Positions 1 to 64,000 of a DNA stretch of 64,000 nucleotides are shown in pieces (the first letter of the stretch is position 1; each line of letters begins with the position of its first letter). The position numbers and the translations under genes are program-made. This DNA is from Candidatus Paceibacter sp. (GTDB taxonomy: Bacteria > Patescibacteriota > Patescibacteriia > S139-126): contig DYGA01000005.1 of the NCBI GenBank assembly GCA_020724865.1, forward strand, positions 4,094 to 68,093, read 5' to 3'. Under the pieces are notes generated by a model. The model searched no databases. It had not been told where the DNA came from and saw nothing but the letters and a program-made list of their open reading frames with translations.

Positions 1-1
1 T

Positions 2-1099
2 TTGAATGTTCTTGGTGCTAAGGGCTTTGCAGCTCAATCAAAAACCGTTGATCAAATTGATAATGCTCCTGAAGAAAAAGAGCGAGGTATTACTATTGCC
101 ACAGCTCATGTTGAATATCAGAGCGAAAAAAGACATTATGCGCACGTTGATTGTCCCGGACACGCAGATTATGTAAAAAACATGATTACCGGAGCCGCTC
201 AAATGGATGGTGCAATTTTGGTGGTAGCAGCTACTGATGGTCCCATGCCCCAAACCAGAGAACATATTTTATTGGCAAAACAAGTTGGTGTTCCTTACAT
301 AGTTGTATTTTTAAATAAAATTGATCAGGTTGACGATCCTGAGTTAGTTGATTTGGTTGAAGAGGAAGTTAGAGATTTATTGAAAAAATATGAATTTCCC
401 GGTGACAAAACTCCAATTATCAGAGGTAGTGCTTTGAAAGCTTTGGAAAATCCCAATGACGAGGCTGCTGCTAAGCCAATTATGGATTTAGTTAAAGCTT
501 TGGATGAATATATTCCAACACCAGTCAGAGAAATTGATAAGCCATTTTTAATGCCAATTGAAGATATTTTCTCTATTGAAGGTCGCGGCACCGTGGTCAC
601 TGGCAGAATTGAACGTGGTGTTATAAAAGTAAATGAAGAGGTTGAAATTGTTGGTTTAAGGGAAACTCAAAAAACTACTGTCACTGGAGTGGAAATGTTT
701 AATAAAACTTTAGACCAAGGCCAAGCTGGAGACAATGCAGGTATTTTGCTTCGTGGTGTTAAAAAAGAAGATGTGGAAAGAGGTCAAGTTTTATGTAAAC
801 CCGGTTCAATTACTCCTCATACCGAATTTGAGGCAGAAGTTTATATTCTTTCTAAAGAAGAAGGTGGTAGACATACTCCATTCTTCAAAGGTTATAAACC
901 ACAATTTTATATTCGAACTACAGACGTAACTGGTGAAGTAACCTTACCAGAAGGCACAGAAATGGTTATGCCTGGTGATACAGTCAATTTAAAGATTACT
1001 TTGATTTCCCCAGTCGCTATGGAAGAAAAAATGCGTTTTGCTATTCGTGAAGGTGGTAGAACTGTCGGTGCTGGAGCAGTAACTAAAATAATTAAATAA
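2..1099 (+). CDS. tuf: Elongation factor Tu, 5'-truncated by the window edge
   Basis: The translation carries the GHVDHGKT-region remnants and canonical EF-Tu domains 1-3 ([17 protein letters not shown]). About 30 N-terminal residues are missing. It ends at TAA 1097-1099. Confidence 0.95.
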
Positions 1100-1112
1100 T
1101 TGATTACACTGA

Positions 1113-1140
1113 TTCCCGCCAAATATTTTGGCGGGATTAA
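1113..1140 (+). terminator. Stem-loop after tuf, a possible weak terminator or attenuator
   Basis: Inverted repeat atcccgccaaa/tttggcgggat with a 3-nt loop. The U-tract is poor. Confidence 0.35.
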
Positions 1141-1174
1141 CGTGGAATTAATAATAAGAGAATAGTTAAAAAGT

Positions 1175-1528
1175 ATGACAGAACAAAAAATTAAGAAAGC
1201 TGCAATCGCGAGTGAGGAAGAAGTTAAACCGCGGATACGGATTAAGATCAAAGCCTATGATCATAAAATCATTGACCAGGCAGCAAAAAAGATCATTGAA
1301 ACAGCAGAAAGAAATGGTTCTAGTGTAGTTGGTCCAGTCCCCCTACCTACAGCCAAGAAAAAGTTTACAGTATTAAATTCCACTTTTGTTCATAAAGATT
1401 CCCGTGATCAATATGAAATGCGTATTCATAAACGTTTGATTGATATTAGTCAACCAAATGCCAAAACCGTAGAGGCGCTTTCTAGTTTAAATTTGCCAGC
1501 GGGAGTGGATATTGAAATAAAAATGTAA
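1175..1528 (+). CDS. rpsJ: 30S ribosomal protein S10
   Basis: An [15 protein letters not shown]...GPVPLPT core typical of S10, with a short N-terminal extension. Confidence 0.95.
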
Positions 1529-1739
1529 CACTGTAATCTGATAAAGGTCCAATTAAGGAAACCTATCAGAATATAGTTAGTTATATATTAAGGAAAGGAT
1601 TAACATTTTAGAAAAATTTGAGAACAATTAAGATTTGTTTCTCAAAACCGATTCCGCGTTTGATTCTTATTTTATATTAATTTTAATTTTAAGGATTAGA
1701 CGTGGGAGCGGTTTTTACTTATCCCACAATTTTATTCGT

Positions 1740-2564
1740 ATGGAAAACAAAAAAGACAAATTTATATTAGGGATTAAGCGTGGTATGACCCAGCTATTTT
1801 TAGATAATGGTGAAGCGGTGCCAGTTACCATAGTGGAAGCAGGCCCTTGTCAGATTGCACAAGTTAAGACCAAAGTTAATGATGGTTATCAAGCTGTACA
1901 GTTGAGTTATGGCAAAAAACAAAAATTATCTAAACCATTACAGGGTCATTTAAAAGGGTTATTATACAATCGTTATTTGGCAGAATTTATAGTTTCTGAT
2001 GAGGAACTACTCAATAAATGTAAACGTGGCTTAGAAATTAGAGTAGATAGTTTTAAGGAAGGTGATTTGGTGAAAGTTGTTGGCATTAGTAAAGGTAAAG
2101 GTTTTCAAGGGGTGGTAAAACGACACAAATTTCATGGTAGTCCGGCATCACACGGTCATAAAGATCAGTTACGTATGCCCGGTTCGATCGGCGCAGGCGG
2201 TGTGCAGCATGTATTTAAAGGAACAAAAATGGGTGGCCGCATGGGTCATGATCAGGTTACTGTAACAAATTTACAAATTGTAAAAATTGATGAAGCCAAT
2301 AATTTATTTTATATCAAAGGTGCTTTGCCCGGTATTCGCGGTGGTATGTTAAAAATTTCCGGACAGGGTGATTTGATTTTACATGAGCCAGTAGCTGCCA
2401 AGGAAAAAGTTGAAGAAAATAAAAATAGTTCAGCCCCAGAATTAGAAGATAATAATAATAAAAATACTGAAGCAGCAAATGACAATACCACAGCCAATCA
2501 AGTTACTGAATCAGCAAAAACTGTTGTAGAAAACAAAATTTATGATCAAGGCAAAAGTTTATAA
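1740..2564 (+). CDS. rplC: 50S ribosomal protein L3 with a low-complexity C-terminal extension
   Basis: The L3 signature KRGMTQLF...GKGFQGVVKRH is present. ATG at 1740 is in frame with the ORF-track entry at 1635. About 55 extra Asn/Glu/Thr-rich residues at the C-terminus overlap the rplD start. Confidence 0.9.
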   Translation: MENKKDKFILGIKRGMTQLFLDNGEAVPVTIVEAGPCQIAQVKTKVNDGYQAVQLSYGKKQKLSKPLQGHLKGLLYNRYLAEFIVSDEELLNKCKRGLEIRVDSFKEGDLVKVVGISKGKGFQGVVKRHKFHGSPASHGHKDQLRMPGSIGAGGVQHVFKGTKMGGRMGHDQVTVTNLQIVKIDEANNLFYIKGALPGIRGGMLKISGQGDLILHEPVAAKEKVEENKNSSAPELEDNNNKNTEAANDNTTANQVTESAKTVVENKIYDQGKSL

Positions 2565-3180
2565 TCAATCAGGCCAAGAGATTAAAGATGTTACTTTAGA
2601 TAAAAGTGTTTTTGATGTGAATATAAAACCAGCCTTAGTGGCAGAGGTAGCAGTTGCAATGTTAGCTAATCAAAGAAAGCCTTATGCTCATACAAAAGGT
2701 AGAAGCGATGTTAGGGGAGGCGGTAGAAAACCATGGAAACAAAAAGGAACTGGCAGAGCAAGACATGGGTCAATTAGATCACCTTTATGGATTGGCGGTG
2801 GAGTTACTTTCGGGCCTTCCAAAGAAAAAAATTTTACTAAAAAAATTAATAAAAAAGTAAAAATAAATGCCCTACGTATGGTTTTAACTGATCGGGCAAG
2901 GCAAAATAATATAATAATTTTTGATGATATTAAATTTAATGAAATTAAAACCAAAGCTGTGGCAGATTGGTTAAAAATAAAACCATTAGTTGATAAAAAG
3001 ATTCTTATTGTCTTAAATCGTTATGATAAAAATATTGAACGTTCAGCTAGAAATATACCCAAAGTAAAAGTGGTTCCATTGTCTTCGTTGAATTTGTTAG
3101 AATTATTGGAATATCCTCACTTAGTTTTAACAGAAAGTGTTTTGGATAATTTAGTAAGAAAATATAAAGCAGCTATATGA
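2542..3180 (+). CDS. rplD: 50S ribosomal protein L4
   Basis: L4/L1e family translation (GGGRKPWKQKGTGRAR). It ends with TGA overlapping the rplW ATG. Confidence 0.93.
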   Translation: MIKAKVYNQSGQEIKDVTLDKSVFDVNIKPALVAEVAVAMLANQRKPYAHTKGRSDVRGGGRKPWKQKGTGRARHGSIRSPLWIGGGVTFGPSKEKNFTKKINKKVKINALRMVLTDRARQNNIIIFDDIKFNEIKTKAVADWLKIKPLVDKKILIVLNRYDKNIERSARNIPKVKVVPLSSLNLLELLEYPHLVLTESVLDNLVRKYKAAI

Positions 3181-3599
3181 GTTTAAAAGATTTATTTGCA
3201 AAACAAAATCAAGCTAAACAGTCTAAAGCAAAAACTGTTGTTTCAGCTAAGGCCAAAACGGAAGAAAAGAAAGCAGCAGCCGCAAAAGAGGTTTCAGCAG
3301 CAAAAAGTAGTGCTATTTTTTCTCATCGAGTACTATTGAAACCATTGGTAACAGAAAAAGGCGCTAAACAAACTGAACAAAATAAATATTTTTTTATGGT
3401 AGCTGATAAGGCCAATAAAGTAATGATTAAACAAGCCATTGCTGAAACTTATGGTGTCTGGCCTTTGTCGGTTAATGTTGTAAAAATGAAAGGTAAAAAA
3501 GTAAGATTTGGTCGTCGTGAAGGTGTTCGTAAAGATTGGAAAAAAGCGATTATTACTTTACCCCAAGGTAAGACCATTGATGTTTATAAAGGAGTATAA
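3177..3599 (+). CDS. rplW: 50S ribosomal protein L23 with a ~45-aa Lys/Ala-rich N-terminal extension
   Basis: The C-terminal 95 aa match L23 ([11 protein letters not shown]...). The N-terminal portion is low-complexity KA-rich. Confidence 0.9.
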
Positions 3600-3601
3600 A
3601 T

Positions 3602-4435
3602 ATGGCAATTGTTAAATACAAACCAACTTCACCCGGTCGCAGGTTATCATCAGTCAATAAGCAATCTTTAGCTAAGGCTGATATAAAAAAATTGCGCAAT
3701 AAAAAAATTAGAAGTACTGGGCGCAATAATCAAGGAAAAATTACTGTTCGACATCGTGGCGGAGGAGTTAAACAGCATTATCGTCAGGTTGATTTTAAAA
3801 GAGAAAAGTTTGACGTACCCGCAAAAGTTATTGAATTGTGTTACGATCCCAATCGTAGTGCCAATTTGGCTTTATTACAATATGCTGACGGTGAGAAGCG
3901 TTATATAATTGCACCCGAAGGTTTACAAGTTGGCCAAAAAGTATATTCTAGTCAAAAAGGGTTGGAAATAAAAGTTGGTAACAATATGCCTTTGAAGTTT
4001 ATTCCTGATGGTCAAGAAATAAATAATGTTGAATTATATGTCGGCGGCGGGGCTAAATTAGGGCGTTCGGCTGGTAATATAATCGTTTTGATGGCCAAAG
4101 AAAATGGTTTTGCTCAGTTGAAAATGCCATCAGGAGAAATTCGTTTAGTGTCTGAAGATTGTCGAGCGACGATTGGAGCAGTAAGTAACACTGAACACAG
4201 AAATGTTCGTTGGGGTAAAGCTGGTAGAATGCGTTATCGTAATATTAGGCCAACAGTTAGAGGTAAAGCTATGAATCCAGTTGATCATCCTCATGGCGGT
4301 GGTGAAGGCAATCAGCCAATTGGTTTAAAACATCCTAAAACTCCATGGGGTAAACCAGCTTTGGGTGTAAAAACTAGAAAGCAAAAAAATAGTGATCGTT
4401 TAATTATTAAACGAAGAGCAGTTAAGAAAAACTAA
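3602..4435 (+). CDS. rplB: 50S ribosomal protein L2
   Basis: L2 signature ([35 protein letters not shown]). Confidence 0.96.
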
Positions 4436-4443
4436 TAAAATAT

Positions 4444-4743
4444 ATGAGTAGAAGTTTAAAAAAAGGGCCATTTATTGATGAAAAATTATTAAAAAAACTG
4501 GCCAAAGCTAAGCAAAGCGGTGATAAAAAACCAATTAAAACCTGGTCACGGGATTCAATGATTGTGCCAGAAATGGTTGGTTTTAATTTTGCCGTTCATA
4601 ATGGCAAAACTCATGTACCAGTGTATGTGGTCGAAAATATGGTTGGTCATAAGTTAGGTGAATTTGCACCAACTAGAAAATTTTATAAACACGGTGGTAG
4701 AATGCAAAAAGAACAAGAAAAAGCCGCCGCCGAAAATAAATAA
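4444..4743 (+). CDS. rpsS: 30S ribosomal protein S19
   Basis: SRSLKKGPF...HNGKTHVPV signature. Confidence 0.95.
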
Positions 4744-4749
4744 TTTATT

Positions 4750-5292
4750 ATGGATAAACAAACAGTCAAAGCAGTATTAAGATATGCCCGTCTGTCTCCG
4801 CGTAAAGCCAGAATGATGGTTGATTTAGTGCGAGGTAAAAAAGTTACGGTGGCAGAAGCTCAGTTGAAATGGCAGATTGGAAAAGTTAGTCCGGTATTGT
4901 TAAAGTTGTTAAATAGTGCCGTAGCTAATGCTATTCATAATTTTAAATTAAACAAAGAAGATTTGATTATTAAATCCTTTACAGTTGATAGTGGTCCAGT
5001 TTTAAAAAGATATACGCCCAAAGCATTTGGCCGTGCAACACCTATTAGAAAACCAACCAGTCATATTACTATTGTTTTGGAAAGTACCAATAAGTCAGTG
5101 AAAAAGAATAATAAAGAAGAAACTAAATCTGAAAAAACTGACGAAAAAAAAGTAGCGGGAGATGAAAAAAAAGTTTTGCCAAATACAAATAAGCAAATGG
5201 GAAAAAATGAAAAACTAGATCAGTCAGTAAATCGAGGTAAAAAGTTGCCAGCCAATAAACCAATTTCTAAAACAACTAAGCAAAAAGTATAA
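4750..5292 (+). CDS. rplV: 50S ribosomal protein L22 with a ~70-aa Lys-rich C-terminal extension
   Basis: The N-terminal 110 aa match L22 (AVLRYARLSPRKARMMVDLVRG). The tail is K/E/T-rich. Confidence 0.9.
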   Translation: MDKQTVKAVLRYARLSPRKARMMVDLVRGKKVTVAEAQLKWQIGKVSPVLLKLLNSAVANAIHNFKLNKEDLIIKSFTVDSGPVLKRYTPKAFGRATPIRKPTSHITIVLESTNKSVKKNNKEETKSEKTDEKKVAGDEKKVLPNTNKQMGKNEKLDQSVNRGKKLPANKPISKTTKQKV

Positions 5293-5300
5293 TTAAATTT

Positions 5301-5963
5301 ATGGGACAGAAAGTAAATCCAAAAATATTTCGTACTAATATCATTTTTACTTGGTCATCTAAGTGGTTTAGTCAGAATAACTATGCTGAAAATTTGCAGC
5401 AGGATATTAAATTGCGAAAATTTTTACGTAATAAATTAAAAGATGCCGGGTTAGCTAAAGTTGAAATTGAGCGTTCGGTTGGTAAACTGGATATAAATTT
5501 GCATACTGCTAAACCAGGGTTAATTATTGGTAAGGGCGGCAAAGCGGTAGAAGATTTAAAAAAAGAATTGCAACGTAAAATAATTCATAATCCCAAGTTG
5601 CAAATAAATATAAACATTAAAGAAGTTGATAAACCAAATTTGTCTGCTGAGATTATGGTCCAACAAATGGCTCAAGAGATAGAAAAACGTGTACCTTTCA
5701 GAAGAGTAATGAAAAGAACTATTGATATGATTTTAAAAGCTGGAGCTAAAGGTGCAAAAGTTCAGGTGGCAGGTAGATTGAATGGAGCAGAAATTGCTCG
5801 TACCGAAACATTATCAGAAGGTAAGATTCCTTTGCATACGATGCGTGCCAATATTGATTACTCTCGAGGCGTTGCTATCACAACTTATGGTACCATTGGT
5901 ATAAAGGTATGGATTTATACGGGAGAAATATTTAAGACTAAAGAGCAAGAAATAAATAACTAA
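5301..5963 (+). CDS. rpsC: 30S ribosomal protein S3
   Basis: [11 protein letters not shown] start, KH domain and [12 protein letters not shown] motif. Confidence 0.96.
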
Positions 5964-5967
5964 TAAT

Positions 5968-6384
5968 ATGTTAGCACCAAAGAAAGTAAAACATAGAAAA
6001 TGGCAACGCGGTCGCATACGTGGTAATGCAACCAGTGGTGATCGTTTACATTTTGGGAGTTTTGGTTTAAAATCTCAGGAACCAAGATGGGTTAGTTCTA
6101 GACAAATTGAAGCTGCGCGTAGAGCCATGACAAGATTTGTGCAGCGTGGAGCTAAGATTTGGATAAGAATTTTTCCTGATAAACCAGTAACCAGTAAAGG
6201 TAATGAAATTCCGATGGGTAAAGGAAAAGGAGCTCCTGATCATTTTGTTGCGGTAGTAAAACCAGGTACCATGATTTTTGAAATGGAAGGTGTTGATGAG
6301 AAAACTGCTCGTGAAGCTATGAGATTGGCAGCTCACAAGTTGCCTTGCAAAACTAAATTTGTAAGCAAAATGTATAAGTTATGA
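5968..6384 (+). CDS. rplP: 50S ribosomal protein L16
   Basis: [16 protein letters not shown] start and L16 core. Confidence 0.95.
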
Positions 6385-6614
6385 ATTTTAAAGATTTAAA
6401 AAATAAAAGTTTAGGTGAATTGCAAAAGTTGTTAGCCGAAGAACGCGCCCGTCTGCGTGATTTGCGATTTCAAGTTGCGGCCGAACAACATAAACAAGTG
6501 CATGAATTAGGTCAAAGCAGAAAGACAATTGCCAGAATTTTAACTTTATTAAAGCAGGCAAATAATAAAGCAGGAGAAAGTAATTTGTCAGAAAAAACAG
6601 ATAATAAACAATAA
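6381..6614 (+). CDS. rpmC: 50S ribosomal protein L29
   Basis: Short helical protein with the L29 pattern ([26 protein letters not shown]). Position in the operon also fits. Confidence 0.9.
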
Positions 6615-6640
6615 TTTTTTATAATATTAAATATTTATAT

Positions 6641-6916
6641 ATGACAGCTGAAAATAAAAAGACCAAGAACAGAATTGCCCGTAGTTTTGTTGGTACGGTA
6701 GTTTCTGATGCAATGGATAAAACAGTTGTTGTTAAAGTTACCCAAGTTAAAATTCATCCCAAGTATCGTAAGCGTTTTCAGGTGGCGAAAAAATATCACG
6801 CTCATGATGCTAAAAATGAATATAAAATTGGTGACGAGGTTATGATTAGAGAAGTCAGACCAATTTCCAAAACAAAAAAATGGCTAGTTATAAGTAAAAT
6901 AAATAAAAAAGTATGA
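6641..6916 (+). CDS. rpsQ: 30S ribosomal protein S17
   Basis: [16 protein letters not shown]...KYRKRF S17 OB-fold signature. Confidence 0.94.
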
Positions 6917-7284
6917 TTCAAGTAGGTACAAGATTAAAAGTAGCTGATAATTCTGGCGCTAAAGAAGTTCAATGTATTAGAATATTAGGAGCTTCTTATC
7001 GTCGTTATGCAGGTATTGGTGATTTGATTATTGTGGCTACAAAAAATGCTCAACCGCATTCCCAAGTAAAAAAGGGTGATGTTTTAACCGCGGTTATTGT
7101 AAGAACTAAGCAGAATATTAAAAGAAAAGACGGTTCAGCTTTACGTTTTGATGAAAATGCCGTAGTAATTATTGATAAAAAATCAAAAGAACCAAAAGCT
7201 TCACGTATTTTCGGACCAGTTGCTAGGGAATTACGTAATAAAGGTTTTATGAAAATAATATCATTAGCCCCTGAAGTCTTATAA
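6913..7284 (+). CDS. rplN: 50S ribosomal protein L14
   Basis: [18 protein letters not shown] signature. Confidence 0.96.
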
Positions 7285-7288
7285 TTAT

Positions 7289-7597
7289 ATGCAATTAAAA
7301 AAGAACGACACAGTTAAAGTAATCGCCGGTAAAGATAAAGGTAAACAAGGTAAAATTACCCAAGTTTTTCCGATGGAAAAAAAAGTTGTAGTGGAAGGTG
7401 TTAATGTTTATAAAAAACATCTTCGTCCGCGTAAACAGGGAGAAGGTGGACAAGTTATAGAATTTTTTGCCCCTTTGAATATGAATAAAGTTCAGTTAAT
7501 TTGTCCTAAATGTGGCAAACTAACAAGAATTGGTAAGCAGCTAACTTCTGATGGTAAAAAAATTAGGATTTGTAAAAAATGTAAAGCTACTATTTAA
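7289..7597 (+). CDS. rplX: 50S ribosomal protein L24, zinc-ribbon (C+) form
   Basis: KOW motif (VKVIAGKDKGKQGKI) followed by a C-terminal CPKCG...CKKC zinc ribbon, as in Thermus-type L24. Confidence 0.92.
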   Translation: MQLKKNDTVKVIAGKDKGKQGKITQVFPMEKKVVVEGVNVYKKHLRPRKQGEGGQVIEFFAPLNMNKVQLICPKCGKLTRIGKQLTSDGKKIRICKKCKATI

Positions 7598-7599
7598 AT

Positions 7600-8142
7600 A
7601 TGAATAAGTTACAACAAGAATTTAATAAAAAAATTAGACCAACTTTATTTAAAGAGTTAGGTTTAAAAAGTATTATGGCAGTGCCTCGTTTAGAAAAAGT
7701 GGTAATAAATGTTGGTGTTGGTAAAGGTTTAAAAGATGAAAAGTATATAGAAGCGGTTGAATCGACCTTAGTACGTATTACTGGACAAAAACCAATTCGC
7801 ACTAAAGCCAAAAAATCTATCGCAGCTTTCAAGATTAGAGAAGGTAATACCGTTGGTTTGAAAGTAACTTTACGGGGACAACGTATGTATGATTTTATTG
7901 AAAAATTAATTAATGTTAGTTTGCCCAGAGTTAGAGATTTTCAGGGATTAAAGGTCAATAGTTTTGATGGTCATGGCAATTATACCTTAGGAATTAAGGA
8001 ACATATAATTTTTCCGGAAATAAAAGCTGACGAGGTAGAAAATTTACATGGTTTAGAAATTGTCATTGTTACTACGACCAATAGTGATGAACTGGCTAAA
8101 AAATTATTGTTGGCTTTAAAATTTCCATTTAGTAAAAAATAA
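7600..8142 (+). CDS. rplE: 50S ribosomal protein L5
   Basis: L5 signature ([13 protein letters not shown]...GLEIVIVTT). Confidence 0.95.
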
Positions 8143-8146
8143 ATTT

Positions 8147-8341
8147 ATGGCTACCAAAGCACAAATTGCAAAATCAAATAGATCAGTTATTAAACCGAAA
8201 TTTTCCACTCGAGTGGTTAGACGTTGTTGGCGTTGCGGTCGAAAACGCTCTTATATGCGTGATTTTAAAATTTGTCGGATTTGTTTTAGAGAATTGGCGG
8301 CCAAAGGTGATTTGCCAGGAATAACCAAAAGTAGTTGGTAA
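8147..8341 (+). CDS. rpsZ: 30S ribosomal protein S14, type Z, zinc-binding
   Basis: A 64-aa protein with CWRCG...CRIC, the short Zn-ribbon S14 form. Confidence 0.93.
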
Positions 8342-8378
8342 TTATTATTAAAAAAGTATTAATTAAAATAGATTTTAT

Positions 8379-8765
8379 ATGACCGATCCCATAGCAGACA
8401 TGCTTACTAGAATTAGAAACGCCTTGCGCGTTAATAAAAATGAAGTAACTATACCTTACTCTAAGTTAAAAGTGAGAATTGCCGAAATTTTGAAAAACGA
8501 AGGTTATATCAATAGTTATAGTGAGCAATTAGAAAATCGTCAATTAAAGTTGCAATTAAAATATAAACCCAATGGTCAGCCAGTAATTAGATCTTTACGG
8601 CGGATTTCCAAACCAGGTCGGAGGATTTATTGCCAGGTTGATGAATTGCCAAGAGTGTTAAATAATTTAGGTATTGCTATTATTTCTACTCCAGCTGGTT
8701 TAATGACGGCTGCTGAAGCCAGACAAAAAAAAGTTGGTGGAGAGATTATTTGTGAAATATATTAA
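8379..8765 (+). CDS. rpsH: 30S ribosomal protein S8
   Basis: MTDPIADMLTRIRNA start. Confidence 0.95.
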   Translation: MTDPIADMLTRIRNALRVNKNEVTIPYSKLKVRIAEILKNEGYINSYSEQLENRQLKLQLKYKPNGQPVIRSLRRISKPGRRIYCQVDELPRVLNNLGIAIISTPAGLMTAAEARQKKVGGEIICEIY

Positions 8766-8770
8766 TAATT

Positions 8771-9316
8771 ATGAGCAGATTAGCTAAAAAACCAATTATT
8801 ATACCAACCGGAGTAACCTTTACGGAGGCTAATAATTTTTATATTGTTAAAGGTCCTAAAGGTGAAATATCAAAGCCCCGTATTCCGAGGGTAAAAGTTG
8901 ATGTTAAGGATAATAAAATTACTCTTAAAGTCCCTCAAATTGATCGCAGTGACGATCGGGCATTTTTAGGTACCGCCGTACGGGTTATACAAAATATGAT
9001 TATTGGTGTGACCGAAGGTTATACAAAGAAATTAGAAATCAATGGAGTTGGTTATCGGGCAGAGATGAAGGGTAAAAATTTAGTTTTGCAGGTTGGTTTT
9101 TCTCATCCGGTAGAGTTTAAAGAAGTAGCTGGTATTGATATTAAAGTTGAAAAAAATTTAATTACCGTTTCTGGTATTGACAAAGTTTTAGTAGGCCAAG
9201 TTGCTGCCAATATAAGAAAAATTAAAAAACCTGAACCTTATAAAGGTAAAGGCATTAAATATGTTGATGAAGTTATTATTCGTAAGGAAGGTAAACAGGT
9301 TAAAGCTCAAGGTTAA
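8771..9316 (+). CDS. rplF: 50S ribosomal protein L6
   Basis: L6 two-domain pattern (SRLAKKPI..., [25 protein letters not shown]). Confidence 0.94.
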
Positions 9317-9330
9317 AATTAAAAATTTTT

Positions 9331-9669
9331 ATGTTAAAGAAACAATTATTAAGAAAACATAGACACAAACGAGTACGAGCTAAAGTTAAAGGAACAGCTT
9401 TACGGCCAAGATTGGTTGTTTATCGTAGTTTAAAACATATTGAAGCGCAAGTGATAGATGATACTAAAGGTGTAACTTTATTGTCTGGCCGAGATTTAAA
9501 GATGAAAGGAAATAAAATGGTTCGCGCCGAGCAAGTTGGATCAGCGATAGCAAAAGCTTGTTTAGATAAAAAAATTACTAAAGTAGTTTTTGATCGTAAT
9601 GGCTATAAATATCAAGGCAGAGTAAAGGCCTTAGCCGAAGCGGCCCGTAAAGAAGGATTAATTTTTTAA
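9331..9669 (+). CDS. rplR: 50S ribosomal protein L18
   Basis: L18 pattern ([19 protein letters not shown]...[24 protein letters not shown]). Confidence 0.94.
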
Positions 9670-9673
9670 TTTT

Positions 9674-10186
9674 ATGGTAAAGAAAACTGTTTCTCAACAA
9701 AATGATAATTCAATCGAAGTAGTAAAAACTGTTGAAGAATTTGAACAAAAAATTATTGATTTGGCTAGAGTTACTAGAGTAATGGCTGGAGGAAAACGTA
9801 TGCGTTTCCGTGCTTGTGTAGTAATTGGTAATAAAAATGGTCAAATCGGCTATGCTATTGCCAAAGGCGCTGATGTTACCTTAGCAGTTAATAAAGCTGC
9901 AACTAAAGCTAAGAAAAATTTACTGACAGTGGCTAGATATAAAGAAACTATTCCGCACGAAGTAAGATTAAAATATAAAGCCGCTAATATAATTTTAAAA
10001 CCAGCGCCAATCGGCACAGGAATAAAAGCTGGCGGAGCAGTTAGGGATGTTTTAGCCTTGTCTGGTATAGCCAATGTTGTTGCCAAGATAATTGGTTCAA
10101 ATAATAAGATTAATAATGTTAAAGCAACCTTTTTAGCTTTACAGAGTTTACAAACTCAATCAGGTAATAGACAGATAACCGAATAA
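9674..10186 (+). CDS. rpsE: 30S ribosomal protein S5
   Basis: S5 dsRBD plus the GGKRMRFRACVVIGN signature. Confidence 0.95.
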   Translation: MVKKTVSQQNDNSIEVVKTVEEFEQKIIDLARVTRVMAGGKRMRFRACVVIGNKNGQIGYAIAKGADVTLAVNKAATKAKKNLLTVARYKETIPHEVRLKYKAANIILKPAPIGTGIKAGGAVRDVLALSGIANVVAKIIGSNNKINNVKATFLALQSLQTQSGNRQITE

Positions 10187-10190
10187 TTTT

Positions 10191-10652
10191 ATGTTAAGTT
10201 TAAATAATTTAGTCAAAACAAAGAATAAAAAGATTAAAAGATTGGGCAGAGGTAATGCTAGTCGTGGTAATTATTCTGGTCGGGGAATGAAAGGACAAAA
10301 AGCTCGTAGTGGCGTAGGTGGTTTAAAACAAAAAGGTATAAAATCTTGGTTAATGAAAATTCCTAAGAAACGCGGTTTTGTTAGTCCGCAGAAACCAAAA
10401 GAAAATATATCTATTTTAGAATTAGAAAAGCATTTTACTGCGGGCAGCACTGTTACTCCTTTTATTTTGAAAAGCAAAGGTTTGATTAGTAACCCTAAAG
10501 TAGGAGTAAAAATAATTGGCAAGGGTAATTTAAGTAAGAAATTACAAGTTAAAGTTCATGCGGTAAGTGCCAGTGCCAAGCAAGCAATAGAACAAGCCGG
10601 CGGTACCATCGAGTTGATAGTTAAGAAAAAAATTGAAAAAAAGTCTAAATAA
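10191..10652 (+). CDS. rplO: 50S ribosomal protein L15
   Basis: L15 pattern (KRLGRGNASRGNYSGRGMKGQKAR). It immediately follows rpsE with no rpmD between them. Confidence 0.94.
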   Translation: MLSLNNLVKTKNKKIKRLGRGNASRGNYSGRGMKGQKARSGVGGLKQKGIKSWLMKIPKKRGFVSPQKPKENISILELEKHFTAGSTVTPFILKSKGLISNPKVGVKIIGKGNLSKKLQVKVHAVSASAKQAIEQAGGTIELIVKKKIEKKSK

Positions 10653-10657
10653 AAATT

Positions 10658-11944
10658 ATGCAATGGTATCAGAGAATTCAGCAAGTTTGGCAGACTAAAG
10701 AAGTTAGAAACGACATCTTGTTTGTTTTGTTGATTTTAGTGATATTTAGAATTGGCGCTCATATTCCTATTCCGGGAATTGATACTGGTAATTTGCGAGA
10801 ATTTTTTGCTTCCAATCAAATTTTAGGACTTTTAAATCTTTTTTCCGGCGGCGGATTGGAAAATTTTTCTATCATGATGTTAGGCGTTGGTCCTTATATT
10901 ACTTCTTCAATTATTTTTCAATTGTTGGTAATGATTGTCCCCAAATTGGAAGAATTATCTAAGGAAGGTGAAAATGGACAGAGGAAAATAAATCAATATA
11001 CCAAATGGGCAACCATTCCTTTAGCTGTTTTGCAGGGTTATGGATTTATCACTTTGATGCAACGACAAGGGGGTGGAGTAAGTTTAATCGGTGACTTAAC
11101 TTTTTTCCAATATTTGACTGCTATTGTCACAGTGACTGCCGGTACTATGCTTTTGACTTGGCTGGGTGATTTAATTTCTGAACGACACATTGGTAATGGT
11201 GTATCATTGCTAATTTTTGCTGGAATTATTGCTGGGTTACCCACGGCTTTACAACAAACATTACTGGCATTTGATATATCACAGTTGACAACCGTGGTTT
11301 TATTTGCGCTTATTGCTTTAGCGACGGTGGTAGGAGTGGTATTTATAACTGAAGGCCAAAGACAGATTCCGGTAACTTATGCTCGTCGGGTGAGGGGTAT
11401 GACACAATATGGCGGAACTAATACTCACTTACCTTTGCGGGTTAACCAAGGCGGCGTCATCCCAATCATTTTTGCTATTTCGGTTATAATTTTTCCTTCC
11501 ATGATCGCCCAGTTTTTTGTTCAAGCTAAAAGCGCTTGGTTGTCAAATACAGCGGAGTATATTATTCAATTGTTCAATAATCAAATTTTTTACGGTGTAT
11601 TTTATTTTATTTTAGTAGTGGCTTTTACTTATTTTTATTCAGCAGTAGTATTTAAACCAGACCAGGTGGCAGAAAATTTACAAAAGCAGGGCGGATTTAT
11701 TCCTGGCATTAGACCGGGCAGGCCAACTGCTGAATATTTGCAGGCTACTGTCAATCGCATAAATTTGACTGGTTCAATATTTTTAGGCGTTATTGCTGTA
11801 TTACCTTTAATTTTGCAAGCTTATACTGGAATGAGTACTTTGGTGGTTGGCGGAACATCTTTATTGATAGTGGTGTCGGTAGTTATTGAATCAGTCAAGA
11901 AAGTTGAAGCCCAGCTGGAAATGCATGATTATGATGTTTATTAG
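10658..11944 (+). CDS. secY: Preprotein translocase subunit SecY
   Basis: A 428-aa 10-TM protein in the canonical position after rplO, with SecY plug and TM2/TM7 motifs. Confidence 0.94.
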   Translation: MQWYQRIQQVWQTKEVRNDILFVLLILVIFRIGAHIPIPGIDTGNLREFFASNQILGLLNLFSGGGLENFSIMMLGVGPYITSSIIFQLLVMIVPKLEELSKEGENGQRKINQYTKWATIPLAVLQGYGFITLMQRQGGGVSLIGDLTFFQYLTAIVTVTAGTMLLTWLGDLISERHIGNGVSLLIFAGIIAGLPTALQQTLLAFDISQLTTVVLFALIALATVVGVVFITEGQRQIPVTYARRVRGMTQYGGTNTHLPLRVNQGGVIPIIFAISVIIFPSMIAQFFVQAKSAWLSNTAEYIIQLFNNQIFYGVFYFILVVAFTYFYSAVVFKPDQVAENLQKQGGFIPGIRPGRPTAEYLQATVNRINLTGSIFLGVIAVLPLILQAYTGMSTLVVGGTSLLIVVSVVIESVKKVEAQLEMHDYDVY

Positions 11945-11954
11945 TTTTTATCTG

Positions 11955-11987
11955 CCGCTCCGACTAAATAGTCGGGGCGGTTTTTTA
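11955..11987 (+). terminator. Rho-independent terminator after secY
   Basis: An 11-bp GC-rich stem (ccgctccgact/agtcggggcgg) with loop aaat, followed by T6. Confidence 0.8.
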
Positions 11988-12036
11988 TTTTATTAAAATT
12001 AGTTACAATATAATAAGAATTATTAATAAAAAAACA

Positions 12037-12687
12037 ATGTTGAATATTGTGATTATTGGACCACAAGGTTCAGGTAAAGGCACTCAAGCTAATTTGATTG
12101 CCGCTAAATATAAAATTGCCAATATATCAACTGGGGAAATGTTTAGAGAAGCGGTCAAAAATCAAACTGATTTAGGCAAAGCAGTCAAAGCAATAATTGA
12201 TCGTGGTGATTTAGTGCCTGATGATTTAACCAACGAGTTAGTAAAAGAGCGTCTCAGTAAAGATGATTGTCAATTTGGTTTTATTCTTGATGGTTATCCT
12301 AGAAATTTGTCTCAGGCCGAATATTTATTGACTCATCAAAAGATAACGCACGTTTTGGAAATTTGGATTTCAGATGAAGAAGCAATTAAACGTATCTCTG
12401 GTCGCCGAATTTGTAGTAATTGTGGCACCACCTATCATGTGTTATATAATCCTCCAAAACAGGAAAATATTTGCGATCGCTGCGGTGGTAAATTGACACA
12501 ACGTGATGATGATAATGAAAAATCAGTTAAACAAAGATTAAAAATTTATCATCAAGAAACCGAATCAATAATTAGTTTTTTTCAGAAAAAAAATTTACTT
12601 TATTGCATCAATGGCGAACAACGTATTCCAGATGTTGCTCGTGATGTTTATTCGGTTTTAGATAAAAAAAATGATATTAAAGAATAA
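12037..12687 (+). CDS. adk: Adenylate kinase with a Zn-binding lid
   Basis: P-loop GPQGSGKGT and a lid with CSNCG...CDRCG. Confidence 0.95.
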   Translation: MLNIVIIGPQGSGKGTQANLIAAKYKIANISTGEMFREAVKNQTDLGKAVKAIIDRGDLVPDDLTNELVKERLSKDDCQFGFILDGYPRNLSQAEYLLTHQKITHVLEIWISDEEAIKRISGRRICSNCGTTYHVLYNPPKQENICDRCGGKLTQRDDDNEKSVKQRLKIYHQETESIISFFQKKNLLYCINGEQRIPDVARDVYSVLDKKNDIKE

Positions 12688-13420
12688 AACAGATTTGAAA
12701 AAACTCAAAGCTGGTGGGGCACTATTGGCTTCGGTTTTAAAAAAAGTCAGTACTAGCATTGAAATTGGTATAACCACTAAGGAACTTGATAATATTGCTC
12801 AAAAGTTGATAAAAGATTTTGGTGCCAAACCTTCATTTCTTGGTTTTGAAGGTTATCCAGCAGCACTTTGTACTTCAGTAAATGAGCAATTAGTTCATGG
12901 TATACCAAATAATTATCAACTAAAATCAGGAGATATTATTGGTATTGATTGCGGTGTGTGGTATGAGGGGTTTTGTACTGATATGGCTTTGACAGTTGGC
13001 GTTGGTAAAATAACTGAACAAGATGAAAAGTTAATTAAAGTAACCAAGCAGTCTTTAAACGAAGGTTTAAATACAATTAAAGCTGGTAGTAAAACCGGAG
13101 ATTATGGTTATGCAGTACAAACATATGTTGAAAAAAATGGATTTTCAGTAATTAGGAGTTTAGTTGGTCATGGTGTTGGTTTAGCAGTTCATGAAGAACC
13201 GCGAGTTCCTAATTATGGAGAAGCTGGCAAAGGACAAATTTTTTCTGCCGGAATGGTTTTGGCTTTAGAGCCTATGGTTTCAATTGGTTCTTACCAAATA
13301 GAAACTTTGGCAGATGGTTGGACTATTGTTATGACTGATGGGGCAAATTCAGCTCATTTTGAACTGACCATAGTAGTTACGGAAGATGGTTATGATTTAA
13401 TTACCCCCAAAATTTGGTGA
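12671..13420 (+). CDS. map: Methionine aminopeptidase type I
   Basis: MetAP pita-bread fold motifs (HGIP, DIIGIDCG, GHGVG, EPMV). It overlaps the adk end by 17 nt. Confidence 0.92.
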   Translation: MILKNKTDLKKLKAGGALLASVLKKVSTSIEIGITTKELDNIAQKLIKDFGAKPSFLGFEGYPAALCTSVNEQLVHGIPNNYQLKSGDIIGIDCGVWYEGFCTDMALTVGVGKITEQDEKLIKVTKQSLNEGLNTIKAGSKTGDYGYAVQTYVEKNGFSVIRSLVGHGVGLAVHEEPRVPNYGEAGKGQIFSAGMVLALEPMVSIGSYQIETLADGWTIVMTDGANSAHFELTIVVTEDGYDLITPKIW

Positions 13421-13437
13421 TTTTAAAATATTTTTGT

Positions 13438-13815
13438 ATGAAAGCATTGGGTATAGATTATGGTGAAAAAAAAATTGGCTTAAGTATCTCGGCTGGAAGT
13501 ATTGCTTTGCCTTGGAAAATATTGAATAATTTTAAGTCAAATAATGAAGTTATTGATGAAATAAAAAAAATAATAGATCAAGAAAAAATAGAAGTTATTG
13601 TCGTGGGCAAACCATTATCATTGCGCGGGACAAGGTCAAACCAAACTAAGGTGGTAAATGATTTTGTGGATTTTATTAAAAAAAATGTCAATCTACCAGT
13701 ATATGAGATTGATGAAAGGTTTTCTAGCCAAATGGCTCAAAAACAGTCAGGTGGTAGAAATGATGATGCCCAAGCAGCTGCTAATATTTTACAAACTTAT
13801 TTAGATAAAATATAA
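13438..13815 (+). CDS. ruvX: YqgF/RuvX-like putative Holliday junction resolvase / pre-16S rRNA nuclease
   Basis: ALGIDYGEKKIGLSIS N-terminal RNase H-like motif. The start is taken at the internal Met of the ORF-track entry at 13414. Confidence 0.8.
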   Translation: MKALGIDYGEKKIGLSISAGSIALPWKILNNFKSNNEVIDEIKKIIDQEKIEVIVVGKPLSLRGTRSNQTKVVNDFVDFIKKNVNLPVYEIDERFSSQMAQKQSGGRNDDAQAAANILQTYLDKI

Positions 13816-13823
13816 ATTAATTT

Positions 13824-14912
13824 ATGTGGCGGGGAACAGTTTGGTTTTACGTTTTACCATTTATCAGCGCTTTACTAATTATTCAACCCTTAGTATGGCT
13901 GGTGATTAGAATAGCTAGATATTATAAAATATTGGATTGGCCTGATAATAAACGTAAATTACATCAAAGACCAGTGCCTTTGTGGGGAGGTTTAGCTTTG
14001 GGCATTGGTTTTATTTTGTGTTTATTTTTGTTTTTTAAATTTGGTTTTTTGCTTGATGGCAGATTGAATATAAATTATATTCTAGCTTTAGCTTTGGCCA
14101 GCTTTTTGTTAGTATTAGGTGGAATTTTAGATGATAAATATCATCTTTCACCAGGTAAACAGTTTATCTGGCCGTTATTGGCAGTGGCAGTTATTGTGTT
14201 TAGTGGTATTCAAGTACACTTTGTTACTAACCCCTTAGGGGGTATTTTACATTTAGATTTTTGGCAAATAAATTTAACCGGTTTTGTATTTTCGCCGCTG
14301 GCTTTATTTATTTCCTTTTTTTGGTTGTTAGGTATGATATATACCACAAAATTTTTAGATGGTTTGGATGGTTTAGTTTCAGGTATGACTGGTTTAGGAG
14401 CAATTTTTATTTTTTTTGTATCTTTAGCTTGGGATATACCTAATTCTGGAACTTCAGTATTAGCTTTGATTGTAGCTGGTTTAATGTTTGGTTTTTTAAT
14501 TTGGAATTTTTTTCCGGCTAAGATATTTCTTGGTGAAGCTGGATCAACTTTGGCCGGTTTATGGTTAGGAGTATTGGCCATAATCTCCGGTGGTAAAATT
14601 GCTACTGCTCTATTGGTGATGGGATTGCCAATTTTAGATGTTGTTTGGGTAATAGTCCGTCGCATTTTTTGGGACAGGACTTCACCAACCACGGCAGATC
14701 GAAAACACCTTCATTTTCGTTTATTGGATGTAGGTTTTTCTCATCGGCAGGCAGTTTTGTTTTTATATTTACTGGCTACTTTATTTGGCTCAGTGGCATT
14801 ATTTCAAAACTCTAAAGGAAAATTGATTCTTTTTTTAGTTTTATTGGTTGTAATGGTGATTATTGGTTCAATATTAGTTTTAGTTTATAAGAAAAAAAAT
14901 GTTAAAAAATAA
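13824..14912 (+). CDS. Glycosyltransferase family 4 polyprenyl-phosphate sugar-1-phosphate transferase, WecA/MraY family
   Basis: A 10-11-TM protein with RPVPLWGGLA, DD and FLDGLDGLVSG motifs typical of WecA/TagO/MraY. Confidence 0.75.
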   Translation: MWRGTVWFYVLPFISALLIIQPLVWLVIRIARYYKILDWPDNKRKLHQRPVPLWGGLALGIGFILCLFLFFKFGFLLDGRLNINYILALALASFLLVLGGILDDKYHLSPGKQFIWPLLAVAVIVFSGIQVHFVTNPLGGILHLDFWQINLTGFVFSPLALFISFFWLLGMIYTTKFLDGLDGLVSGMTGLGAIFIFFVSLAWDIPNSGTSVLALIVAGLMFGFLIWNFFPAKIFLGEAGSTLAGLWLGVLAIISGGKIATALLVMGLPILDVVWVIVRRIFWDRTSPTTADRKHLHFRLLDVGFSHRQAVLFLYLLATLFGSVALFQNSKGKLILFLVLLVVMVIIGSILVLVYKKKNVKK

Positions 14913-15381
14913 GTTAATTTTTTTGATAATTTTTGCTAGTTTGGTATTTTTTTTAACTGGTTGTTTTACTTTTACCTCAGTGCAACTTAAGCAAATTGCC
15001 GAAAATAAAAATGAAAAAATATCAGCCATAGAAATTAATGGACAAATTATTAAGTTAGAATTAGCGGAATCTGTAAGTCAACAGATCAAGGGATTATCGG
15101 GTCGTGATTTTTTATTTCCTGACCAAGGCATGTTATTTGTTTATAGTGATTATCAATTGCCGGGTTTTTGGATGAAGGGTATGTTATTTCCCTTGGATAT
15201 TATTTGGTTGCGAGATAATAAAATTGTGGGTTGGGAAAAAAATATTCCGATTGCTACTTCTACCAATTTACAAATTTATTATCCCCCTGAACCAGTTAAT
15301 TATGTATTAGAGGTGGTTGCTGGTACGGTTGATAATTTAGATATCAAAGTAGGTGAAGAGGTTGTCTATAGAGTTGACTAG
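14899..15381 (+). CDS. DUF192-family lipoprotein
   Basis: Lipobox LTGC after a signal peptide. The DUF192 core is present (GLSGRDFL...GMLFVY...FWMKGMLFPLDIIWL). Confidence 0.65.
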   Translation: MLKNKLIFLIIFASLVFFLTGCFTFTSVQLKQIAENKNEKISAIEINGQIIKLELAESVSQQIKGLSGRDFLFPDQGMLFVYSDYQLPGFWMKGMLFPLDIIWLRDNKIVGWEKNIPIATSTNLQIYYPPEPVNYVLEVVAGTVDNLDIKVGEEVVYRVD

Positions 15382-15434
15382 AAAATTTAATTAAGTTAGA
15401 ATGTCTATACTAATTATCAATTAATAAAATATCT

Positions 15435-15749
15435 ATGAATTTAGCAGTTATAAAAACCGGTGGTAAACAATATGTTGTTACTGCGGGACAAAAATTGAAA
15501 GTAGAAAAATTGCCAGCAGCAGAAAAAGATAAAATTGATTTTACTGAAGTTTTATTAGTGGCTGATGATAAAAATGTAAAAATTGGTCAGCCGTTTTTAA
15601 CTGGTACAAAGGTTACTGCTACTGTTTTAACTCATGGTAAATCTAAAAAAGTTACAGGTTATCATTATAAACCTAAGACCAGAAATAAGAAAAAATTTGG
15701 TCACCGTCAGCCATTTTCTGAAGTAGAAATTCTTAAAATCACTGCTTAG
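15435..15749 (+). CDS. rplU: 50S ribosomal protein L21
   Basis: MNLAVIKTGGKQYVV...GHRQPFSEVEI L21 signature. Confidence 0.93.
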   Translation: MNLAVIKTGGKQYVVTAGQKLKVEKLPAAEKDKIDFTEVLLVADDKNVKIGQPFLTGTKVTATVLTHGKSKKVTGYHYKPKTRNKKKFGHRQPFSEVEILKITA

Positions 15750-15763
15750 TTTTTGTCTATTAA

Positions 15764-15793
15764 CAAAACACCGGGCGTATCGCCCGGTTTTAT
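15764..15793. terminator. Bidirectional terminator between rplU and recR
   Basis: ccgggcg-tat-cgcccgg stem flanked by an A-run and a T-run. Confidence 0.75.
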
Positions 15794-15847
15794 ATTGAGT
15801 TAATTATCAGATATTCCAAAGTATTGAAGATATATTTAAAGCTTATA

Positions 15848-16456
15848 CTATTTAATTTTTTGTCTATTGTCTAAAGCTTCAGTCAGGGTGATGTCATCAG
15901 TATATTCTAAATCAGCTCCTATTGGCAGACCACGGGCCAGTTTGGTTAGAGTAATATTTAGTGGTGATAATATCTTTTTTAAATACAGAGCAGTTGTTTC
16001 TCCACTCATGTCGGGGTTAAAGGCCAAAATTATTTCGTTGAATTTTGGTTTAGCCGAATTGATTCTGTTTATGAGCTGAGGAATTTTAATTTCTTCGGGA
16101 CCTTGATTTTTAATTGGCTCCAAGCAACCGTCAAGGATAAAATATAACCCGTGATAATGTCCAGTTTTTTCAATAGCTTGCAGTTCAGAGTGACCACTAA
16201 CAATACATAAAATATTTTTATCTCTATTTTTCCCTTGGCAAATAGAACAAGGTGATTTTTCTGTGAAGTTACGACACAATTCACAGCGAGTTAGTTGAGC
16301 ATTTAAGTTTATCAGGTCTTGACTTAAAGTTTTTAAAAGATTGTCCGGTTGTTGCAGGAGATATAAAACAATTCTTTCAGCGGTGCGTGGGCCAACTGAG
16401 GGCAATTTGGCAAAGGTATTGATAATTTTTTGAATTATTTCCGGATAACCAGACAT
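15848..16456 (-). CDS. recR: Recombination protein RecR
   Basis: HhH region, C4 zinc finger (CELC...CSIC) and Toprim domain. Confidence 0.92.
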   Translation of the reverse strand: MSGYPEIIQKIINTFAKLPSVGPRTAERIVLYLLQQPDNLLKTLSQDLINLNAQLTRCELCRNFTEKSPCSICQGKNRDKNILCIVSGHSELQAIEKTGHYHGLYFILDGCLEPIKNQGPEEIKIPQLINRINSAKPKFNEIILAFNPDMSGETTALYLKKILSPLNITLTKLARGLPIGADLEYTDDITLTEALDNRQKIK

Positions 16457-16459
16457 AGT

Positions 16460-16756
16460 TTATTTGAGATTGGGTAGAGTGTAACCAGAATCTTTTATTT
16501 TTTTTGCCATAACTCGATGAATTTTTTTTATCAAATCTTCATGAGCTTTGATAATATTTTTTTCCAATTGTTGTTTTTTATCACGACTTAAAAGTTCAGG
16601 ATCAATTTCACAGGCAGTTAGATTTTGATTTCCATCCATACGTAAAGTCACGCCGTTATAAGTAACCTCTTCACTTTCCTGACTGAGGGTTTTTTGCATT
16701 GCTTTGGCTTGATTACGCAATTCTTTTATTTGATTGAGTTTGGAAAACATTGACAT
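16460..16756 (-). CDS. ybaB: Nucleoid-associated protein YbaB/EbfC
   Basis: A 98-aa protein with the YbaB pattern. It lies directly upstream of recR, as in the conserved dnaX-ybaB-recR neighbourhood. Confidence 0.85.
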   Translation of the reverse strand: MSMFSKLNQIKELRNQAKAMQKTLSQESEEVTYNGVTLRMDGNQNLTACEIDPELLSRDKKQQLEKNIIKAHEDLIKKIHRVMAKKIKDSGYTLPNLK

Positions 16757-16800
16757 ATAAATTTCGAATAATAATAAATTGAAAATAAAAAATTATTTTT

Positions 16801-18174
16801 TTATTCAAATTCTGGTTGAGGTGTATCGGAACGGGCTTTATTTTCAAATCTGACTTTATCTTCATTGAAAATTAATTCCAACCAGCCAGTCGGACCATTG
16901 CGATGTTTGGCAATTATTATTTCAGCTATATTTCTTTTGTCAGGATCAGTTTCTTCTCGTTTGTACATATATTCACGATAAATAAATAATACCACATCAG
17001 CGTCTTGTTCTATAGAGCCAGATTCACGCAAGTGGGCTAGTTTTGGTTTTGGCGGACGTTCCATTTCTACCGCTCGAGATAACTGTGACAGAGCCAGGAC
17101 TGGCACATTTAATTCACGAGCTAGAGCTTTTAGAGCGCGAGAAATTTCGCTTACCTCTTGCACGCGATTGTCAGAATTTTTACTTCGTCCCTCCATAAGT
17201 TGCAAATAGTCAATCATGATTAATTCTAACCCATGTTCAGCTTTCAATCTTCTGGCTTTTGTCCTTAGTTCCATAATATTGGCCGTAGCACTATCGTCAA
17301 TAAATATCGGCGCTTCTGATAGTACGGACATAGCATGACCAATTCTTGGGAAATCATCATCTTCTTCGCGGTCAGACAATCGACCAGTGCGCATACGCCA
17401 TAAATCAACTCCAGCTTCGGCGCAGAGCATACGATCCACCAGCTGTTCTTTGCTCATTTCCAAAGAAAATATACCTACCGGATGTCCGGCTTTGCCGATT
17501 TGTCGGGCGATATCTAAAGCCAAAGTGGTTTTACCCATTGACGGTCTGGCAGCTAAAATAATTAGATCTGATTTTTGCAAACCAGCTAGCTTGTTATCTA
17601 AATCATAAAAACCAGTAGGCAATCCTCTAATGCGCCCACCTTCTCGATGCATTTCGTCTATACGTTCAAAAGTTTCATCCAAGATAGATCTGACGGGAAT
17701 GAAATTTTGTTTTAAATGTTTTTGTGAAATTTGAAATATTTTTTGTTCCGCCTCATCCAGTAAAGCATCAACTTTTTCTTCTTCGCTAAAGCCTAGGGCG
17801 GTGATTTCTTGAGCAGCTCTGATTAGTTTTCGTAATGCAGCTTTTTTTTGTACGATTTGGGCATAAGATAAGATGTTACTGGAGGTCACTACCGAATTGG
17901 TAAGTTCAGCTAGGTAAGCCCGTCCGCCAATCTTATCCAAAATTTGCTTTTCTTGTAGACGATTTGTTAGGCTAAGTAAGTCAATTGGTTCCCGCTCGCT
18001 ATAAAGTTCAAGCATTGTTTCAAATATTTGTTGGTGAGCTTCTTTATAGAAATCATCACTAGATAAAAAATCAGCGATTTTGGCAATTGCTTCTTGATCA
18101 ATTAATATAGATCCCAAAACATTAGTTTCCGCTTCTAGATTTTGGGGTGGTAATTTATTTAGTTCATCTGACAT
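16801..18174 (-). CDS. dnaB: Replicative DNA helicase DnaB
   Basis: N-terminal DnaB domain, Walker A GARPSMGKT, Walker B and arginine finger. There is no intein. Confidence 0.93.
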   Translation of the reverse strand: MSDELNKLPPQNLEAETNVLGSILIDQEAIAKIADFLSSDDFYKEAHQQIFETMLELYSEREPIDLLSLTNRLQEKQILDKIGGRAYLAELTNSVVTSSNILSYAQIVQKKAALRKLIRAAQEITALGFSEEEKVDALLDEAEQKIFQISQKHLKQNFIPVRSILDETFERIDEMHREGGRIRGLPTGFYDLDNKLAGLQKSDLIILAARPSMGKTTLALDIARQIGKAGHPVGIFSLEMSKEQLVDRMLCAEAGVDLWRMRTGRLSDREEDDDFPRIGHAMSVLSEAPIFIDDSATANIMELRTKARRLKAEHGLELIMIDYLQLMEGRSKNSDNRVQEVSEISRALKALARELNVPVLALSQLSRAVEMERPPKPKLAHLRESGSIEQDADVVLFIYREYMYKREETDPDKRNIAEIIIAKHRNGPTGWLELIFNEDKVRFENKARSDTPQPEFE

Positions 18175-18310
18175 AGTAGTGTTATCTTACTGGAAAGAAA
18201 TCAATTTTTCAAGCTCTTATTTTACATAGGAAATCCACTTGTCATTCACATTTTTAATGTTAATATAAATATAAAAGAACTTTAAAAATCAATAAAAAAA
18301 GGAGTAAAAA

Positions 18311-19351
18311 ATGAAAAAGTCATTTTTATTTATTCGTAGTTGGTTATTGATATTGACTGTGTGTATTGTCGGTCAGGGTATTTATATTTATCATTTACAA
18401 ACAACTAACCAAAAATTAGAAGTAGCAAACGCCGAGCAATTGCAGTTTGTCAGCAGTATGATTGATACCTTGTGGTCTGACTTTTATATGCAAAATATTA
18501 ATATCCCTGAAAAAATTGTTTTTGCTGGTAAAGATATTTATTTAGACCAAGTAATACGTGAAGAATTGTGGCAACGTGTCGTCCGTTTCCAAAGTGAACA
18601 TTGGCGTTGGCCAATTTTAAATTATCGTCTAGATAAGTATTCATACGTTTTGGATACCTTGCGTTCCTTACAGGCTCCCGAAGATTTAAAATATGTGGCT
18701 ATCCAAGAAAGTTTTTTAAATCCCAAAGCAGTGTCCTGGGCTAAAGCATCGGGCTTTTGGCAATTTATGCCCCCGACTGGTAAAGCTTATAACCTAAAAA
18801 TAAATTATTATATTGATCAGCGTTTTGATCCAGTTGAGGCAACCATTGCCGCGGTTCAGCATTTTAATGATTTATTGACAGTTTTTAGTGGTAACTGGGC
18901 TTTATCTGCAGCTGCTTATAATACGGGTGAACAAAGAGTGTTACGCAGTATGAGAATACAAGGAACTGATAATTATTTTGATTTAAATTTACCAAGAGAA
19001 ACAACTGAATATTTTATTAATATTTTGGCTTGGAAAATAATTATTGAAAGAGAGGATAATTTTATCCGACGTTTTCAACCACAAGTTGAATTTTCTTTAC
19101 CAACTGTAGAAGTTAGATTGACCTTACAACGGCCGCTAAGAGCTAAAGATATTTTGCCAGTGTTTAATAATAGTTATCGAGTTTGGCGAATGCTCAATCC
19201 TATCTACATTAGAGATGAGGTGCCCAAAGGTACGCATTTGCTAAAAATCCCTAAAGAAAATCTAACGTTATTCAATCAGATAATTAATAAAAAAAGAGCC
19301 ATTTATATGGTGATTGATAATACAAAAAAAGATCTAAATTTAGGTGGTTAA
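18311..19351 (+). CDS. Membrane-anchored lytic transglycosylase, SLT domain
   Basis: N-terminal TM, then an SLT catalytic motif (QESFLNP...SGFWQFMPPTG) and AYNTGEQRV. Confidence 0.7.
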   Translation: MKKSFLFIRSWLLILTVCIVGQGIYIYHLQTTNQKLEVANAEQLQFVSSMIDTLWSDFYMQNINIPEKIVFAGKDIYLDQVIREELWQRVVRFQSEHWRWPILNYRLDKYSYVLDTLRSLQAPEDLKYVAIQESFLNPKAVSWAKASGFWQFMPPTGKAYNLKINYYIDQRFDPVEATIAAVQHFNDLLTVFSGNWALSAAAYNTGEQRVLRSMRIQGTDNYFDLNLPRETTEYFINILAWKIIIEREDNFIRRFQPQVEFSLPTVEVRLTLQRPLRAKDILPVFNNSYRVWRMLNPIYIRDEVPKGTHLLKIPKENLTLFNQIINKKRAIYMVIDNTKKDLNLGG

Positions 19352-19368
19352 TAAAAATTAATTTATAA

Positions 19369-19396
19369 AACCCAAGCGCAGATGTCTTGGGTTTTT
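19369..19396 (+). terminator. Rho-independent terminator
   Basis: acccaag/cttgggt stem followed by a T-run. Confidence 0.7.
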
Positions 19397-19531
19397 CTCT
19401 TGCCAAAATTATCTAAGTTTGATATATTAGGTTTTGTTATTTAGAAAGTTAGGATATAGGATAAAGGAGTTAGGATTTAGTATTATTAAAATTAGTAATT
19501 AATAATTAGATATTAGTAATTTACATTGTAT

Positions 19532-19607
19532 GGGTCGTTAGCTCAGTTGGTAGAGCGCCAGGCTTTTAACCTGGGCGTCACAGGTTCGAATCCTGTACGA
19601 CCCACCA
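19532..19607 (+). tRNA. tRNA-Lys (anticodon TTT)
   Basis: Manual cloverleaf: acceptor gggtcgt/acgaccc, D-arm gctc/gagc, anticodon stem ccagg/cctgg with loop cttTTTaa, T-arm acagg-ttcgaat-cctgt, and encoded CCA. Confidence 0.9.
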
Positions 19608-19638
19608 GAAATTACTTTCGAAAATTTATCAATTTTTT

Positions 19639-19670
19639 ATGGGCGGCACGTAGTGCCGCCCATTTATTTT
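19639..19670 (+). terminator. Terminator after tRNA-Lys
   Basis: atgggcggcac-gta-gtgccgcccat stem followed by a T-rich tract. Confidence 0.8.
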
Positions 19671-19723
19671 GTATTAATCATTTGTTCTCAAAAAAATAAA
19701 ATTTTTTACTGGTTTCTGCTTTG

Positions 19724-19815
19724 AACGAGCAGGGCGGCGGGGCTACACTTCGGCTCGAGTGCGGCGGAAGGGGGGGGGGGGGGGGGAGGAATTCCGACGT
19801 GTTAGGACGGCTAGT
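19724..19815. other. GC-rich island with a G17 homopolymer (19770-19786), either an unassigned structured RNA or an assembly artefact
   Basis: A roughly 90-nt stretch at about 65-70% GC inside a genome of about 30% GC. It contains direct gcggcgg repeats and 17 consecutive G, and has no coding potential other than a poly-Pro artefact ORF. Confidence 0.3.
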
Positions 19816-19946
19816 TTTGTTCAGGAATTTAGGATAAAATGAGTTCAAATGGTATTGTAAAGACACACTAAAATTTTACTTGTAAATTTATTGATTTTTC
19901 GTGTTAGTAGTTGAAATATTAATTTAATTTTTAAAAAGAGCAATTT

Positions 19947-20105
19947 ATGAAAGACAATAGCCAAAAATTATATGAATGCCCTGAATGTCATTTGAAATAT
20001 AAAGATAAAGAGTGGGCGGAAAAATGCGAAATATGGTGCCGCAAAAATCACAGTTGTAATTTGGAAATTACCGCTCAAGCCGAAAAGTCAGGAGAAGATG
20101 GTTAA
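19947..20105 (+). CDS. Small (52-aa) zinc-ribbon protein
   Basis: Manual translation: MKDNSQKLYECPECHLKYKDKEWAEKCEIWCRKNHSCNLEITAQAEKSGEDG. It has CPEC ... C..WC...HSC spacing. It falls below the ORF-track cutoff. Confidence 0.45.
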   Translation: MKDNSQKLYECPECHLKYKDKEWAEKCEIWCRKNHSCNLEITAQAEKSGEDG

Positions 20106-20232
20106 AATCATGACACAACAATAATTTGTTATATACTGCAAATTTTCCAAGAAATTTTAGCAGAGACAGTGATTTTTGACGGATAATTATTTTTTTAAAT
20201 TATATTATTGTGTCCAATAAATAAACCACAAA

Positions 20233-20260
20233 TACACCTTATTTATCAGGTGTTTTTTAT
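20233..20260 (+). terminator. Rho-independent terminator
   Basis: acacct/aggtgt stem followed by T6. Confidence 0.6.
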
Positions 20261-20347
20261 TGACAAAATTAATTATTTTGTTAGCATAAGTAAATTGCGA
20301 TCTTTAATAATTAACAAATATCATTCATAAATTTATGGAGGTCACTC

Positions 20348-21733
20348 TTGGAAACTGTATCTTTTTCTTGGCTGGTCATATTGCCTTTTGCTCTAATGTT
20401 GAGCATTATTGCCATTTTTCCTTTATGGAAAAAAACTGCCCATCGTTGGGAAAAAAATTCCTTTAAGTTATTGTTGGCTTTATTGTTGGGAATCCCTGTA
20501 GCAGTTTGGATGTTGATAATAGGTCAAACAGAATCAGTTATTCACGCCCTAGTTGAATATGGTCAATTTATCATATTACTCACAACCTTATTTGTTATTT
20601 CTGGTAATGTTTTTTTGCAAGGCGATATTGAAGCCACTCCCATAACCAATGTTAAATTTTTAGCTGTTGGGGGGATCCTGGCTTCTTTTATTGGCACTAC
20701 CGGTGCGGCAATGATTCTGATTAGACCATTGTTAAATACCAATAAGGAAAGAAAGTATGTTGTGCATACGGTTATATTTTTTATTTTTATTGTCGCCAAT
20801 TGTGGCGGACTGCTGACACCCCTTGGTGATCCGCCTTTATTTTTAGGAATGTTACGAGGGGTTCCGTTTAGCTGGACTTTTAGTTTATGGTCAGAATGGT
20901 TGTTTGTAGTTGGAGTTTTATTGCTGTTATATTTTTTAATGGATAATTATTATTATAGTTTGGAACCGACCAGTAATATTGTTAAAGATCAAACTCACAT
21001 TCTGCCGATTAAATTGGTTGGAAAAAGAAATTTACTTCTTTTGTTGGGGGTAGTTCTGTCGGTAGCATTTTTGCCGTCAATTGATTTAACTGCATATCAT
21101 CACAGTCATAATTTATCAGCACTTTTACCGGTTCGGGAAATTATTATGGGAATACTTATATTTTTATCGTTACGCGGTCCGCAGGTGGCTCGTCAGCAAA
21201 ATGAATTTAATTATCACGCTATTCAAGAGGTAGCCGCTTTATTTATTGGTATATTTTTAACTATGATTCCCGCTTTGATGTATCTGCGTCAGGTAGCACC
21301 GACTCTTCCTTTGAATGAAGTTACTTTTTTTATTTTTACCGGTGGTTTAAGTTCAGTTTTAGATAATGCGCCAACTTATCTGACTTTTTTTGAGATGGCC
21401 CAAGCCATGGGCGGAAATCCGAGTGTAGCTGGTGTTTATGAACCTTATTTGATTTCCATTTCATTGGGAGCGGTTTTCTGTGGAGCTATGACTTATATTG
21501 GCAACGGACCTAATTTTATGGTTAAAGCTATAGCTGAAGAAAGAAAGATAGCCATGCCTTCATTTATTGGTTATTTAAAATGGTCAGTGACTATTTTGGT
21601 ACCTTTATTTTCTGTTTTGGTAATGATATTTATTGTTGGTGGTTGGTGGGCTGTGGTTGGCTCTAGTATCTTAGCTTTGTATGTATTGTTCTTTTTATAT
21701 CTAAATTATTTTAAAAAAACAGCTTTGGTTTAA
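20348..21733 (+). CDS. Polytopic membrane permease, putative ArsB/NhaD-superfamily ion transporter
   Basis: A 461-aa protein with about 12 TM segments. It starts at TTG 7 nt after a GGAGG RBS. Family assignment rests on topology and gestalt only. Confidence 0.35.
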   Translation: METVSFSWLVILPFALMLSIIAIFPLWKKTAHRWEKNSFKLLLALLLGIPVAVWMLIIGQTESVIHALVEYGQFIILLTTLFVISGNVFLQGDIEATPITNVKFLAVGGILASFIGTTGAAMILIRPLLNTNKERKYVVHTVIFFIFIVANCGGLLTPLGDPPLFLGMLRGVPFSWTFSLWSEWLFVVGVLLLLYFLMDNYYYSLEPTSNIVKDQTHILPIKLVGKRNLLLLLGVVLSVAFLPSIDLTAYHHSHNLSALLPVREIIMGILIFLSLRGPQVARQQNEFNYHAIQEVAALFIGIFLTMIPALMYLRQVAPTLPLNEVTFFIFTGGLSSVLDNAPTYLTFFEMAQAMGGNPSVAGVYEPYLISISLGAVFCGAMTYIGNGPNFMVKAIAEERKIAMPSFIGYLKWSVTILVPLFSVLVMIFIVGGWWAVVGSSILALYVLFFLYLNYFKKTALV

Positions 21734-21738
21734 TATTT

Positions 21739-21766
21739 GCCCTGATTTACGTCAGGGCTTTTTTAT
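21739..21766 (+). terminator. Rho-independent terminator
   Basis: gccctgat-ttac-gtcagggc stem followed by T7. Confidence 0.8.
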
Positions 21767-21810
21767 TACTTAATAGATTATATGTTATACTTTAGTAAAT
21801 AAGTATTTTT

Positions 21811-24573
21811 ATGGATAAATCTGTTTTACAAAAAGATTTTCATAGTTTGGCTGCGTCTGAAGTGATGCAGTTATTGGAAACTTCAATTTATGGCTTATCT
21901 GCCCCAGAAGCCAAAGTTAGACAAGAAATTTTTGGCGCCAATATCTTGCCTGAAGAAAAAAAAGTATCAAAGTTGTTGATGTTTTTTTCTCAATTCAATA
22001 GTTTATTAGTTTATTTATTGTTGGCAGCGGCTGCATTGTCTTTTTATTTTGATCACTTGGTGGATGCTATAGTAATTTTTGTTGTTGTTTTATTTAATGC
22101 CATCTTTGGATTTGTACAGGAGTATCGTTCTGAAAAAGCTATAGCCGCATTGAAAAAATTAGTTAAAGATACCATAAGAATAATTCGAGCTGGTCAGCAA
22201 ATTGAAGTTGATATTGCTGAATTAGTGCCGGGAGATGTAATGTTGATAGCTGAAGGCGACAAAATTCCTGCTGATGGACGAGTGATTGAGGCAAAAAATT
22301 TATTGGTCAACGAAGCATCATTAACTGGTGAATCAATGCCGCAGCGGAAAATAATTGAGCCAGTAAAAATAAAAACTATTTTGCAGGAACGTGAAAATAT
22401 GGTTTATAGCGGCACGGTGGTGGTATCGGGTGAAGGTAAAATAGTAATCACTGCTACCGGCGTTGATACTGAGCTAGGAAAAATAGCCATTCAAGTACAA
22501 AGTTCCAGTCGAGGTAAAAGTCATTTTATGGATAAAGTTGATCAATTAGGTAAACAACTGGCTATTCTTGCTATAGTTGGTTCATTGTTAGTAGTATTAA
22601 TCGGCTGGTTCAATAATTTTACCTGGTTTGATCTGCTGTTATTTGGTATTGCTTCAGCAGTATCGGGTATTCCTGAAGGATTGCCAGTTGTTTTGGTGGT
22701 AGTATTGGCGATTGGTGTTCAACGGATGGCTAAACGTCGCGCAATTGTTAAACACTTAGCTTCGGTTGAACCTTTGGGTATGGTTGATGTAATTTGTACT
22801 GACAAAACCGGAACTTTAACAAAAAATATAATGACAGTGACAAATATTTTTTATGGTGGCAAGACCGTAGCATTGACCGGGACAGGTTATAAGTTGCAAG
22901 GTGATTTTTGGTTTGATGGAGCTAAAATTGTGCCTTTGACTGATCCGTGGTTATCACGAATGTTGATAGCTGGTTCAATTGTTCATCATTCCTCTTTGGT
23001 TTTAAAAACGGATGAGGAAAATAAAGATGAAACCATAGAAGTCGTAGGTGATCCAACAGAGGTAGCTTTGCTGATAGCTGCTCACAAAGCCGGACTTAGT
23101 AAAGAACAATTGTTGATAGATAATAAAGTTGTTGACAATTTGCCTTTTAGTTCAGATTATAAATTTCAAGCCGCTTTGGTTAGTAGTAAATTAACTGGTA
23201 ATTCTGAAGAAAAAAACATATATGCAATTGGCGCTTTAGAAACCTTATTGCCTCGTTGTAAAAAAGTGTTGTGGCAAGGCGAGGAGAAAAAAATCAGTGA
23301 CGAATTGTTAAATGAATACAAAAAAAATCATAAAAAGTTAGCCCAAGAAGGTTATCGGATTATTGCTATGGCATATCGTCAAATCAACGAAGAAAAAAAT
23401 AAACTCAACGAAATAAACCATGATGATGTTACGGGACTTACGTTACTAGGTTTATTTGCAATTATTGATCCTCCGCGAGAAGAGGTAAAAGCCGCCATTG
23501 AGTTGTGTCAGCGGGCTGGTATCAGAGTGGTTATGATTACCGGTGATAATATTGATACCGCCTTGGCTATAGGTAAACAAATTGGTTTAATTGATAAAAA
23601 ATCTGATCGTAATTATGTTTATACTGATCTGGAAATTGTTGATTATAATGATAAACAATTTTCTGAGTTAGCAAAAAATGTAAAAATTTTAGCTAGGGTT
23701 TCTCCAACAACTAAAATGCGTTTAGTTAAAGAGTTGCAAGCAGCTGGTCATACAGTGGCTATGACTGGTGATGGTGTAAATGATGCCCCAGCCTTGCAAC
23801 AGGCGGATATTGGTGTAGCCATGGGTAAAGTAGGCACTGATGTAGCCAGAGAGGCTGCGGAAATAGTTTTAACCGACGATAATTTTGCTTCATTAGTAAG
23901 TGCTGTAGAGGAAGGAAGGGCAGTGTTTAATAATGTCAGGCGCACCTCGGCATTTTTGGTTACTACCAATGTGGCAGAGTTTTTAACTTTAATAGTTATG
24001 TTGTTATTGGGTGTCGGTATGCCTTTGCTCCCCATTCAGATTTTATGGTTAAATTTGGTGACTGATGGTTTTGCTGGTATTTCATTAGCTACAGAAAAAA
24101 CTCATGGGGATGTTTTACATCGCGCACCATTTCCTCGAAATACTAAAATTTTAAATAAAGAAGTTTTTGATTTGATTTTTATCGTTGGCGTACTAATGGT
24201 TATGTGTGCAGTAGTTATAGGTTATCCGTTATTGAAAGCAGGACTTTATGAATATGGTCGTAGTTTAATTTTTGCTAGTATGTCGCTTTTACAATTATGG
24301 AATGTCTATAATTTACGCTCAATGAACAAATCTGTTTGGCGTGTAGGTTGGTTTAATAATAAATATATAAATTTTGGAGTTTTAGCTTCATTGGTTTTGA
24401 TGTTGGTGGTATTATATGTGCCTTTTTTACAAAAAGCATTTTCTTTTGTTTCTTTGACCGTCAAGGATTGGTTAATAATTATTCCTTTAACATTTTCAGT
24501 TATAGTCGGAGTAGAGATATATAAATATTTTAAATTTTATGATAAACGTTTATTTAAAAAGAGTGATGCTTGA
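21811..24573 (+). CDS. P-type ATPase, type IIA (Ca2+-transporting, SERCA/PMCA-like)
   Basis: DKTGTLT phosphorylation motif, TGDN, GDGVNDAPAL and the PEGLP TM4 motif. It is 920 aa with 10 TM. Confidence 0.88.
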   Translation: MDKSVLQKDFHSLAASEVMQLLETSIYGLSAPEAKVRQEIFGANILPEEKKVSKLLMFFSQFNSLLVYLLLAAAALSFYFDHLVDAIVIFVVVLFNAIFGFVQEYRSEKAIAALKKLVKDTIRIIRAGQQIEVDIAELVPGDVMLIAEGDKIPADGRVIEAKNLLVNEASLTGESMPQRKIIEPVKIKTILQERENMVYSGTVVVSGEGKIVITATGVDTELGKIAIQVQSSSRGKSHFMDKVDQLGKQLAILAIVGSLLVVLIGWFNNFTWFDLLLFGIASAVSGIPEGLPVVLVVVLAIGVQRMAKRRAIVKHLASVEPLGMVDVICTDKTGTLTKNIMTVTNIFYGGKTVALTGTGYKLQGDFWFDGAKIVPLTDPWLSRMLIAGSIVHHSSLVLKTDEENKDETIEVVGDPTEVALLIAAHKAGLSKEQLLIDNKVVDNLPFSSDYKFQAALVSSKLTGNSEEKNIYAIGALETLLPRCKKVLWQGEEKKISDELLNEYKKNHKKLAQEGYRIIAMAYRQINEEKNKLNEINHDDVTGLTLLGLFAIIDPPREEVKAAIELCQRAGIRVVMITGDNIDTALAIGKQIGLIDKKSDRNYVYTDLEIVDYNDKQFSELAKNVKILARVSPTTKMRLVKELQAAGHTVAMTGDGVNDAPALQQADIGVAMGKVGTDVAREAAEIVLTDDNFASLVSAVEEGRAVFNNVRRTSAFLVTTNVAEFLTLIVMLLLGVGMPLLPIQILWLNLVTDGFAGISLATEKTHGDVLHRAPFPRNTKILNKEVFDLIFIVGVLMVMCAVVIGYPLLKAGLYEYGRSLIFASMSLLQLWNVYNLRSMNKSVWRVGWFNNKYINFGVLASLVLMLVVLYVPFLQKAFSFVSLTVKDWLIIIPLTFSVIVGVEIYKYFKFYDKRLFKKSDA

Positions 24574-24597
24574 CCGAGTAAAAAATTTTGCTATAAT
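24570..24597 (+). promoter_or_regulatory. Sigma70-like promoter (TTGACC-16-TGcTATAAT) upstream of the tRNA-Asn leader
   Basis: Extended -10 TGcTATAAT at 24589-24597, with -35 TTGACC at 24570-24575. Confidence 0.4.
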
Positions 24598-24865
24598 TCG
24601 TATATGGTTAAACAAATATTAAATAATAATAATAATAATTTTTTAGAACGTCCTTAGGAGTACGGAAATTTTGTTTTATTTTAAAACCGGCTTCCTAAGG
24701 GCCGGATATTTTATTTGTAACTGGTTCAAGATTTATAAGTTTTAAAGGTAGAATATTTATCCCGCCTAGCTGGCTGCAAAGATTAATACAAAGAAGTTTT
24801 AGTTTTAAATACCGTGTTGTTAATCCCGCGACCGCGGGATCGCTTGTCCGCCCTGTTACTTTTGT

Positions 24866-24940
24866 TGCCGAGTAGTTCAAAGGTAGAACGCTACGCTGTT
24901 AACGTAGATGTTGCAGGTTCGAGTCCTGCCTCGGCAGCCA
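24866..24940 (+). tRNA. tRNA-Asn (anticodon GTT)
   Basis: Manual cloverleaf: acceptor tgccgag/ctcggca, D-arm gttc/gaac, anticodon stem ctacg/cgtag with loop ctGTTaa, T-arm gcagg-ttcgagt-cctgc, discriminator G and encoded CCA. Confidence 0.85.
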
Positions 24941-25043
24941 TAGTAACGGGGTGAATTCAAGCTCTAGCAGTCAATTTTGCGGGATAATATTTTTATATTG
25001 CAGTTTGTCACACTTTACGCGTAAGATGGCATGAAAGTCTACC

Positions 25044-25466
25044 TTGAGGGTTAAGCTAAATAAAATTGAATTGTTGGTCTATTATTTTGCCCAAAATCAA
25101 AACAACACTTATAGTGAAGATATGAGATTAATTATTTCTAAATATTACCCAGCACTATTTTGGATTAGCGTGATAATTAGCGCTGTGCTTTTGTTTATGC
25201 CAGGAGGCACTGAACCAGGGCTTCCTTATGTTGATAAGGTGGCTCATTTTTTATTGTTTGGTTGGTTGAGTTTATTGGGACTTAAAACTTATCAGCGCGT
25301 ATTTATTATTATTTCCAGTTTAATCGTTTATACAGTGCTAGCAGAATTTATCCAGTATTATTTTGTGACCAATCGAGGTTTGGAATTTATGGATGCGGTG
25401 ATGGGGATAGTGGGGATTGTGGTGGGGTGGTTTTTTTATAATCGTAAGTTTCTTAATCATAATTAA
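25044..25466 (+). CDS. VanZ-like family membrane protein
   Basis: DKVAHFLLFGWLS and EF...NRG...D.VMGIVG motifs of the VanZ domain. The true start may be the internal Met near 25122. Confidence 0.6.
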   Translation: MRVKLNKIELLVYYFAQNQNNTYSEDMRLIISKYYPALFWISVIISAVLLFMPGGTEPGLPYVDKVAHFLLFGWLSLLGLKTYQRVFIIISSLIVYTVLAEFIQYYFVTNRGLEFMDAVMGIVGIVVGWFFYNRKFLNHN

Positions 25467-25585
25467 TCTATAATTTGAATAATTATAATTATTAATTACT
25501 AATAACTAATTACTAATCAATGATTTATTTAAAAATTAAACAATTAATAGATTCATTAAAAATTAGTAATTAAAGATTAATAATT

Positions 25586-25617
25586 AAAAAACCCCGAAAT
25601 TAATTTCGGGGTTTTTA
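25586..25617. terminator. Bidirectional terminator between the VanZ gene and zupT
   Basis: aaaaaccccgaaat/atttcggggttttt perfect palindromic stem. Confidence 0.8.
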
Positions 25618-25635
25618 CTATATTCCAGGTTCTAT

Positions 25636-26403
25636 TTAGTGTCCATGCGGCGCTAAGGTTGTAACCAGATAAATTATTAATATTCCTAGTATTAGCCAGA
25701 CAGATTGCCAAGCAATATATTTTTTATTGGTTTCATGGTGCAATTCGGGCATGATATCGGCCATAGCTAGATAAAGAAACCCGCCACCAGCAATAGCTAA
25801 AAGATAGGGGATAGTATTTTCGACAGTTATAGCAAAATAATATGTTGTTATTCCACCAAATATCGCTATTAAACCAGAAAAAAAATTCCACCATAAGGCT
25901 TTGGCTTTGGTAAATCCAGAATAAATAAGTATTCCAAAATCGGCTATTTCCTGGGGAATTTCATGTAAGGTGATAACCAAAGTTGTTATAATTCCTAAAC
26001 TGGGATTGATTAAAAAGCTGGTAGCAATTAAAGCACCGTCCACAAAATTGTGAATACCATCGCCAATAAGATTTATGTAACCAATTGATTTATTATTGTG
26101 AGCATGATGAGGACCATGACAATGACAGTGGTGCCAATGTAAATATTTTTCAATCAGGAAAAAAGCCAAAATTGATAGTAAGATAATTGCCGAAAGTAAA
26201 TCAGCTTCAATTTCTGTTTCCTGATGGCTAAAAAGTTCTGGAAAAATTCCAAAAAATACTGCTCCCAATAATGCTCCAGCTGCTAAACTAATTGTGATGC
26301 GGTTAAAAATTGGGTGATCAACTTTTGCTAAGAGTAAAATACCAGTAAAAGAAATAATACTGACAGCAAAGGTAGCGAGAATGATTTGCAATAAAAGTGA
26401 CAT
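25636..26403 (-). CDS. zupT: ZIP-family zinc transporter
   Basis: His-rich loop HHCHCHGPHHAHNN, a GDGIHNFVDG motif and 8 TM. Confidence 0.85.
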   Translation of the reverse strand: MSLLLQIILATFAVSIISFTGILLLAKVDHPIFNRITISLAAGALLGAVFFGIFPELFSHQETEIEADLLSAIILLSILAFFLIEKYLHWHHCHCHGPHHAHNNKSIGYINLIGDGIHNFVDGALIATSFLINPSLGIITTLVITLHEIPQEIADFGILIYSGFTKAKALWWNFFSGLIAIFGGITTYYFAITVENTIPYLLAIAGGGFLYLAMADIMPELHHETNKKYIAWQSVWLILGILIIYLVTTLAPHGH

Positions 26404-26407
26404 AGTA

Positions 26408-26779
26408 TTAATGACAATGATTACATAGACCGCTCAAAATTAACTGGTGGGAGATATTTGTAAAATTTTTGATTTTATATTTGTGGTTACAAGGCAAACA
26501 TTCGGTGCGACCGCATCTTTGGCAAACAATGTGGTGGTGAATTTTTTTATCTAAGTAGTAAAAGGTTTCGTTATTAATAATTTCTTGAAAAATAATTTTT
26601 AGATTGGTTAAAAGTTTGAGATTGCGATAAATTGATACCAAATCAATTTGAGGTAAATATTGATAAATCTGTTTAGCTGATAGAGGAGTTTTGTATTTTT
26701 TTAAAACTTCTAAGATTAGTTGTCTAGGTGTGGTAATTTTGAAACCAGCTTGTTTTAATTTTAATTCTTGGTTAGTCAT
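26408..26779 (-). CDS. zur: Fur-family metalloregulator, probably Zur
   Basis: N-terminal winged helix, HHH...C..C and C-terminal C..C metal sites. It forms an operon with zupT. Confidence 0.75.
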   Translation of the reverse strand: MTNQELKLKQAGFKITTPRQLILEVLKKYKTPLSAKQIYQYLPQIDLVSIYRNLKLLTNLKIIFQEIINNETFYYLDKKIHHHIVCQRCGRTECLPCNHKYKIKNFTNISHQLILSGLCNHCH

Positions 26780-26783
26780 ATTT

Positions 26784-26808
26784 ATAATTGCAAATCATTT
26801 GCAATTAT
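26784..26808. promoter_or_regulatory. Candidate Zur/Fur operator: perfect 12-1-12 palindrome ATAATTGCAAAT-C-ATTTGCAATTAT
   Basis: It lies 5 bp upstream of the zur start codon, in the divergent zur / YibE-F intergenic region. Confidence 0.6.
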
Positions 26809-26882
26809 ATTATTATACCTATAATAATTTGTCAAAAAGTATTTAGTGGATAAGTTTTTTTTAATTTGTTAAAATAATTTAT

Positions 26883-27986
26883 ATGCGACATAATTTAGTT
26901 AGCAAAATATTTATTATTTTGTTTTTATTTTTTTTACCTCTGACTTTGCATGCTCAAGAAGCATATTATCGTGCTGAAGTTTTGCAAGTTATTGCCCAAG
27001 AAGATTATCAGCGCGAAGACGGTTCTTACGGCGTCAGACAACATTTGTTATTACGTATAAAAAATAATGATTTAGCAGGTAAAGAGATAGAAATTAATAA
27101 TTTAAATGATTTTGATGTTTTATCACAAAATAAATATAAAGTTGGCGATCAGGTAATTGTTGCCCATTATCAAAATCAAACCGGTGAAGATTATTATCAA
27201 ATTCAAGATTATGTGCGGACAAAAAGTTTATTTTGGTTGGTTTTAGTCTTTATTTTACTGATAATAGCAATTGGAAAATGGAAGGGTTTACGGGCATTAC
27301 TTGGGCTTTGTTTGAGTTTTGTGGTGATAATGTATTTTATGATTCCGCAAATATTAGCGGGTTATTCGCCATTGCTAATTGGTACGATTGGTTCAGTTAT
27401 TATTTTGAGCATGTTAATTTATCTGACGGAAGGCTGGCAAAAGCTTTCTCATTTATCAATTTTGTCAATCGTTGTTAGTTTAAGTATCACAGCAGTATTA
27501 GCGGTGATATTTACCAATCTGGCTAATTTATTGGGTGGAGGGAGTGATGAAATTTTATTTTTAATAGGTGTAGGAGAAAATACTATTAATTTTAAAGGTT
27601 TATTGCTCACGGGTATTATTATTGGTACTTTGGGAGTGCTGGATGATGTAGTAGTCAGTCAGATTAGTTTAGTTGAGGAAATTAAAAATGCAAACCCCAG
27701 TTTATCAAGAAAGGAAATTTTTAATCGAGCGATGAAAGTTGGAATAACACATATTGGCGCAATGACCAATACTTTGTTTTTGGCTTATGCAGGTGCGGCA
27801 TTACCTTTATTATTATTATTTAGTGTACAGAATCCACCCTTTTTAAGTTTTTTTGATGTTATAAATAATGAATTAATAGCCACTGAGATAGTTCGCACCC
27901 TCACAGGTTCGGTGGGTTTAACTTTAGCTGCGCCAATTGCTACATTGGTGGCAGTATTGTCCCAAAAAAACAGTAGCTCTAATTAA
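26883..27986 (+). CDS. YibE/F-family membrane protein
   Basis: Signal/TM, then an extracytoplasmic domain, then about 7 TM with Gly-rich motifs resembling YibE/F. It is divergent from zur. Confidence 0.4.
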   Translation: MRHNLVSKIFIILFLFFLPLTLHAQEAYYRAEVLQVIAQEDYQREDGSYGVRQHLLLRIKNNDLAGKEIEINNLNDFDVLSQNKYKVGDQVIVAHYQNQTGEDYYQIQDYVRTKSLFWLVLVFILLIIAIGKWKGLRALLGLCLSFVVIMYFMIPQILAGYSPLLIGTIGSVIILSMLIYLTEGWQKLSHLSILSIVVSLSITAVLAVIFTNLANLLGGGSDEILFLIGVGENTINFKGLLLTGIIIGTLGVLDDVVVSQISLVEEIKNANPSLSRKEIFNRAMKVGITHIGAMTNTLFLAYAGAALPLLLLFSVQNPPFLSFFDVINNELIATEIVRTLTGSVGLTLAAPIATLVAVLSQKNSSSN

Positions 27987-28020
27987 AACAAATTAAAAAT
28001 AATCTGTTATAATATACAAT

Positions 28021-29331
28021 ATGAATAAAAATAAAAATAACCATGCCCATGTAGTAGCAGTAGATATGGGATATGGTCATTTGCGAGCAGCTTATAATTT
28101 GAATGGACTGGCTGGTGGCCAAGTGTATAGTGTTAATCGTTATCGCGGCATTCCTCAAGCAGATAAAAGAATTTGGGAACAAAGTCGGAAATTTTATGAA
28201 TTTGTCTCTAAATTTAAAAATGTACCCTTGATCGGAAATAAGGCTTTTTCATATTTTGATAAATTTCAACAAATAGAAAATTTTTATCCTATCAGGGATA
28301 TGACCAAACCGACCTTACAACTTTCCCAAACCCTACAATTGATACGTCGAAAAAAATGGGGCAAACATTTTATTGATTTATTAAATAAAGATCCAAGACC
28401 ACTAGTATCTACTTTTTTTGTTACCGCTTTTATGGCTGAAGAGTTTGGTTATCGTGGAGATATATATTTGGTAGTTTGTGATGCTGATATCAGTCGGGCT
28501 TGGGCAAGTGATCAGGCTAATGTCAGTAGAATAAAATATTTTGTACCAACTGAGAGGGCGCGAACACGACTGAAAATGTATGGCGTTAGAGAAGAAAATA
28601 TATTTTTAACTGGTTTTCCTCTGCCCAAAGCCAATACCGGCTCCAAACGTTTGACTGTTTTAAAAAAAGATTTAGGTGTTAGACTGGCCAATTTGGATCC
28701 CAATGGTAAATATATAAAAACTTATGAACGTACCCTTCGTAAATATTTAGATGGTCATTTGCGTCGTACTCCTACTCGGCCACTTACTATTATGTTTGCC
28801 GTGGGAGGGGCAGGTGCGCAAAGGGAAATTGGCGTGGGTATTGTCAGAGCCTTACAAAAGAAATTAGTAGAAGACAAAGTAAAAATAATTTTGGTAGCCG
28901 GCATTCATAATGATGTAAGTAGATATTTTCGTGAAGAAATAATCAATTTAGGTTTAAGAAACGAGATCGGTAAAAGTATAAATATTATTTATGCTCCCAA
29001 TAAGCCAGCTTATTTTGAAGCTTTCAATCAGGCTTTACATCAAACTGACATCATTTGGACTAAACCCTCAGAGTTGTCTTTTTATACCGCTTTGGGATTG
29101 CCTTTTATATTAACTGAACCAATTGGCAGTCAGGAAATATGTAATCGTGGTTGGTTGGAAAAGATTGGTTCTGGTTTAAGACAAAAATCAATAGAACATA
29201 CAGCGGAATGGTTATTTGAATTGGTTGATTCTGGTTGGTTAGCGGAAGCAGCAGTTGAAGGATTTTTGGAAGCGCCTAATTTGGGTACTTACCATATCGA
29301 AGAGATCGTGCAGAAAAGTTATAAATTATAA
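28021..29331 (+). CDS. GT-B fold glycosyltransferase, MGDG-synthase/UgtP-like (GT28-like)
   Basis: N-terminal G-rich VVAVDMGYGH motif and a C-terminal FAVGGAGAQ nucleotide-sugar binding motif. It is 436 aa. Confidence 0.4.
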   Translation: MNKNKNNHAHVVAVDMGYGHLRAAYNLNGLAGGQVYSVNRYRGIPQADKRIWEQSRKFYEFVSKFKNVPLIGNKAFSYFDKFQQIENFYPIRDMTKPTLQLSQTLQLIRRKKWGKHFIDLLNKDPRPLVSTFFVTAFMAEEFGYRGDIYLVVCDADISRAWASDQANVSRIKYFVPTERARTRLKMYGVREENIFLTGFPLPKANTGSKRLTVLKKDLGVRLANLDPNGKYIKTYERTLRKYLDGHLRRTPTRPLTIMFAVGGAGAQREIGVGIVRALQKKLVEDKVKIILVAGIHNDVSRYFREEIINLGLRNEIGKSINIIYAPNKPAYFEAFNQALHQTDIIWTKPSELSFYTALGLPFILTEPIGSQEICNRGWLEKIGSGLRQKSIEHTAEWLFELVDSGWLAEAAVEGFLEAPNLGTYHIEEIVQKSYKL

Positions 29332-29353
29332 ACTTTAAATTTTATTTAAATTT

Positions 29354-29387
29354 AAAAAAACTCCTAATTGTTAGTAGGAGTTTTTTA
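29354..29387. terminator. Bidirectional terminator
   Basis: aaaaaactccta...taggagtttttt. Confidence 0.75.
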
Positions 29388-29410
29388 TATTGCTTAAAAA
29401 AATTATATGA

Positions 29411-30247
29411 TTAAGTATTGTAATATTTCAGTTCTACTTGTCCGGTAGCTGAGATAACCAGATAAGTACAATGACCCGGTTCTATCCAATCGCCAGAGTT
29501 GTAAAAATATTTTTTAACTTTTTCCTTTGGTTGATTTTTTAAAGATAAATATTCACTGACATTTATAAGATTAATAGGTAGTTTAAAATATTTTTTTTGT
29601 TTTACAATCCATTCTAAAATTTTAGGTTCATGGGTATGACCCAATATTAATCCTTGATATTTTCTTTTTTTCAGATAACGTTGACAACGTTTTTCATAAA
29701 GATTTGACCAATTGGTATAACGACGAAAAATACGAACAATATTTTCCGTCAAACCAATGCCCAAAAAATTATCAAAAGCAATAGTGACCCGATAACCTAT
29801 ATCAGACCAATCTGAGGCTAGCTTATGTTCAGCAATAAAAGTGTCAAACATGTGTCCGTGATTTACCAAATAAACAGAATTATTTTGCTTCAGTTGAAAA
29901 GCTGGTAAGATGTTGATATCATTTAAACCAATTTTATTGAGAAAAGAATAAAGATAATTTTTTTGATTAGCGGTTAGAGGGTCGTGATTACCTAAAATGT
30001 AAATAATTTTTGTTCCCATTTGGTTTATTTTGACCAGTTTAGTCAAAATTTCTTGATGACGTTCAATAATTTTTTGGAAAAATTGCCAATTTAAATCAAA
30101 AATATCACCATTTAGTATAAGCTTATCAAATGGTTTATTTGCTAATAATTCATCAAGAAACTGATTTATTTTTTTTATTTGTGTACCCGGAAAGCCTAAA
30201 TGCCAGTCAGAAACAACTAAAATGTCTGAAGGTGTAATATTTATCAT
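29411..30247 (-). CDS. Calcineurin-like metallophosphoesterase
   Basis: DWHLG, GDIFD, GNHD and GHTH metal-binding motifs. Confidence 0.7.
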   Translation of the reverse strand: MINITPSDILVVSDWHLGFPGTQIKKINQFLDELLANKPFDKLILNGDIFDLNWQFFQKIIERHQEILTKLVKINQMGTKIIYILGNHDPLTANQKNYLYSFLNKIGLNDINILPAFQLKQNNSVYLVNHGHMFDTFIAEHKLASDWSDIGYRVTIAFDNFLGIGLTENIVRIFRRYTNWSNLYEKRCQRYLKKRKYQGLILGHTHEPKILEWIVKQKKYFKLPINLINVSEYLSLKNQPKEKVKKYFYNSGDWIEPGHCTYLVISATGQVELKYYNT

Positions 30248-30284
30248 AGGTGTATTTTAGCATTTTTTTTATGATCAATAAACT

Positions 30285-30313
30285 TTGACTTTTTGCCTAA
30301 AAATAAGTAGAAT
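30285..30313 (+). promoter_or_regulatory. Sigma70-like promoter TTGACT-17-TAGAAT upstream of asnS
   Basis: -35 at 30285-30290, -10 at 30308-30313. Confidence 0.45.
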
Positions 30314-30320
30314 TTAGATA

Positions 30321-30390
30321 ATAATTATAAATTTTTAAATATAAATTATAAATCAAAATTAAATTTTAAAATTTATAATTTATAATTTTC
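30321..30390. repeat. AT-only long inverted repeat element (aattataaattttt ... aaaatttataatt) in the asnS leader
   Basis: The arms are reverse complements. A related element sits at 57455-57530. Confidence 0.5.
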
Positions 30391-30401
30391 AATTTAATTT
30401 T

Positions 30402-31694
30402 ATGGAAATTTTTCTCAAAGATATTGCCAAATATAAAGATCAAACCGTCACCATCAAAGGATGGGTTTTTAATTTACGTTCTTCTGGTAAGATTATTTTT
30501 TTGCAAATTAGAGATGGTAGCGGTTTTATACAGGCAGTTGCCAATCAAAGTGAATTAGCGGCCGAAAAATGGGAGCAAGTAAAAAAAATAACCATTGAAT
30601 CAAGTATTTCAGTAACGGGTCAAGTCATAGCTCATCCTAAACAGATTGGAGTATATGAGTTACAAGTAAAAAATTTACAAATTGTACAAATTGCCAAAGA
30701 GTGGCCAATTGGGAAAAAAGAGCATGGGCCTGAATTTTTACTCGATCATAGACATTTGTGGTTGCGAAGTCAAAAACAATGGGCTATACAAAGAGTAAGA
30801 AATTCAGTTATTAACGCAATTTACGAATATTTGAATAACAATGGTTTTATAAAAATTGATGCACCGATTTTAACTCCTACTTCTTGTGAAGGCACAACGA
30901 CTTTATTTGCAGTACCTTATTTTGATTTGGGTAGCGCTTATTTGTCACAAAGTGGGCAGTTATATATTGAAGCAGCAATTTTTTCTCATGGTAGGGTGTT
31001 TGATTTTGGTCCCGTGTTTAGAGCTGAAAAATCAAAAACTAGACGTCATCTGACAGAATTTTGGATGATGGATGCCGAAGCTGCTTTTGTTGAACACGAA
31101 GAGAATATGAAGATTCAGGAAGAGCTGATTAGTTTTGTAGTCAATAAAGTTTTGACTGATAATTTGTTTGAATTAAATATTTTAGAACGCGATCTGGAAC
31201 CGCTTAAAAAGATAAAACCGCCGTTTGTTCGTATGACTCATGCTGAGGCGGTAAAAAAATTACAAAGTTTAGGCAGTGATATTAAACCCGGCGAAGATTT
31301 AGGTGGTGACGATGAAACTTTGCTTACCAAAGATAGTCCCGTCCCGATTTTTGTTGAAAAATGGCCCAAAAGCATCAAAGCTTTTTATATGCGTCGAGAT
31401 CCAAATAATCCTGAAGTTGTCTTAGGTGCAGATTTGATAGCCCCAGAAGGATTTGGTGAGGTAATTGGCGGTTCGGAACGCGAAACTGATTATGAAGTAT
31501 TGGTCAAAAGAATGCAGGAAGAAAAATTACCCCTAGAACCATTTCAGTGGTATTTGGATTTACGGCAATATGGCAGCGTGCCACATTCAGGTTTTGGCAT
31601 TGGTCTAGAACGTTTAGTCGGTTGGATGTGTGGTACTCATCATATTCGGGAAACAATTCCTTTTCCCAGAATGATTAATCGTTTGACCCCTTAA
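30402..31694 (+). CDS. asnS: Asparaginyl-tRNA synthetase
   Basis: Class IIb: N-terminal OB fold, motif 2 FRAEKSKTRRHLTEFWMMDAE, motif 3 GFGIGLERLV. It is 430 aa. Confidence 0.88.
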   Translation: MEIFLKDIAKYKDQTVTIKGWVFNLRSSGKIIFLQIRDGSGFIQAVANQSELAAEKWEQVKKITIESSISVTGQVIAHPKQIGVYELQVKNLQIVQIAKEWPIGKKEHGPEFLLDHRHLWLRSQKQWAIQRVRNSVINAIYEYLNNNGFIKIDAPILTPTSCEGTTTLFAVPYFDLGSAYLSQSGQLYIEAAIFSHGRVFDFGPVFRAEKSKTRRHLTEFWMMDAEAAFVEHEENMKIQEELISFVVNKVLTDNLFELNILERDLEPLKKIKPPFVRMTHAEAVKKLQSLGSDIKPGEDLGGDDETLLTKDSPVPIFVEKWPKSIKAFYMRRDPNNPEVVLGADLIAPEGFGEVIGGSERETDYEVLVKRMQEEKLPLEPFQWYLDLRQYGSVPHSGFGIGLERLVGWMCGTHHIRETIPFPRMINRLTP

Positions 31695-31705
31695 TTTTTT
31701 TATTC

Positions 31706-32644
31706 ATGTATTACTTGTTTTTAGGTTTAATTTTATTACTACTATTTTATTTCTTAGGTAAATGTGCAGATATTGTGGTTATAAATGCCCGAAAATTAGG
31801 GGAAGATTTGGATATTAAAGTATTTTTTTTAGGAATAATTTTAGGCTTTTTTACTACTTTACCCGAACTGTCTTTGGGTATTAATGCTTTTATTAATAAT
31901 TTGTCAGAAATTTCTTTAGGTAATTTATTGGGTGGAGTTATTATTTTATTCACTTTGATATTGGGTAGCAGTATAGTTATTAATAGAAAAATTTCTACAC
32001 ATGATATTTTAAAAGATATTGGTCCAATATTATTTTTTTTATTATTGCCTATAATTTTAGGATTAAAAGGTAATTTAGGTATTGTTGATGGCATTTTTAT
32101 TATTCTTGGTTATATTGTTTTGATTTTTTATTTATTTAAGAGAAATAATACTATCACCACTTTTGGTATTCATGTGGTGAGTAAAAAAGAAACTATCAAA
32201 AGAGTAATATACATTGTTATCGGTTTAGCTCTAATAATGTTGTTATCAAATTTAATTATTAATGTGGCCAATCGATTATTGGATCATTTTATTTTGCCCG
32301 CATTTTTAGTGGGTTTAATATTTTTTGCTCTTGGCACAAATTTACCTGAAATAACGTTGGTATTTCGGTCGTGGCAGAGAGGCGCAGAAGATTTATCTTT
32401 GAGTAATCTATTTGGTTCGGCCATGGCCAATGTTTTACTAATTGGTGTTTTTATTTCTATACGTAAGGTTTTTATAGAGGTGGATTTATCTTATATTATT
32501 TTAGCTTTAACCTATGCCGTATTGTTTGTATTGTTAATTATTTTTGCTCGGACTAACAAAGAATTCAAAAGAGTTGAGGGCATGATTTTGTTGGGAGTTT
32601 ATATTTTATTTTTATTTATCCAGACGTTTTTGTTTTTAAATTAA
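31706..32644 (+). CDS. CaCA-family Na+/Ca2+ exchanger (YrbG-like), copy 1
   Basis: Two alpha-repeat motifs (TTLPELSLG, GTNLPEITLV) and 10 TM. Confidence 0.75.
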   Translation: MYYLFLGLILLLLFYFLGKCADIVVINARKLGEDLDIKVFFLGIILGFFTTLPELSLGINAFINNLSEISLGNLLGGVIILFTLILGSSIVINRKISTHDILKDIGPILFFLLLPIILGLKGNLGIVDGIFIILGYIVLIFYLFKRNNTITTFGIHVVSKKETIKRVIYIVIGLALIMLLSNLIINVANRLLDHFILPAFLVGLIFFALGTNLPEITLVFRSWQRGAEDLSLSNLFGSAMANVLLIGVFISIRKVFIEVDLSYIILALTYAVLFVLLIIFARTNKEFKRVEGMILLGVYILFLFIQTFLFLN

Positions 32645-32648
32645 ATAA

Positions 32649-33752
32649 ATGAAAAAGAGATTTTACCATATTTTATTGTCAATATTTTTTGCTCTAATGT
32701 CTTTAGCTGTGATTTATCTAGTTTTTGCCAGTATTGAAGGAAAAAAAATAAATGATAAAAATTTTTTGTTTTTGCCTACAAAAGAAAACAAAGTTTCCCA
32801 AAAATTATTAGCCGGTGATTATGCCGTATTTAGCACAGTTACAAAGATTGGTGAAAATTATGAGTTTGGTTTATGGCGTTACTTGGTAGGAATTGATGGT
32901 TTAGTTAAATTTTATAGTTTGAAAATAAATCAATTGGAACAACTGCCAGTAGCGAGTAAATTTAGTGCTGAAAGTGTTAGCGTCCATTTAAATGATCAGC
33001 ATACTTTAGTACATATTAATGGCGACGTAATTGGTCCAGCCGAAAATAATCAAGCTCTTATTTCTCCGGATCGTAATTGGCTAGCTTATACTGAATTTTC
33101 TACCAGTGGTCCGGCAACAATTTATTTGAAAAGTATAATTGATAATCAAAGTATAGTTGTTTTAACCAGTGGCACTGACAACATCAACCCTAATCAAGAT
33201 AATTTTAAAGTATTGGCCTGGTCGGACGATAGCAAAGTATTGTATGTGCAGAATAATAAAAAAATTTATAAATTTTTTCCGCAAATTTTAGATATTACTG
33301 AAATCACCAATTTAACCAATTTAAATGCTGATAAATTTTTTTTACAACCCCAGGCAGATATTATTATGGCGATAGTTGATTCCAATGGTGTTAGTAGTTT
33401 ATATTTAGTCAATGCAAAAACTGATGAAAGTTTATTTGTATTATCTAACACCGCCGCAGATATTATAAATGCATATTATGACCAAACAACCAATAAGATT
33501 ATTTATAATTTAGATTCTTCTGATCCTCAGGTATGGCAAGTTGATATTTCTCATCCTCAAGTAGTTAGTCAAAATTTTTTACACTCAGGCAAGTTGCTGT
33601 CTTGGCCAGAAGATGATAAATTTATAATTCAAAAAAATCAAGATATTTATTTATATTCAAAAAAAGAAAATAGCACGCAATTGATTTTTTCTGCTAGCAG
33701 CACTACGGACTTGGTAAAAATTTATTTTCTTGATATGTTTAAAATAAATTAA
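32649..33752 (+). CDS. Membrane-anchored protein with putative beta-propeller (PD40/TolB-like) repeats
   Basis: N-terminal TM, then repeated ...SPD..WLAY... / WSDDSKVLYV segments. Confidence 0.35.
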   Translation: MKKRFYHILLSIFFALMSLAVIYLVFASIEGKKINDKNFLFLPTKENKVSQKLLAGDYAVFSTVTKIGENYEFGLWRYLVGIDGLVKFYSLKINQLEQLPVASKFSAESVSVHLNDQHTLVHINGDVIGPAENNQALISPDRNWLAYTEFSTSGPATIYLKSIIDNQSIVVLTSGTDNINPNQDNFKVLAWSDDSKVLYVQNNKKIYKFFPQILDITEITNLTNLNADKFFLQPQADIIMAIVDSNGVSSLYLVNAKTDESLFVLSNTAADIINAYYDQTTNKIIYNLDSSDPQVWQVDISHPQVVSQNFLHSGKLLSWPEDDKFIIQKNQDIYLYSKKENSTQLIFSASSTTDLVKIYFLDMFKIN

Positions 33753-33761
33753 TATATACTT

Positions 33762-34721
33762 ATGTTATTTTTATGGTTAGGAATTTTTATATTTAGTTTA
33801 GCGGTATTGATAAAATCGGCTGATTGGTTCACGGCAGCCGCTGAAAAAATCGGTGAAGCTTTTCGTGTTTCACCTTTTATGATTGGTATTACTATTGTTA
33901 GTGTGGGGACTTCATTGCCTGAACTGGCTACCTCATTGATTGGGTTATGGCAAGGAGACAGTACAATTGCTATTGCCAATGCAGTGGGTTCAAATATTGC
34001 CAATATTTTATTGGTAGTCGGAGTAGCAGCTATAGTCGGCGGGGCATTAAAAGTAAATAGAAGTTTAATTGATATTGATTTGCCCTTGCTTTTAGGGGTA
34101 ACTTTACTGGTTACTTTTATGTTGTGGGATGGTGATATGATTTGGCAGGAAGGTTTAGTAGCGATACTGTTTTATATTGTTTATATTTTTTATAGCGCTA
34201 AAATTTCAGAAAAAAGAGATTATATTCCTTTTGTTAACCGTTTTCATTTGGAAAGAAAAATTCATCACATAAAGATTCCTTGGTCAGCTATGGGTATTTT
34301 GGGGTTAGGTGCGATTGGCGTATATTTTGGGGCAGATTGGACAGTTAAAGCCACTTTGAAAATTGCTGAAATTCTCCAAGTTAATTCATCTGCAGTAGTA
34401 ATGTCAGCCCTTGCTGTGGGTACATCATTGCCTGAATTAATAGTGTCAGCATCAGCTGCTTTTAAGGGTAAATATGAAATTGCTTTGGGTAATGTTTTTG
34501 GATCCAATATATTTAATTTACTAATAGTAGTTGGAGTGCCAGCTTTATTTGCTCCTCTAACAGTTGATGAAAATAGTTTAATAATTGGTTTGCCAGTAAT
34601 GGTGTTGGCTACGATTATTTATACTTTTTCTGGCATTTCCCAAAAAATTAATAAGTGGGAAGGTATGATTTATATTTTTCTTTATTTTATTTTTGTAGTA
34701 AAGTTATTTAAGCTATTTTAA
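33762..34721 (+). CDS. CaCA-family Na+/Ca2+ exchanger (YrbG-like), copy 2
   Basis: GTSLPELATS and GTSLPELIVS alpha repeats. Confidence 0.78.
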   Translation: MLFLWLGIFIFSLAVLIKSADWFTAAAEKIGEAFRVSPFMIGITIVSVGTSLPELATSLIGLWQGDSTIAIANAVGSNIANILLVVGVAAIVGGALKVNRSLIDIDLPLLLGVTLLVTFMLWDGDMIWQEGLVAILFYIVYIFYSAKISEKRDYIPFVNRFHLERKIHHIKIPWSAMGILGLGAIGVYFGADWTVKATLKIAEILQVNSSAVVMSALAVGTSLPELIVSASAAFKGKYEIALGNVFGSNIFNLLIVVGVPALFAPLTVDENSLIIGLPVMVLATIIYTFSGISQKINKWEGMIYIFLYFIFVVKLFKLF

Positions 34722-34729
34722 TTTAATAT

Positions 34730-36136
34730 ATGAAAATTACTAATATTCAAACTATTGAAAAAATTGGCGCAGAAGTTCAATTGGCTGGCTGGATTCAAAG
34801 TTTACGTAAAATGGGTAAAATTGTTTTTATTGATTTACGCGACCGCAGCAGTTTATTGCAAGTGGTGTTAGTGCCTAGTGAATTGGATGTTGATTCGCAG
34901 GAACAAATGAAAAAATTGAAACCCGAAAGTGTTATAAGTGTAATTGGTGTTGTTCAAGCTAGAGGTGAAAAACAAATCAATCCTAATTTACCAACTGGTT
35001 CGGTTGAAGTATTGGCAAAAAGTTTAAAAATTTTTAGTGAATCATTAACCCCACCTTTTGAAATAGTAAATGAGGACAGACAAGCCAATGAAGAATTGAG
35101 ATTGAAATATAGGTATTTAGATTTACGTCATGAGCGAATGAAAAATAATATTATTTTACGTCATAAAATTGTTAGATTTATCAGAGAGTATTTTTATAAT
35201 CATGATTTTTTAGAGATTGAAACTCCTTATATTTCTAAATCAACTCCTGAAGGAGCAAGAGATTTTTTAGTTCCATCACGAAATTTTCCCGGTAAATTTT
35301 ACGCTTTACCACAATCACCACAACAGTATAAGCAGTTATTGATGGTAGCTGGTATGGAAAAATATTTTCAGATTGTCAGATGTTTTCGCGATGAAGATCA
35401 ACGCGGTGACAGGCAAGCCGAATTTACCCAACTAGATGTGGAAATGAGTTTTGTCACCCAGGAAGATATATTACAATTGATTGAAGAATTATTCATACAA
35501 TTGGTCAAAAACATCTTGCCTCAGAAAAAATTTACTAGCCAACCTTTTGTTCGTTTAACTTATCAGCAAGCCATGGAGCAATATGGATCTGATCGTCCAG
35601 ATTTACGCCAGGATAAATCTGATCCTGATGAATTGGCTTTTGTTTGGGTTACTGATTTTCCCATGTTTGAATATAAAAGCGGTGATCAACGTTGGGGAGC
35701 TGCCCATCATCCCTTTACAGCCATCAACCCACAAGATTTAGAAAAATTGCAAGATCCTAAAAAAATGGGAGAAATCAAGGCCTTACAATATGATTTAGTT
35801 TTAAATGGTTATGAAATTGCTGGCGGATCAATTCGCACTCATGAAGCAAATGTATTACATAGAGTTTTTGAATTATTGGGGCATACTAACGAAGAAATTC
35901 AAGCAAAATTTGGTCATTTATTGGAAGCATTTAAATATGGCGTGCCACCACATGGCGGTATAGCTGCTGGTTTAGATCGAGTAGTAATGGTTTTAGCTAA
36001 CGAGCCATCTATCAGGGAAGTTATAGCTTTTCCTAAAACGTCAGATAATCGCGATCCTTTGATGGATTCACCCAGTGACGTAACTTTAGATCAACTTGAT
36101 GAGTTAGGGTTGAGTTTGAAAAAGCGCATAAATTAA
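34730..36136 (+). CDS. aspS: Aspartyl-tRNA synthetase, bacterial type but lacking the GAD insertion domain
   Basis: Bacterial motif 2 FRDEDQRGDRQAEFTQLDVEMSF. The DRPDLR segment is followed directly by WVTDFPMFE, the point where E. coli AspRS carries a roughly 130-aa GAD domain. It is 468 aa. Confidence 0.85.
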   Translation: MKITNIQTIEKIGAEVQLAGWIQSLRKMGKIVFIDLRDRSSLLQVVLVPSELDVDSQEQMKKLKPESVISVIGVVQARGEKQINPNLPTGSVEVLAKSLKIFSESLTPPFEIVNEDRQANEELRLKYRYLDLRHERMKNNIILRHKIVRFIREYFYNHDFLEIETPYISKSTPEGARDFLVPSRNFPGKFYALPQSPQQYKQLLMVAGMEKYFQIVRCFRDEDQRGDRQAEFTQLDVEMSFVTQEDILQLIEELFIQLVKNILPQKKFTSQPFVRLTYQQAMEQYGSDRPDLRQDKSDPDELAFVWVTDFPMFEYKSGDQRWGAAHHPFTAINPQDLEKLQDPKKMGEIKALQYDLVLNGYEIAGGSIRTHEANVLHRVFELLGHTNEEIQAKFGHLLEAFKYGVPPHGGIAAGLDRVVMVLANEPSIREVIAFPKTSDNRDPLMDSPSDVTLDQLDELGLSLKKRIN

Positions 36137-36148
36137 AATTAATAAATA

Positions 36149-36182
36149 AAATGCTCCGACTTGAAAGTCGGAGCTTTTTTAA
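36149..36182. terminator. Bidirectional terminator between aspS and the HIT gene
   Basis: gctccgact-tgaa-agtcggagc stem followed by T7. Confidence 0.8.
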
Positions 36183-36649
36183 AATATAAAATCATTAGTT
36201 ATTTTTTGGCAAGCGGTTTTCAATTGTTCGCAAATTGGTAAAATTTTTTTTGGAGGTAGAATTAAAGATTTGTTTTCTAACATTGAAAAAATTTTTGGAC
36301 CACGATATTGCCGCGGAATATTTTTAGTAATCGGAATGATATGCCAGTGTACATGCTCATAGCTAGGTTTTTCGGCAAAATGAGCGACATATACTTTGTC
36401 TGCCAGACAAACAGTTTTTAATATCTCAATAAAATAAGGTAATAGTATATGAAATTCATTCCATTCTTCTAATGTTAACTCCACCAATGATTGGCGATGA
36501 TGATTTAAGGTTAGTACCAGCCAGCCAGAAACAGGTGATTTTTGTTTATGTTCCAAACACCAATATTTGGTTTTAAGCAGACTACGGCATAGTGTCAAAT
36601 CTTTTTTATTGGTTAATTTGGCACAAATATGACAGTTATTTTTATACAT
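36179..36649 (-). CDS. HIT-family hydrolase
   Basis: N-terminal CHIC and a histidine triad HVHWHIIP. Confidence 0.65.
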   Translation of the reverse strand: MYKNNCHICAKLTNKKDLTLCRSLLKTKYWCLEHKQKSPVSGWLVLTLNHHRQSLVELTLEEWNEFHILLPYFIEILKTVCLADKVYVAHFAEKPSYEHVHWHIIPITKNIPRQYRGPKIFSMLENKSLILPPKKILPICEQLKTACQKITNDFIF

Positions 36650-36747
36650 TTTTATTCCTTTTTAAGTTACAAAATTGATTCAGTTTAACAATTATTAATT
36701 GTTTTTGTCAATATGACTTTTTGGTTGTTTTTGCTTATAATTAAGTT

Positions 36748-37062
36748 ATGAAACTGTCAAAATTACAAAGATTTATATTAAAAAAAGCCTATTTGAGCGA
36801 TCGAGTCAAAGTAACAAGACAGGTTTTTATGTCTTACTATGAAAATTTGAAAAAATCTCCTGCCAATAAATTACAAGTCAATATAGTCACTCAGAGTTTG
36901 GAACGATTAATTAACAAAGGTTTGATAGTTGGCTATGGCAGAAAAACTCAAGAAAAATTGTTTATTGATTCTATCCAACTGACCCCTAAGGGTAAAAAAA
37001 TGGCTAAAGAATTGTTAAGTAAACAAACGCCTTTACCTTTTTTAAAATCAATAAAAAAATAG
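36748..37062 (+). CDS. Hypothetical protein (104 aa)
   Basis: ORF with a plausible context. No recognisable motif. Confidence 0.4.
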   Translation: MKLSKLQRFILKKAYLSDRVKVTRQVFMSYYENLKKSPANKLQVNIVTQSLERLINKGLIVGYGRKTQEKLFIDSIQLTPKGKKMAKELLSKQTPLPFLKSIKK

Positions 37063-37085
37063 TTTAATTATTAAAGTAAAAAAAT

Positions 37086-37634
37086 ATGATTCCCAATAAA
37101 GTTAAAAATTATTTGCAGAAAAATCAGGCTAATTTTGAAATCATAGAACATCGCCCAGTATTTACAGCTCATGATCTAGCTATGACTTTACATATGCAAC
37201 ATAGTCAGATTGTAAAAAGTTTATTGGTTAAAGCAGATAATCAATATATTTTGGCCTTACTGCCGGCAGATAAAAATTTGGCTATGCAAAAGCTAGCCAA
37301 ATTGGTAAAAGCTAAAAAAATATCTATGCCCAAAGAAAAAGTGATGACAGAAAAATTTAAAGTAAAACCGGGGGCATTACCGGCCTTTGGGGGAATATAT
37401 AAATTACCAGTTTTTGTTGATAAAATTATTTTACGCCAAAAAAAGATTTTACTTTCTCCGGGTAGTTTTGTAGAAAGTGTTTTAATGAATCCCAAGGATT
37501 ATATAAAACTAGAGCAGGCAATTTTAGGAAGCTTTTCAGTAAATAAAAAATTTAAGCAACCAAAACTGACTAAACTGGGCAGAAAAGTAAAAAATGTTAC
37601 CAAAAAGAAAATGAATAAAATAAAGAAAAAATAA
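37086..37634 (+). CDS. YbaK/ProX-family aminoacyl-tRNA deacylase with a Lys-rich tail
   Basis: YbaK domain gestalt (FEIIEH...IVKSLLVKADNQYILALLP). Trans-editing function is inferred. Confidence 0.6.
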   Translation: MIPNKVKNYLQKNQANFEIIEHRPVFTAHDLAMTLHMQHSQIVKSLLVKADNQYILALLPADKNLAMQKLAKLVKAKKISMPKEKVMTEKFKVKPGALPAFGGIYKLPVFVDKIILRQKKILLSPGSFVESVLMNPKDYIKLEQAILGSFSVNKKFKQPKLTKLGRKVKNVTKKKMNKIKKK

Positions 37635-37640
37635 TACAAA

Positions 37641-37666
37641 AAAGCGACTCCCTTGAGTCGCTTTTA
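37641..37666 (+). terminator. Rho-independent terminator
   Basis: gcgactc-cctt-gagtcgc stem followed by TTTT. Confidence 0.7.
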
Positions 37667-37881
37667 GTAGGTTGATTTGCTTTTTAATAATTTGCCAATT
37701 CCGATAGCAAAAGCTAGATAAAGAATTAATATTAAAATTATTTCCATTATCATTTCCTTTTTTATTTACTATATATTAATTATATCATATTTTTTAATTT
37801 ATGTCAATATTAATTACTTTTAAATAAATGATAAATATGATAAAATATAAATGTAATCCCCATGCTAGAATTAGTATAAAT

Positions 37882-37897
37882 TGGCTAATTTTAGCCA
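37882..37897. promoter_or_regulatory. Perfect 16-bp palindrome TGGCTAATTTTAGCCA immediately upstream of scpA (copy 1 of 2)
   Basis: The identical palindrome recurs at 63669-63684. Confidence 0.4.
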
Positions 37898-37907
37898 ATT
37901 TTTAATT

Positions 37908-38609
37908 ATGAATGATAAACAAATAAAACTAGAACAATTTGAAGGACCATTAGGGCTATTGTTGGAATTGATAGAACAAGAACAATTGGATATTACTGAT
38001 TTATCTTTAGCCAAAGTAACTGATCAGTATATAGCTATTTTGGAAGCTCAAACTGAATTACACCCTGATGAGATTGCTGATTTTTTGTTGGTAGCTGCTA
38101 AATTGCTTTATTTAAAGTCAAAAGTTTTATCACCAGATTATTTTGTTGACGAACCAGCTGTCGAAACCGATTTGGCTAAACAGTTAAGGTTGTACCAAGA
38201 ATATATCCAGGTTGCCAAAAAAATCCAGCAACGCTGGCGGAATGACAATTACTTTTATTCTCGGATTAAACCTTGGAAATTACCCAAGCCAAAATTTATT
38301 CCCCCGCACAATATATCTGTGTCCGGTTTACAATTTTTGATGTCGGAGATATTATCTCAACTTGAACCTATTGCCAGATTGAAAATCAAAAAGATGAAAA
38401 CTACTGTTAGTATTAAAGATCGGATAGAATATATAAAAAATTATATTAAACAAAAAACTTCTTTTGCTTGGCATGATTTAGTTGCTCAGTCAGTAACTAA
38501 GACTGAACGGATTGTAAATTTTTTAGCAGTTTTGGAATTGGTTAAACAAAGGGAGGTTGAAGTTTATCAGGAAACAATTTTTGCCAATTTTATTATCAAG
38601 AAAAAATAA
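37908..38609 (+). CDS. scpA: Segregation and condensation protein A
   Basis: LEQFEGPLGLLLELIEQEQLDITDLSLAKVTDQY ScpA motif. ATG at 37908 is preferred over the TTG at 37881, which lies inside the palindrome. Confidence 0.85.
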   Translation: MNDKQIKLEQFEGPLGLLLELIEQEQLDITDLSLAKVTDQYIAILEAQTELHPDEIADFLLVAAKLLYLKSKVLSPDYFVDEPAVETDLAKQLRLYQEYIQVAKKIQQRWRNDNYFYSRIKPWKLPKPKFIPPHNISVSGLQFLMSEILSQLEPIARLKIKKMKTTVSIKDRIEYIKNYIKQKTSFAWHDLVAQSVTKTERIVNFLAVLELVKQREVEVYQETIFANFIIKKK

Positions 38610-38622
38610 TAAATCTTAAAAT

Positions 38623-39189
38623 ATGTCTTCAGATCATTTATTAAAAATACAAACACTTTTATTGTTATCTCATAAACCGGTTAAATTTAAAGAATTGGCC
38701 ACAGTTTTATCCGTAGAAGTTAATACGATAAAAAAATATATAAATGATTTACGAGAACAGTTCAACACCCCGACCTCTGGTTGGTGGGTGGTAGAAACAA
38801 ATGATGCGGCTCAGTTGGTTACCAATCCATCGCAAGCTGATTTTATTGAATCTTATTTGGAAGTTGAACAACTATCAGAATTGACCCGACCAGCTTTAGA
38901 AGCATTGACAATTATTTCCTATAGTGGACCAATTGCCAAATCTACTTTAGATAGAATCAGAGGAGTTAATTGTGCTTTGATTTTACGCAATTTGATGATT
39001 AAGGGTTTAATTGAGGAAATATACAATAATGGAGAAAAACAATATCAAGTCACCATGGATTTTATAAAACATTTAGGTCTTTCTGATATTACTGAATTGC
39101 CGGATTATGCTAAATTTCATCAACATGAATTTATTGAATCTATTATGGCCAATAATAAAACTGATGAGGAAAATATAGAGAGGGGTTGA
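38623..39189 (+). CDS. scpB: Segregation and condensation protein B
   Basis: Two winged-helix repeats typical of ScpB, downstream of scpA. Confidence 0.85.
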   Translation: MSSDHLLKIQTLLLLSHKPVKFKELATVLSVEVNTIKKYINDLREQFNTPTSGWWVVETNDAAQLVTNPSQADFIESYLEVEQLSELTRPALEALTIISYSGPIAKSTLDRIRGVNCALILRNLMIKGLIEEIYNNGEKQYQVTMDFIKHLGLSDITELPDYAKFHQHEFIESIMANNKTDEENIERG

Positions 39190-40067
39190 AATATATGTTT
39201 CAGTTTTTGATTTCTTTTTTTCTAACCACGCTTTTGTCCAATAGTTTAATTTTGCCAGTTAACAACAATTTAGTAACCACCAATTCAATATTTCCAGTAA
39301 GAGATTTTAGTAATAATAGTATTGGTGTAGAAGTAACAGCAAAAGCCGCTTTGGTAGTTGATAAAAGTACGGAAAAAATATTATTTGCTAAAAATGAACA
39401 AATTGCTTTACCTCTAGCCAGCATTACCAAGTTATTGACGGCATTAGTTTTTTTGGATACGAATCCCGATTGGCAAAAAATAGTAACCATGGAACCGGTT
39501 GACGAAGTTTATCGGGCAAAATATGTGTATCGGGGTGAAAAATGGTCAGTTAAAGATTTATTTAACACCATGCTGATTGGTTCTGATAACAATGCTACCA
39601 TGGCTTTGGTGAGGTCCACTGGTTTAACCACAGCGGATTTTGTCAAACAGATGAACAATAAAGCCAAGCAGATAGGCATGAATAGTAGTTTTTTTCTTGA
39701 TCCAACTGGATTATCAGAAAAGAATGTAGCTTCAGCATATGATATTTGGTTATTAGCCAAGACGGCTTGGGCAGAACCGTTGATTATCCAAACTACCTCG
39801 CGATCAAGTTATGTTTTAATGGCAGAAAATTCCCAGATAGTCAGAAGAGTAATAAATACCAATTTGTTACTCAACAGTTTTTTAGAAATAAAAGCTGGTA
39901 AAACTGGCTTTATTGAAGAGGCGGGTTATTGTCTAACTACTTTAGCAGCCAATACAGCTGGCAATGAAATTTATTTAGTAGTTTTAGGCAGCGCTACAGA
40001 AAATGATCGCTGGCAAGATGCCAAAGCTTTAGCTTGGTGGACTTTTAATAACTGGTTGTGGCCTTAG
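39186..40067 (+). CDS. D-alanyl-D-alanine carboxypeptidase (peptidase S11, PBP5-like)
   Basis: SITK (SxxK), SDNN (SxN) and KTG motifs. Confidence 0.8.
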   Translation: MKYMFQFLISFFLTTLLSNSLILPVNNNLVTTNSIFPVRDFSNNSIGVEVTAKAALVVDKSTEKILFAKNEQIALPLASITKLLTALVFLDTNPDWQKIVTMEPVDEVYRAKYVYRGEKWSVKDLFNTMLIGSDNNATMALVRSTGLTTADFVKQMNNKAKQIGMNSSFFLDPTGLSEKNVASAYDIWLLAKTAWAEPLIIQTTSRSSYVLMAENSQIVRRVINTNLLLNSFLEIKAGKTGFIEEAGYCLTTLAANTAGNEIYLVVLGSATENDRWQDAKALAWWTFNNWLWP

Positions 40068-40124
40068 TTGCTATTTTAAGCTTAATTTATTAAACTATCA
40101 TTGTTTATAAAATAATTAATTTTC

Positions 40125-40892
40125 ATGAAATATCTTATAGCCAATTGGAAAATGAATTTAACGGCAGCTGATAGTGAGGAACATGTCAAGTTAATTTTAA
40201 AAAATATTATACCCTATTTATCTCGAGTCAATGCAGTTATTTGTCCTTCTTTTCCATCACTAGCAATTGTTTCCGAATTATTGTCAGGTTCGGGTATAGC
40301 TCTGGGTGCCCAGAACTGTTTTTGGGAAGAAAAGGGTAGTTTTACTGGAGAAGTTTCGCCGTTAATGCTTAAAGAGTTTAATGTTGATTATATAATTATT
40401 GGTCATTCAGAAAGAAGGCAACAATTGCACGAGACAGATGAGATGATAAATAAAAAAATGCAAGCTGTATTTAGAGCTGGTTTAACACCTATTTTATGTG
40501 TGGGCGAAACTTTTTCGGAAAGACAGTTGGGTAGAAAAGATTTTGTTATTGCTGGTCAAGTCGAAAGCGCTTTAAAAAATATTCAATTGGTAAATAAAAA
40601 ATTATTGATTGCTTATGAGCCAGTTTGGGTTATTGGAAGCGGACAGGCAGTTAAAATTGAAGAGGCTGAACATGCTGTTAGAGTTATCAAGCAGGTTTTG
40701 ATTGATTTATATCCCAATCTTGATTTGAAAAACGGTGTGGAAATTTTATATGGTGGTAGTGTGGATAGTAAAAATATAAATTATTTTACTTCCTCGCCAT
40801 TACTTGATGGAGTTTTGGTTGGCAGTGCGAGTTTAGATGTTGATGAATTTAGTCAAATGGCAAAAATAATATATGAGAATTTAGCCAAATAA
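40125..40892 (+). CDS. tpiA: Triosephosphate isomerase
   Basis: ANWKMN, IIGHSERR and AYEPVWVIGSG motifs. Confidence 0.93.
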   Translation: MKYLIANWKMNLTAADSEEHVKLILKNIIPYLSRVNAVICPSFPSLAIVSELLSGSGIALGAQNCFWEEKGSFTGEVSPLMLKEFNVDYIIIGHSERRQQLHETDEMINKKMQAVFRAGLTPILCVGETFSERQLGRKDFVIAGQVESALKNIQLVNKKLLIAYEPVWVIGSGQAVKIEEAEHAVRVIKQVLIDLYPNLDLKNGVEILYGGSVDSKNINYFTSSPLLDGVLVGSASLDVDEFSQMAKIIYENLAK

Positions 40893-40895
40893 TTT

Positions 40896-41750
40896 ATGTT
40901 GGTCCATATCAAAGATTTAGTTAGTCAGGCAGTCAAACAAAACTATTGTTTAGGGGCGTATAACGTTCATAATCTAGAAACTGCCATAGCGGTGGCTCAA
41001 GCAGCTCAAGATATGAAATCACCGGCCATTATTCAGGTATCAGAAAGCGCGGCAAAATATATGGGTATAAAAACCGTAGTCAATATAGTATCAGCTTTAG
41101 CTGAAGAGGTTGCTAAAGATGTGCCCTTAGCTTTACATTTAGATCATGGCAAAAATATTGATTTTTTATTTAGTTGTATAGCTGCCGGTTTTAAATCAGT
41201 GCATATGGATGGTTCTGAACTATCTTTTGACGAAAATATTGCCATAACTAAACGAGCAGTTGATTTTGCTCACCATCATGACGTTTGGGTGCAGGGTGAG
41301 GTGGGAGCGATATTAGGTGGTCATGGTAGTGAGGGTAAATTAAATCAAGTTGTACCCTTGGCTAATCCTGAAGATGTTTATAAGTTTATTCAAGCGACTG
41401 GAGTTGATACTGTGGCTCCGGCAGTTGGCACTGCTCATGGTAATTTTAAAGACGAGAACATTGATTTTGCATTATTAGCTACTATTAAGAATAAAATTGG
41501 TAATGTACCTTTGGTACTGCATGGTGGCAGTGGTAATGATGACAAAATCTTACAAGCTATAAAATTGGGAGTAAATATTGTCAATATTGGCACGGATATA
41601 AAAGTTGGTTTTACGAAAAGTGTTATTAAGCAGGCAAAATTAAATCCTAAGGAAACTGATCCGCGTAAACTTTTGTCACCGGCGATTGAAGCGGTTAAAG
41701 CTTTGGTAATGGCCAAAATGAAATTGTTTGGCAGTGCCAATAAAGCCTAA
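40896..41750 (+). CDS. fba: Class II fructose-bisphosphate aldolase
   Basis: Class II FBA/GatY family, with LHLDHG, H-rich zinc ligands and GAYNVHNLE. Confidence 0.85.
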   Translation: MLVHIKDLVSQAVKQNYCLGAYNVHNLETAIAVAQAAQDMKSPAIIQVSESAAKYMGIKTVVNIVSALAEEVAKDVPLALHLDHGKNIDFLFSCIAAGFKSVHMDGSELSFDENIAITKRAVDFAHHHDVWVQGEVGAILGGHGSEGKLNQVVPLANPEDVYKFIQATGVDTVAPAVGTAHGNFKDENIDFALLATIKNKIGNVPLVLHGGSGNDDKILQAIKLGVNIVNIGTDIKVGFTKSVIKQAKLNPKETDPRKLLSPAIEAVKALVMAKMKLFGSANKA

Positions 41751-41769
41751 GTTGATATCTATTATATAT

Positions 41770-42669
41770 ATGCTTTGGTATGAAATCATTTTTTTAATTA
41801 TAGCGGCTTCTTGCTTTGCCGGTATTGTTTATTTTTTAGTTAAAAAATTTCCTTTGGCTGCCAGAGTTGATATTGCTAATTTGGCGGAAACTAAGCAGCA
41901 AGAAATTAAAAAAAATATGTTAGAGCAACGTTTGCGGCGGTTGCTTTTGGAACGGACAAAAATTTGGCGAACCAAAGTACAAGCTTTATTGAAAGTGTTA
42001 AAAAATATTTTATTGGGCTTATACCATGACTTGTTGGAAAAGGAGAAACAACTTTTAAATAAGCGTCGTCAGTCAAAATCAGCCGCAGTGGTTGGTATGA
42101 ACTCTTTACAACAGCGTTTGAGTGATTTATTAATTGCGGCTCAAGAACATATGAAAAAAGATGAATTTGTTGAAGCAGAAAGAAAATTTTTAGAAATAAT
42201 TTCACTTGATCCAAAAAATATAGATGCTTTTGAAGGATTAGGTGATATCTATGTTGAATTAAAAAAATATAATGAAGCTAAAGAAGTATTTGAATTTTTG
42301 TTAAAATTGAGTAATGCTGAAGCATACTTTCACAATAAATTAGGACAAGTGGCCAGAGCTCAAGGTCATTTACAGGAAGCAGAAGCACAATTTCGTTTGT
42401 CAGTCGAAACAAATAATCAAAATGCAAATTATTTATATAATTTAGCTGAGGTTTTTGTTATGGAAAATGAATATGATCAGGCAGTTGAATATTTTGAAAA
42501 AGCTCTCGCTTTAGAACCAAAAAATCCTAAATATCTTGACGCTTTATTAAATATAAGTATAATTAGAAAAGATAAAGTTAGAGCTGGGCAAATTTTAAAT
42601 GTTTTGAAAGAAGTAAATCCTGAAAATAATAAAATATCAGAATGGCGAGAACAGATCGAGAGTCTTTGA
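41770..42669 (+). CDS. Membrane-anchored TPR-repeat protein
   Basis: N-terminal TM, a coiled coil, then about 4 TPR repeats. The start is taken at the internal Met so that it does not overlap fba. Confidence 0.6.
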   Translation: MLWYEIIFLIIAASCFAGIVYFLVKKFPLAARVDIANLAETKQQEIKKNMLEQRLRRLLLERTKIWRTKVQALLKVLKNILLGLYHDLLEKEKQLLNKRRQSKSAAVVGMNSLQQRLSDLLIAAQEHMKKDEFVEAERKFLEIISLDPKNIDAFEGLGDIYVELKKYNEAKEVFEFLLKLSNAEAYFHNKLGQVARAQGHLQEAEAQFRLSVETNNQNANYLYNLAEVFVMENEYDQAVEYFEKALALEPKNPKYLDALLNISIIRKDKVRAGQILNVLKEVNPENNKISEWREQIESL

Positions 42670-42755
42670 ATTTTTTTATATTTAATTTATATCTTTTGGT
42701 TTCTATTTAAGCCATTGTAACTTTTGTTGATATAGCTGCCCGCCAATCGCCGGGC

Positions 42756-42831
42756 GCCGATGTAGCTCAGTTGGTAGAGCAACTCCATGGTAAGGAGTAG
42801 GTCCGCAGTTCAAATCTGCGCATCGGCTCCA
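42756..42831 (+). tRNA. tRNA-Thr (anticodon GGT)
   Basis: Acceptor gccgatg/catcggc, D-arm gctc/gagc, anticodon stem actcc/ggagt with loop atGGTaa, T-arm cgcag-ttcaaat-ctgcg, and encoded CCA. Confidence 0.85.
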
Positions 42832-42852
42832 GGCGATCGGCAGGCGGACTGA

Positions 42853-42883
42853 CATGGTAAGGAGTAGGACCGCAATTAAAACG
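42853..42883 (+). repeat. Degenerate duplicate of the anticodon-to-T-arm half of tRNA-Thr(GGT), a tRNA fragment
   Basis: catggtaaggagtagg is identical to tRNA positions around the anticodon. It is followed by accgcaattaaaacg versus tccgcagttcaaatc. It lies 22 nt after the intact tRNA. Confidence 0.6.
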
Positions 42884-43002
42884 TATAGCGACCAAGTATG
42901 TAAATCGAATATTAAGGTTAGAGGTTATTTGTATATTTATATCGCATAAAAAAGTTTCATAAAAATTTAGTAAAACTGCATTATAGTGCGGTTTTTTTAC
43001 AC

Positions 43003-43031
43003 TTGAAAAAACACGGCTATTGTGTTATATT
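43003..43031 (+). promoter_or_regulatory. Putative promoter TTGAAA-17-TATATT for the tRNA-Tyr/Thr/rpmG unit
   Basis: It follows a hairpin/T-run at about 42977-43000. Confidence 0.35.
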
Positions 43032-43072
43032 GTGATGGCTTATTTAAAATATATAAAATTATTAATTTTATT

Positions 43073-43158
43073 GGGTGGATACCGAAGTGGTCAAACGGGG
43101 CAGACTGTAAATCTGCTGGCTTACGCCTTCGTAGGTTCGATCCCTACTCCACCCACCA
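43073..43158 (+). tRNA. tRNA-Tyr (anticodon GTA), long variable arm
   Basis: Acceptor gggtgga/tccaccc, anticodon stem gcaga/tctgc with loop ctGTAaa, a 14-nt variable arm, T-arm gtagg-ttcgatc-cctac, and CCA. Confidence 0.85.
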
Positions 43159-43212
43159 TTTTGCATCATAAGTTAAAATTTAGAGTTTTAAATGATAATA
43201 TATTTTATTTAA

Positions 43213-43287
43213 GCCGAGATAGCTCAATGGTAGAGCAACGGTTTTGTAAACCGTAGGTTGGAGGTTCAAATCCTCTTCTCGGCTCCA
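43213..43287 (+). tRNA. tRNA-Thr (anticodon TGT)
   Basis: Acceptor gccgaga/tctcggc, anticodon stem acggt/accgt with loop ttTGTaa, T-arm ggagg-ttcaaat-cctct, and CCA. Confidence 0.85.
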
Positions 43288-43385
43288 TTAAAAATTTTAA
43301 ACAACAATCAAACAAAAAAATCTAAATAGTTTATTTATCTTGATAATTTGTATTTTGAAATTTTTTTAATATTAAATTTTATTTT

Positions 43386-43541
43386 ATGTCACAAGACAAT
43401 TTGATTAAATTAGAGTGCACCGAGTGTCATCATGTTAATTATCATTCACACAAAAATAAAAAAACATTAAAAGCGCGTTTGGAAATTAATAAATATTGCC
43501 GCTGGTGCAAAAAACATCAACTTCATAAAGAAACTAAGTAA
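43386..43541 (+). CDS. rpmG: 50S ribosomal protein L33 (zinc-ribbon form)
   Basis: Manual translation: [51 protein letters not shown]. This is the L33 pattern, with C..C ... C..C. It is below the ORF-track cutoff. Confidence 0.85.
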
Positions 43542-43548
43542 TTTTTTT

Positions 43549-43977
43549 ATGAAAAAAATTTTTATTTTTCTTTTTGTTTTTTCTTTTCTCAGTCTTACCG
43601 GTTGTTTTTCTTTACAAAAATTAGATCAACAAGTGTTGAAAACAAATCAAGAATTATCAGATAAATTACAACAGGAACACGGTGAAGAAATCCTAAATAA
43701 ACAAGTTGAGTTAAAAGATAAAGCCAAAGCAACTGCCGGCGATGTTGCCGAAAAAACTATTAGTTTTATTGCTAAATCGTTAACTGATAGTGTCAAAAAG
43801 GAAATTGATAATTGGTTGGAAAAAAAAGGTTTGAACCAATATGGCGATCCAGCTGACACTGTTTATGCTGGTGGCAGCCCTTTGTTTGATGAAACTTCGG
43901 GTGAGAGTAAAGACAAATATGAATATATTTTAGAGAAAAATCCGGAGTTGATTGACGAATTAAATTTAAAAAATTAA
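43549..43977 (+). CDS. Hypothetical lipoprotein
   Basis: Signal peptide with lipobox LTGC, followed by a charged/helical body. Confidence 0.55.
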   Translation: MKKIFIFLFVFSFLSLTGCFSLQKLDQQVLKTNQELSDKLQQEHGEEILNKQVELKDKAKATAGDVAEKTISFIAKSLTDSVKKEIDNWLEKKGLNQYGDPADTVYAGGSPLFDETSGESKDKYEYILEKNPELIDELNLKN

Positions 43978-43988
43978 CTAATTTTGTT

Positions 43989-44064
43989 GGGGGCGTAGTG
44001 TCAATGGCTAGCACAAGGGTCTCCAAAACCTTTAGTCTGGGTTCGAATCCTAGCGCCCCTGCCA
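43989..44064 (+). tRNA. tRNA-Trp (anticodon CCA)
   Basis: Acceptor gggggcg/cgcccct, anticodon stem agggt/acctt with loop ctCCAaa, T-arm ctggg-ttcgaat-cctag, and CCA. Confidence 0.8.
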
Positions 44065-44091
44065 AGATTGGTTAATTTTTTTTAATTAAAA

Positions 44092-44121
44092 TAAACCCAT
44101 CATCAATATGATGGGTTTTTA
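44092..44121. terminator. Bidirectional terminator
   Basis: acccatcat-caat-atgatgggt stem followed by T5. Confidence 0.75.
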
Positions 44122-44223
44122 TATGATGGTTAAGGATTAGTCAATATTACCGGATTATAAGTGAAATAAGTAATAACCAATCCGGAGTTAAGAATAAAAA
44201 TAAAATATATAAGTTTGTCTGTA

Positions 44224-44664
44224 TTATTTTTTGGACAATAAGTCTATGGATTTAGGTAATCTTTCAGAAGTATAAGCGTTTAAAAAAGCTTCTTTGTCTC
44301 CATATTCTACAAATTGTTCATGATGTTTTGGTTGGATAAATTCATTATCAACACGATGTTTTATGCCACACCAATATTTTTCTGTTTGCGCAGCAATTTC
44401 TCCAGCATAAGCTAACCAACCATTAGCATAGCCACAATATGCACAATTAATTTTTTCAAAAATATTTAGGTAGGCAAGTTTATGTCTATCAATCCGAATA
44501 TATTTTCTCCGGTTAACTAGCGGTATTTCATAAAGAGGAAAACAGGTGTGATGATATACTTCCAAGATTATATCAGCTGCTATTATCCAGATTAAATTAA
44601 TCCAAATAAATGGCGCGGAAATTAAGTGTTTAATATACCTGTCTGGATGTTTTTTTGCTTCCAT
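44224..44664 (-). CDS. Hypothetical Cys/His-containing membrane-associated protein
   Basis: One TM helix, then CAYCG ... WCGIKH. No family recognised. Confidence 0.4.
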   Translation of the reverse strand: MEAKKHPDRYIKHLISAPFIWINLIWIIAADIILEVYHHTCFPLYEIPLVNRRKYIRIDRHKLAYLNIFEKINCAYCGYANGWLAYAGEIAAQTEKYWCGIKHRVDNEFIQPKHHEQFVEYGDKEAFLNAYTSERLPKSIDLLSKK

Positions 44665-45027
44665 ATATAAATATTATATATTTTAAAATTATTATTTAGT
44701 AAATTAATTTTGTCAAATGATATTGACTTATAATTGGAATCGTATTAACTTAAAATCGCTCTTTTAAAATTTTAAAACTGGAGTCACAATGAAAAAAACA
44801 TTTTTATTGTGGTTATGTTGATAATCGCTTTAGTAATTTTTACTGTTGATTTAGGTCTAGCAAAAGGTTGGGCAGCCATACCTGCTTTTTTTGCCTTAGT
44901 GGCTATGCTTCATCCTAAACGTTAGTAAAATTTTTGGGCGGATTTATTTCTGCCCCTTTTATTTGCCAAAAAAAATTTTATATGTTTAAATATCAAGATT
45001 CCATTTCAAAATAAACAGGAGTTAGAT

Positions 45028-45252
45028 ATGAAAAGGTTGTTTTTCGTTCTTTTTTTAATAATATTATTAAACCAAGTTATTATTGGCCAACCGCGATTGG
45101 AAAATACTGATACTAATTTTCAGAATGTTATTGAGATTTTCAAACAAATAGTTGGATGGTTTTTTATAATCCTAATAATAATTTTTGGCATTGGCGCCAC
45201 GGTAATGAATTTAAGTCGTAAAGACAAAAAGGAAAAACAAATAGAGCCATAA
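45028..45252 (+). CDS. Small secreted/membrane protein (74 aa)
   Basis: Signal peptide plus one TM helix. Confidence 0.4.
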   Translation: MKRLFFVLFLIILLNQVIIGQPRLENTDTNFQNVIEIFKQIVGWFFIILIIIFGIGATVMNLSRKDKKEKQIEP

Positions 45253-45254
45253 AT

Positions 45255-45992
45255 ATGGCTCTTTTTTATTTAGTGATTTATAATATTTTTATGTATAAGA
45301 AAATTAGTAATGAATTAAACAGTTTAAAAAATAAAAATAAAGCCCAAATTTTACAACGTTTTTTTAAAACTGAAAAAGGCGAGTATGGCTTTGGTGACAG
45401 ATTTTTGGGTATTGTTGTTCCTAGACAAAGACAAGTGGCCATAAAATATTATGGCAGTGCTACTTTGGTTGATGTTAAAAAATTATTACATAGCCCTTGG
45501 CATGAATATCGTTTGGTGGGATTATTGCTTTTGACTTACAAATTTCCTCACAGCAGTCCCAAAGAAAAAAAACAGATTTTTAGATTTTATTTACAAACTA
45601 TTGATTGTATCAACAATTGGGATTTGGTTGATCTGTCTGCTGATAAAATAGTCGGAGCTTATTTATTTGATCAACCTAATAAAAAAATATTGTATCAATT
45701 GGCAAAAAGCAAAAATGTTTGGTCGCGGCGTATTGCTATAGTGGCCACTTTTTATTTTATTAAACACAATCAATTTAGTGATACTTTACGTCTTGCTAAA
45801 TTATTACTTCATGATGAACACGATTTGATACACAAAGCGGTGGGTTGGATGTTACGTGAAATAGGTAAGCGCGATCAAAAAGTATTAGTTAAGTTTTTAG
45901 ATAAATATTATAAAAAAATGCCTCGGACTATGCTCCGGTACGCCATTGAAAGATTATCCATCAATCACAGGCAGCAATATATGAAAAAATAA
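45255..45992 (+). CDS. DNA alkylation repair protein, AlkD-like HEAT-repeat glycosylase family
   Basis: WSRRIAIV, HKAVGWMLREIG and other HEAT-like repeat motifs of the AlkD/AlkC family. The start could be the internal Met at about 45291. Confidence 0.6.
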   Translation: MALFYLVIYNIFMYKKISNELNSLKNKNKAQILQRFFKTEKGEYGFGDRFLGIVVPRQRQVAIKYYGSATLVDVKKLLHSPWHEYRLVGLLLLTYKFPHSSPKEKKQIFRFYLQTIDCINNWDLVDLSADKIVGAYLFDQPNKKILYQLAKSKNVWSRRIAIVATFYFIKHNQFSDTLRLAKLLLHDEHDLIHKAVGWMLREIGKRDQKVLVKFLDKYYKKMPRTMLRYAIERLSINHRQQYMKK

Positions 45993-46001
45993 AATAGGGA
46001 T

Positions 46002-46352
46002 TTAAATAATCCCTATTTTTTTAAAAATAAAAAAATAAATTAGCAGCACCGTGATTTGTGCTAGGGCAAAAGAACAAATACCGCTGTGCGGATTGGTATA
46101 TAATTTACCCGCGCTATCGCGCCAACCACGACCAAAATTACTGATTATCAACTCGATAACAGAGTAGATAAATCCCAAAGATAAATAGTAAACAATGGCG
46201 GCTTTCAGACATGACCAAGCGGTCACAAAATATAGCATTAAACAAAAAGTGGTAAATAAAAATCCGGTCCAAAACCAGAATTTATCTAAATGGGATAAAA
46301 AATGTTTTTTTGTTTGTATCATTTGGGCCTCGGTATTAAAGGTTCTTGCCAA
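46002..46352 (-). CDS. Hypothetical membrane protein
   Basis: Three predicted TM helices. It overlaps the next ORF by 34 nt. Confidence 0.35.
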   Translation of the reverse strand: MARTFNTEAQMIQTKKHFLSHLDKFWFWTGFLFTTFCLMLYFVTAWSCLKAAIVYYLSLGFIYSVIELIISNFGRGWRDSAGKLYTNPHSGICSFALAQITVLLIYFFIFKKIGII

Positions 46353-46561
46353 ACTAGTTGGGGGTTTTGATAAGAAAATTTAATTGCTTGATTTTGATCA
46401 CAAATATTTTTCCACATAGTAGTAGCGATTTCTCTGGCTTCATTTTTTTGTTCAATATTGGTCATGCCGGGAATGGGTAAATTATGAATATTTCCCTCAT
46501 TATCAAAGGGATGTTTTTTACTCTTCCATTGTAAGCACCACATTGTGTTTTTTCCTTTCAA
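46319..46561 (-). CDS. Hypothetical protein (80 aa)
   Basis: ORF only. It may be the N-terminal part of a frameshifted gene together with 46002-46352. Confidence 0.3.
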   Translation of the reverse strand: MKGKNTMWCLQWKSKKHPFDNEGNIHNLPIPGMTNIEQKNEAREIATTMWKNICDQNQAIKFSYQNPQLVWQEPLIPRPK

Positions 46562-46840
46562 TTGGTTGTTAAATAACTATTAAATAATTAATAAGTCTAG
46601 TAAATTATTGTGTTTTTGTCAATTATTATTGGTTAGTATTGACAATTTTCAAAAAGTATGCTAATATGATTTGTTATAGTAAATTAATAATTTTAATACT
46701 TTCAAAATTCCATTCATCTTAACCCTCCTTTAAACCTTTCGGTAAAAGCCCATATTTAAAAAATATGGGCTCCTTTCTTTTATAATTGAAATAAATTGAC
46801 TTTCAATGTTATACTAAAATAGTAATAATTAACTAAATAT

Positions 46841-47824
46841 ATGGATAATAATTTGAATACTCAAATAAATCAGAGTAAAAGTACTCCCCGGGATGTATTT
46901 TTGCATTTATTGGCAATTGTCCTTTTGTATATCGGTATTTTTAGTTTAATTGCTTTACTCTGGAAATATGTGGATGTGATATTACCTGATCAATTGAAAA
47001 TGTTTTATAGTTATAGCCAAGCTTCAGCGGTAATGAAAAATTCTATAGCTGCTTTATTGGTAGTTTGGCCAGTATTTATTTTTGTTAATTGGTTGATCAA
47101 AAAAAATGAAAATAAAGAAGTAGCTAAACGAGAATTGAAAGTAAAAAAGTGGTTGCTCAATTTGACTCTTTTTATTGCGGCACTGACAATGATTATTGAT
47201 TTGATAATGCTGATTAATAATTTTTTAGATGGCAGTTTAACTCTGAATTTCTTTTTAAAGGTACTGGTGGTGTTGGTGGTAGCGGGGGCAGTGTTTGGTT
47301 ATTATCTTTGGGATTTAAAACAGGATGTTAGTAAAAATTTGCCACTCGCTAAAATTTTTGCTTGGGGTACATCTAGTTTGATTTTAATTGCCATTGTTGC
47401 TGGTTTTTTTATTATGGGGACTCCGGCTGAACAGCGAGCCAAAAGGTTTGATGAACAGAGAATACAAAATTTACAAGTATTACAGTCAGAAATAATTAAT
47501 TATTGGCAAGTAAAAGGTTCTTTACCGCAAAATTTGGACGCTTTGAAAAATAGTGTGACAGGTTTTACACCACCGCTTGATCCGGCCACCAATTTACCTT
47601 ATGAATACAATATCAAAAATGATTTAACCTTTGAGCTGTGTGCAGATTTTGCCAGTGATGGTAATGATATGAAAGTTGGTTATAAAAATATGATGCCCCG
47701 TTTTGACAGTTATGGTTATGAAGCCAACTGGGATCATGGCGTGGGTCGCACTTGTTTTGAACGCACGATTGATCCGGATTTTTATAAAAAAGCCAGCAAT
47801 AATGTACTCGAACCGGTTGATTAA
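46841..47824 (+). CDS. Multi-TM membrane protein with a C-terminal pseudopilin (GspG-like) domain
   Basis: About 5 TM N-terminally. The C-terminal segment LPQNLDAL...PPLDPATNLPYEY...FELCADFASDGND resembles the conserved core of type II secretion / type IV pilin-like proteins, but no prepilin leader is present. Confidence 0.4.
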   Translation: MDNNLNTQINQSKSTPRDVFLHLLAIVLLYIGIFSLIALLWKYVDVILPDQLKMFYSYSQASAVMKNSIAALLVVWPVFIFVNWLIKKNENKEVAKRELKVKKWLLNLTLFIAALTMIIDLIMLINNFLDGSLTLNFFLKVLVVLVVAGAVFGYYLWDLKQDVSKNLPLAKIFAWGTSSLILIAIVAGFFIMGTPAEQRAKRFDEQRIQNLQVLQSEIINYWQVKGSLPQNLDALKNSVTGFTPPLDPATNLPYEYNIKNDLTFELCADFASDGNDMKVGYKNMMPRFDSYGYEANWDHGVGRTCFERTIDPDFYKKASNNVLEPVD

Positions 47825-47829
47825 TATTT

Positions 47830-48141
47830 ATGAAAAAACGCCCATTAATTTTTAAAGGTTTTATTCAAGCTTCCTTGGCAGTAATGTATATTGTTTTAGT
47901 GGCTTTGTTTATGAATAACGCCGAACAGATTATTGGCGGTAACAAATCATTTTTGGGGCCAGTTGCCTTTTTGTTGCTATTTGTTTTTTCTGCCGCCACA
48001 GTTGGATCATTGGTTTTGGGTCGGCCTATACTGATGTATCTTGATCAGCACAAAAAAGAAGCCGTATATCTATTTGCTTTTACCTTGAGTTGGTTGTTTG
48101 GTTATACTTTGCTGGCATTGCTGATTTTGTGGTTGATTTAG
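47830..48141 (+). CDS. Small membrane protein (103 aa, 3 TM)
   Basis: Hydrophobic ORF co-directional with, and 5 nt after, the preceding gene. Confidence 0.45.
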   Translation: MKKRPLIFKGFIQASLAVMYIVLVALFMNNAEQIIGGNKSFLGPVAFLLLFVFSAATVGSLVLGRPILMYLDQHKKEAVYLFAFTLSWLFGYTLLALLILWLI

Positions 48142-48165
48142 AAGTTTATAATTAGTTAAATAAAT

Positions 48166-48192
48166 AAAACCCGACACCAAATCGGGTTTTTT
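48166..48192 (+). terminator. Rho-independent terminator
   Basis: aaaacccga...tcgggtttttt. Confidence 0.75.
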
Positions 48193-48490
48193 GATTTTAA
48201 TTTAATTTTTTTTATCCTTTATCCTAGTTGCTTAATCCTAATTCTTGACATAATACGTAAAAAGTGTATAATAATATGATTTGTTCAATATAAAATAAAA
48301 TAAAAAAGGAAAAATAATGTTTGAAAGACAACTCGCACCACCAGTAAAATTTTTTTGGTTTATAACTAAAATATCCATAACAGTTTTATTGGGTTTTGTA
48401 ATACTTTCTTACGTATTACATTAATTTATATATTGCCGCTCGAAATTCGTGCGGCTTTTTTATTTAGTAAATATTTTGTATGATAAGAGT

Positions 48491-49588
48491 ATGTCACAAC
48501 TTGTCATAAAAGAAAATGAGCCGTTGGCTCGCCATACCAGTTTTCGGATAGGTGGGCCAGCCAGGTATTATATTAAAATAACCAGCGCCAATCAGTTGGT
48601 AGAAGCTATGGATTTTGTTGCAGAAAAAAAATTACCCTGGCTAGCTTTGGGCGGCGGTAGTAATATGTTAGTTAGTGATCAAGGTTATGAGGGAGTGGTA
48701 TTACATATTTGCCCCAAAGGAATGAAGTTAATCCAAATAGATGAGAACAGATTTGAACTAAAAGTTGGCGCTGGAGAAGTTTGGGATGACGTGGTAAATT
48801 TTGCTGTACTTCATAACCTATGGGGAATTGAAAATTTATCATATATTCCAGGTCTGGCCGGTGGTTTTCCCGTACAAAATGTCGGAGCTTACGGTCAAGA
48901 AGCCAGTCAAGTTATAAAAGAAGTTTATGTTTATGATATAAAGACTAAACAGTCAAGAGTGTTGAATAAGGATGATTGTCAGTTTGCTTATCGGCAGAGT
49001 ATTTTCAATACCACTCAAAAAGAAAAATATATAATTACCGGTTTGACTCTTGATTTAGTAACTACTCCACAACCAAATTTAGCTTATAAGGATTTGGCCG
49101 AATATTTTACCAATAAGACTCCTACCTTGTTGGAAATTAGACAGGCGGTAATAGCTATTAGGGACAAAAAATTGCCTCACCCCAAAGATATAGGCAGCGC
49201 TGGTTCATTTTTTAAAAATTTGGAATTAAGCTTGGATCAGTATAAAAATATGGCAGAGATGGTGAAAGGAAAATTGGGTCAAGAAAAATATGAGGATTTG
49301 GAGAAATTAGTCAGACACACAGCCACGGGTATTAAAGTGCCCACCGCTTTTGTCATTGATAAATTACTGGGTTTGAAAGGTTTGCAAATTGGCGGAGCAA
49401 AAATCTATGAACAACAAGCCTTGGTCATTATCAATTATTCCGGACAAGCTCAAGCCAGTGATGTTTTATCAATTTTTAAAAAAGTTAGAACCCAAGCTAA
49501 ACAATTATTGGGTATTGAAATATTACCCGAACCAAATTTGATTGGCTTTAGTCAAAATGAATTGGATTATTATTTTTCTTTTGAGTAG
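48491..49588 (+). CDS. murB: UDP-N-acetylenolpyruvoylglucosamine reductase
   Basis: FAD-binding LARHTSFRIGGPA and GGGSNML motifs, plus a MurB C-terminal domain. The start is at the internal Met. Confidence 0.85.
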   Translation: MSQLVIKENEPLARHTSFRIGGPARYYIKITSANQLVEAMDFVAEKKLPWLALGGGSNMLVSDQGYEGVVLHICPKGMKLIQIDENRFELKVGAGEVWDDVVNFAVLHNLWGIENLSYIPGLAGGFPVQNVGAYGQEASQVIKEVYVYDIKTKQSRVLNKDDCQFAYRQSIFNTTQKEKYIITGLTLDLVTTPQPNLAYKDLAEYFTNKTPTLLEIRQAVIAIRDKKLPHPKDIGSAGSFFKNLELSLDQYKNMAEMVKGKLGQEKYEDLEKLVRHTATGIKVPTAFVIDKLLGLKGLQIGGAKIYEQQALVIINYSGQAQASDVLSIFKKVRTQAKQLLGIEILPEPNLIGFSQNELDYYFSFE

Positions 49589-49650
49589 AATAAAGAATAT
49601 ATATTAGGTAAAAAAAATAAATAAATTTTTTTATTTTAATTATTTATTTT

Positions 49651-49989
49651 ATGAACAATTTAACGCAAAAAAAATGTGTTCCCTGCGAAGGCGGAACTGA
49701 TCCCCTGACAGGCGATGAATTGAAAAAATATTTTGCTATGCTGAATAATTGGCAAGCAGCGAATGATCAAAAAAGTATTTATCAGGAGTTTAAATTTGCT
49801 GATTTTGCGGCTGCCTTGGCTTTTGTCAATCAAGTTGGGGCTTTAGCTGAGGCTGAAGGTCATCATCCAGATTTAGAAATTTTTGGCTATAATAAGGTAA
49901 AAATTAAACTATCCACCCATGCCATTGGGGGATTATCTGAAAATGATTTTATTATGGCTGCCAAAATTAACGAACTTATAAATAAATAA
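49651..49989 (+). CDS. Pterin-4-alpha-carbinolamine dehydratase (PCD/DCoH)
   Basis: EGHHPD ... THAIGGLSENDF signature. Confidence 0.8.
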   Translation: MNNLTQKKCVPCEGGTDPLTGDELKKYFAMLNNWQAANDQKSIYQEFKFADFAAALAFVNQVGALAEAEGHHPDLEIFGYNKVKIKLSTHAIGGLSENDFIMAAKINELINK

Positions 49990-50089
49990 AAGTTAATCTG
50001 TGCATATCTCTTGATTGATATTTTATGGACAGTTATTTGTTAATATGCTAATATATAAAGGAAATTTAATAATTAATTAAGATTTAAGT

Positions 50090-50371
50090 ATGGCAAAAAT
50101 GACGAAGTCACAAATGCTCCAAGTTCTCGCCGAGAAGTCGGGGCTGCCTAAAAAGCAGGTAACTGCTTTGTTAGATGCCATGGTCGAATTGGCATATAAA
50201 GAAGTAAAGACCAGTGGCCAGTTTGTCGTGCCGGGCATTGGTAAGTTGGTAAAGGTCCATCGCGCTGCTCGAATGGGCAGAAACCCAGCTACCGGCGAAC
50301 AGATTCAAATTCCGGCCAAAACTGTGGTTAAATTCAGAGTTGCCAAAGCTGCTAAAGAAGCAGTCCTATAA
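50090..50371 (+). CDS. hup: DNA-binding protein HU
   Basis: A 93-aa HU/IHF fold (MTKSQMLQVLAEKSGL...GKLVKVHRAARMGRNPATGEQIQIPAK). Confidence 0.92.
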   Translation: MAKMTKSQMLQVLAEKSGLPKKQVTALLDAMVELAYKEVKTSGQFVVPGIGKLVKVHRAARMGRNPATGEQIQIPAKTVVKFRVAKAAKEAVL

Positions 50372-50390
50372 ATAAAAGAAATTTCTATAT

Positions 50391-50420
50391 TCAAAAAAGT
50401 CCTGATTGGACTTTTTTGAA
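50391..50420 (+). terminator. Rho-independent terminator after hup
   Basis: tcaaaaaagtcc-tgatt-ggacttttttga perfect palindrome. Confidence 0.8.
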
Positions 50421-50435
50421 TATAGGTTAAATTTA

Positions 50436-51593
50436 ATGCCGCCACGTAAAAAAACATTCTCTTTCATATATTTTTTGGGATTTTTATGGTCCCTGGCTTT
50501 TTCTTTGCCACTTTATGTGCAATCAAGTTTTATTAGTTCAATTGTAGGTTTAGAAAATGTAGGACTCGTAGTTTTTATTAGTAATTTGGTTTCTTTTTTA
50601 ACTTTGGTAGGTTATGGCAGGCTGATTAGACGTTTTAGTAATTGGCGGGTAGCTATTGGTATGGTCATCCTAAATTTGTTGACGGTTTTATTTTTAGTTT
50701 TGTCAACCGGATTATGGTCAATATTTTTGTATATTATGGTATTTATTACCATGAATCTTTTTGGAGTAAACTTGGATTTATTTTTAGAATCAATTTCTGA
50801 TGACAGTGATACCGGTAGAATTCGCACTAATATGTTGGCAGTTCAAAATGTGGCTATTTTTTTAGCTCCTATGTTGATGGGTTATATTGTAGGGGATAAC
50901 AATTATTTGCGGATTTATTTAATCGGCGGAGTGATATTTTTTCCTGTTTTATTTTTATTGTTTTACCAAAAAAAATTGGTTGTTGATCGAATTGAATATA
51001 ATGAACGTTCGTTTAGAGTCCTACGTCAGTTATTCAAAGTCAATAAAAATATTCCCCGAATATTTGTTATTCAATTTGCCTTGCGATTCTTTTTTGCTGC
51101 CATGGTCTTATATACGCCAATTTATTTACACGATAATTTAGGTTTTAGTTGGTCGCAAATTGGCCCGATGTTTACCATTATGTTATTGCCATTTTTACTT
51201 TTACAAATTCCTGCTGGCAGAATAGCTGATAAAGTGTTAGGAGAAAAAGAGATGACCATTACTGGTTTGATTTTTATGATTACTTTTACGACGGTAATTA
51301 TATTTTTTTCCAGTGAATCGTGGTTATTGTGGGCATTTGTGTTGTTTTTGACCAGAGTCGGCGCATCTTTGGTGGAGGCAATGAACGAATCTTTCTTTTT
51401 TAAACAGATTAGCAGTCAAGATGTTGATATAATCAATATGTTTCGTGATTTACAACCCATAGGTTGGTTGTCAGCGGCGGCTGTGACTTTTGTTTTGTTG
51501 CATTATTTTTCCATTATTTCAATTTTTGTAGCCGTTGTTATAATATTAATTTTGGCTTTGTGGCCAGCGATAAAATTAGTTGATACAAAATAA
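50436..51593 (+). CDS. MFS-type transporter
   Basis: 12 TM. The start is at an internal Met downstream of the hup terminator. Confidence 0.6.
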   Translation: MPPRKKTFSFIYFLGFLWSLAFSLPLYVQSSFISSIVGLENVGLVVFISNLVSFLTLVGYGRLIRRFSNWRVAIGMVILNLLTVLFLVLSTGLWSIFLYIMVFITMNLFGVNLDLFLESISDDSDTGRIRTNMLAVQNVAIFLAPMLMGYIVGDNNYLRIYLIGGVIFFPVLFLLFYQKKLVVDRIEYNERSFRVLRQLFKVNKNIPRIFVIQFALRFFFAAMVLYTPIYLHDNLGFSWSQIGPMFTIMLLPFLLLQIPAGRIADKVLGEKEMTITGLIFMITFTTVIIFFSSESWLLWAFVLFLTRVGASLVEAMNESFFFKQISSQDVDIINMFRDLQPIGWLSAAAVTFVLLHYFSIISIFVAVVIILILALWPAIKLVDTK

Positions 51594-51844
51594 TGACTGA
51601 CAATATTGAAGAAAAAGAAATAATAAAAAACGTTAAACGTTTGGTAACTGCGATGGAGGTTGTTTACAATAAACCCGGGATTATTTTTTGGCGCGGATTT
51701 ATCAGAGGTGTCGGGTATGGTCTGGGCGCTACCGTAGGAGTGGCGATTGTACTTTTGTTTTTATCTTGGTTAGCCAGTCAATTGGGCGGTATCCCGGCTT
51801 TGACTGAATGGTTAAATAAATTCAGCAAAAATTTACCTTTGTAA
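51593..51844 (+). CDS. Small membrane protein (83 aa)
   Basis: Single C-terminal TM (GLGATVGVAIVLLFLSWL). Confidence 0.4.
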   Translation: MTDNIEEKEIIKNVKRLVTAMEVVYNKPGIIFWRGFIRGVGYGLGATVGVAIVLLFLSWLASQLGGIPALTEWLNKFSKNLPL

Positions 51845-51971
51845 CCACTATTATCAAAAATTGCTAAATTTAATATATTTGTTATAATCCTAGTATTACA
51901 CTAGGAGTTTTTGATTAATTATTAATAACCAATTATCAATTATTAATAAATTTTATAATTATTTAATTTTT

Positions 51972-51994
51972 AATTTGAAAATTAATTAGTAATT
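51972..51994. repeat. AT-rich dispersed motif (reverse complement ATTAATAACTAATTACTAATTAA) about 20 bp upstream of the Rrf2 gene
   Basis: It shares an ATTAATAACTAAT..TACTAAT core with 25481-25520 and 53176-53215. Confidence 0.4.
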
Positions 51995-52010
51995 AGTTAT
52001 TAATATTATT

Positions 52011-52421
52011 ATGTCTTTCTTAAAAGCATCAACCAAAGAGCAGTATTTACTTAGATTAGCTTTACGTTTGGCTAAAACTTATTATACCCGTCAACCGTTG
52101 TCTTTACAGCAAGTTGCTAAACAAGAAAAAATCTCAGAAAAATATTTGGAAGAATTGGTCGTTTTTTTAAAACAACAGGGCTTGGTTCGGGCTAAATTGG
52201 GGCGTAACGGTGGGTATATTTTTAAAAAAAATCCTCGTTTAGTTTCCGTTTGGGATGTTTTATTTGCTGAAAAAAAATATCCTAAATTGGCTACTTGTTT
52301 GGAACATAATAGTTTTTGTCCGTTGGTTATCGGTTGTCAAGCTAAAATTGTCTGGCAAAAAGTCCAAACTGAGGTGGAAAAAACATTAAACAAAGTTACT
52401 TTGAATTCATTAATTAGTTAA
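52011..52421 (+). CDS. Rrf2-family transcriptional regulator (IscR-like, 3 Cys)
   Basis: Rrf2 wHTH plus C-x6-C-x5-C cluster ligands. It is the first gene of the suf operon. Confidence 0.75.
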   Translation: MSFLKASTKEQYLLRLALRLAKTYYTRQPLSLQQVAKQEKISEKYLEELVVFLKQQGLVRAKLGRNGGYIFKKNPRLVSVWDVLFAEKKYPKLATCLEHNSFCPLVIGCQAKIVWQKVQTEVEKTLNKVTLNSLIS

Positions 52422-52425
52422 TTGT

Positions 52426-53169
52426 ATGGCATCACTTCTTATTATAAAAAACTTAAAAGTTAATATTGAAAACAAGCCAATCCTAAAAGGGGTAAATTTG
52501 CAAGTGCCAGTTGGTAAGGTAGTGGCTTTGATGGGAAAAAATGGCAGCGGTAAATCGACTCTGTCGCATGTATTGATGGGTAGCCCTGAATATAAGGTTG
52601 TTGGTGGCAGTGTTAGTTTAGGAGGTAAAAATATTTTACATTTATCAGCTGACGAGCGGGCTAGATTAGGAATATTTTTGGCTTTTCAATATCCCTATGA
52701 AATACCTGGACTGTCGGTATATCATTTTTTGCAAACTGCTGTTCAAGCTGTGCGTGGTAAAAAATTTAATATTGAAAAGTTTAAACAAGAATTAAAAGTA
52801 GCCATGAGCGATTTAAAATTATCGGAAAATTTTTTACAGCGAGGTTTAAATGAAGGTTTTTCGGGCGGTGAAAAAAAACGCATGGAGATTTTACAACTTA
52901 AATTATTACGACCCCGTTTGGCTATTTTGGATGAAACTGATTCGGGTTTGGATATTGATGCTCTTAAATTGGTAGCTGTTAATGTTAAGAAAATGGTTAA
53001 GCAGAAAATGTCGGTTTTGGTCATAACTCATTATCAAAGATTGCTTAATTTTTTACCTCCCGATCAAGTCCATATTATGCATGAAGGCAGGATTGTTCAA
53101 AGCGGACAGGGTAGTTTAGTAAAAAAATTGGAGCAGCAAGGCTATGATTGGCTGGAGAGAAAGAATTAA
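52426..53169 (+). CDS. sufC: Fe-S cluster assembly ATPase SufC
   Basis: ABC ATPase Walker A GKNGSGKST, signature LSGGEKKR and Walker B ILDETDSGLD. Confidence 0.92.
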   Translation: MASLLIIKNLKVNIENKPILKGVNLQVPVGKVVALMGKNGSGKSTLSHVLMGSPEYKVVGGSVSLGGKNILHLSADERARLGIFLAFQYPYEIPGLSVYHFLQTAVQAVRGKKFNIEKFKQELKVAMSDLKLSENFLQRGLNEGFSGGEKKRMEILQLKLLRPRLAILDETDSGLDIDALKLVAVNVKKMVKQKMSVLVITHYQRLLNFLPPDQVHIMHEGRIVQSGQGSLVKKLEQQGYDWLERKN

Positions 53170-53175
53170 GAATAA

Positions 53176-53245
53176 TTATTAATTACTAATTATTAATAAC
53201 TAATGAATTTTATAATTAATTAATAAATTAAATCATTGATTCCTG
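53176..53245. repeat. Copy of the AT-rich dispersed motif plus an 8-bp GC stem hairpin (tcctgcct/aggcagga) in the sufC-sufB spacer
   Basis: attattaattactaattattaataactaatgaatt...aatcattgatt followed by tcctgcctaccggcaggcagga. Confidence 0.4.
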
Positions 53246-53300
53246 CCTACCGGCAGGCAGGAGTAATTAGTTATTTATAATTTTAATATTTATAAATATA

Positions 53301-54701
53301 ATGTCTCCAGTCAAAAATATATCAATTAATCCGGCTAAATATTATTTTCGCGATAACCATCGTCCGATTTTACGTGCTCCAAAAGGATTAAATGCTGATG
53401 TGGTTAAACTGATTTCTGCCCAAAAAAAGGAACCAGCTTGGTTGTTGGAAATGCGTTTAAGAGCATTGAAAATTTTTTTAGAAAAACCCTTGCCGACTTG
53501 GGGGGCTAATTTAAGCAAGATTGATTTTTCGGATATTTATTATTATATTAGACCAGCTCAAGAACGAGGGCTAACCTGGCAAGATGTACCAGAAAAAATA
53601 AAAAAAACCTTTGACCGACTGGGCATACCTCAAGCTGAAAGAAAATTTTTAGCTGGTGTTGGTGCTCAGTATGAGTCCGAAATGATATACCATAGTTTAA
53701 AAGATAAATGGTCTAAATTGGGCGTAATTTTTGCAGATATGTCAGAAGCGCCAGTTAAATATCCTGATTTAGTTAAAAAATATTTTGGTAAAATTGTTCC
53801 CAGTAAAGATAATAAATTTGCGGCTCTCAACAGCGCGGTTTGGTCGGGCGGTTCATTTATTTATGTGCCTCGAGGGGTGAAAGTTGAAATACCTTTACAG
53901 GCTTATTTTCGTATAAATGCCGCTGGTATGGGTCAATTTGAACGAACGCTGATAATTGCTGATGAAGGCTCTTCTGTCCATTATATTGAAGGTTGCACCG
54001 CGCCTATGTATTCTAGGGACTCTTTGCATGCGGCAGTAGTTGAGTTAGTTGCGTTAAAAGGCGCTCATATCAGATATACTACTATTCAAAATTGGTCACA
54101 TAATGTTTATAACTTGGTGACCAAACGAGCCTGGGCTGAAGAGGAGGCAGTGGTTGAATGGATAGATGGCAATTTGGGTAGTAAGGTAACTATGAAATAT
54201 CCTTGTGTAATACTAAAAGGCAGAAAATCCCGAGCAGAGATTATTTCTGTTGCTTTTGCTAATTCCAATCAACACCAAGATGCTGGCAGTAAGGTTATTC
54301 ACTTAGCGCCAGAGACTAGCTCCAATGTAATTGCTAAATCTATTGCCAAAGGTAATGGTCGCACTACCTATCGTGGTTTAGTCCAGGTTGATAAACGGGC
54401 AAACAAAGCCAAAGTTAAAGTTAAATGTGATGCTTTATTGATTGATCGGCAGTCACGCAGTGATACTTATCCTACAATGCGTATAGATAATGATAATGTT
54501 ACCATTGAACACGAAGCTACGGTAGCTAAAATTGGCGAACAACAGCTTTATTATTTAAATTCCCGGGGATTGGATACAGAAACAGCTGAACGTTTGATTG
54601 TTTCCGGGTTTTTTGAAGTATTTGCCAGAGAGTTGCCGATGGAATATGCTTTAGAGTTAAATCGACTAATTGCTCTGGAAATGGAAGGGAGTGTTGGTTA
54701 A
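53301..54701 (+). CDS. sufB: Fe-S cluster assembly protein SufB
   Basis: A 466-aa SufB/SufD-fold protein with the C-terminal IGEQQLYYLNSRGL motif. Confidence 0.92.
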   Translation: MSPVKNISINPAKYYFRDNHRPILRAPKGLNADVVKLISAQKKEPAWLLEMRLRALKIFLEKPLPTWGANLSKIDFSDIYYYIRPAQERGLTWQDVPEKIKKTFDRLGIPQAERKFLAGVGAQYESEMIYHSLKDKWSKLGVIFADMSEAPVKYPDLVKKYFGKIVPSKDNKFAALNSAVWSGGSFIYVPRGVKVEIPLQAYFRINAAGMGQFERTLIIADEGSSVHYIEGCTAPMYSRDSLHAAVVELVALKGAHIRYTTIQNWSHNVYNLVTKRAWAEEEAVVEWIDGNLGSKVTMKYPCVILKGRKSRAEIISVAFANSNQHQDAGSKVIHLAPETSSNVIAKSIAKGNGRTTYRGLVQVDKRANKAKVKVKCDALLIDRQSRSDTYPTMRIDNDNVTIEHEATVAKIGEQQLYYLNSRGLDTETAERLIVSGFFEVFARELPMEYALELNRLIALEMEGSVG

Positions 54702-54702
54702 T

Positions 54703-55773
54703 ATGTCAAAAAAAATATCAGCCAAAATTAAATTAGCAAAAATTAATTGGCCCAACATTTTGAAAAGTTGGGATTTAACCAAAAAATTAAAAACTGATTT
54801 TTCTCTACCCTTACAAGATAAAAATAAAATAAAGATCAAAACCACAGGTAATATTAGTTGGCAGATTTTTCGTTTTGATCAAGCTCCACTGAAATTACAA
54901 AAAAAATATTTAACCAGTCAGCAGGATTTTACTTGGTCCAGTCAAGCCATATTTTCAATGATTAAAAACCATTGGTTGGTAGATATTAAAATTTTTGGTG
55001 ATGGTGAATTATTTTGGCAAATGGATTCTGCTGATTTGGGAGGCATATACTTTTTTGTCCAAGGCCAGGGCGAAATTACTATAAACGAAAAACAAAACAG
55101 GTCAGTATGTCAATTGGTGATGATAGATGTGGGCAATTTAGTGACATTGCACTACAGTTTAAATAAGCAACAAATTAAAGGATTTACATTTTTGTCTTAT
55201 CAAGCTCGTTTAGGTAAGCAAAGTAATTGTTTTTGGGAAATTGGTTTAAAAAATAAAGCTTGGTTGGTTGGATCTTTTGTTACCAAACTTTTAGGCACAG
55301 GCAGTCAGAATAATTATTTGTTTGGTGGCAGAATTAGCGGGCAAAGTAAAACTTATTTAAATTTTTTAAATCAGCATTTAGTTCCTAATACTACCGGTGA
55401 TATGTTGATAAAAGCCATAGCCGAAGATAAATCGCAAACCATAATCGCAGGCTTGATTGATATTGGTTTAAAATCAACCAATGCCAATTCCTATTTACAG
55501 GAAGATATTCTGTTATTATCGGCTCAAGCTAGAGCCTCGGCTTTACCCAATTTAGAAATTTTAAATCGTGATGTCAAAGCTTCGCACGGCGCCACAGTGG
55601 GTAGAATTGATGAAGAAATGCTTTATTATTTAATGAGTCGTGGTTTATCCAAAATGGTTGCTACGGAACTGATTGTATCTGGATTTTTTCATTCACTTGG
55701 TAGTAAAATTACTGATAGACAAAGGCAGCGCAAGCTTTTTAATTTATTATTAGCTAAAGATATAAGTAAGTGA
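54703..55773 (+). CDS. sufD: Fe-S cluster assembly protein SufD
   Basis: SufB/D beta-helix and C-terminal GRIDEEMLYYLMSRGL. The start is at the ATG immediately after the sufB stop. Confidence 0.85.
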   Translation: MSKKISAKIKLAKINWPNILKSWDLTKKLKTDFSLPLQDKNKIKIKTTGNISWQIFRFDQAPLKLQKKYLTSQQDFTWSSQAIFSMIKNHWLVDIKIFGDGELFWQMDSADLGGIYFFVQGQGEITINEKQNRSVCQLVMIDVGNLVTLHYSLNKQQIKGFTFLSYQARLGKQSNCFWEIGLKNKAWLVGSFVTKLLGTGSQNNYLFGGRISGQSKTYLNFLNQHLVPNTTGDMLIKAIAEDKSQTIIAGLIDIGLKSTNANSYLQEDILLLSAQARASALPNLEILNRDVKASHGATVGRIDEEMLYYLMSRGLSKMVATELIVSGFFHSLGSKITDRQRQRKLFNLLLAKDISK

Positions 55774-57017
55774 CGCAAATAAAAGACAACAATATAAAAA
55801 ATGATTTTCCGATTTTTAAACAGGCCAAAGTAAAAAAACGTCCTTTGGTATATTTAGATAGCGCCGCCACCAGTCAAAAGCCACATAGTGTAATAAATGC
55901 CGTGTCTGATTGGTATGAACGTTTTAATGCCAATATTCATCGGGGCGTGTATGAACTGTCAGAAACTGCTACCAAGAAGTATGAATTATCAAGACAGGTG
56001 ATAGCCAATTTTATAAATTCGCCAAGTTCCAGACAAGTCGTCTTTACCAGAGGCACAACTGAAGGTATAAATTTAGTGGCGGAAGCTTGGGCAAGAAAAA
56101 ATTTGCGTGCGGGTGACGCTATATTACTTACCACTATGGAGCATCATGCCAATCTGGTACCATGGCAAGAGTTAGCTCAGAGGAAAAGATTGAAATTAAA
56201 ATTTTTGGAATTTGACAATCAAGGTGAGTTGATTTTGGCTAATTTAGCCAAGCAGTTAATGGGGGTAAAGTTGGTAAGTTTGGTTTATGTATCCAATGTT
56301 TTAGGGACCATAAATCCCGTCAAAAAGATTATCAATATTTGTCATCAAAAAAAAATTCCGGTTTTAATTGATGCCGCTCAAGCAGCACCGCATTTGCCGA
56401 TTGATGTAAAGAAACTTGATTGCGATTGGTTGGTATTTTCTGGACATAAAATGCTGGGTCCGACTGGGATCGGAGTATTGTATGGCAAAAGAGAAAGATT
56501 TGAAGAAATGGATGTTTATCAAACCGGTGGTGATATGATAAGAAATGTGACTTTAACTAAAAGTACCTATGCTACTTATCCACAAAAATTTGAAGCAGGA
56601 ACGCAAGCTTTAGCAGAAGTTGTAGGTTTGGCTGAAGCAGTTATTTATTTACAAGCAATCGGTATGGAACGAGTATCTAGCCATGATCAAAAATTAGTTA
56701 CTTATGCTTATCAGCAGATGAAGAAGATTAAAGCTGTGGAAATTTACGGACCGCAGACGATTAAACGGTCAGGTAGCATTGCTTTCAATGTGCAAGGAAT
56801 TCACGCTCATGATTTAGCCACTTTTTTAGCTGATCGGGGTATTTGTATTAGAGCCGGACATCATTGTGCTCAGCCACTACATGAAAAACTGGGAATACCT
56901 GCTTCGGCTCGAGTGAGTTTTTATATTTACAATGACAAACGTGATGTTGATTTATTTATTTCGGCTTTACAGGCAATTATTAAAGAGTGGGAAAGTATAA
57001 AAGCACGTAACACATAG
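55770..57017 (+). CDS. sufS: Cysteine desulfurase SufS
   Basis: PLP motif SGHKMLGPTGIG and active-site C in HHCAQP. It ends with TAG inside repeat R1. Confidence 0.92.
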   Translation: MTQIKDNNIKNDFPIFKQAKVKKRPLVYLDSAATSQKPHSVINAVSDWYERFNANIHRGVYELSETATKKYELSRQVIANFINSPSSRQVVFTRGTTEGINLVAEAWARKNLRAGDAILLTTMEHHANLVPWQELAQRKRLKLKFLEFDNQGELILANLAKQLMGVKLVSLVYVSNVLGTINPVKKIINICHQKKIPVLIDAAQAAPHLPIDVKKLDCDWLVFSGHKMLGPTGIGVLYGKRERFEEMDVYQTGGDMIRNVTLTKSTYATYPQKFEAGTQALAEVVGLAEAVIYLQAIGMERVSSHDQKLVTYAYQQMKKIKAVEIYGPQTIKRSGSIAFNVQGIHAHDLATFLADRGICIRAGHHCAQPLHEKLGIPASARVSFYIYNDKRDVDLFISALQAIIKEWESIKARNT

Positions 57018-57049
57018 CACACAGCACGTAACACATAACATGTAACATG
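57004..57049 (+). repeat. Heptamer-unit repeat R1: two tandem copies of the 16-bp element CAYGTAACACATAACA (one mismatch, then exact) plus an extra unit
   Basis: cacgtaacacatagca cacag cacgtaacacataaca tgtaacatg. It contains the sufS TAG stop (57015-57017). Confidence 0.7.
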
Positions 57050-57091
57050 ATGATATAGTTGTGTGTTAGATGCTACAGGTATCATAAATTT

Positions 57092-57454
57092 ATGGATCTA
57101 TATCAGCAAAAAATAATGGATCATTATTTACACCCCAGGCATCAGGGTAAAATTGGCAAACCTACTAAAAAGTTTACTGGTGAAAATATATCTTGCGGTG
57201 ATAAAGTTGATTTTGAGGTTGTCTTGGACAGTCGTGGTAAAATTAAACAGGTAGGTTGGCAGGGTAGTGGTTGTACAATTTCTCAGGCGGCAGCGTCAAT
57301 TTTGGCAGATGAAATGATTGGTAAAACCATTAAACAGGTGCAAAGTATAAGTTCGGATAAGTTTTTACAAGATTTAGAAGTTGAATTATCACCGGCGCGG
57401 CAAAAGTGTGCTCTATTACCTTTATATACGGTTAAGGAAGAAGAGTTAGGATAG
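57092..57454 (+). CDS. sufU: SufU/IscU-like Fe-S scaffold
   Basis: CGD ... GSGCTISQAAAS ... C motifs. The start is at the internal Met MDLYQQ. Confidence 0.8.
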   Translation: MDLYQQKIMDHYLHPRHQGKIGKPTKKFTGENISCGDKVDFEVVLDSRGKIKQVGWQGSGCTISQAAASILADEMIGKTIKQVQSISSDKFLQDLEVELSPARQKCALLPLYTVKEEELG

Positions 57455-57530
57455 AATTATAAATTTTAAATTTTAAATTATAAAAAAATAGTCATTAGTT
57501 TAAAATTTAAAATTTATAATTTAAAATTAA
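57455..57530. repeat. AT-only long inverted repeat element (aattataaattttaaattttaaattataaa ... tttaaaatttaaaatttataatttaaaatt)
   Basis: The arms are reverse-complementary. It is related to the element at 30321-30390. Confidence 0.5.
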
Positions 57531-57620
57531 TTAATCTATGTACAAAAAGAAAAAACAAGCTAGAAAAAAACAACTAAAAAAACGTGGTAAAAAAATCGGA
57601 TTACTCCATTATCGATAAGA

Positions 57621-57653
57621 AAAACTCCCGTATTATAACGGGAGTTTTATTTT
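57621..57653. terminator. Bidirectional terminator
   Basis: ctcccg-tattataa-cgggag stem with flanking A- and T-runs. Confidence 0.75.
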
Positions 57654-57658
57654 ATTAT

Positions 57659-57880
57659 TTAAACTTTCTGCTCCGATTGATTTTTTTTCGATTCTTTTTC
57701 TGCAATATAAATGGTGATCGCACCACAGACAATTGAAGCGATTATAGCGCTTATAGTTACAGTAGAGATTTGCTCTTCATTGTTGGGATTGAAAATAACT
57801 AAACAGATGGGGAAAATAATGAAAATATATAAGCCGCTATAAATTAAAAATTGGATAAAAAAGATAACAATTTTTTTCAT
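57659..57880 (-). CDS. Small 2-TM membrane protein (73 aa)
   Basis: Hydrophobic ORF followed by a terminator. Confidence 0.4.
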   Translation of the reverse strand: MKKIVIFFIQFLIYSGLYIFIIFPICLVIFNPNNEEQISTVTISAIIASIVCGAITIYIAEKESKKNQSEQKV

Positions 57881-58024
57881 TTAACGCTCCTTTTTATTGT
57901 TAATGTTTTTGATTAATTATTTTAACATATTGGCAATTGAAGTTATCCACATATTCTAAAAATAGGCAATTTTGGCTTATTTTTTTGTACATTGACTTTC
58001 GGTTTTTTTTCGGTATATACTATA

Positions 58025-58054
58025 CATGTAACATATAACACATAACATATAACA
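58025..58054 (+). repeat. Heptamer-unit repeat R2 (tgtaaca tataaca cataaca tataaca) upstream of lexA
   Basis: 16-mer catgtaacatataaca, with one mismatch to the consensus. It contains the palindrome TACATGTA. Confidence 0.7.
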
Positions 58055-58083
58055 GAAATATTATAAAAAATTGTTAAAATTAT

Positions 58084-58719
58084 ATGCCGTTAAATTTCCT
58101 TACCAAACGTCAAAAACAAATACTTGATTTTATTATTGGTTTTATTGCAGACAATGGTTATGCTCCTACTTTTCAAGAGATTGGTGAATATTTTGATTTG
58201 TCGTCACCGGCTACTGTACATCAGCATATTAAAGCTTTGGAAGAAAAGGGTTATTTAAAATCAGAATACAATGCCAAGCGATCATTAGAAGTTTTATCAG
58301 TCAAAGATGATTCTATGAGTTTAGCTTATCAAATTCCTCTGGTAGGGCTTATTACTGCCGGTGAGCCAATTGAAGCTATCGAAGAGCACGAGACTATTGC
58401 CGTTCCTTCCAATTTAGTACTGCATCAGGAAAATACTTTTGTTTTGCAAGTTAAAGGCGATTCAATGGTTGGAGATGGTATATTGTCCGGTGATTATGTA
58501 GTAGTAGAGAGAAGTAATTATCCAAAAAATGGTGACATAATTGTGGCTTTACTTGATAATACTTATGCAACTTTGAAAAGATTTTATCGTGAGCAAACGA
58601 GAATACGTTTACAGCCGGCCAATGGTAAATATAAGCCAATTTATGTCAAAGATTTGATAGTGCAAGGTATAGTGAGAGGGGTGATTAGGAATTATAGTTA
58701 TATAACACGTAACACATAA
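58084..58719 (+). CDS. lexA: LexA-family repressor (S24 peptidase)
   Basis: N-terminal wHTH (LTKRQKQILDFI...), cleavage-site region, and Ser/Lys dyad motifs GDSM and TLKRF. The stop TAA lies inside repeat R3. Confidence 0.85.
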   Translation: MPLNFLTKRQKQILDFIIGFIADNGYAPTFQEIGEYFDLSSPATVHQHIKALEEKGYLKSEYNAKRSLEVLSVKDDSMSLAYQIPLVGLITAGEPIEAIEEHETIAVPSNLVLHQENTFVLQVKGDSMVGDGILSGDYVVVERSNYPKNGDIIVALLDNTYATLKRFYREQTRIRLQPANGKYKPIYVKDLIVQGIVRGVIRNYSYITRNT

Positions 58720-58728
58720 CACGTAACA
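58701..58728 (+). repeat. Heptamer-unit repeat R3 (exact 16-mer CACGTAACACATAACA at 58706-58721, plus a cgtaaca unit)
   Basis: It encodes the lexA C-terminus ...RNT and its TAA stop. It abuts the start of the four-helix-bundle gene. Confidence 0.75.
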
Positions 58729-58729
58729 T

Positions 58730-59086
58730 ATGGAGGAGAGATTTCACGATCATTTAAAGAAAATAATGGACGAGTTTGTTCATTTAATTTATAAGGAGAC
58801 TAGAAATTTTCCTAAAGAATAGTTATACGGAGTAACTTCACAAATAAGAAGAGCAGCTTTATCGATAATATTAAATTATATAGAGGGTTTTGCTAGAATA
58901 AAAAACGGCATTAAAATAAATTTTTTAGAAATTTCTTATGGTTCATTAAAAGAGGTAAAGTACCTTTTAAATTTTTCTTTACAGGAAAAATATATATCAG
59001 AATTAAATTATAAAAAATTATTAGGTTATGCAGAGGAAATTGGAGCAATGCTTTGGACAAGTATCAGAGGCTTAAAGGAAAATTAA
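58730..59086 (+). pseudogene. Four-helix-bundle protein of the Avd / 23S-rRNA-intervening-sequence family, interrupted by an in-frame TAG at 58820-58822
   Basis: Manual translation: MEERFHDHLKKIMDEFVHLIYKETRNFPKE*LYGVTSQIRRAALSIILNYIEGFARIKNGIKINFLEISYGSLKEVKYLLNFSLQEKYISELNYKKLLGYAEEIGAMLWTSIRGLKEN. The family hallmark FPKEE.YGLTSQLRRAA.SI spans the stop. TAG is a genuine stop elsewhere (sufS, DUF192). Confidence 0.65.
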
Positions 59087-59089
59087 TTT

Positions 59090-59119
59090 TGTTATGTGTT
59101 ACATGCTAAATGTTACATG
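59090..59119 (-). repeat. Heptamer-unit repeat R4, inverted orientation (exact reverse complement of CATGTAACACATAACA at 59090-59105, plus a second tgttacatg)
   Basis: It begins 4 nt after the stop of the four-helix-bundle gene. Confidence 0.75.
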
Positions 59120-59582
59120 AAATAAAACGCCCGTATCTGGCATAAAGGAAGACACGGACGTTTGCACCAACCGTTGCCGTCCTGGCAACAAAATGTTTGT
59201 GGCGCTATTTATATTGTAAAAATATTTTTTCATTATAGTCAAATATTTTCTGGTTGTGGATAACTTTATTTATTTAAATTATTTATTAAGTATTGAGTAG
59301 CAATTATTAAGTTTTATGAATAAAGAAATAATTTTGATTTTTTTACTGAGTTTGTATCTTGTTTTGTGAGTTATTTAGTATTTATAAAATTAAAATTTAC
59401 AATAAACATATGAAAAAAAATAAATTTTTTCTTAAACCCTATTTATTAATCAGAAAGCCAAAATCAGTATTACCGAAACGTAGTATATATTCTTTGACTT
59501 TTGGCCAGTGGCCACGTTTTTCCCGTAGCTAGTTTATTAAACACTAAATCCTATATCCTGCATCCTAAATCCTAAATTTTTT

Positions 59583-59831
59583 ATGCACGAAAAAATTAAT
59601 CAAACAATTGATGTTGAAGTAATATTTTTGCATAATCGAGTAATTCCAAGGAGTTTTTCCTGGCAAGGAGTAATTTATCGTATTAAAACTTTAGGGCTTA
59701 GACATGATACTTATATAGGCAGAGAAAAAATACATTATTTTTCCGTATCAGATGGAGTTAATTTTTTCCGTTTGCGTTTTTCTGGCGACAGTTTAATTTG
59801 GCAATTGGAAGAAATTTATAATGACATGTAA
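59583..59831 (+). CDS. Hypothetical 82-aa protein upstream of dinB
   Basis: ORF whose TAA stop is supplied by repeat R5. It has no clear family. By position it could be a polymerase accessory (UmuD/YolD-like role), but that is unsupported by sequence. Confidence 0.35.
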   Translation: MHEKINQTIDVEVIFLHNRVIPRSFSWQGVIYRIKTLGLRHDTYIGREKIHYFSVSDGVNFFRLRFSGDSLIWQLEEIYNDM

Positions 59832-59854
59832 CACATAACATTTAACCTGTAACA
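59825..59854 (+). repeat. Heptamer-unit repeat R5 (exact CATGTAACACATAACA at 59825-59840, then tttaacc tgtaaca)
   Basis: It contains the stop of the 82-aa ORF and lies 38 nt upstream of the dinB start. Confidence 0.75.
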
Positions 59855-59891
59855 AATAATAATTAATTTTATGAAGGGCGAGGATATTATC

Positions 59892-61091
59892 ATGCACGTT
59901 GATATGAATTCGTACTTTGCCACAGTTGAACAGCAAGCCAATCCATTATTGCGTGGTAAGCCAGTAGGAGTATGCGCCTATTTATCGCCCAAGGGTTGCA
60001 TTATTGCTGCTTCTCAGGAAGCCAAAAAATTTGGCGTACGGACGGGTATGCGGGTTAGTGAAGCAAAAAAAATTTGCCCTCAAATTATCTTGTTGGCAAA
60101 TGATCCTGATAAATATAGATTTATTTCCCGGCAGATATTTTCTGTTCTCAAAAAAATATCTGATGATGTAGAAGTTTATTCTATTGACGAGGCATTTATT
60201 GATTTGACTGGATTAGCAAAAGATTTTAATGTCGCTCAAGCGATTGCTAAAAAAATAAAACAAACAATTAGAGATGAAATTGGTAGTTATCTAACTTGTT
60301 CAATAGGAATATCCCACACCAGATGGTTGGCAAAATTTGCTTCCGAAGAAAATAAACCAGACGGTTTAACTATTATTACCCAACAAGATTTAGCAAATAT
60401 ATTTAAAGACCGCCCTTTACAGCATGCTTGGGGCATAGGTCGGGCTTTGGAGTGCCGTTTACAACTTTTAGGTATAGAAAATTTATACCAGTTGCAACAT
60501 AGTTCACCCAGTTTTTTGCAAACTAATTTAGGTTGGTATGGGTATTATTTGTGGTGTCATCTCAATGGTATTGAAGTCGAAGGGGTTGATGCTCAACGGA
60601 ATCAGTTGCCAAAATCAATTGGACATTCTTATTGTTTGCCTAAGATAACAAATGATAAAGATTATTTAGTGAGAATAATGTCCAAATTAACCTGGCAAGC
60701 CGCTAGCCGGATGCGTTCATTAAATCTGCAAACTGGTAAAATTAGTTGTGGTTACCATAATGTTGCTGGGCAAACATTGTTTCGTAGCTGGAAATTGCCC
60801 CGATATTTATATGATTCAGTTGATATTATAAAACAAGCATTACTTTTATTTACTCAACCAATTATCAGTAAAATAAATTTTTTAGCTGTTAGTTTAAATG
60901 ATTTAGTTTTTAGATCAGGTCAGCTTTCATTTTTTACAGATGAAATAAAAAAAAGTAATTTAAATAAAGCCATAGATACTGTCAATAATAAATTTGGCAA
61001 GTTTACATTATTGCCAGGTAGTCTAATAAATTTTCGTGAATTTCCACCTGATAGAATAGGGTTTAGAAAAAACATAAGATATGAATCTTGA
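59892..61091 (+). CDS. dinB: Y-family DNA polymerase (DinB/Pol IV-like)
   Basis: MHVDMNSYFATVEQ start, an SIDEAF(I)D catalytic motif, palm/fingers/thumb and little-finger domains. It is about 400 aa. Confidence 0.85.
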   Translation: MHVDMNSYFATVEQQANPLLRGKPVGVCAYLSPKGCIIAASQEAKKFGVRTGMRVSEAKKICPQIILLANDPDKYRFISRQIFSVLKKISDDVEVYSIDEAFIDLTGLAKDFNVAQAIAKKIKQTIRDEIGSYLTCSIGISHTRWLAKFASEENKPDGLTIITQQDLANIFKDRPLQHAWGIGRALECRLQLLGIENLYQLQHSSPSFLQTNLGWYGYYLWCHLNGIEVEGVDAQRNQLPKSIGHSYCLPKITNDKDYLVRIMSKLTWQAASRMRSLNLQTGKISCGYHNVAGQTLFRSWKLPRYLYDSVDIIKQALLLFTQPIISKINFLAVSLNDLVFRSGQLSFFTDEIKKSNLNKAIDTVNNKFGKFTLLPGSLINFREFPPDRIGFRKNIRYES

Positions 61092-61188
61092 GTATTAAGT
61101 CTAGATCATTTAATATGTTAAACAATTTTTGTTAAAGCCTAATTTTAACAGGGTGAATCCAATAAACTCAATTCTCACTATAACCCCA

Positions 61189-61217
61189 TTGATTTTTATT
61201 AAAAAGTGTGCTATAAT
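61189..61217 (+). promoter_or_regulatory. Putative promoter TTGATT-17-TGcTATAAT
   Basis: Extended -10 at 61207-61217. It would drive the 61274 gene. Confidence 0.35.
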
Positions 61218-61273
61218 TAATTTAGTTGATGTTAAAATCAATCAAAAATAAAAATAAAAATTAAAATAAAAAT

Positions 61274-61558
61274 ATGTTTAAAAAAATCAATAATCTTCGG
61301 CTTGATAAATATGCACACCACTTAGCTGTGACAAGTTTAGTGGTTTTTTTAATGGTTTTTAATTTTGCGATGTTTAATTATGCCTCGGCTGCTAGTGGTA
61401 GTAATGTTGATACCAAAGTAAACAATGCTTTAAATACGGTTACAGAAATTTATGATCGTAGCGCCAATTATATGTATGAGTATAGTGTTACTTGGGGAGA
61501 ATTGTTGTTGGGTTGGAATGATTTTATTATTGACACCTATTATATTTTACAAGATTAA
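61274..61558 (+). CDS. Small secreted protein (94 aa)
   Basis: Signal peptide/TM followed by a soluble tail. A terminator follows. Confidence 0.45.
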   Translation: MFKKINNLRLDKYAHHLAVTSLVVFLMVFNFAMFNYASAASGSNVDTKVNNALNTVTEIYDRSANYMYEYSVTWGELLLGWNDFIIDTYYILQD

Positions 61559-61578
61559 TTTTTGTATTTAGTTCCTCA

Positions 61579-61608
61579 ATCCCGCTATTTTCAGCGGGAT
61601 TTTTTTTA
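61579..61608 (+). terminator. Rho-independent terminator
   Basis: atcccgct-attttca-agcgggat stem followed by T7. Confidence 0.8.
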
Positions 61609-61667
61609 AATAATTTGTTATAATTTCAATATAATTTAACCAATAATTTTATAATTCTTTTAATATT

Positions 61668-62552
61668 ATGTGGCTTTGGTTAGTAGTAATTGCATATGTG
61701 TTAAATGCGTTAGCAACTTTGATATCTAAACGTTTATTAATAACATCTATTCCTCATCCTGTAGTATTTGTTTTTTATATTGGTGTATTAAACTTGTTGG
61801 CTTTGATACTTATTCCTTTTGGTTTTTTTATACCTAGCAATTTACAAATTTTTATAGCTCTGTTGTCGGGAGGTTCCTATGCGGCTGCTATGTATTATTT
61901 AGCAAAAGCTTTGCATATAGATCAAGCTTCACAAGTGGCTCCCATGATAGGAGGGTTGCAACCGATTTTTGTTTTGGCTTTTGCCTGGTGGTTTTTGCCC
62001 GAGGAGTTATTACTTAAACAGTATTTCGGGATATTTTTTTTGATTTTAGGTTCAATTTTAATGGCTTTAGAAATTGGTAGAAAAAGAATATTTACTGAAA
62101 GTTTTAAATTTATCATAATTTCCAGCGTTCTTTTTGGGTTTTCTTATGCCACTTTAAAACTGGTCTATCTGCAACAAAATTTTATTTCTGGTTTTATTTG
62201 GACTAGATTTGGCACATTTTTATTTGTTATTTTATTGATACTACTGCCAAATAATTGGGCTAAGGTTAGAGATAATTTCAAAGAATCTGGAGAAAAAGTT
62301 AAAGCTATTTTTGTAGTTGGGCAAATTTTGGGCGCACTTAGTTTTTTATTAATAGCTTTTGCTATATCTTTAGGGCCGGTAACTATTATAAATGCTTTAC
62401 AGGGTTTACAGTACGCTGTGTTGTTTATTATTATTTTGTTGTTGGCCAAAAAATATCCTGAATTGTTGGATGAACCACTTAGACGACCAATAGTAATTCA
62501 AAAAACTGTAGCTATTTTAATACTAATTGTTGGTTTGGCATTAGTTATTTAG
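61668..62552 (+). CDS. EamA/DMT-superfamily transporter
   Basis: 10 TM in two EamA-like halves. Confidence 0.55.
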   Translation: MWLWLVVIAYVLNALATLISKRLLITSIPHPVVFVFYIGVLNLLALILIPFGFFIPSNLQIFIALLSGGSYAAAMYYLAKALHIDQASQVAPMIGGLQPIFVLAFAWWFLPEELLLKQYFGIFFLILGSILMALEIGRKRIFTESFKFIIISSVLFGFSYATLKLVYLQQNFISGFIWTRFGTFLFVILLILLPNNWAKVRDNFKESGEKVKAIFVVGQILGALSFLLIAFAISLGPVTIINALQGLQYAVLFIIILLLAKKYPELLDEPLRRPIVIQKTVAILILIVGLALVI

Positions 62553-62572
62553 TTTTAATTTATATAATTTTT

Positions 62573-63577
62573 GTGTTTAAAATTTTAAAAAGAGCGTTTT
62601 ATTTTTCTTTTATTACACTGTTTATTTTTAGTGTTATTGGTATTTTTATGAAAAATTTTTCTCAAGAAAAAATAAAATGGGGAGTTACATATTCACAAAT
62701 TTATGCTAGAGAGTTGGGGCTTGATTGGCAACAAGCCTATTTAGATATATTAGATGATTTGCAAGTCAAAAATTTACGTTTGGTAGTTTATTGGCCGCTA
62801 GTTGAACCAAAAGTAGGTGAATTTGATTTTACTGATGTTGATTGGCAAATTGCCGAAGCACAAAAAAGAGGGGTTGATGTTATTTTAGCTATCGGTGAGA
62901 GAGTTCCGCGTTGGCCTGAATGTCATACTCCAGCTTGGGCAATAAACTTACCAGCTGAAGCAAAAGAAGACAGAGTTGTTATTTTGTACGAAGAAACTGT
63001 AAAACATTTTCAAATATATTCCAATATCACCGCTTGGCAAGTGGCCAATGAACCGTTTTTAAAAAGTTTTGGCAAGTGCAATGAAATAACTTCAGAACAG
63101 TTAGCTAATTATATAAAAATAATTAAAACCTATGATCAAAGAAAACGACCTATTATACTGACCGAATCAGGAGAACTTTCAACATGGATAAAAAGTGCAA
63201 AATTGGCTGATATCATTGGCACTTCACTTTATCGTACAGTTTGGAATCAGTATTTTGGTTATTGGCGTTATCCTTGGCCCCCAGCATATTATCGCTGGCA
63301 CGCTGATTTGATTATGAAATTTTATCCAGTAGAAAAAGTTATCATTTCTGAATTACAAGCTGAACCTTGGCCACCTGGAAAACATATTTTGCAGACAACT
63401 TTAGAAGAGCAATTTAAGTCTTTTGATTTAAAACGTTTGCAAGACAACATTTCTTATACGAAAAAAACTGGTTTTGATGAAGTTTATTTATGGGGAGTTG
63501 AATGGTGGTATTGGTTAAAAGAAAAACAAAATCATCCTGAATTTTGGCTGGAAGCTAAAAAAAGTTTTCAACAATAA
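62573..63577 (+). CDS. Clan GH-A (TIM-barrel) glycoside hydrolase, GH5/GH113/GH42-like, membrane-anchored
   Basis: N-terminal TM. Acid/base motif WQVANEP and nucleophile region ILTESG, with the typical spacing between them. Confidence 0.45.
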   Translation: MFKILKRAFYFSFITLFIFSVIGIFMKNFSQEKIKWGVTYSQIYARELGLDWQQAYLDILDDLQVKNLRLVVYWPLVEPKVGEFDFTDVDWQIAEAQKRGVDVILAIGERVPRWPECHTPAWAINLPAEAKEDRVVILYEETVKHFQIYSNITAWQVANEPFLKSFGKCNEITSEQLANYIKIIKTYDQRKRPIILTESGELSTWIKSAKLADIIGTSLYRTVWNQYFGYWRYPWPPAYYRWHADLIMKFYPVEKVIISELQAEPWPPGKHILQTTLEEQFKSFDLKRLQDNISYTKKTGFDEVYLWGVEWWYWLKEKQNHPEFWLEAKKSFQQ

Positions 63578-63664
63578 AATATTTTAAAAAAAATTTAAAT
63601 TTATTTTTTTAAATTTAGCCTAAATTTAAGTTTAAAAGTAAAAATTTAAAAAATTTAATACACA

Positions 63665-63690
63665 AAAATGGCTAATTTTAGCCATTTTTT
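63665..63690. promoter_or_regulatory. Second copy of the 16-bp palindrome TGGCTAATTTTAGCCA (63669-63684), terminator-like with a flanking T-run
   Basis: aaaatggctaattttagccatttttt. Confidence 0.45.
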
Positions 63691-63916
63691 ATTGAGTTTG
63701 AACAATAAATTTATCCACACGTCAGTTATTTGGTAAAAATTGGTATTTTATGTTATAATTTATCTGAAAAATAGTTTTTAAACATAACCAAAAGGTATTG
63801 AAAATTTTTATTTAAAAAACAATTTTTTAATCAATTATTTTAATTATTTATTACTGCCAATTATTGGCAGAAAAAAAATATAAAAAATCAATCTCGACCC
63901 TCGAGATACAAAGAAA

Positions 63917-64000
63917 ATGAAGACATACTTAAAAAAAATTACTGATAGTAAAAATTACATTACTCTCAAACAAGCAGCGGAAATTTCAGGATATTCTCCT
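63917..64000 (+). CDS. 5' end of a gene truncated by the window edge (MKTYLKKITDSKNYITLKQAAEISGYSP...), probable HTH-containing N-terminus
   Basis: ATG with an upstream A-rich region. ITLKQAAEISGYS resembles an HTH recognition segment. Confidence 0.3.
   Translation, partial: MKTYLKKITDSKNYITLKQAAEISGYSP

What the first reader, a model, noticed from the sequence alone, without database searches (positions are those of the whole stretch)
57004..59854. Five copies of a 16-bp element built from 7-bp tandem units delimit lexA, an Avd-like gene, a small ORF and dinB, and supply three stop codons
The element CAYGTAACACATAACA occurs five times in 2.85 kb. The copies are exact at 57025, 58706, 59090 (inverted) and 59825, and carry one mismatch at 57004 and 58025. 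I saw none in the other 61 kb. Each copy is made of YRTAACA heptamers in tandem. Three genes terminate inside the element using its TAA/TAG: sufS and lexA both end ...RNT*, and the 82-aa ORF ends inside it too. Further copies sit 4 nt after the four-helix-bundle gene and immediately upstream of lexA, the four-helix-bundle gene and dinB. Repeats that define gene ends and gene boundaries behave like recombination or cassette-boundary sites (attC-like, or a local MITE/REP family), not like a simple operator. That lexA and dinB in particular are delimited is unusual.
Basis: seen in the sequence. Interest (0 to 1): 0.78.

Follow-up and report, generated by a model that had tools for sequence, protein, structure and literature searches.

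The report
Heptamer-repeat arms of gene-junction stem-loops
The repeated 16-mer is part of five short arrays of tandem 7-base units, a kind of repeat that fills gene junctions in this small-genome (Patescibacteria) bacterium; two of the arrays form a stem around a four-helix-bundle gene, as in ribosomal-RNA intervening sequences, and none is the LexA binding site or a gene-cassette recombination site.

Summary
All ten occurrences of TAACANNTAACA in the 64 kb lie in 57005-59853. They form five arrays of four to six tandem heptamers (A-Y-R-T-A-A-C), and three ORFs do stop inside them.

The arrays are not SOS boxes. The LexA operator is a separate direct repeat, TTCGG-N6-TTCGG, in the lexA promoter spacer (57997-58015), and it is conserved across Patescibacteria. 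The arrays are also not attC-like sites. Close relatives keep the same gene order, and no recombinase was found.

Period-7 arrays are a general feature of this lineage's gene junctions. Relatives carry arrays at the same junctions but with different units. Arrays often occur as inverted pairs that fold into stem-loops.

Arrays C and D are the two arms of such a stem. It encloses an S23p/four-helix-bundle ORF, here carrying a nonsense mutation. The same bracketing was seen in 8 of 12 independent four-helix-bundle genes against 2 of 145 control genes, with different unit sequences. It mirrors the Coxiella 23S rRNA intervening sequence.

Each forward unit carries TAA and 7 is not a multiple of 3, so three units close all reading frames. 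That explains the shared stop codons.

RNase III-type processing is inferred, not shown. Moderately interesting; a new variant of known kinds.

The parts
57005..57046 (+). Array A: six tandem heptamers (two degenerate) spanning the end of sufS and the sufS|sufU junction. It holds the sufS stop TAG at 57015-57017.
   Evidence: A weak local hairpin with 57057-57080 is predicted (-21.8 kcal/mol, z -1.4, not significant). In L003 an inverted array of the same family sits at this junction.
57992..58021 (+). lexA promoter (TTGACT, 18-nt spacer, TATACT) with the real LexA box TTTCGGTTTTTTTTCGGTA at 57997-58015 in the spacer. This is context, not part of the repeat family.
   Evidence: promoter scan; the only match in the window; the same TTCGG-N6-TTCGG box lies upstream of lexA in most of the 80 Patescibacteria loci, and upstream of 82-aa-ORF homologues, dinB and uvrB-like genes in others.
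58026..58053 (+). Array B: four heptamers (ATGTAAC ATATAAC ACATAAC ATATAAC) starting 4 nt after the -10 hexamer, so in the lexA 5' leader.
   Evidence: Unstructured on its own (z -0.6). 81% complementary to D over 36 nt (pair I2). An orthologous array is present in L202 and, shorter, in L001.
58084..58719 (+). lexA. Its last codons (R N T stop) are encoded by array C.
   Evidence: Relatives end ...NYQRI* or ...EYEK* instead, so the tail was remodelled by the array.
58700..58727 (+). Array C: four heptamers (ATATAAC ACGTAAC ACATAAC ACGTAAC). It is the 5' arm of the stem that closes the four-helix-bundle ORF and ends 2 nt before that ORF's ATG.
   Evidence: pair I10; both the minimum-energy and the centroid fold pair C with D. 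Identical in the near-identical strain L215.
58730..59086 (+). S23p / four-helix-bundle ORF (23S rRNA intervening-sequence protein family) with an in-frame TAG at 58820-58822.
   Evidence: PF05635, 92 bits. P0001 in L215 is 99% identical and intact, with GAG where the window has TAG.
59091..59118 (-). Array D: four heptamers on the minus strand (ATGTAAC ATTTAGC ATGTAAC ACATAAC). It is the 3' arm of the stem around the four-helix-bundle ORF and the only inverted copy.
   Evidence: (pairs I2, I6, I10, I23).
59119..59206 (-). Conserved structured small-RNA-like gene on the minus strand: promoter TTGACT-18-TACAAT at 59242-59213, two hairpins, U-tail. It abuts array D. Context only.
   Evidence: -37 kcal/mol, z -4.3, 0 of 200 shuffles fold as well; conserved in 8 genomes with some compensatory pairs. 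No Rfam match.
59544..59577 (+). A different heptamer array (CTAAATC-type units, about 5 of them) ending 5 nt before the ATG of the 82-aa ORF. Same class, other family; it is the reverse complement of the 19450 array.
59826..59853 (+). Array E: four heptamers (ATGTAAC ACATAAC ATTTAAC CTGTAAC) starting 3 nt after a TATAAT hexamer (59817-59822). It holds the stop of the 82-aa ORF and lies 17 nt before the dinB ATG.
   Evidence: Less structured than shuffles (z +1.3). In L202 the orthologous array has a local inverted partner and folds into a hairpin (z -4.8).
59871..61091 (+). dinB (Y-family polymerase). An alternative start at 59892 has a better Shine-Dalgarno-like GAGGA.

Best explanation
The 16-mer is the most regular stretch of five arrays of tandem heptamers (consensus A-Y-R-T-A-A-C). 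They are one sequence family of a class of short-tandem-repeat arrays that occupy gene junctions and 5' leaders in this Patescibacteria lineage.

The working unit is a pair: a forward array and an inverted array that fold into a stem-loop on the transcript. The loop is either short or carries an S23p/four-helix-bundle ORF, as in 23S rRNA intervening sequences.

In this window:
- C and D are the two arms of such an intervening-sequence-like module. It is attached to the 3' end of lexA and encloses a four-helix-bundle gene carrying a nonsense mutation.
- A has at best a weak local partner.
- B and E are unpaired forward arms in the leaders of lexA and dinB. E's partner arm still exists in relative L202.

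Each forward unit contains TAA, and 7 is not a multiple of 3. Three units therefore close all three reading frames, and any ORF that drifts into an array ends there. This explains the three stop codons and the shared ...RNT* tails.

LexA does not bind these arrays. Its operator is the TTCGG-N6-TTCGG direct repeat in the promoter spacer.

Shown: the anatomy, the separate operator, arrays at the same junctions in relatives but with different units, and the specific bracketing of four-helix-bundle genes by covarying stems.

Inferred: the stems act at the RNA level as RNase III-type processing, stability or terminator elements, by analogy with intervening sequences. Also inferred: the arrays arise by replication slippage and are homogenised between neighbouring junctions by recombination.
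For: 1. Anatomy and clustering.

2. Class membership.
- Strict period-7 arrays number 8 to 9 in the window, against 0 to 4 for periods 5, 6 and 8-11 and none in shuffles. Seven of 9 are intergenic in a window that is 89% coding.
- In 1.04 Mb of Patescibacteria loci there are 89 period-7 arrays, 32 of period 8, and 3 to 14 of each other period.
- Other arrays lie at 19450-19521, 25480-25590, 30321-30396, 51914-52011, 53165-53300, 57455-57528 and 59544-59577.

3. Same junctions, different units.
- The syntenic loci L001, L002 and L006 (LexA 89-91% identical, DNA-binding helix nearly identical) carry arrays at sufS|sufU, the lexA leader and upstream of dinB, but with units such as AATTCGT/AATTCTT.
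- L202 keeps the window's family at positions B, C, D and E.

4. Paired arrays fold. z-scores are -6.7 for 57450-57535 and -4.0 for 53160-53305, and -4.8 for L001 just after lexA, -4.8 for E+E' in L202, and -5.9 for L091, which has the window's family.

5. Four-helix-bundle bracketing.
- Minimum-energy and centroid folds close the ORF with the flanking arrays in the window, L006 and L020, using three different units.
- Flank duplex energy is -20 kcal/mol or lower for 8 of 12 independent four-helix-bundle genes, against 2 of 145 other genes (mean -8.9, sd 3.9).
- L211 carries the CATGTAAC family around a 68%-identical four-helix-bundle gene in a hydrogenase operon.

6. Precedent. The Coxiella 23S intervening sequence has an S23p ORF, a 28-bp terminal inverted-repeat stem cut by RNase III, a variable number of tandem heptamers just before the S23p ATG, and a decaying ORF (PMC4990558). 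Here the arms are 28 nt long and the ORF carries a nonsense codon.

7. The operator is elsewhere.
Against: - No transcript or cleavage data exist, so RNA-level action and RNase III are by analogy only.
- Sense versus antisense duplex energies are mixed across the 12 four-helix-bundle loci. G-U asymmetry therefore does not show which strand folds, or whether DNA folds.
- B and E have no local partner in the window, and A's hairpin is not significant. Three of the five copies are therefore explained by homology to paired arrays in relatives, not by a structure seen here.
- The whole-transcript folds of the cassettes are not unusually stable overall (z -1.7, +0.2 and -0.9). Only the terminal stems stand out.
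- Two of the 12 four-helix-bundle genes (L002, L017) have weak flank pairing.
- None of 120 metagenome loci holding three or more perfect TAACAYR units carries a four-helix-bundle ORF. The family is therefore not specific to the cassette.
- The cause of within-genome homogeneity is not established.
Confidence: 0.52

Rival explanations
1. Neutral microsatellite-like arrays. Heptamer repeats arise by polymerase slippage in AT-rich spacers and persist because spacers are unconstrained. Stops and leader positions are side effects. Pairing around the four-helix-bundle gene belongs to that gene's own element only.
For: - Heptamers are the commonest long simple-sequence repeats in many bacteria, and slippage has been proposed as the cause (Mrazek 2007, as summarised in PMC4679880 and PMC4692102).
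- Unit sequences turn over between close relatives.
- More distant relatives with higher G+C (L004, L005, L038) almost lack arrays yet keep the genes.
- There is no significant bias towards sense-strand stop codons (18 against 11).
Against: - Independent slippage does not explain why several junctions in one genome share a unit family while the orthologous junctions of another genome share a different one.
- It also does not explain why arrays so often come as inverted pairs that fold with z of -4 to -6.7.
- Arrays C and D are identical in the only near-identical strain sampled, L215.
Confidence: 0.15
2. Terminal inverted repeats and footprints of a mobile four-helix-bundle cassette. C and D are the ends of a selfish element. 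A, B and E are solo ends left by local hops or copied from the element by gene conversion.
For: - The four-helix-bundle gene changes position (after lexA, before lexA, absent). It also sits between co-directional genes in unrelated operons.
- In each genome the solo arrays near lexA share the unit family of the resident cassette.
- L211 has the window's family around a related four-helix-bundle gene.
Against: - No transposase or recombinase lies in or next to the cassettes, except a XerC-like gene in L213.
- No target-site duplication was seen at the window versus L001 boundary.
- Array hairpins without an ORF occupy the same sites in relatives. This fits insertion of an ORF into an existing hairpin at least as well.
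- The family occurs in 120 metagenome loci without any four-helix-bundle ORF.
Confidence: 0.12
3. Translation-leader elements. The forward arrays are unstructured A/C/U-rich leaders recognised by ribosomal protein S1, a cold-shock protein or a similar RNA binder. They support initiation without a Shine-Dalgarno sequence and stop upstream ribosomes in every frame.
For: - B, C and E lie 2 to 30 nt upstream of start codons that lack an obvious Shine-Dalgarno sequence.
- B and E are unstructured, and E is less folded than 186 of 200 shuffles.
- The same proposal was made for TAACTGA repeats in Beggiatoaceae (PMC4679880).
Against: - D is inverted and precedes no gene.
- Unit sequences differ freely between relatives, so a sequence-specific binder is unlikely.
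- Many arrays are arms of stable hairpins rather than open leaders.
Confidence: 0.1
4. Operator or iteron sites for LexA or another DNA-binding regulator that co-regulates lexA, dinB, the four-helix-bundle gene and sufU.
For: - B and E begin 3 to 4 nt after -10 hexamers, a classical repressor position.
- Direct-repeat LexA motifs exist in several phyla (PMC8565304, PMC7739468).
Against: - A separate box, TTCGG-N6-TTCGG, sits in the lexA promoter. It is conserved upstream of lexA, 82-aa-ORF homologues, dinB and uvrB-like genes across Patescibacteria.
- Relatives with a nearly identical LexA DNA-binding helix have different units at the same places.
- A 7-bp period does not match the helical repeat.
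- Arrays of the same family also lie at non-SOS junctions, such as sufS|sufU, and before a transporter gene in L002 and L006.
Confidence: 0.04
5. attC-like or other site-specific recombination sites that delimit exchangeable gene cassettes.
For: - The copies sit at gene ends, and one gene between two copies varies in position among relatives.
Against: - Gene order is conserved for everything except the four-helix-bundle gene.
- The arrays are tandem direct repeats, not attC-type imperfect palindromes with conserved core sites.
- Four copies are direct and one is inverted, unlike the uniform orientation in integrons.
- No integrase was found.
Confidence: 0.04

Closest known systems
23S rRNA intervening sequences that carry an S23p (four-helix-bundle) ORF, e.g. 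Coxiella burnetii, Leptospira (PMC4990558)
   Same: An ORF of the S23p/PF05635 family closed by terminal inverted repeats of about 28 nt. Tandem heptamer repeats lie immediately before the ORF's start codon. The ORF is prone to decay: a nonsense codon here, reductive evolution in Coxiella. Versions with and without an ORF exist.
   Different: It sits in the lexA operon, and in relatives in other mRNA operons, not in helix 25 or 45 of 23S rRNA. Both arms are built entirely from tandem heptamers or octamers. RNase III excision is not shown here.
Intergenic heptanucleotide tandem repeats: cyanobacterial STRR sequences, TAACTGA repeats of Beggiatoaceae/Cyanobacteria/Bacteroidetes (PMC4679880), GGGAATC repeats of Xanthomonas (PMC4692102)
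   Same: Units are 7 nt, with a few copies per array. They are intergenic and often lie just upstream of start codons. In forward orientation they give stops in all frames. In Xanthomonas they sit at the same intergenic positions in related species with length and sequence variation, and some form inverted pairs.
   Different: Here there are many unit families per genome rather than one dominant heptamer. Neighbouring junctions share a family. The arrays are systematically used as arms of stem-loops and as brackets of four-helix-bundle genes. The host is a Patescibacteria lineage; two full-text searches for such repeats in that group returned no report.
Direct-repeat LexA operators (GTTC-N7-GTTC of Alphaproteobacteria; Patescibacteria motif of Sanchez-Osuna et al. 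2017, cited in PMC7739468 but not readable here)
   Same: Direct repeats next to lexA and dinB.
   Different: The real box in this window is TTCGG-N6-TTCGG, with an 11-bp period, inside the promoter spacer. The heptamer arrays have a 7-bp period, lie downstream of the -10 hexamer or at gene ends, and are not conserved among relatives.
Integron attC sites and REP/MITE-type extragenic repeats
   Same: Short repeats at gene boundaries that can form hairpins when paired.
   Different: There is no integrase or RAYT-type transposase. The repeats have tandem direct-repeat architecture, and the genes between copies are syntenic core genes.

Membership tests
LexA operator (SOS box) | The motif is conserved upstream of lexA and other SOS genes in genomes with a similar LexA DNA-binding domain. 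| tested here: not met
   Units at the lexA leader and upstream of dinB differ in L001, L002 and L006, although the recognition helix is nearly identical. A different motif, TTCGG-N6-TTCGG, meets this criterion.
LexA operator (SOS box) | LexA binds the motif in vitro. | not testable with these tools
   Needs gel-shift or footprinting with purified LexA.
Integron attC site | An imperfect palindrome with conserved core sites, one per promoterless cassette, all in one orientation, together with an IntI integrase and attI. | tested here: not met
   The arrays are tandem direct heptamers. There are four forward copies and one inverted copy. No integrase was found among the 20 scanned ORFs or by phmmer. 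The full genome was not available.
Integron attC site | Genes between sites are present, absent or shuffled between strains. | tested here: not met
   Only the four-helix-bundle gene varies. lexA, the 41-aa ORF, the 82-aa ORF and dinB keep their order in L001, L002, L006 and L202.
Intergenic heptanucleotide tandem repeats (STRR / long simple-sequence repeats) | Head-to-tail 7-nt units, three or more copies, mostly intergenic, at many loci per genome. | tested here: met
   Period 7 dominates, and 7 of 9 strict arrays are intergenic in a window that is 89% coding.
Intergenic heptanucleotide tandem repeats (STRR / long simple-sequence repeats) | Length or sequence varies at orthologous positions in relatives. 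| tested here: met
   No variation was seen between the window and the near-identical strain L215.
S23p-type intervening sequence | ORF of the S23p / 23S_rRNA_IVP family. | tested here: met
   PF05635 scores 92 bits against a cut-off of 33.8. More than 2000 homologues were found.
S23p-type intervening sequence | Terminal inverted repeats form a stem that closes the element. | tested here: met
   The same holds in L006, L020, L202, L207, L208, L211 and L213 with different unit sequences.
S23p-type intervening sequence | Inserted in helix 25 or 45 of the 23S rRNA gene. | tested here: not met
   The module lies between lexA and a small-RNA gene. No rRNA is present in the window. It is therefore described as intervening-sequence-like, not as a member.
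S23p-type intervening sequence | Excised from the transcript by RNase III. | not testable with these tools
   Needs a cleavage assay or transcript-end mapping.
Diversity-generating retroelement accessory protein (Avd) | bAvd-type protein encoded next to a reverse transcriptase and template/variable repeats. | tested here: not met
   bAvd scores 34 bits, below its cut-off of 40. No reverse transcriptase gene lies nearby among the annotated neighbours.

The most novel reading that the evidence does not exclude
The arrays could be address tags of an RNA-level network. The inverted array D lies at the 3' end of the lexA / four-helix-bundle transcript. By base pairing, in cis or in trans, it would find the matching forward arrays in the leaders of lexA, dinB and sufU. 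That would commit those transcripts to double-strand-specific processing. The whole tag set would be replaced together in each lineage, which would explain the concerted change of unit family. The S23p/four-helix-bundle cassette would be a mobile, intervening-sequence-like passenger of such stems, with a preference for SOS gene leaders (lexA in L002, L006, L017 and L020; uvrA in L213).
Probability: 0.12. Interest if true: 0.75.

Novelty: new variant of a known kind. Interest (0 to 1): 0.47.

Why it matters
The four-helix-bundle/S23p family (PF05635) is very abundant in Patescibacteria: more than 2000 homologues of this one copy were found. Its function is unknown.

Its genes here are routinely enclosed by covarying stems made of tandem repeats, inside ordinary mRNA operons and behind LexA-controlled promoters. 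That links them to rRNA intervening sequences and gives a concrete, testable idea: RNase III-type excision from mRNAs.

The result also documents heptamer-repeat arrays as a main building material of gene junctions in a reduced-genome lineage. Neighbouring junctions share a unit family, and that family differs between relatives.

For annotation, it separates the real SOS box from look-alike repeats. It also explains odd shared C-terminal tails and stop codons.

Tried and rejected
- **LexA operator.** Rejected after finding the conserved TTCGG-N6-TTCGG box and non-conserved units in relatives.
- **attC or cassette sites.** Rejected on conserved synteny and the absence of a recombinase.
- **Avd / diversity-generating retroelement.** Pfam favours 23S_rRNA_IVP, and bAvd falls below its cut-off.
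- **Known RNA families.** Rfam gave only six tRNAs at gathering threshold. An E-value search of 56900-59950 gave nothing relevant.
- **G-U asymmetry** (sense against antisense duplex energy) to decide between RNA and DNA, and which strand folds. Results were mixed across the 12 loci, so this is inconclusive.
- **Selection for sense-strand stops in all three frames.** Among discordant junction arrays the count was 18 sense against 11 antisense, not significant.
- **Is the TAACAYR family tied to four-helix-bundle genes in general?** None of 120 metagenome loci with three perfect units had such an ORF. That set is heterogeneous and includes sequences that look eukaryotic or of high G+C.
- **A LexA box upstream of the 41-aa ORF, 82-aa ORF and dinB.** None was found with up to 2 mismatches.
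- **The key paper on the Patescibacteria SOS motif** (Sanchez-Osuna et al. 2017) is not held. The box was therefore derived here from the loci.
- **The whole genome of this organism** is not in the collections (best LexA match 91%). A genome-wide count of the family could not be made.

Full report
**Observation.**
The reported 16-mer is present where stated and is far beyond chance. It gives 9 matches with up to two mismatches, against 0.10 expected. All ten occurrences of the two-unit core TAACANNTAACA in the 64 kb lie between 57029 and 59840.

Read in register, the five sites are arrays of tandem heptamers with consensus A-Y-R-T-A-A-C:
- A, 57005-57046: six units, two of them degenerate.
- B, 58026-58053: four units.
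- C, 58700-58727: four units.
- D, 59091-59118: four units, minus strand.
- E, 59826-59853: four units.

The stop codons of sufS (TAG 57015-57017), lexA (TAA 58717-58719) and the 82-aa ORF (TAA 59829-59831) lie inside arrays A, C and E. Pfam confirms the genes: Aminotran_5, NifU_N, LexA_DNA_bind + Peptidase_S24, 23S_rRNA_IVP and IMS. The 'Avd-like' gene is better called an S23p/four-helix-bundle gene, because bAvd scores below its cut-off. It carries an in-frame TAG at 58820-58822.

**Not the SOS box.**
I fetched 80 loci encoding LexA relatives, almost all from Patescibacteria. Most carry a direct repeat of the form TTGAC(t/g)TTCGGTTTTTGTTCGGTAta in the promoter spacer upstream of lexA.

The window has it too: TTGACTTTCGGTTTTTTTTCGGTATATACT at 57992-58021. 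The box at 57997-58015 is the only one in the window. Elsewhere in the superphylum the same box precedes homologues of the 82-aa ORF (L029, L032, L033, L035), dinB (L041) and uvrB-like genes (L045, L068). It therefore behaves as the LexA operator. It has the GTTC-N7-GTTC architecture known from Alphaproteobacteria (PMC8565304). The heptamer arrays start 3 to 4 nt after the -10 hexamers and are a different thing.

**One family of a general class.**
- Strict period-7 arrays are specifically enriched in the window: 8 to 9, against 0 to 4 for periods 5, 6 and 8-11, and none in shuffles. They are mostly intergenic, although 89% of the window is coding.
- Tandem Repeats Finder and direct reading show further arrays with other units. 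These lie at 19450-19521 (between a promoter and tRNA-Lys), 25480-25590, 30321-30396, 48211-48240, 51914-52011, 53165-53300, 57455-57528 and 59544-59577.
- In 1.04 Mb of Patescibacteria loci, period 7 again dominates: 89 arrays, against 32 for period 8 and 3 to 14 for the others. They are concentrated in the window's close relatives.

Intergenic heptanucleotide repeats are a known, poorly understood class. Examples are the cyanobacterial STRR sequences, TAACTGA repeats upstream of start codons in Beggiatoaceae, and GGGAATC in Xanthomonas. The literature notes that heptamers are the commonest long simple repeats, and that forward units give stops in every frame (PMC4679880 and PMC4692102).

**Comparison with orthologous loci.**
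L001, L002 and L006 (LexA 89-91% identical) keep the order suf operon, lexA, small RNA, 41-aa ORF, 82-aa ORF, dinB, 94-aa ORF, transporter.

They carry arrays at the same junctions, but with other units. In L002 and L006 the family AATTCGT/AATTCTT occupies sufS|sufU, the lexA leader region, the dinB leader and the transporter leader. L202 (found through a 77%-identical four-helix-bundle protein) keeps the window's family at positions B, C, D and E. L003 has the window's family inverted at sufS|sufU and direct after sufU.

The LexA recognition helix is nearly identical in all of these. So position and periodicity are conserved, the unit sequence is not, and neighbouring junctions within one genome share a family. 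More distant relatives with higher G+C (L004, L005, L038) almost lack arrays.

**Arrays work in pairs.**
Many arrays are followed by an inverted array and fold into strong hairpins:
- 57450-57535: z -6.7.
- 53160-53305: z -4.0.
- L001 directly after lexA: z -4.8.
- L202 between the 82-aa ORF and dinB: z -4.8. This is array E plus a partner arm that the window has lost.
- L091, with the window's own family: z -5.9.

On their own, arrays B and E are unstructured.

**C and D bracket the four-helix-bundle gene.**
The window shares sequence with L001, L002 and L006 up to ...AGGAATTAT in lexA, and again from AAATAAAACGCCCG. Between those points the window and L202 hold [array C][four-helix-bundle ORF][array D]. 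RNA folding closes the ORF with the C:D stem in both the minimum-energy and the centroid structure.

The same holds in L006 and L020, where the arms are built from different 7-mers and from 8-mers. It also holds for further homologues that sit in unrelated operons: pseudopilins (L207), prfB|ftsE (L208), hydrogenase|hypA (L211, again with CATGTAAC units), and behind a LexA-box promoter before uvrA (L213).

With 45-nt flanks, 8 of 12 independent four-helix-bundle genes have a flank duplex of -20 kcal/mol or lower. Only 2 of 145 other genes in the same loci do (mean -8.9, sd 3.9). Stems that are kept while their sequence changes entirely argue that the pairing is selected.

**Precedent.**
The Coxiella burnetii 23S rRNA intervening sequence has these features (PMC4990558):
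- an S23p ORF;
- a 28-bp terminal inverted-repeat stem cut by RNase III;
- two or three tandem heptamers (GACAGAT) directly before the S23p start codon, varying in number between strains;
- an ORF undergoing decay.

The module C / four-helix-bundle ORF / D has 28-nt arms made of heptamers, the 5' arm ends 2 nt before the ATG, and the ORF carries a nonsense codon. That codon reads GAG in the otherwise near-identical strain L215, where both arms are identical. The module is therefore intervening-sequence-like. It is not in rRNA, so I do not file it as a member.

**The stop codons.**
Each forward unit contains TAA, and 7 is congruent to 1 modulo 3. Three units therefore put a stop in each frame, and any ORF running into a forward array ends within about two units. 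The point was made for TAACTGA. The LexA tail ...SYITRNT* replaces the ...QRI* or ...EYEK* of relatives, which shows that the array remodelled the 3' end. I found no significant general preference for the stop-bearing strand to be the sense strand (18 against 11). The stops therefore look like a consequence rather than a selected function.

**What remains inferred.**
- Nothing here shows transcripts or cleavage.
- Sense versus antisense duplex energies are mixed. I cannot say from sequence that the sense RNA is the folding species.
- The source of within-genome homogeneity is open. Gene conversion, local spread from the cassette, or a need to match the inverted copy are all possible.
- The TAACAYR family also occurs in 120 heterogeneous metagenome loci without any four-helix-bundle ORF. 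The family is therefore not cassette-specific.
- No recombinase was found among the 20 mid-size ORFs, or with a XerC-like query. The rest of the genome is not available.

**Verdict.**
This is a real feature, correctly seen, and ordinary in part: it belongs to the class of intergenic heptamer repeats, and the SOS operator lies elsewhere. It has one interesting aspect. Repeat-built stems enclose S23p/four-helix-bundle genes inside mRNA operons, including the lexA operon, across Patescibacteria. I rate it a new variant of known kinds, with an interest score of about 0.47.

Noticed in passing
window 59119-59206 (minus strand); promoter 59242-59213: A conserved small-RNA-like gene of about 90 nt lies between lexA and the dinB operon. 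It has two hairpins and a U-tail (-37 kcal/mol, z -4.3). It is conserved in 8 genomes (L001, L002, L003, L005, L006, L038, L202) with some compensatory pairs. It has no Rfam match.
   Followed up: partly
window 57943-57951 (+), 59255-59263 (-), also 56576 and 63711: A perfect DnaA-box-like TTATCCACA occurs upstream of the lexA promoter and 12 nt upstream of the -35 of the small-RNA promoter. There are 4 copies in the window against 0.81 expected. The same motif lies about 10 nt upstream of the lexA -35 in many Patescibacteria loci (L005, L009, L010, L012, L014, L016, L022 and others).
   Followed up: partly
window 59410-59532 (+): A conserved 40-aa ORF (MKKNKFFLKPYLL..LPKRS.YSLTFG..PRFSRS) lies upstream of the 82-aa ORF and dinB. 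It is kept in L001, L002, L006 and L202 and, diverged, in L038. Function unknown.
   Followed up: partly
window 57539-57619 (+): A conserved 26-aa, very basic ORF (MYKKKKQARKKQLKKRGKKIGLLHYR) lies after sufU and is followed by a strong terminator (57621-57648). It is also present in L001, L002 and L006.
   Followed up: no
window 58820-58822: The four-helix-bundle gene has an in-frame TAG. The near-identical strain L215 / P0001 has GAG (Glu) there and an intact 118-aa protein. This is a nonsense mutation or a sequencing error in this copy.
   Followed up: yes
window 59200-59900: No TTCGG-N6-TTCGG LexA box (up to 2 mismatches) lies upstream of the 41-aa ORF, 82-aa ORF and dinB in this lineage. 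Other Patescibacteria have it directly before the 82-aa-ORF homologue or dinB. Whether dinB is still SOS-regulated here is open.
   Followed up: partly
L002 5538-5996, L006 5525-5973, L017 1880-2362, L020 4317-4785, L213 about 930-1369: In four lexA loci the four-helix-bundle cassette sits between the LexA-box promoter and lexA. In L213 it sits between a LexA-box-like promoter and uvrA. All five four-helix-bundle genes found in the window and the 80 lexA loci are directly adjacent to lexA. This may indicate a preference for SOS gene leaders.
   Followed up: partly
window 19450-19521, 48211-48240, 59544-59577: A second dispersed heptamer family (TTAGGAT and its complement ATCCTAA) occurs in three places: between a promoter and tRNA-Lys, upstream of a promoter at about 48240, and just before the 82-aa ORF.
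   Followed up: no
window 19770-19786: A run of 17 G in a sequence with 33% G+C, about 160 nt after tRNA-Lys.
   Followed up: no
whole window: There is a strong strand asymmetry of the pentamer TAACA (51 on the plus strand, 141 on the minus strand). Nearly all genes are on the plus strand.
   Followed up: no
L137, L138, L139, L162 (metagenome loci): In other Patescibacteria-like contigs, junctions inside operons (for example secY|adk) hold a stop-bearing array (CACATAA)n followed by an ATG-bearing array (CATGTTY)n. The second array runs into the next gene's start and gives N-terminal extensions such as MFYVPCSM....
   Followed up: no
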